Of a stretch of 16,342 bases of DNA, positions 1 to 16,342 are shown piece by piece. The DNA is from Promethearchaeota archaeon. Lineage in GTDB: Archaea > Asgardarchaeota > Odinarchaeia > Odinarchaeales > JBHLKK01. The stretch's first letter is position 1. Every line of letters begins with the position of its first letter. Where the stretch lies: positions 1 to 16,342 of the forward strand of contig JBHLPL010000038.1 of the NCBI GenBank assembly GCA_048939465.1. Reading direction: 5' to 3'. Under the pieces are notes generated by a model. The model saw nothing but the letters and a program-made list of their open reading frames with translations, was not told the DNA's origin and did no database searches. A program made the translations under genes and the position numbers.

Positions 1-823
1 TTCTACTTATTCTTCCTGGCACAGTCACATGCACAGGTTCCGGAATTTCATCGAATCTTCGAGATATTGCATAGCTCGCGAGTTTTCCTGTATTCAGAAT
101 AATCCCCCGGATTATCTCCAAAAAGGATCCTGCGGGTCCCCACCTGGTCCCTGTGAGGGCTGATATTATTTCCATGCTGATGTTTCTGACATACGACACG
201 GCTTTTTCTTTGTTAAGAGTTCTATTCTCTTTACTAAGGTATTCATCGAGCATCATGCTGTCAATGCGAACTGTGCTCCACAATGGAACTGAGGCTTGAC
301 CATGCTCGCCACCAACAAAAGCTTCAATTAGCCTCATTGGGACATCTAACTCCCTGGATAATATAGTCCTGAATCGAGATGTTTCAAGGTTTGTGCCGGT
401 GCCAACGACTTTACGTTTACCCTCAGCAAGCCTATGAGCCAACGTAGATAGAGCATCAACAGGATTAGTTATGACAAAGTACCAGGCACTTGGATTATTG
501 TCTATTGAGTTTGTGAGAATATCATGGACTACTCTGGCATTCTCCCATGTAAGATCTCTACGGGTCATCCCGGGCTTTCTCGGAGAACCTGCAGCAACAA
601 CGATCAGATCAGCATCATCTATATATTTTGAATGATTGAAGGACTCAATCTCCATTTCAAATCCGTGTGCTGCAACAGCATGATTTAGCTCTTCTCTTAC
701 CATCTCAGCAACCTTTGGAGCTGTATCGATTAGAGTCAATTTCCCAACATATTTCTCAAAAACAAGAGTATATGCGATTCCTTGACCGACTCTGCCGGTC
801 CCAGCTATCGCCACGTGCACCAT
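1..823 (-). CDS. mdh: LDH-like NAD-dependent malate dehydrogenase (3'-partial, runs off window start)
   Basis: Not in the ORF track. I translated it by hand from the ATG at 823 (GGTGA RBS just upstream): MVHVAIAGTGRVGQG (Rossmann), GSPRKPGMTRRDL (substrate loop with the MDH-type Arg), VITNPVDA, NLETSRF, GGEHG (catalytic His), TRWGPA. The frame stays open to the window edge. Confidence 0.88.
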   Translation of the reverse strand, partial: MVHVAIAGTGRVGQGIAYTLVFEKYVGKLTLIDTAPKVAEMVREELNHAVAAHGFEMEIESFNHSKYIDDADLIVVAAGSPRKPGMTRRDLTWENARVVHDILTNSIDNNPSAWYFVITNPVDALSTLAHRLAEGKRKVVGTGTNLETSRFRTILSRELDVPMRLIEAFVGGEHGQASVPLWSTVRIDSMMLDEYLSKENRTLNKEKAVSYVRNISMEIISALTGTRWGPAGSFLEIIRGIILNTGKLASYAISRRFDEIPEPVHVTVPGRISR

Positions 824-908
824 ATGAATCACCTATAGAAGATTTCATTTGATGATTATGCAGAATGATACGGGCTCATCTCGTTAAGGATTAAGATAGC
901 TTGTGGAT

Positions 909-1601
909 TCAGCTTATTATTCTTACGGTATATTCACTCTTGAGGCTTCTCTTCAATACCGGATCGAACATTTCTAACTTCCAAGTATCAGTAAATAACA
1001 TTTGCCTTTTGATTGTTGGAATCGTTCCTGCAAATACGATTGTTCCCGAGAGCTCTTCACCTATGTGATCTTTGATTATGGATATTAGATCATTCCACTT
1101 CAGGAGGAGCTCCAGTTTACCGTCTTGATACAGCTCCATATTGCCTTGACTTCGAATCCAAGATCTCATAATCAACTCATCCCAGTGATCCTCAACTTCT
1201 TCATAGAGCCATACAGTGCTCGACATAATCTTGGGAACCGCATCTTTCGATTCTTTCAGATCGTGTTTTTCCATCTCCCTGTCTGTATGGTCGCTTCCAA
1301 CCGCAACATAAGTTCTGGATCCATCAACCAGAATCACGTATTCAACTTCCCCAGAGGTCTTTTCATGTTCCACGTGAATGGTGCTACCGGTTGTCAGACG
1401 CGCAGGGCTGACAGGTAGCACTAAGGGTACGCTAACCCCTTGGCAGATTATGCCAATTTCTCTTGCCTCTTCCATGTGTTTCAAAACCAGAGCCTTGTTC
1501 CTCCCTGTGAAGCCGAGACAAAATAGGTTTTTTGCAGAATATCGTATTGGGTACTTTCCTCTTAGGGTCTGTACGGTCAAGGGAAGTATATTCTCAGTCA
1601 T
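909..1601 (-). CDS. DUF2848 family protein (probable FAH-like fold, function unknown)
   Basis: Motifs GFTGRN..V.KHMEE, TSGEVEY, VGSDHTDREME, LIMRSW, LYQDG and GTIP are typical of DUF2848. GGAGGT RBS upstream of the ATG. Confidence 0.8.
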   Translation of the reverse strand: MTENILPLTVQTLRGKYPIRYSAKNLFCLGFTGRNKALVLKHMEEAREIGIICQGVSVPLVLPVSPARLTTGSTIHVEHEKTSGEVEYVILVDGSRTYVAVGSDHTDREMEKHDLKESKDAVPKIMSSTVWLYEEVEDHWDELIMRSWIRSQGNMELYQDGKLELLLKWNDLISIIKDHIGEELSGTIVFAGTIPTIKRQMLFTDTWKLEMFDPVLKRSLKSEYTVRIIS

Positions 1602-1768
1602 TGATCGACCTCCATTTGAGGAGAGACGGATGTATTATTTTTCGTGGTATCAGGATAGATCTGTCTTGTGATATTCCTTGCTGGATGAAAGCCAACCGTT
1701 TCCGTTGACAACCATTTGATTTTGCGTGTAGTTCGTTGTTCGGAAACTTGGAACGTATGAAAGATGCA

Positions 1769-2707
1769 TCAGACGTTTCTTAAGAGATCAATTATTCTTT
1801 CTGCCAACATGGTACTTATCGATCTTTGGGTCTCTATTGTGGATGCCCCTATATGAGGCGTGCAAACTACGTTCGACAACCTCAGCAGAGGATTATCTAG
1901 GGGAGGTTCCTCCTCAAAAACATCAAGTCCCGCTCCGGCCAGTTTGCCTGTTTTCAAGGCCTTGTATAACGGTTCTTCGTCTACTATAGCGCCTCGAGCT
2001 GCATTTACTACATAGGCCCCATCTTTCATTGTTTCTATTTCTCTTTCTCCGATTAGGTGGTGTGTTTCGGGGAGTAATGGCACATGCAACGTTATTATGT
2101 CTGACTTTTTCAAAAGTTCATAAAGGCCTTCCTTTGATGGGCCATGATCCTCAACCTCCATTTCTCTTGCTTTCAAGAGACATGATTCGATGACGTCGTA
2201 GCAGAGCACATTCATTTCAAAGCCTTTGGCTATACTTGCCACTATCTGGCCTATCCTACCAAAGCCGATTATGCCAATGTTTTTTCCTTTTAATTCTTTA
2301 CCTAAAAGTCCTTTCTTAGTCCACTTGCCTTCCTTTAGGCCTTTATCGGCTTTCGGAATTTGCCTGAAAAGCGAAAGAAGTAGAGCGAAGACTAGCTCAG
2401 CAACCGATTCTGAGGCGGCCCCGGGTATGTTTAACACCTCGATATTGCGTTTCTTGGCGGCCTCTAAGTCAATATTGTCAAGTCCCACTCCAGCACGGGC
2501 AATTATCTTGAGGTTCTTCCCGGATTCCACGATTTCTTTATTCACCAATGTTCTGCTCCGGACGATGATTACGTCAAAGGTTTTGATCATCTCCTTTAAT
2601 CTCTCATGAGTTAGGTCTAGAGACTCCAGAACCTCGAATCCTGATTTCTTTAGCAAGTCGAGGCCGTCTATATGTATTGGTTCTGTAACAAGCACTCTCT
2701 TGGTCAT
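1769..2707 (-). CDS. serA: D-3-phosphoglycerate dehydrogenase-like D-2-hydroxyacid dehydrogenase (short form, no ACT domain)
   Basis: IIVRSRT, ARAGVGLDNID, GIIGFGRIG, HVPL.PET, VNAARG, LDVFEEEP, TPHIGAST. The family is certain; the substrate is inferred from the VRSRT and HIGAST motifs. Confidence 0.75.
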   Translation of the reverse strand: MTKRVLVTEPIHIDGLDLLKKSGFEVLESLDLTHERLKEMIKTFDVIIVRSRTLVNKEIVESGKNLKIIARAGVGLDNIDLEAAKKRNIEVLNIPGAASESVAELVFALLLSLFRQIPKADKGLKEGKWTKKGLLGKELKGKNIGIIGFGRIGQIVASIAKGFEMNVLCYDVIESCLLKAREMEVEDHGPSKEGLYELLKKSDIITLHVPLLPETHHLIGEREIETMKDGAYVVNAARGAIVDEEPLYKALKTGKLAGAGLDVFEEEPPLDNPLLRLSNVVCTPHIGASTIETQRSISTMLAERIIDLLRNV

Positions 2708-2745
2708 AACAATCCCTGCGAATCGCTTTAAGTGGAGTTTGAAAC

Positions 2746-4197
2746 CTACTGCGCGGGATATAAGTTTTTCGTAATCCGTGTGAATGCTGCTTTTTGTATT
2801 TCATATACTTTCTCGTTCTGTGGATTTGGCAGGAAGGTCTTTCTTGCACTTACAGTCTCTCTTGCCATTTCTGTAATTGCCTTTTTCCTTTTGCTCAGAC
2901 CCCAGCAGGCAATAATGGCAGAACCCTTTGCCGGTACGCTGGTTTCCGCAACTCTTACGATACGTCCGGTCACGTCAGCAAAAATCTGGTTTTGAATGTC
3001 ACTCTTTGCTCCCCCTCCGCAAACCCTGATCTCATTTACTTCGGTTTTGCTCAGATTCTTGATAATTTTCAAGGTCTGGTCCAACAGTATCGCATTTCCT
3101 TCCAGAAAGGCCCGGAAGATATTTCCAGGCGTGCAATTTTCTTTGGTCAAACCGACCAAATATCCCTTGACATCCGGATTAAAATCCGGAACGCGTGTTC
3201 CAACCCACTGAGGCTGGGCTATCAGTCCTCCAGATCCTGGAGGCGCTCCTTCAGCTTCGTTGTCAAGTTCCCGTAGACCCATTCCCAATAGTCGGCTGAC
3301 AAGTTCCAGACATCTTGTTCCGGCGTCGGTTGCTCCTCCAACGACGTACTTGTTTTCTATGTATGCTTTGTGATATAATCGCTTTTTTGGATCTGGAGTT
3401 ATTTGGTTTACCACCGCATGAATAACCATAGTCGCTCCCATGTTGACACCTACTTGGCCCGCTTCAATGACTCCCGCGCTTAAGTCACCCGCAGTTGCAT
3501 CGGTCACACCGTTGATTATGGGCGTATTTCTTGGTATTTCAGATTCTCTACTTATCTCATACGTGGTATTACCAACGATTTCCCCTATGGGTCTTATTGA
3601 AGGCAATAGATCTAGGTCAATATCTAGGTCTGCATATATCTGTTCTTGATACCTTCCTGTCCTTATGTCCGTGTGAGCCTTACCTGCTGTGTTGGGGCTT
3701 GTAGAGGGTTCCCCACAGAGCTTCATTACTATGAAGTCATTCTCATGGAGAATCTTGTAAGTTCTAGCGAGTATCTTGGTGTTTTTCCGCAACCATAGTA
3801 TCTTTGGTATCACCAAAGTCGGGTCGAGCGGTAGAAAAACCTCGTAGTCGCTTGCCGACTGACTTCTCTCGACGATTTCTCCTAATTCGGCTTGTGCCCT
3901 TTTATCGTCATACATTATCTCAGGGTAGAGAGGGGCTCCTTCTCGATTTACGGGCACGATTGTGCCGCTTGTGGCATCAACGCATATGGCAGCTAATTCC
4001 CTCCGACTCTGCAACTTGTTTACTGTCGAAACTACGCTATGCCAAAGTTTCGTGGCGTCTCTTTGAACCCAGTAGGTTTGAGGGGTCTTCAAAAGGTCGG
4101 AGACGTCAGTCTCTGCAAACTCCAGAATCTTTCCGTAATCATTCAATACGACAGCTTTTATGCTTGTAGTCCCGACATCAATCCCTAAGAATCTCAC
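2746..4197 (-). CDS. FGGY-family carbohydrate kinase, D-ribulokinase-like (SePSK/AtXK1-like) subtype
   Basis: FLGIDVGTTSIKAV, ICVDATSGT, GVTDATA, NMGATMVI, GGATDAG, FLEGNA, VCGGGAKS. Probable start is GTG at 4197 (track start 4251), overlapping the RuBisCO stop by 20 nt. Confidence 0.85.
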   Translation of the reverse strand: MRFLGIDVGTTSIKAVVLNDYGKILEFAETDVSDLLKTPQTYWVQRDATKLWHSVVSTVNKLQSRRELAAICVDATSGTIVPVNREGAPLYPEIMYDDKRAQAELGEIVERSQSASDYEVFLPLDPTLVIPKILWLRKNTKILARTYKILHENDFIVMKLCGEPSTSPNTAGKAHTDIRTGRYQEQIYADLDIDLDLLPSIRPIGEIVGNTTYEISRESEIPRNTPIINGVTDATAGDLSAGVIEAGQVGVNMGATMVIHAVVNQITPDPKKRLYHKAYIENKYVVGGATDAGTRCLELVSRLLGMGLRELDNEAEGAPPGSGGLIAQPQWVGTRVPDFNPDVKGYLVGLTKENCTPGNIFRAFLEGNAILLDQTLKIIKNLSKTEVNEIRVCGGGAKSDIQNQIFADVTGRIVRVAETSVPAKGSAIIACWGLSKRKKAITEMARETVSARKTFLPNPQNEKVYEIQKAAFTRITKNLYPAQ

Positions 4198-5512
4198 GAA
4201 TGTCCCTCGCGAAGCCAGGTTTTTTTGAGTATATGTGAGGCCAATGTTCAAGCGCCAATCTTAGTTCTTCGTGATCTCTCGAATACTCTTCCAAGGACAC
4301 ATTTTTCATTACCGCGTCTATTGCCTGCTTCATCGCTTTCGCCCCGGATCTGGTTCCTTTTGGATGGCCATGAATACCGCCACCTGCGTTTATCACGATA
4401 TCTTTGCCTAGAACATTAATGTTCTCTGGAACTAGACGTGGGTGAATTCCTCCTGATGCCACTGGAAACACTTTTTTCAATCCGTGCCAATCTGATAGTA
4501 GGAATGAATTCACTTCCTTCACTTCTTCTACTTCCTCCTTCAGCCCCATCTTTCCAGCAGCTGTCCCTGTATGCAGCTGGTCCCCACCAGCAAGCCTAAC
4601 GAGCTTTGCAACGACTTTCATGCTGATGCCGTGTTTCGGATTGCGAGTGAAGGCTCCGTGCATAGCTCTATGGACATGGATTGGGACTTTTATGGACGGA
4701 TCTTCTGCGAGAACCCTGAGAGAAGAAAAACCGGTTAATATGACGTCCACCATTATGCAATTGGCTCCCTGTTCCACGGCTAGATCCGCTAACCTCAGCA
4801 TTCTGTCAATCTTAGAGCTTATATTCAGGGCATACATGGGTCTTCTTCCAGTCTCTTCTTTTGCCTTGTCAAGTTCCTCCATTACCTTGACTAATCTTTC
4901 TTCAAGAGGGCAGAATCTCTGACTGGCCAAGGTTTCGTCATCCTTTATAAGATCAACTCCACCCAACGAAGCCTCATAGGCAACCTTGGACATCTCTTCA
5001 GGTGTTAATCCAACTTTAGGCTTCACAATAGTTCCAAGATGGGGGCGGCCCGACTCAACGGTCCCAACTATCTTTCTAATACCTTGAATTCCGAATTTGG
5101 GCCCTGAAAAGACTCTTGCAAAGGTTTTTGGGAAATCTACATCGAGAAGACGAACATTTCTTAGACTTCCCAAACCAAACAAGTTTCCGGCTATCATACT
5201 TAAGAGGTTGGGGATTCCACCGATTTCCGGATCAAAGAGGGCTGTCGGGAAAGCTATCTTGATTATACCGGTTCCACCCTTATCATACTTGAAAACCTTT
5301 GCAGGTAAGGTTTTTTTTATTCTCTCTGTAGACGTCGTGACCTCCGTCCATGTTCCAATCGACTCTTCAATTGCTATCTGCTCTCCTGCCTTAACAGTCG
5401 ACGGAAAATCTGTCTCCACATAGTATGTTGCGATAAGGTTCTTGTCTGGATCAATCTTGTCTGGCGGGGCGTAGAATATATCATTGACCTCTACTCCGTC
5501 TATCATTTTCAT
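4178..5512 (-). CDS. rbcL: RuBisCO large subunit, form III / form III-like
   Basis: EESIGTWT, AGNLFG, GTIVKPKVGL, GVDLIKDDE, HVHRAMH, LHTGT..GKM, VASGGIHP, AGGGIHGHP. Probable start is ATG 5512 after an AGGTGGGTG RBS (the track start at 5539 lies within the RBS region). Confidence 0.9.
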   Translation of the reverse strand: MKMIDGVEVNDIFYAPPDKIDPDKNLIATYYVETDFPSTVKAGEQIAIEESIGTWTEVTTSTERIKKTLPAKVFKYDKGGTGIIKIAFPTALFDPEIGGIPNLLSMIAGNLFGLGSLRNVRLLDVDFPKTFARVFSGPKFGIQGIRKIVGTVESGRPHLGTIVKPKVGLTPEEMSKVAYEASLGGVDLIKDDETLASQRFCPLEERLVKVMEELDKAKEETGRRPMYALNISSKIDRMLRLADLAVEQGANCIMVDVILTGFSSLRVLAEDPSIKVPIHVHRAMHGAFTRNPKHGISMKVVAKLVRLAGGDQLHTGTAAGKMGLKEEVEEVKEVNSFLLSDWHGLKKVFPVASGGIHPRLVPENINVLGKDIVINAGGGIHGHPKGTRSGAKAMKQAIDAVMKNVSLEEYSRDHEELRLALEHWPHIYSKKPGFARDIREILRD

Positions 5513-5548
5513 GGTGTATGCACCCACCTTCCCATTCACAGAAGCAGG

Positions 5549-5563
5549 TTTTAATCTTTTCCA
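5549..5563 (-). promoter_or_regulatory. Putative BRE+TATA promoter of the RuBisCO operon; the same AT box could serve the + strand
   Basis: The minus strand reads TGGAAAAG-ATTAAAA about 37 nt upstream of the rbcL ATG, leaving room for the RBS. The + strand reads GAAGCAGG-TTTTAATC about 25 nt before the structured segment. Confidence 0.45.
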
Positions 5564-5578
5564 TTTTAGAGTTTCTGG

Positions 5579-5826
5579 TCTGTGAACGGCATCTTGCCAG
5601 TCTCCGCGGATGCAGCCTTTCCGAAAGGGAAGAAAATTCCCGAGCTGTGAGAAGGTAAGGATCTTTGCATTGAGTGGAAGTCGGGAACTAGCGGGATAGA
5701 TTCCTTGTCGTCTGATAATGGAGACAAGTACCTTCCAGAAGTCGAAGGATGCGCACTGATGAGAAATGAGGCTGCTCTATTTCCAGATGCCTGAACGAAT
5801 CGAAAGGTCGCAGACAAATTCACGGA
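5579..5826 (+). ncRNA. Candidate structured RNA, group II intron domain I-II-like
   Basis: Complementary pairs 5579-5586/5819-5826, 5588-5594/5785-5791, 5612-5618/5769-5775, 5627-5631/5637-5641, 5651-5657/5729-5735 and 5704-5709/5723-5728, plus a GAAA-capped hairpin at 5796-5810. No credible protein in any frame. Confidence 0.4.
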
Positions 5827-5856
5827 AGCTGTAAAAAGGGGGTGTAGACGGATAAG

Positions 5857-6750
5857 CTACTTGTTTAATTTTGATGGCTGGAGGATCGCCATGCTGGGAA
5901 CCTTCCGATTAGATTGTGAGTTCCCCTTGTATTCGAGTTCCATCATTCTGCTTATGAGTGGAAGCTCAATCTTTGGCTGGCCATAGCAATAGACACATCC
6001 ATTTGGGCACTGGTAATACCAGCCGATGTCAATACTCGTTGTACATCTGCATAATGGCCTTTGTCCAAGAGGCTTTTCAAGACTGCATTTCTCTCCCTTT
6101 GGATGGAGGTTAGAAAGAAGCGTTCCGTCGATGCAGCCGGCTGCGGGGAAAAAGGGCTGTGTGCAGCATCCTTTTATGTCAATGGCGAGACGCTTCTCCC
6201 AAGTTCTAAGCTTCCTGGCTTGCTTCTTCTTGATTGAGTCGTTTGGCTCCAATTCTGCAAAACCGAGTGCTTCAAGTCTCCTTCTCACTTTGCTATAAGC
6301 GCTCATCCATGAGACAGTGAATCTTGTAATTCCATTATCAATGGATCCTTCAGCAACTCGTGGAAATAGATGAAAATTGCTTATGGCCATACCACTTTCA
6401 TGAACGATGTTGATAATGGGGTCAAACCTCACACTGATTCGCCTTGGAGTCCCGACCAAATCGACAACCTTGGGAAGAAAGCTTATTGTCTCTTCGAAAG
6501 GCCGAATATTTGGTTCCAAGAAATGAGACCCAAGACCGGTAATGCTTATGTGTAAATAGAGTTGATCATATTCCTGAAGGCGTTTCAGCAGCCTACGACA
6601 TTTGTGTGAATGAAGTAACTGGGGTTTTTTTGTCCATATAACAATTGTGTGGACCCTTCTTGGCGGGTATTTGTCCAGCGCTTCTAGGAAACGGTCTGGA
6701 AAGCAAAGAAATTCCACCCTACGGCTTGCTGACAAAACAAGCTTTTTCAT
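5857..6750 (-). CDS. DUF1848 family protein (radical-SAM/SPL-like, C-terminal CxxxCxxC)
   Basis: N-terminal LSASRR, IWTKKP, SITGLG..LEP, VRFDPI, GCC, GCID, QRPLCRC..SIDIG.Y.QCPNGCVYCY. Probable start is ATG 6750 (track 6789). Confidence 0.85.
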   Translation of the reverse strand: MKKLVLSASRRVEFLCFPDRFLEALDKYPPRRVHTIVIWTKKPQLLHSHKCRRLLKRLQEYDQLYLHISITGLGSHFLEPNIRPFEETISFLPKVVDLVGTPRRISVRFDPIINIVHESGMAISNFHLFPRVAEGSIDNGITRFTVSWMSAYSKVRRRLEALGFAELEPNDSIKKKQARKLRTWEKRLAIDIKGCCTQPFFPAAGCIDGTLLSNLHPKGEKCSLEKPLGQRPLCRCTTSIDIGWYYQCPNGCVYCYGQPKIELPLISRMMELEYKGNSQSNRKVPSMAILQPSKLNK

Positions 6751-7045
6751 TGAATGAACCCCAGTGCGTTTATCATAATACTTGTTCACTAATTCGTCTG
6801 ATGAAACACAGGAGCGATATGAGATATATGCATATTCCTTTTGCTGCTACTCAGATACTGTCAAGGTTCGCATCATTGAGAGGTTGCACAGTACCATGAA
6901 GTCGACCCGCAACCCGTTTCATGGCACAATTTGTCCAATGTGTTACCCACAGCATAATTGGATCCTTAATAGGATCGGAATTAATGTTTATCCTATTTGC
7001 TGCAAACCGATTAAATTCTGTTCCATTTGCTATTAGCACGTTTTG

Positions 7046-7097
7046 AAATAATACAATAAGGCAATTTCTGCGACATTTCTGTCAATACGTTTTTAAG
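7046..7097 (+). promoter_or_regulatory. Putative promoter of dppB copy 1 (AAATAATACAATAAG box + TTTTTAAG TATA-like box)
   Basis: Both boxes recur with nearly identical spacing upstream of the second dppB (8350-8402), while the flanks have diverged. Confidence 0.55.
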
Positions 7098-7131
7098 AAG
7101 ACATAAGCATAGATTGGCCAGACGGACCAGA

Positions 7132-7141
7132 TATGCACATA
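7132..7141. promoter_or_regulatory. Palindromic TATG-N2-CATA candidate operator
   Basis: TATGCACATA lies downstream of the TATA-like box; its counterpart TATGGACATA is at 8420-8429. Confidence 0.35.
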
Positions 7142-7153
7142 AAGCGAATCTAG

Positions 7154-8173
7154 ATGGTTCGAAAGACCCCAAGTGAGAGCGTGCGGATCCTGGCTCTAGT
7201 AAAATACGTATTGAAAAGAATAGCCACTGGACTAGTAACCTTCTTCTTTGTGATAGTCTTGAACTTTTTCATTTTTTGGGTCATGCCCGGTAATCCTGTC
7301 CAAATATACATACACAATACTCATTGGAATGAAGAGCAGATAGCCCATCTTATGAGAGTACTGGGATTAGATAGGCCGTGGTATTTGCTGTTCTTCAGCT
7401 ATCTGGTAAATGTATTCACACTTAATTTCGGAACGTCATTCACGCACTTCAGGCCCGTCTCAAGTATGTTGCTCGAAGCACTACCCTACACAATGCTGCT
7501 GCTTATCCCTGCGACAATAGGCTCGATTTTTCTGGGAATGAAGCTAGGTGCAAAATCGGCGTGGAATTATGGAAAAAAGTCAGACCTATCGACTCTAATT
7601 GTATCCTTGGTATTCTATTCAATGCCCGTATTCTGGCTCGGAATGTTCATGATACTGATTTTCGGTTTCTATTTCAGACTGTTTCCAATAGCCGGCGTCA
7701 TGAGCGCACAGTGGTTGTGGGTAGATCCGTTATCGAACCCATTGGTTTTTGTGTTGGATATTGTTTGGCACATGGTCCTGCCGTTAATGACTTTAATATT
7801 GTACCTATTTGGCGGCTACTACCTCATCATGAGGAACACGATGCTTGACACCCTGACCCAGGACTATATAGTTACTGCGAAAGCAAAGGGGGCAAGCGAT
7901 AATGCAATTATGTACAAACACGCCCAAAAGAACGCTATGCTGCCGATGATAACCGTTGTTGTTTTGGCGTTTGCCACTATATTTAGTGGTGCCGTTCTTA
8001 CGGAGACGATTTTTTCATGGCCAGGTATGGGTAAGTTGATGTACACTGCCGCATTGGAGCAAGATTATCCTGTTTTATGGGGCACATTTAGTATGTTGGC
8101 TATGTTGGTGGTTATTGCAAACATCGTAGCAGATATCCTATACGCGTACCTGGATCCTAGAATAAGATACTAA
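7154..8173 (+). CDS. dppB: Peptide/nickel ABC transporter permease, DppB/OppB family (copy 1)
   Basis: YVLKR N-terminus, LGLDRP, SMPVFWLG, EAA loop RNTMLDTLTQDYIVTAKAKG, VLTETIFSWPGMG, C-terminal DPRIRY. The start is uncertain (ATG 7154, or CTG 7190 aligned with the ATG of copy 2). Confidence 0.93.
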   Translation: MVRKTPSESVRILALVKYVLKRIATGLVTFFFVIVLNFFIFWVMPGNPVQIYIHNTHWNEEQIAHLMRVLGLDRPWYLLFFSYLVNVFTLNFGTSFTHFRPVSSMLLEALPYTMLLLIPATIGSIFLGMKLGAKSAWNYGKKSDLSTLIVSLVFYSMPVFWLGMFMILIFGFYFRLFPIAGVMSAQWLWVDPLSNPLVFVLDIVWHMVLPLMTLILYLFGGYYLIMRNTMLDTLTQDYIVTAKAKGASDNAIMYKHAQKNAMLPMITVVVLAFATIFSGAVLTETIFSWPGMGKLMYTAALEQDYPVLWGTFSMLAMLVVIANIVADILYAYLDPRIRY

Positions 8174-8185
8174 GAAACGATTGTC

Positions 8186-8199
8186 GCGCTTTACAGCGC
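8186..8199 (+). terminator. Possible small terminator hairpin after dppB copy 1
   Basis: GCGCT-TTAC-AGCGC just after the stop codon, followed by a T/G-rich tract. Confidence 0.2.
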
Positions 8200-8349
8200 C
8201 CGATTGTGTCGTTGTTGCGTCCTTGGAACCCCTCAGTCTTCAACACATCTTTGAACGTAATGTTATCGATCTTGTACTTCAAAAATAGAATTTGTTCTGT
8301 CCGTTGCAAAAAGAGCAAATTTCGCTCTATTTGCCATAACCAAGTTTCA

Positions 8350-8402
8350 AAATAATACAATAAGAATAATCTTTGTACTATTTCTATCAACATGTTTTTA
8401 AG
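8350..8402 (+). promoter_or_regulatory. Putative promoter of dppB copy 2/dppC
   Basis: AAATAATACAATAAG (8350-8364) and TTTTTAAG (8395-8402), homologous to 7046-7097. Confidence 0.55.
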
Positions 8403-8495
8403 TAAATTTACACCTAGAATATGGACATAAACCCGATGTGTCGATAGAACAGGATCTAGATCTTTAGAGAAGCCTTAAGCGAGGGTGCGCTGATC

Positions 8496-9482
8496 ATGGG
8501 CTTAGGAAAATACGTATTGAAGAGAGTGGGTACCGGGCTAGTAACCTTCTTTTTTGTGATAGTCTTAAACTTTTTCATCTTTTGGATCATGCCCGGTGAT
8601 CCAGTAGCGCTACTCGTTTACGGAATACCTGGCATGACCCCAGAGCAGATAGAGCGCCTCATTCACGTGCTAGGATTGGATAGACCATGGTATATGCTGT
8701 TTCTTAGCTATCTGGTGAATATATTCACTTTCAATTTCGGAGTCTCGTTCTCACAATTCAGACCGGTCTCAAGCATTCTGTTAGAGGCTTTGCCGTACAC
8801 AATACTTCTACTTGTTCCTGCAACAATAGGATCAGTGTTTGTTGGAATGAAGCTTGGCGTGAAGTCAGCATGGAACTATGGAAAGAAATCAGACCTATCA
8901 ACCTTAATTACATCTCTGGTATTCTATTCTATGCCAATATTCTGGCTCGGAATGTTCATGATACTTATCTTTGGTTTTTACCTCAGACTGTTCCCGATAG
9001 CTGGCGTTATGAGTTCATTCTGGCTATGGGTAGATCCGCTATCCAATCCACTAGTTTTCGTACTAGACATTCTATGGCACATGTTCCTGCCCTGTCTAAC
9101 CCTGATACTGTTCTTGTTCGGTGGTTATTACCTCATCATGAGGAACACGATGCTCGACACCCTGACCCAGGACTATATAGTCACAGCGAAGGCGAAAGGT
9201 GCAAGCGACAGAGCGGTAATGTACAAACACGCCCAGAAGAACGCTATGCTGCCGATGATAACGGTCATTGTTCTGGCTTTCGCCACGATATTTAGTGGTG
9301 CCGTCCTTACGGAGACGATTTTTTCATGGCCCGGTATGGGTAGGTTGATGTACACTGCCGCAATGGCGCAGGACTATCCCGTTCTGTGGGGTACCTTCAG
9401 TATCCTAGCCATGCTAGTAGTGTTCGCAAACATTCTTGCCGACATATTGTACGGATACCTTGATCCAAGGATAAAATATTGA
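8496..9482 (+). CDS. dppB: Peptide/nickel ABC transporter permease, DppB/OppB family (copy 2)
   Basis: Same motifs as copy 1: MPGDP, LGLDRP, EAA loop, ETIFSWPGMG, DPRIKY. Confidence 0.95.
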   Translation: MGLGKYVLKRVGTGLVTFFFVIVLNFFIFWIMPGDPVALLVYGIPGMTPEQIERLIHVLGLDRPWYMLFLSYLVNIFTFNFGVSFSQFRPVSSILLEALPYTILLLVPATIGSVFVGMKLGVKSAWNYGKKSDLSTLITSLVFYSMPIFWLGMFMILIFGFYLRLFPIAGVMSSFWLWVDPLSNPLVFVLDILWHMFLPCLTLILFLFGGYYLIMRNTMLDTLTQDYIVTAKAKGASDRAVMYKHAQKNAMLPMITVIVLAFATIFSGAVLTETIFSWPGMGRLMYTAAMAQDYPVLWGTFSILAMLVVFANILADILYGYLDPRIKY

Positions 9483-9507
9483 GAGAGCTAAAGGAGTGCG
9501 ATTGATA

Positions 9508-10443
9508 ATGGAAGAAGCCGAATATAAAGTCAAAGCTAAGGCCAAATCCAAAGAAATGCAAAGAACAAGGGTAGGGTTACGTAGTTCACTGAGGAAATAT
9601 AGAATTCGCATTTCGAGATTTTGGAGACTCTACAGGCAGAGTAAAATGGGAGTGATAGGACTGGTACTGCTTGTGACATTCGTAGTTGTAGCAATCTTTG
9701 CGCCTTATATAGCACCCTATACCCCTAATGACTTCTTCGTTGGAACGTCACTGGAGTCCCCAAGCTTCCAACACCTTCTCGGATGTGATGAAATAGGCAG
9801 AGATATACTTTCTCTACTAATCTATGGTACAAGAATATCTCTTACTGTAGGTCTGCTGGCATCACTTGGCACAGTCCTCATTGGAACCCTTGTTGGATTG
9901 GTGGCAGGATACTCGGGAGGGAGAGTAGACGAAGCTCTTATGAGGATAACTGATGTAATCCTCATGCTGCCCGGAATTCCGCTGCTGATTGTCTTCGCTG
10001 CTATGCTTGGTGCAAGTTTGATGAACATTATAACCATCATTGTGATACTCACCTGGGCACCGACGGCAAGGGTCATCCGAGCTCAGGTTCTCTCGATGAA
10101 GGAACGGCCTTTTATAGAAGCTGCAAGAGCGGTTGGAGGCAGTGACAGACACGTAATAGTTCATCATATACTGCCCAATGTCCTGCCTTTGGTATTCACC
10201 TATATGATTCTGAATATTCCGGTGGCAATAGTCACTGAGGCTTCCTTGAGTTTCTTGGGTCTCGGTGACGTGAGCGCTGCAAGCTGGGGAATGATGCTAA
10301 ACTTCGCATTTAACGCAGGAGCAATCGATAGGTGGTATTACATAATACCTCCTGGAGCTCTCATCACGGTACTGGCGTTCGTGTTTGCGCTAATAGGCCA
10401 TGCAATGGACGAGGTAATAAATCCGAGACTCAGACAAAGATAG
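9508..10443 (+). CDS. dppC: Peptide/nickel ABC transporter permease, DppC/OppC family
   Basis: HLLGCDEIGRDILS..IYGTRISL, EAA loop ARVIRAQVLSMKERPFIEAARAVG, HILPNV, EASLSFLGLG, SWGMML, DEVINPR. Probable start is ATG 9508 after AAGGAG. Confidence 0.95.
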   Translation: MEEAEYKVKAKAKSKEMQRTRVGLRSSLRKYRIRISRFWRLYRQSKMGVIGLVLLVTFVVVAIFAPYIAPYTPNDFFVGTSLESPSFQHLLGCDEIGRDILSLLIYGTRISLTVGLLASLGTVLIGTLVGLVAGYSGGRVDEALMRITDVILMLPGIPLLIVFAAMLGASLMNIITIIVILTWAPTARVIRAQVLSMKERPFIEAARAVGGSDRHVIVHHILPNVLPLVFTYMILNIPVAIVTEASLSFLGLGDVSAASWGMMLNFAFNAGAIDRWYYIIPPGALITVLAFVFALIGHAMDEVINPRLRQR

Positions 10444-10494
10444 AAGAAAAGACCGAGCCAAATTCGCTGCAAAAGGCAAGAACAACGCATCTAT

Positions 10495-10517
10495 CCTTCT
10501 TCTTTTTGCCAAGAAGG
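10495..10517. terminator. Possible terminator between convergent dppC and the kinase-like gene
   Basis: CCTTCTT/AAGAAGG 7-bp stem with a T-rich loop in the convergent intergenic gap. Confidence 0.3.
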
Positions 10518-10589
10518 CGATATTTGACTCTTGCTGTACGACGGTTGAAAACCGACTCAGGTATCAGTGGAAGCAGGTTCTCTGATGGT

Positions 10590-11285
10590 CTAGGATGCCG
10601 GTAGCCATGGTGGTATCAAGAGTATTGGCGAAAACAGCATGGCCAAGACCAGTATCAAGAAAGAGACTGAAGGAACAGTTATGTTATCATCGATGGGGGG
10701 AAATTCGAAATGCTCAATAACAGATACAGCTGCTCCGGCCAACATGCCAGCTATACCTAATACTGCACCCACAGGAATCGAAAAGGCAGCCATGGCTAAA
10801 TTCCCCCACCACGATTTCGTCCTTTTCTTATAAATAGTATTTCTCACAAGTCCTGTAAACGCATCACCAACGGCCATGAAAAGCACAGGCAATACACCAA
10901 ACCAGAAGTTCCCTCCAGAGACGATCCAGCCAAGAGTCAAGATAGTACCCCACATCAGGCAGAATGTTACTTCATAGGCATTGTCTTCGGTTTGAAACCA
11001 GTACATTAGTCTACCCGTCCTGTGGGGGGCGTAAGTAAGGACCGCCAGTAGCATTGACATAATAAACGGAAGAATCGGTGTTCTAAATATAAGAGGAACC
11101 AGAGCAGCTACCACTCCTCCGACCAGAATATGTATGGTCTTTCGGTTATAATAGACTGCAACGTTGTGCTCGTAGCCTCTCCGGTCTGTCATATAATTGT
11201 ACAAACTCCTTGTAAGAATTGTTACCACAAATAAGACCCAAGCAAGAAGCAAAGCAGTTGCTAGCAATTCCCCTGTTGATATCAT
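10590..11285 (-). CDS. Polyprenol/dolichol kinase-like membrane protein (CTP-transferase superfamily, COG0170-like)
   Basis: Multi-TM protein with RKTIHILVGG, AVGDAFTGLV, KRTKSWWG and IDDNITVP motifs. Confidence 0.75.
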   Translation of the reverse strand: MISTGELLATALLLAWVLFVVTILTRSLYNYMTDRRGYEHNVAVYYNRKTIHILVGGVVAALVPLIFRTPILPFIMSMLLAVLTYAPHRTGRLMYWFQTEDNAYEVTFCLMWGTILTLGWIVSGGNFWFGVLPVLFMAVGDAFTGLVRNTIYKKRTKSWWGNLAMAAFSIPVGAVLGIAGMLAGAAVSVIEHFEFPPIDDNITVPSVSFLILVLAMLFSPILLIPPWLPAS

Positions 11286-11470
11286 GACTACTGTTTTCTG
11301 ACAATGTACGATAAAAGGCTTGCTTTGATACTGCCAAGAATAATCAGTGACCGTACAAGTTATAAAGAATTTTGCCTTTCATTAAGGTGCGATGCATTTC
11401 AGAAGACGATAGGTAGGATTAGATCACCAACAGAGTAAGTAAGCTCAAACATGGCAAGGAAGGAGTAGAA

Positions 11471-12016
11471 GTGAAGAAGATCTTGAATTTGCCAGAAACG
11501 GTGTACGATGAAATTGAAAAAACAGTCAAAAGAATGCTAGATAGAGATGAAGCAGATCCAAGAGTTATAGATTCGACGAGAGTCAACAGGTTAGCGGAGG
11601 AGCAAAAGGACAAAGGAGAGTTTTTCGCGAATTTTTATTCATTACTGGTCTTTAACATTGCCGATCGAACAACCCTCGATGAGGCCAAAGCCTGGGTTGA
11701 ATTCGTTGAGGAGCTGGCAGCGGAACAAGCAAAGGGCCAGGAAAAGCCAGAGGAATTCTTAGGTAACTTCTATTCGCTTATAGTTGAATTCATTGCCATG
11801 AGCGAAAGCATGGATAAGGAACTCATTGACTCTTGGATGGATTTCGTAGAAGAAAGCGTAGAGAAACGATCAAAGAATCAGAAGGATCCCGAAGAGTTCA
11901 TGCAGAACTTCTACAATATGGTCCTCACAAAACTGGTGGAAATCAGGAAAATCAGGTTCAGTAGCGAGTTCATCACAGAGAATTTCATTGAGGATGAAAC
12001 GCCTGAGGACGAGTAA
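11471..12016 (+). CDS. Hypothetical acidic helical protein with three ~46-aa internal repeats
   Basis: AGGAG RBS before the GTG. Repeats start at Q45, Q90 and Q137 (Q.[DK]..EF..NFY.[LM]); the first two also carry W..FVEE. Confidence 0.75.
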   Translation: MKKILNLPETVYDEIEKTVKRMLDRDEADPRVIDSTRVNRLAEEQKDKGEFFANFYSLLVFNIADRTTLDEAKAWVEFVEELAAEQAKGQEKPEEFLGNFYSLIVEFIAMSESMDKELIDSWMDFVEESVEKRSKNQKDPEEFMQNFYNMVLTKLVEIRKIRFSSEFITENFIEDETPEDE

Positions 12017-12218
12017 CAGTTTTAACAAATTTCGTTTCGAATGTGCCTTGAGGTCGATCTTCAGGAATCGTAGTTTTGATGTTTCCCACTGATTGACTGA
12101 TTTTGGAGAAATGTTTAAGTAGGGCAAGAATCCGTATTGCTTGTTTGCTAATGATTGGCAGCTGATCTGGCCTTTGTTGATTAAGTCCATCTGGTTATTA
12201 ACTGTGGAGCCACAAAAA

Positions 12219-12656
12219 ATGGTCGAATTAGCGTTCCAGCGCGTGATGGATTTGCCCGTAGTTGAGGGGTTTTTGGAGCTCTCGCTCGAAGACTTGGAAG
12301 AAGTCAAGAATTGTCTCAGTCTTTATGGTATTAAGAAGGCGGTGGTATTCTTCTGGGAGGATGAGGATCAAGGCAGAATATGCTTTGTACCTTTAGAAAA
12401 GCAGAAGCTGATTCTGTACACTGCTGATCTCAAGCAAGAATTCATTGATGATGCCAAGTCGCTTCTTAAGCTAGCAAACAAACCTAGATGGGAGATTGAC
12501 GACCTAACTCTGATAAACACAGCCAAAAGAGAATTTGGCACCTCAAGGAACTTTGGTTACATAGAGCGTCTTGTACTGGTTGCAAGAGACATGCTTCGAT
12601 ATGGAGATGAAGTCTATGATAATCGTAAGTTAAGGAGTAGAAACCGGATTGAATAA
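12219..12656 (+). CDS. Hypothetical protein (~145 aa)
   Basis: Probable start is ATG 12219 after GGAG (track 12141). The composition is protein-like and the stop overlaps the next start. No family recognised. Confidence 0.6.
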   Translation: MVELAFQRVMDLPVVEGFLELSLEDLEEVKNCLSLYGIKKAVVFFWEDEDQGRICFVPLEKQKLILYTADLKQEFIDDAKSLLKLANKPRWEIDDLTLINTAKREFGTSRNFGYIERLVLVARDMLRYGDEVYDNRKLRSRNRIE

Positions 12657-13773
12657 GAAACTTGTGAAGTTCAAGATACTCTTAAGGCACAACTGGTTTG
12701 CCATAGCAATTATCGCATTATGGTTCGTAGTAAATTTCTTTGTATTCTACATATGGACCGGGTTTAACCTAGCTGAGGCTTTGTTAATCACGTTTTACTT
12801 CGTAGAAATGCAGACCTATTACGGCAGTTTCTATTTGGTGCTGAGTGGTTTTGTCGTATTTGGAATCCTTTTTTCGTTTATCACAACCGAGCTTTATCGG
12901 AAGTATAATCCCAAGGAGACCTGCCTCATTCTTGCTCGAGCTATGAACGACCACATCATAATAGTTGGATGTTCACATCTTGGCCAGAGAATCAGAGAAT
13001 TTCTGGTTGAAAATAGCAAGAAGTATGTAGTAGTCGAAGAAGATGAGGAACTAGTTTCAGACCTGATTGAAGAGGAGGAGCCGATAGTCACGGGGAAGCT
13101 GGACACTGATCTTCTAAAAGACGCAAGGATCGAAAGAGCCAAACTGGTCTTCATTACAAAAAGAGATCTTGAGACTCAGATTGTAGCAGCAGGATTAATA
13201 AGAGACCTCAATAAGGAATGTCGGATTATTTGCCGTCTTTTTGATGATTCCATTGCCGATGTTATAGAAAAGACATATCAGTGTCAAGTAATATCGACAT
13301 CAAGGTTTGCGGCCGAGTATATTCTTTCAGAGCACATATTAGATGACACCGGGACCCCAGTCGTTAAGAACATACTAATAATTGGATGTACAAACACAGC
13401 GCGCAGACTGATTAGGAAATTGAAAAATAGAAAAATCAAGTATACGTTAATTGAGAGAGACCGTGAAAAGGCTGAGGATCTCTTGGACAGGGAACCAGTA
13501 ATCATTGGCGACGCCAAAGATGAGGTCACTCTGGAATTGGCTGGCACGAATGCTGTGGACATGGTAATGATTTTCATCGATACAGTGGATCAACTACTGG
13601 TAATCGCTGACAAGGTCAGGGAAATAAACAAAGAATGCAAATTGATTTGCCGGTTCTTTCACGAAGAAGTCGCAGAGATCCTGGAGAAACCGCCCTTTAA
13701 TGCAAGAATCATTTCGACATCTTTGCATACCTTAGAAAAGATGATCAAAGAAGGAGTCTTTAACGGCCTTTAG
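12649..13773 (+). CDS. Potassium-channel/TrkA-like protein: N-terminal membrane segment plus two RCK_N (TrkA_N) domains
   Basis: Hydrophobic N-terminal helices. RCK_N motifs DHIIIVGCSHLG...YVVVEED...ARIERAKLVFI and NILIIGCTNTA...YTLIERD...VIIGDAKDEVTLELAG. Confidence 0.8.
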   Translation: MNKKLVKFKILLRHNWFAIAIIALWFVVNFFVFYIWTGFNLAEALLITFYFVEMQTYYGSFYLVLSGFVVFGILFSFITTELYRKYNPKETCLILARAMNDHIIIVGCSHLGQRIREFLVENSKKYVVVEEDEELVSDLIEEEEPIVTGKLDTDLLKDARIERAKLVFITKRDLETQIVAAGLIRDLNKECRIICRLFDDSIADVIEKTYQCQVISTSRFAAEYILSEHILDDTGTPVVKNILIIGCTNTARRLIRKLKNRKIKYTLIERDREKAEDLLDREPVIIGDAKDEVTLELAGTNAVDMVMIFIDTVDQLLVIADKVREINKECKLICRFFHEEVAEILEKPPFNARIISTSLHTLEKMIKEGVFNGL

Positions 13774-13828
13774 AGAATCAAACGATGACCGATTTTGTCA
13801 TTAGTAACCCAAGGAAGATCGCTTGAGA

Positions 13829-14677
13829 CTATGACTTACTGGGTTCGGGACCTGCCAGTTTTTCCAAGTCCTTTATTTTTCCAAGACGACTACCGTCAAG
13901 AAGGAAGGCATCTGCATTTCTAACGCCTTCACTATCGGCCTGAAGTATCGGACCGAGTAGCTTAGGCTCCCTAAGATTTAGCGGTAGTCCTCCCAGTAGA
14001 TGATTGAATGCAGGCAGTATTATTAGGTTTGGTCGTTTAGGCATTACACCGAATCTTTCTTGAAAGGTCTTCAACGGATTTTTGGTCCTAATACCCGCAT
14101 ACTTCAGATATCCGGTGACCAGTTTCCGGATATCTAATCTTCCTCTTATCCAAGCAGGTTCAATTGATCGAAAGCCGAGTATATCCCTGAACTGTATGGC
14201 AGGATGATTGTGGCCCATGATCAGGTAGTCTGCCCTGAAGAGCTCCGGAAAAGGCCAAGCATGGCCATGAATCAAGGCAACGGTCTCTTTCTCTTCGATA
14301 AGAGTTCCCTGAGACGGGTGTAGATAGACATCATCAGGGAGAGCCTTTGACACATCCCCGTCATGATTTCCAGGTACGATTGAGATTTTGGTGAGTTTGG
14401 TGAGCTTTTTCAGAAAGGAGCTTATGCGAAACTTGTGTGGGAAGATTGTGATTATCTGATGTTTTAGATCGCCCAAGACCACCAGTTGAGTAGGACTTAC
14501 TTGCTCAATCAGATTCTCAAGTCTTTTCAAGATCTTGGGTGTCTGGTTTGGGATCTTTATGCCTAGTTCCGCCAGCCTAAATTCATATCCGAGATGGAGA
14601 TCAGCCACACATAGAATAATTTCTCTTTTTGTCTTTATGGTCAAGGCAGGTGAGTTGATTATCGGTTGTATTCTCAT
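13829..14677 (-). CDS. Calcineurin-like metallophosphoesterase (archaeal COG1407-like)
   Basis: VADLHLGYE, LGDLKH, PGNHD, HGH, MGHNHP, LPAFN. Probable start is ATG 14677; the track's 56-aa extension looks non-coding. Confidence 0.88.
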   Translation of the reverse strand: MRIQPIINSPALTIKTKREIILCVADLHLGYEFRLAELGIKIPNQTPKILKRLENLIEQVSPTQLVVLGDLKHQIITIFPHKFRISSFLKKLTKLTKISIVPGNHDGDVSKALPDDVYLHPSQGTLIEEKETVALIHGHAWPFPELFRADYLIMGHNHPAIQFRDILGFRSIEPAWIRGRLDIRKLVTGYLKYAGIRTKNPLKTFQERFGVMPKRPNLIILPAFNHLLGGLPLNLREPKLLGPILQADSEGVRNADAFLLDGSRLGKIKDLEKLAGPEPSKS

Positions 14678-14817
14678 GAAGCCCGCCAACAGCACTTCTT
14701 TTGAGACTGATAATGTGCTTCCACAGCGTCGGTCACTAAAAAGCTTGCTACTCCCATTAAATCTGTAATGAATAAAAGCTTTACTCGAGAAAAGATAGAT
14801 CATTGGTTTATTAGTGA

Positions 14818-15789
14818 TTAAGACACGGCCAACGGTATTTTGCAATAATTGTCTCTTTCTACTAACATGGGTCTAATTCTTTTTCCGATATTAAACATTC
14901 TTAACCATTCAATATCAGCCAAAAACAATCCTGCATACGCTCCAGCATTACAAGCTATTCCACATCTTTCACATATAGGTTTGATTTCACTTTCAAATGT
15001 GTTAGATACAACACAAGATTGCTTTCTTCTACCATTACTATCTAAGTTTATGAAAAACCATTTTGGGCAGTAACTAGTCCAATTCTCACTTCTAAATAGA
15101 TTTAGCTGTTTTGATGTATTGGCAATAAAGTCCGGATATTTTTCCTTTGTCTCCAATAACTTATCTATGCTGTTATTTCTCTCTTTCCCATAGGGCAACC
15201 ATAGTTTATCATCGTAAGAAAACGGAGTATGAAACTGAAATGTGATTGCTTGAGCAAAAGGATACCATTCATTAACAACTTGTGGAATAGATTTATGGTT
15301 CAATCTATTTATAGTCATATTAATCACCGATTTTATTTCTGGATGATCGATGATGTTTTGTTTTATTTTTCTATATGTTTTCACTCCTCTAATCGTGTTG
15401 TGAATTTCTTCTGTTCCATCTATTGAAACGAAATAACCTACTCCAAAATCAATCAAAGGTAAGGTTCCATTTGTTACTATAGAGACATTTCCCCACTTCA
15501 TCTCATCTAAAATAGCTTCAATAACATCAGGTCTAAGAAGCGGTTCACCGCCAGTCAAGCTAATGGCGCATACTCCTTTTTGAATAATTTCTTTCCTTAT
15601 TATGCCTCTCCATTCATTAGGACTTAATTCTTTACGTGAATTGTTATTTTGCCACCAATAACAATGCTTACATCTTAGATTGCAACGATTTGTGATATCA
15701 ACAGACCCAAATATCGGAATTTTTCGATTCATTAACTTTGTTTGAATTATTTTACCAGCAATTTTTATAATAGTAATCATTTTTTTCAT
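14818..15789 (-). CDS. Radical SAM protein with C-terminal Cys-rich (SPASM/twitch-like) extension
   Basis: ITNRCNLRCKHC, LTGGEPLLRPD, VTNG, VSIDG.EEIHNTIRG; C-terminal C..W...SC...CERC..AC. Confidence 0.9.
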   Translation of the reverse strand: MKKMITIIKIAGKIIQTKLMNRKIPIFGSVDITNRCNLRCKHCYWWQNNNSRKELSPNEWRGIIRKEIIQKGVCAISLTGGEPLLRPDVIEAILDEMKWGNVSIVTNGTLPLIDFGVGYFVSIDGTEEIHNTIRGVKTYRKIKQNIIDHPEIKSVINMTINRLNHKSIPQVVNEWYPFAQAITFQFHTPFSYDDKLWLPYGKERNNSIDKLLETKEKYPDFIANTSKQLNLFRSENWTSYCPKWFFINLDSNGRRKQSCVVSNTFESEIKPICERCGIACNAGAYAGLFLADIEWLRMFNIGKRIRPMLVERDNYCKIPLAVS

Positions 15790-16342
15790 TTAAGAATCTC
15801 CGCAATAATTATTAAGATTCAGAAGTGTTTTCTTAAAACTAATTTCCAGAAAACAATCAGCAGACGATATGGAAAAACTTTCTGATAGCATAGGTAAATC
15901 GACTTATAATTGTTGTGTTTCAACTATGATCTCCTCAAAAAGAAGTCGATAATATTATAACCATCAGAAAATCAACAATTACCTGAATTTTCCTCAGGCA
16001 AGGAATATTAATCGTAATCTCACGTCCTGGAAATCTTGTTCTGTGGTATTCTAATGATTCAGTAGTCACAAACCTTTGACTCTTTTACAGTTAGGTGATC
16101 CATCCACGTTATTGGCATTCTGAAGTAAACTTTGATTTCTTAGTGAGTGATGGGATGAAGTACGATTTCCTGATCCACAGTCAACTATGCATTTATGTTT
16201 ATTAGCGTCCAAAATTGTCAGCATATCATTCCATAAGCATCATTCAGTAAGTTCGGAAAGAACAGCCAGTAATTAGCTGTACATTTGATACTTTTATCTT
16301 GCATCTTTCTCCAGGTTATGAGTGATTAACGCTAAAAAAAGA

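Follow-up and report, generated by a model that had tools for sequence, protein, structure and literature searches.

A form III RuBisCO gene is paired with the gene for a divergent FGGY-family kinase in a Hodarchaeota-like Asgard archaeon

Introduction

RuBisCO offers an exit for pentose carbon, in which a C5 compound and CO2 yield two molecules of 3-phosphoglycerate (3-PGA). Kinase and RuBisCO genes are combined in the phosphoribulokinase (PRK)-RuBisCO modules of the Calvin cycle and of the reductive hexulose phosphate pathway of methanogens, and kinases are likewise coupled to the RuBisCO-like proteins (RLPs) of form IV, namely MtnK/MtnW in methionine salvage and an acid-sugar kinase with an RLP decarboxylase in apionate catabolism. 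The pentose bisphosphate pathway of Thermococcus kodakarensis comprises AMP phosphorylase, ribose-1,5-bisphosphate (R15P) isomerase, form III RuBisCO, nucleoside phosphorylases and the ADP-dependent ribose-1-phosphate (R1P) kinase TK2029 (PMC9700705). A non-carboxylating version in haloarchaea consists of an R1P kinase, R15P isomerase, a HAD-type phosphatase for ribulose-1,5-bisphosphate (RuBP) and a FucA-type ribulose-1-phosphate (Ru1P) aldolase (PMC9700705). The known R1P kinases are of the PfkB type and not of the FGGY type (PMC9700705), and further ones may be present, as yet unrecognized, among the archaeal sugar kinases whose acceptor has not been established (Sato et al. 2022, PMC9700705).

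Here we describe an operon in a window of 16,342 nt (positions 1 to 16,342 of contig JBHLPL010000038.1) in which a form III rbcL is joined to an FGGY kinase gene, a combination for which our literature search returned no paper. As in T. kodakarensis, the genome encodes form III RuBisCO, AMP phosphorylase and an e2b2-type isomerase, and RuBisCO would be the exit for pentose carbon; in contrast, rbcL here lies apart from its partner genes, in an operon with the FGGY kinase, a dehydrogenase resembling phosphoglycerate dehydrogenase (PGDH) and malate dehydrogenase (MDH). PRK-RuBisCO modules share with the locus a kinase gene beside rbcL, and with related clusters also a phosphoglycolate-phosphatase-like HAD protein, but the window's kinase is an FGGY protein and not a member of the PRK/uridine-kinase family.

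Results

Organization and integrity of the operon

As the initial annotation had stated, five co-oriented genes are encoded on the minus strand, and their families were confirmed by Pfam and NCBIfam:

5513..5856, minus strand: upstream non-coding region of the operon, holding an 85-aa ORF (5566-5823) without a family match
4178..5512, minus strand: rbcL, form III RuBisCO large subunit, 444 aa (Pfam RuBisCO_large, 269.7 bits, and RuBisCO_large_N)
2746..4197, minus strand: FGGY-family kinase, 483 aa (Pfam FGGY_N and FGGY_C)
1769..2707, minus strand: D-isomer 2-hydroxyacid dehydrogenase, SerA-like, 312 aa (2-Hacid_dh_C and 2-Hacid_dh)
909..1601, minus strand: DUF2848 protein, 230 aa (PF11010, 185.8 bits)
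2..823, minus strand: archaeal-type malate dehydrogenase of the LDH/MDH superfamily, truncated by the contig end (Ldh_1_N and Ldh_1_C)

The spacing reported earlier is exact, with a 20-nt overlap of rbcL and the kinase gene followed by gaps of 38, 167 and 85 nt. The rbcL gene starts with ATG, preceded by GGAAGGTGGG, and the kinase gene with GTG, its N-terminus VRFLGIDVGTTS lining up with the start of all homologues. DUF2848 starts with ATG and has its own SD (GGAGGT), with an AT-rich box in the 167-nt gap upstream, and the MDH gene starts with ATG at 823, with GGTGA upstream. The promoter of the operon presumably lies within 5513..5856. Two independent MAGs of the same genus (L004 and L018) have the identical 20-nt overlap and 38-nt gap, followed by the 2-hydroxyacid dehydrogenase gene, and about 90% or more of the words sampled from the 5.9-kb stretch also occur in contigs from several independent metagenome studies. 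The operon of this Hodarchaeota-like Asgard archaeon is genuine, and in it rbcL is translationally coupled to the FGGY kinase gene through the 20-nt overlap.

A form III RuBisCO with a canonical supply route elsewhere in the genome

The RbcL protein retains 20 of 21 catalytic and RuBP-binding residues, L335 being replaced by Met, and these residues mark it as the bona fide form III enzyme that had been proposed. It scores 457.8 bits against the TIGR03326 rubisco_III model (cut-off 497.45), and its best solved match is the form III enzyme of P. horikoshii (2cwx, 370 bits). In the window's genome, a 91%-complete Hodarchaeota-like MAG (G000), it is the single match to PF00016; judged by its residues, it is a catalytically complete form III RuBisCO and the sole RuBisCO homologue found there. 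Since every carboxylase residue and both phosphate-site residues are kept, it is not an RLP. This sets the locus apart from the form IV operons, which it resembles in that a kinase adjoins an enzyme of the RuBisCO superfamily and in that relatives of the kinase stand beside an RLP in L005 and L012. The NCBIfam profile search of the operon also included the OiaX model among its matches.

Genes for AMP phosphorylase, R15P isomerase and PRK are missing from the window, as the initial annotation had noted, and its proposal of a new pathway was built on the premise that the canonical supply was absent. This premise fails at the level of the genome: contig C137 encodes an AMP phosphorylase (664 bits, over the cut-off), adjoined by a gene for an e2b2-type R15P isomerase (284 bits). 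The latter is 55-58% identical to the isomerase of a sister family that is encoded beside RbcL and AMP phosphorylase, all three genes lying within about 5 kb. With the two genes side by side on another contig, a canonical RuBP supply exists, which is part of what the initial annotation had named as speaking against its proposal. The window's RuBisCO is the only one found that can use the product of these enzymes. An AMP phosphorylase and an isomerase are present not only here but in nearly all kinase-bearing genomes, with R15P isomerase above the cut-off in all 11 kinase-bearing Thermoproteota and PRK in none of them. The gene for a RuBisCO relative that is 68% identical to the window's RbcL shares an operon with those for PRPP synthetase and two e2b2 proteins; a XylB-type kinase is encoded close by.

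The genome search suggested earlier thus turned up both canonical enzymes and, as anticipated, no PRK (PF00485), neither in this genome nor in about 23 kinase-bearing genomes examined. Neither transketolase nor transaldolase was found in the window's genome, and a true ribulose-phosphate epimerase was not found there either, the Rpe model giving only partial 26-bit matches in a frame of ~410 aa; this frame, which matches the Rpe/HPS barrel weakly, also occurs in relatives. RuBisCO is therefore the only visible exit for pentose carbon, and as the canonical AMP route already accounts for the supply of RuBP, a new source is not required.

The kinase belongs to a divergent archaeal clade

The kinase is the single PF00370 match and sole FGGY kinase found in the genome; several PfkB kinases are present in every genome examined. 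It shares with the FGGY pentulose kinases (XylB, ribulokinases, L-xylulose/3-keto-L-gulonate kinase) the two-domain architecture and, at the N-terminus, the DxGT(T/S) ATPase motif, and XylB is its nearest curated family. However, it reaches only 245 bits against the XylB model (NCBIfam cut-off 380), and only 127 bits with its best solved match, E. coli XylB (2itm); the cyanobacterial and plant putative sugar kinase structures (5htr) follow at 78.7 bits, below E. coli XylB. The substrate-loop motif GQMHG of XylB is replaced by D[AGS]TSG[TS] in the clade and by DATSGT in the window's kinase, and five cationic residues (R46, K173, H175, H260 and K277) are invariant in the archaeal clade at positions occupied by Q, T, L, F and F in XylBs. 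In agreement with the initial annotation, the protein is thus not an orthodox xylulokinase, lying far under the XylB cut-off and lacking GQMHG; by sequence, it belongs to an archaeal FGGY clade without a characterised member.

Bacterial relatives of the kinase are encoded in PTS operons, directly upstream of a PGM_PMM phosphomutase, and the PTS delivers phosphorylated sugar. The genome of a bacterial relative (29% identical) has no gene of the RuBisCO family. In the locus L013, the orthologue lies one gene away from a class II bisphosphate aldolase. The motif exchange, the cationic residues, the PTS/phosphomutase context and this aldolase neighbour are signs of a possibly anionic substrate, although the cationic residues, which would line the pocket, suit a sugar acid equally well. 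We know of no FGGY kinase that acts on a phosphorylated sugar.

The pairing recurs in several lineages

The initial annotation had proposed the rbcL-FGGY linkage as a check, and we found it kept in all three genomes of the genus and recurring in another phylum. The kinase clade is present in 11 of 400 Asgard and 11 of 401 Thermoproteota genomes, and the kinase abuts a complete RuBisCO in five and six of these, respectively, as well as in the JGI contigs L025 and L027. A second Asgard genus has a clade member beside a catalytically complete RuBisCO in another orientation; overall, co-directional, convergent and divergent arrangements occur. According to the kinase tree, the adjacency needs at least three gains or losses, and the adjacent partner is always RuBisCO itself, never AMP phosphorylase or the isomerase. 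Across several lineages and three orientations, the adjacency is beyond chance.

About half of the clade does not stand beside RuBisCO (genus g30, including a complete genome, Brockarchaeota, Jordarchaeum, G585, G793 and L008); in L005 and L012 the neighbouring RLP lacks the distal phosphate site, and in genus g63, where the adjacency is convergent, one of three genomes has lost it. RuBisCO without this kinase is found in 350 of 400 Asgard genomes. The sister MAG L004 has a second FGGY-RLP pair, divergent from the rbcL operon.

Some clusters contain a partner kinase. In the type-A clusters of Thermoproteota this partner exceeds the XylB cut-off, and the gene after that of the clade kinase encodes a phosphoglycolate-phosphatase-like HAD protein; in the type-B clusters (L024, L025) the partner is a rhamnulokinase-like 1-kinase. 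The latter two loci also encode a class II aldolase, for which the haloarchaeal Ru1P aldolase model is the top NCBIfam hit (159.7 bits, under the cut-off of 300). Aldolase and HAD phosphatase recall the haloarchaeal pathway, but the related clusters, like the window, keep a complete RuBisCO, the haloarchaeal kinase is from another family, and the window's operon has neither an aldolase nor a phosphatase.

The downstream genes

The 2-hydroxyacid dehydrogenase has no ACT or ASB domains and matches the first 302 of 525 positions of the PGDH profile TIGR01327 (362 bits). Its best solved match is 1wwk, a 'phosphoglycerate dehydrogenase' of P. horikoshii (291 bits), with glyoxylate reductases at 226 bits. 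The earlier label SerA is therefore plausible in the sense of a short phosphoglycerate dehydrogenase, but its recurrence is only loose (L013, L017, L025). The other two proteins, which had been proposed as pathway members, did not hold up as such. DUF2848 is missing from the operon of the sister MAG L004, where the MDH gene directly follows that of the dehydrogenase, and is therefore a local add-on of this genome; sequence searches gave no solved relative, and HMMER no FAH match at E ≤ 10 for this supposedly FAH-like protein. MDH has a full-length orthologue in L004 (83% identical; best solved matches the MDH chains 30iz and 6qss, 216 bits), and its linkage is confined to this genus.

Discussion

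The interpretation from which we started is partly supported: a role of the kinase in making RuBP, for example from Ru1P, is a live hypothesis. We tentatively favour a kinase that makes a pentose or pentulose 1,5-bisphosphate feeding RuBisCO, an assignment of the substrate from gene context and residues. The kinase would be a second entry to the RuBisCO exit, adding a phosphate to the primary hydroxyl that is still free in a pentose or pentulose monophosphate. Our first choice would be the conversion of R1P to R15P, from which the isomerase of the genome would form RuBP, and our second choice that of Ru1P (or ribulose-5-phosphate, Ru5P) directly to RuBP. The PGDH-like dehydrogenase may pull the product 3-PGA towards serine. 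MDH would be a passenger that is co-regulated with the operon in this genus only, and DUF2848 an insertion confined to this genome.

Nearly as likely as this bisphosphate-making kinase is an ordinary pentulose kinase of the ribulose/xylulose type, a possible 5-kinase with an indirect link to RuBisCO. Pentulose-5-phosphate would proceed via ribose-5-phosphate, PRPP synthetase, a phosphoribosyltransferase, AMP phosphorylase and R15P isomerase to RuBisCO, and joint regulation of the genes would reflect that, in an archaeon lacking a non-oxidative pentose phosphate pathway, pentose carbon can leave only via RuBisCO. XylB as best family match points in this direction, as do orthologues beside Aldolase_II, AP_endonuc_2, fucose/arabinose isomerase, GH42, an above-cut-off XylB or PTS EIIC-GAT, the wide co-occurrence with AMP phosphorylase and isomerase, and the PRPP synthetase/e2b2 operon of the close RbcL relative; transketolase and transaldolase were not found, and new enzymology would not be needed. 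However, the low XylB score and the missing substrate motif argue against it, the operon has no sugar isomerase, epimerase or aldolase, and a neutral pentulose leaves the invariant extra cationic residues unexplained. Moreover, of the enzymes in this five-step route, the kinase clusters only with the final one and with none of those in between.

It is rather improbable that substrate and product are not linked at all and that the substrate of the kinase is an unrelated anionic sugar, such as a 3-keto-aldonic acid of the L-xylulose/3-keto-L-gulonate (LyxK) type, the adjacency reflecting shared regulation of carbohydrate catabolism or gene-order drift and RuBisCO serving only AMP/nucleotide salvage. 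A carboxylate fits the cationic residues, and some orthologues have EIIC-GAT, Aldolase_II, AP_endonuc_2 and Ldh_2 neighbours, contexts which we take to resemble ascorbate/diketogulonate-type operons; the half of the clade apart from RuBisCO, the bacterial relative without it and the 350 Asgard genomes without the kinase agree with such a separation. Drift sits poorly with independent adjacencies in at least three lineages and orientations, including the 20-nt overlap, since in a genome of ~2000 genes, any two given genes have a chance of well under 1% per lineage of falling within a few genes of each other, and the decarboxylase, epimerase and transporter of a pathway of this kind are all missing from the operon. 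Least probable is a non-homologous phosphoribulokinase, i.e. a Ru5P 1-kinase, using Ru5P from the archaeal HPS-PHI (RuMP) enzymes. Together with RuBisCO, it would complete a cycle of the reductive hexulose-phosphate or Calvin type or, failing that, a shunt from Ru5P to 3-PGA. The absence of PRK from the kinase-bearing genomes would suit it, as would the ~410-aa frame if read as an HPS-PHI fusion, the phosphatase-like HAD protein of the type-A clusters and their XylB partner, a 5-kinase leaving the 1-position to this clade. The type-B partner is a 1-kinase and leaves the 5-position, so that the two cluster types make conflicting predictions; in addition, the known FGGY 1-kinases (rhamnulo- and fuculokinase) fall in other clades of the kinase tree, conversion of the XylB product would have to do without a true ribulose-phosphate epimerase, and there is no evidence of autotrophy. 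The pairing of the kinase with RuBisCO hints at a new route of sugar carbon into this enzyme, alongside the usual supply route.

Organization of the operon

The five genes are encoded on the minus strand, and the family names given to them in the initial annotation were all upheld by Pfam and NCBIfam models.

5512..4178, minus strand: rbcL, with an ATG start preceded by GGAAGGTGGG (read on the DNA)
4197..2746, minus strand: FGGY kinase gene, with a GTG start (read on the DNA)
2707..1769, minus strand: 2-hydroxyacid dehydrogenase gene
1601..909, minus strand: DUF2848 gene, with an ATG start and GGAGGT before it
823..2, minus strand: LDH/MDH-family gene, with an ATG at 823 and GGTGA before it, truncated by the contig end

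Since the start codons were confirmed on the DNA, the proposed spacing, i.e. a 20-nt overlap of rbcL with the kinase gene followed by gaps of 38, 167 and 85 nt, is exact. The N-terminus of the kinase, VRFLGIDVGTTS, lines up in the alignment with the initial residues of all homologues. The host MAG (1.96 Mb, 91% complete, 3.8% contaminated) has a Candidatus Hodarchaeota MAG as its closest named relative, with an RbcL identity of 87%. In all three genomes of the genus, rbcL overlaps the kinase gene and the dehydrogenase gene comes next. A chance adjacency or a mis-assembly is ruled out by the two further loci of the genus (L004 and L018) together with the recurrence of the pairing in other lineages. 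The locus is present in mangrove or sediment samples, and the sequencing runs listed for it include no RNA data set.

The 344-nt interval between a DUF1848 gene and rbcL contains an 85-aa ORF (5566-5823, minus strand) without a family match, which may be spurious. On the plus strand, three consecutive Opp/Dpp-type ABC permease genes (OppB-like, OppB-like, OppC-like; 7154-10443) are found, for which no ATPase or binding-protein gene is present in the window; permeases of this type also flank the L004 cluster.

The RuBisCO

The residue test in spinach numbering covered E60, T65, W66, N123, T173, K175, K177, K201, D203, E204, H294, R295, H298, H327, K334, L335, S379, G380, G381, G403 and G404. 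The window RbcL is identical at 20 of these 21 catalytic or RuBP-binding positions, with both phosphate sites, the carbamylated lysine and K334 kept, and has Met at position 335, as do all close form III relatives examined. Its nearest solved structures are 2cwx of P. horikoshii (370 bits), followed by 1geh and 3a12 of T. kodakarensis, and thousands of archaeal homologues at 60-68% identity come from Asgard archaea, Nitrososphaeria and Bathyarchaeia. The form III model TIGR03326 scores highest (457.8 bits), about 40 bits short of its cut-off of 497.45, which is an NCBIfam naming threshold and not a mechanistic feature; the models for the RuBisCO-like proteins (RLPs) MtnW and OiaX reach at most 308 bits. 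No RuBisCO_small match was obtained among the window ORFs, and no RuBisCO-family gene other than rbcL was found in the MAG. The form III identity proposed earlier thus stands: judged by residues and relatives, RbcL is a bona fide form III RuBP carboxylase with predicted activity, and the kept catalytic residues rule out that it is an RLP.

A true RLP is encoded in L004 (3533-7809, Hodarchaeota MAG G298), divergently from the rbcL operon. This second RuBisCO homologue carries the changes T173N, K177C, R295M, H298A, H327V and S379A and is part of a run consisting of a saccharopine-dehydrogenase-like gene, a XylB-like FGGY kinase gene (522 aa), the RLP gene and Opp-type permease genes; in the window's MAG, the DUF1848 gene occupies the place of this run. 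Elsewhere, a RuBisCO gene (G303:C1:1158965-1160182) and a RuBisCO homologue (G118:C85:2371-3240) each contain one in-frame TAA, which could reflect a pseudogene, an assembly error or a small intron.

RuBP supply and pentose metabolism

Archaeal form III RuBisCO is at present accounted for by a single supply line, which leads from AMP or nucleosides via ribose-1,5-bisphosphate (R15P) to RuBP. In Asgard archaea, RuBisCO has been described only within nucleotide salvage (PMC11291895), and the ribose-1-phosphate (R1P) kinase step is unidentified in most lineages (PMC9700705). The initial annotation assumed that the canonical supply was missing, a premise that does not survive the inspection of the host genome. 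On another contig (C137), an AMP phosphorylase is encoded (27107-28597; TIGR03327, 664.1 bits, cut-off 535), and directly upstream, ending 8 nt short of its start, lies a gene of the e2b2-type R15P isomerase family (26157-27053; 283.8 bits, just short of the cut-off, 314.1). This putative isomerase is 55-58% identical to the one clustered with AMP phosphorylase and RbcL in the sister family, which belongs to the same taxonomic order and in which isomerase and phosphorylase (63% identical) are one gene away from RbcL, representing the textbook cluster. From this we conclude that AMP can supply RuBP to the window RuBisCO.

Phosphoribulokinase (PRK; PF00485) had no match in the 91%-complete MAG, and neither transketolase nor transaldolase was found there, so that RuBisCO is the sole visible exit for pentose carbon, a situation reported for Thermococcales (PMC9700705). 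The search for the epimerase Rpe returned only partial matches of 20-27 bits within frames of about 410 aa (a single one, of 26 bits, in the window's MAG), which we read as an HPS-like barrel and not as Rpe. Several PfkB genes are present elsewhere in the MAG, and because the same is true for every genome searched, they are uninformative with regard to a canonical R1P kinase.

An operon on two JGI contigs (L051:1791-8894 and L052) encodes an e2b2 protein, PRPP synthetase, a second e2b2 protein, an RbcL 68% identical to that of the window and an AsnC regulator, and convergent with it are genes for a XylB-type FGGY kinase and a transaldolase/FSA. This operon is a genetically explicit R5P-PRPP-R15P-RuBP route, which means that an indirect route from pentose phosphates to RuBP is also wired genetically to RuBisCO in some archaea. 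AMP phosphorylase of another genome (G450:C6:23619-26555) comes in two halves, matching profile positions 2-206 and 200-493, with about 1.45 kb between them in one uninterrupted 1017-aa frame; the insert is probably an intein.

The kinase defines a separate archaeal clade

The window kinase, the only FGGY kinase found in its MAG, matches FGGY_N (114 bits) and FGGY_C (67.3 bits) above the cut-offs and carries the N-terminal DxGT(T/S) phosphate-binding motif as GIDVGTTS (residues 5-12). Its closest curated family is XylB (TIGR01312, 245.2 bits, cut-off 380.25) and its best solved relative is E. coli XylB (127 bits; the cyanobacterial/plant D-ribulokinase type, 5htr, was set aside at 78.7 bits). 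A xylulokinase assignment was rejected based on the score below the cut-off, the replacement of the GQMHG motif by DATSGT and the separate clade in the tree.

Database searches revealed a sharply bounded group of archaeal homologues at 39-50% identity, beyond which identity falls to about 30%. The members belong to Hodarchaeota, Freyarchaeota, Jordarchaeum, Brockarchaeota, Aigarchaeota and Nitrososphaeria; the clade has a support of 100/100, its split from XylB-type sequences one of 98/99, and its sister is a bacterial sub-group. Throughout the clade, the xylulokinase loop GQMHG is replaced by D[AGS]TSG[TS], and R46, K173, H175, H260 and K277 are invariant at positions that are occupied by Q, T, L, F and F, respectively, in xylulokinases. 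These five cationic residues suggest an anionic substrate, which may be a sugar phosphate or a sugar acid.

The bacterial relatives from Thermoanaerobacter sp. YS13 and Biomaibacter acetigenes (29-30% identical) share the motif and are cationic at three of the five positions. Their genes belong to pentitol-type PTS operons (L048:8001-11564, L049:4585-10799), in which a PGM_PMM phosphomutase gene comes directly after the kinase gene and a class II aldolase gene is nearby; further members of the Biomaibacter operon (L048) are RpiB and a split transketolase. Biomaibacter lacks a RuBisCO-family gene, and therefore the wider kinase family is not tied to RuBisCO.

Recurrence of the kinase-RuBisCO pairing

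Among 400 Asgard genomes, RuBisCO is present in 350 and the kinase clade in 11, which belong to three genera. Apart from the window's genus, the kinase is convergent with a complete RbcL in two of the three genomes of genus g63, where it stands at the end of a PTS-type EIIC/EIIB/EIIA module; the RbcL of the third genome is located elsewhere and preceded by a related dehydrogenase. The EIIC, EIIB and EIIA proteins are 61, 50 and 37% identical to their counterparts in Thermoanaerobacter sp. YS13 (L049), and the module, including the kinase, looks like a transferred bacterial one. The g63 loci with EIIC-GAT, EIIB and EIIA_2 upstream of the kinase are L014:3-3968, L015:245-2520 and L016:7641-11452. 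In genus g30, which includes a complete genome, kinase and RbcL are megabases apart. A TnpB/Cas12f-like (OrfB_IS605) gene is located directly beside the kinase orthologue of the Freyarchaeum-like complete genome G117 (L019:7917-9302), and this orthologue is unlinked to RuBisCO.

The kinase was also detected in 11 of 401 sampled Thermoproteota. In six of these, a complete RbcL, 57-65% identical to that of the window, adjoins the kinase divergently, as is also the case on two JGI contigs (L025 and L027). The clusters are of two types. In type A, the kinase gene is followed by a HAD phosphatase gene, and RbcL, in the opposite direction, by genes for a GH42 glycosidase and a XylB scoring above the cut-off. 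In type B, a fucose/arabinose-isomerase-like protein, a rhamnulokinase-like FGGY kinase and a FucA/Ru1P-aldolase-like class II aldolase are encoded on the RbcL side, with the kinase gene on the other. A strong RuBisCO match was found in 10 of the 11 kinase-bearing Thermoproteota and in 139 of the 401 overall, a co-occurrence to which we give little weight because only about four lineages are represented by the 11 genomes. An R15P isomerase scoring above the cut-off is encoded in all 11 and AMP phosphorylase in nine or ten; PF00485 had no match in any of them.

The linkage expected in related genomes was therefore recovered in the whole genus and in other lineages, but not in g30, nor was adjacency seen in Brockarchaeota, Jordarchaeum, genomes G585 and G793 or contigs L008 and L013. 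In L005 and L012, the neighbour of the kinase is an RLP without R295, H298, H327 and K334. On the kinase tree, adjacency must have been gained or lost at least three times. From this recurrence and the R15P isomerases we conclude that the pairing is real, recurrent and of more than one origin, is not universal, and always coexists with the canonical route.

The accompanying genes

The dehydrogenase (312 aa) has the catalytic and NAD domains of the 2-Hacid_dh type. Its best solved match is 1wwk of P. horikoshii, deposited as phosphoglycerate dehydrogenase (291 bits; glyoxylate reductases, 226), and its match to TIGR01327 covers the catalytic half and amounts to 362 bits; the cut-off of 454 is missed because the protein lacks the last 220 profile positions at the C-terminus. 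The ACT regulatory domain is restricted to long SerA forms. A dehydrogenase linking 3-PGA to serine is plausible from these matches. A related dehydrogenase is encoded after the kinase in L013, and another before RbcL in G286.

The MDH, of the archaeal LDH-like type, is indeed part of the operon, but its linkage to rbcL is confined to the window's genus; the gene next to it in the sister MAG, on the downstream side, encodes a class I/II aminotransferase. DUF2848 is a local insertion into the operon, being absent from that of the sister MAG and having its own ribosome-binding site after the 167-nt gap. Its description as FAH-like found no backing in the sequence searches, in which PF11010 was the sole match at E≤10, without FAA_hydrolase, and phmmer returned no solved relative.

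Possible functions of the kinase

Reading the function of the kinase from its sequence and neighbourhood, we tentatively favour the phosphorylation of a pentose or pentulose monophosphate to a 1,5-bisphosphate. Our first choice would be the conversion of R1P to R15P, which would draw on the isomerase that every kinase-bearing archaeal genome encodes, would fit the phosphomutase neighbour of the bacterial relatives and would fill the R1P kinase gap named in the literature (PMC9700705). The known R1P kinases (TK2029, Pcal_0041, Halxa_1682) have a ribokinase/PfkB fold, in contrast to the FGGY fold of the window kinase, which would thus work like them without belonging to their family. The second choice would be the conversion of ribulose-1-phosphate (Ru1P) or ribulose-5-phosphate (Ru5P) to RuBP. 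That the clade represents a natural, non-homologous RuBP-forming kinase, acting either as a Ru5P 1-kinase (PRK analogue) or as a Ru1P 5-kinase, we consider improbable, and the role of a PRK analogue, taken by itself, is very improbable; since PRK belongs to the PF00485 family, any such role would be by analogy only.

An ordinary pentulose 5-kinase, the product of which would reach RuBisCO via R5P, PRPP, AMP and R15P, is a somewhat less likely alternative that requires no new chemistry and has a parallel in the L051/L052 operon with its PRPP synthetase, two e2b2 proteins and nearby XylB-type kinase. However, it leaves unexplained the lost XylB motif, the cationic residues and why RuBisCO alone is clustered. 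An unrelated sugar-acid kinase without a substrate link to RuBisCO appears distinctly unlikely; an anionic substrate and the RuBisCO-free Biomaibacter are compatible with it, and the recurrent pairing speaks for a link.

Novelty and implications

In the literature search, an FGGY kinase linked to form III RuBisCO was not found in any paper, and searches on RLPs with FGGY kinases, on xylulokinase in the pentose bisphosphate pathway, on Hodarchaeota RuBisCO and on Ru1P and glycolaldehyde in photorespiration brought up no description of the pairing. New here are the Asgard case with its predicted translational coupling of rbcL and kinase, the canonical route alongside the pairing in every case, and a kinase clade defined by motif and residues.

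The only RuBisCO of this Asgard archaeon appears to be translationally coupled to a kinase, the clade of which is independently found beside complete RuBisCOs in another phylum. The kinase is a candidate for a missing entry enzyme by which sugar or nucleoside carbon is channelled into RuBisCO-dependent heterotrophic CO2 incorporation. If it is an ordinary pentulose kinase, archaeal pentose catabolism without a pentose phosphate pathway would still be genetically wired to RuBisCO. If RuBP is the product, the reaction of PRK would have been solved a second time by an unrelated enzyme, with implications for how RuBisCO evolved before the Calvin cycle and for synthetic carbon-conserving pathways. 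A kinase-RuBisCO shunt could then operate in Asgard and Thermoproteota archaea that lack PRK; together with HPS-PHI and gluconeogenesis, it could even make a Calvin-like or reductive hexulose-phosphate cycle, and such a shunt or cycle could be fed by free sugars or by glycolaldehyde and DHAP.
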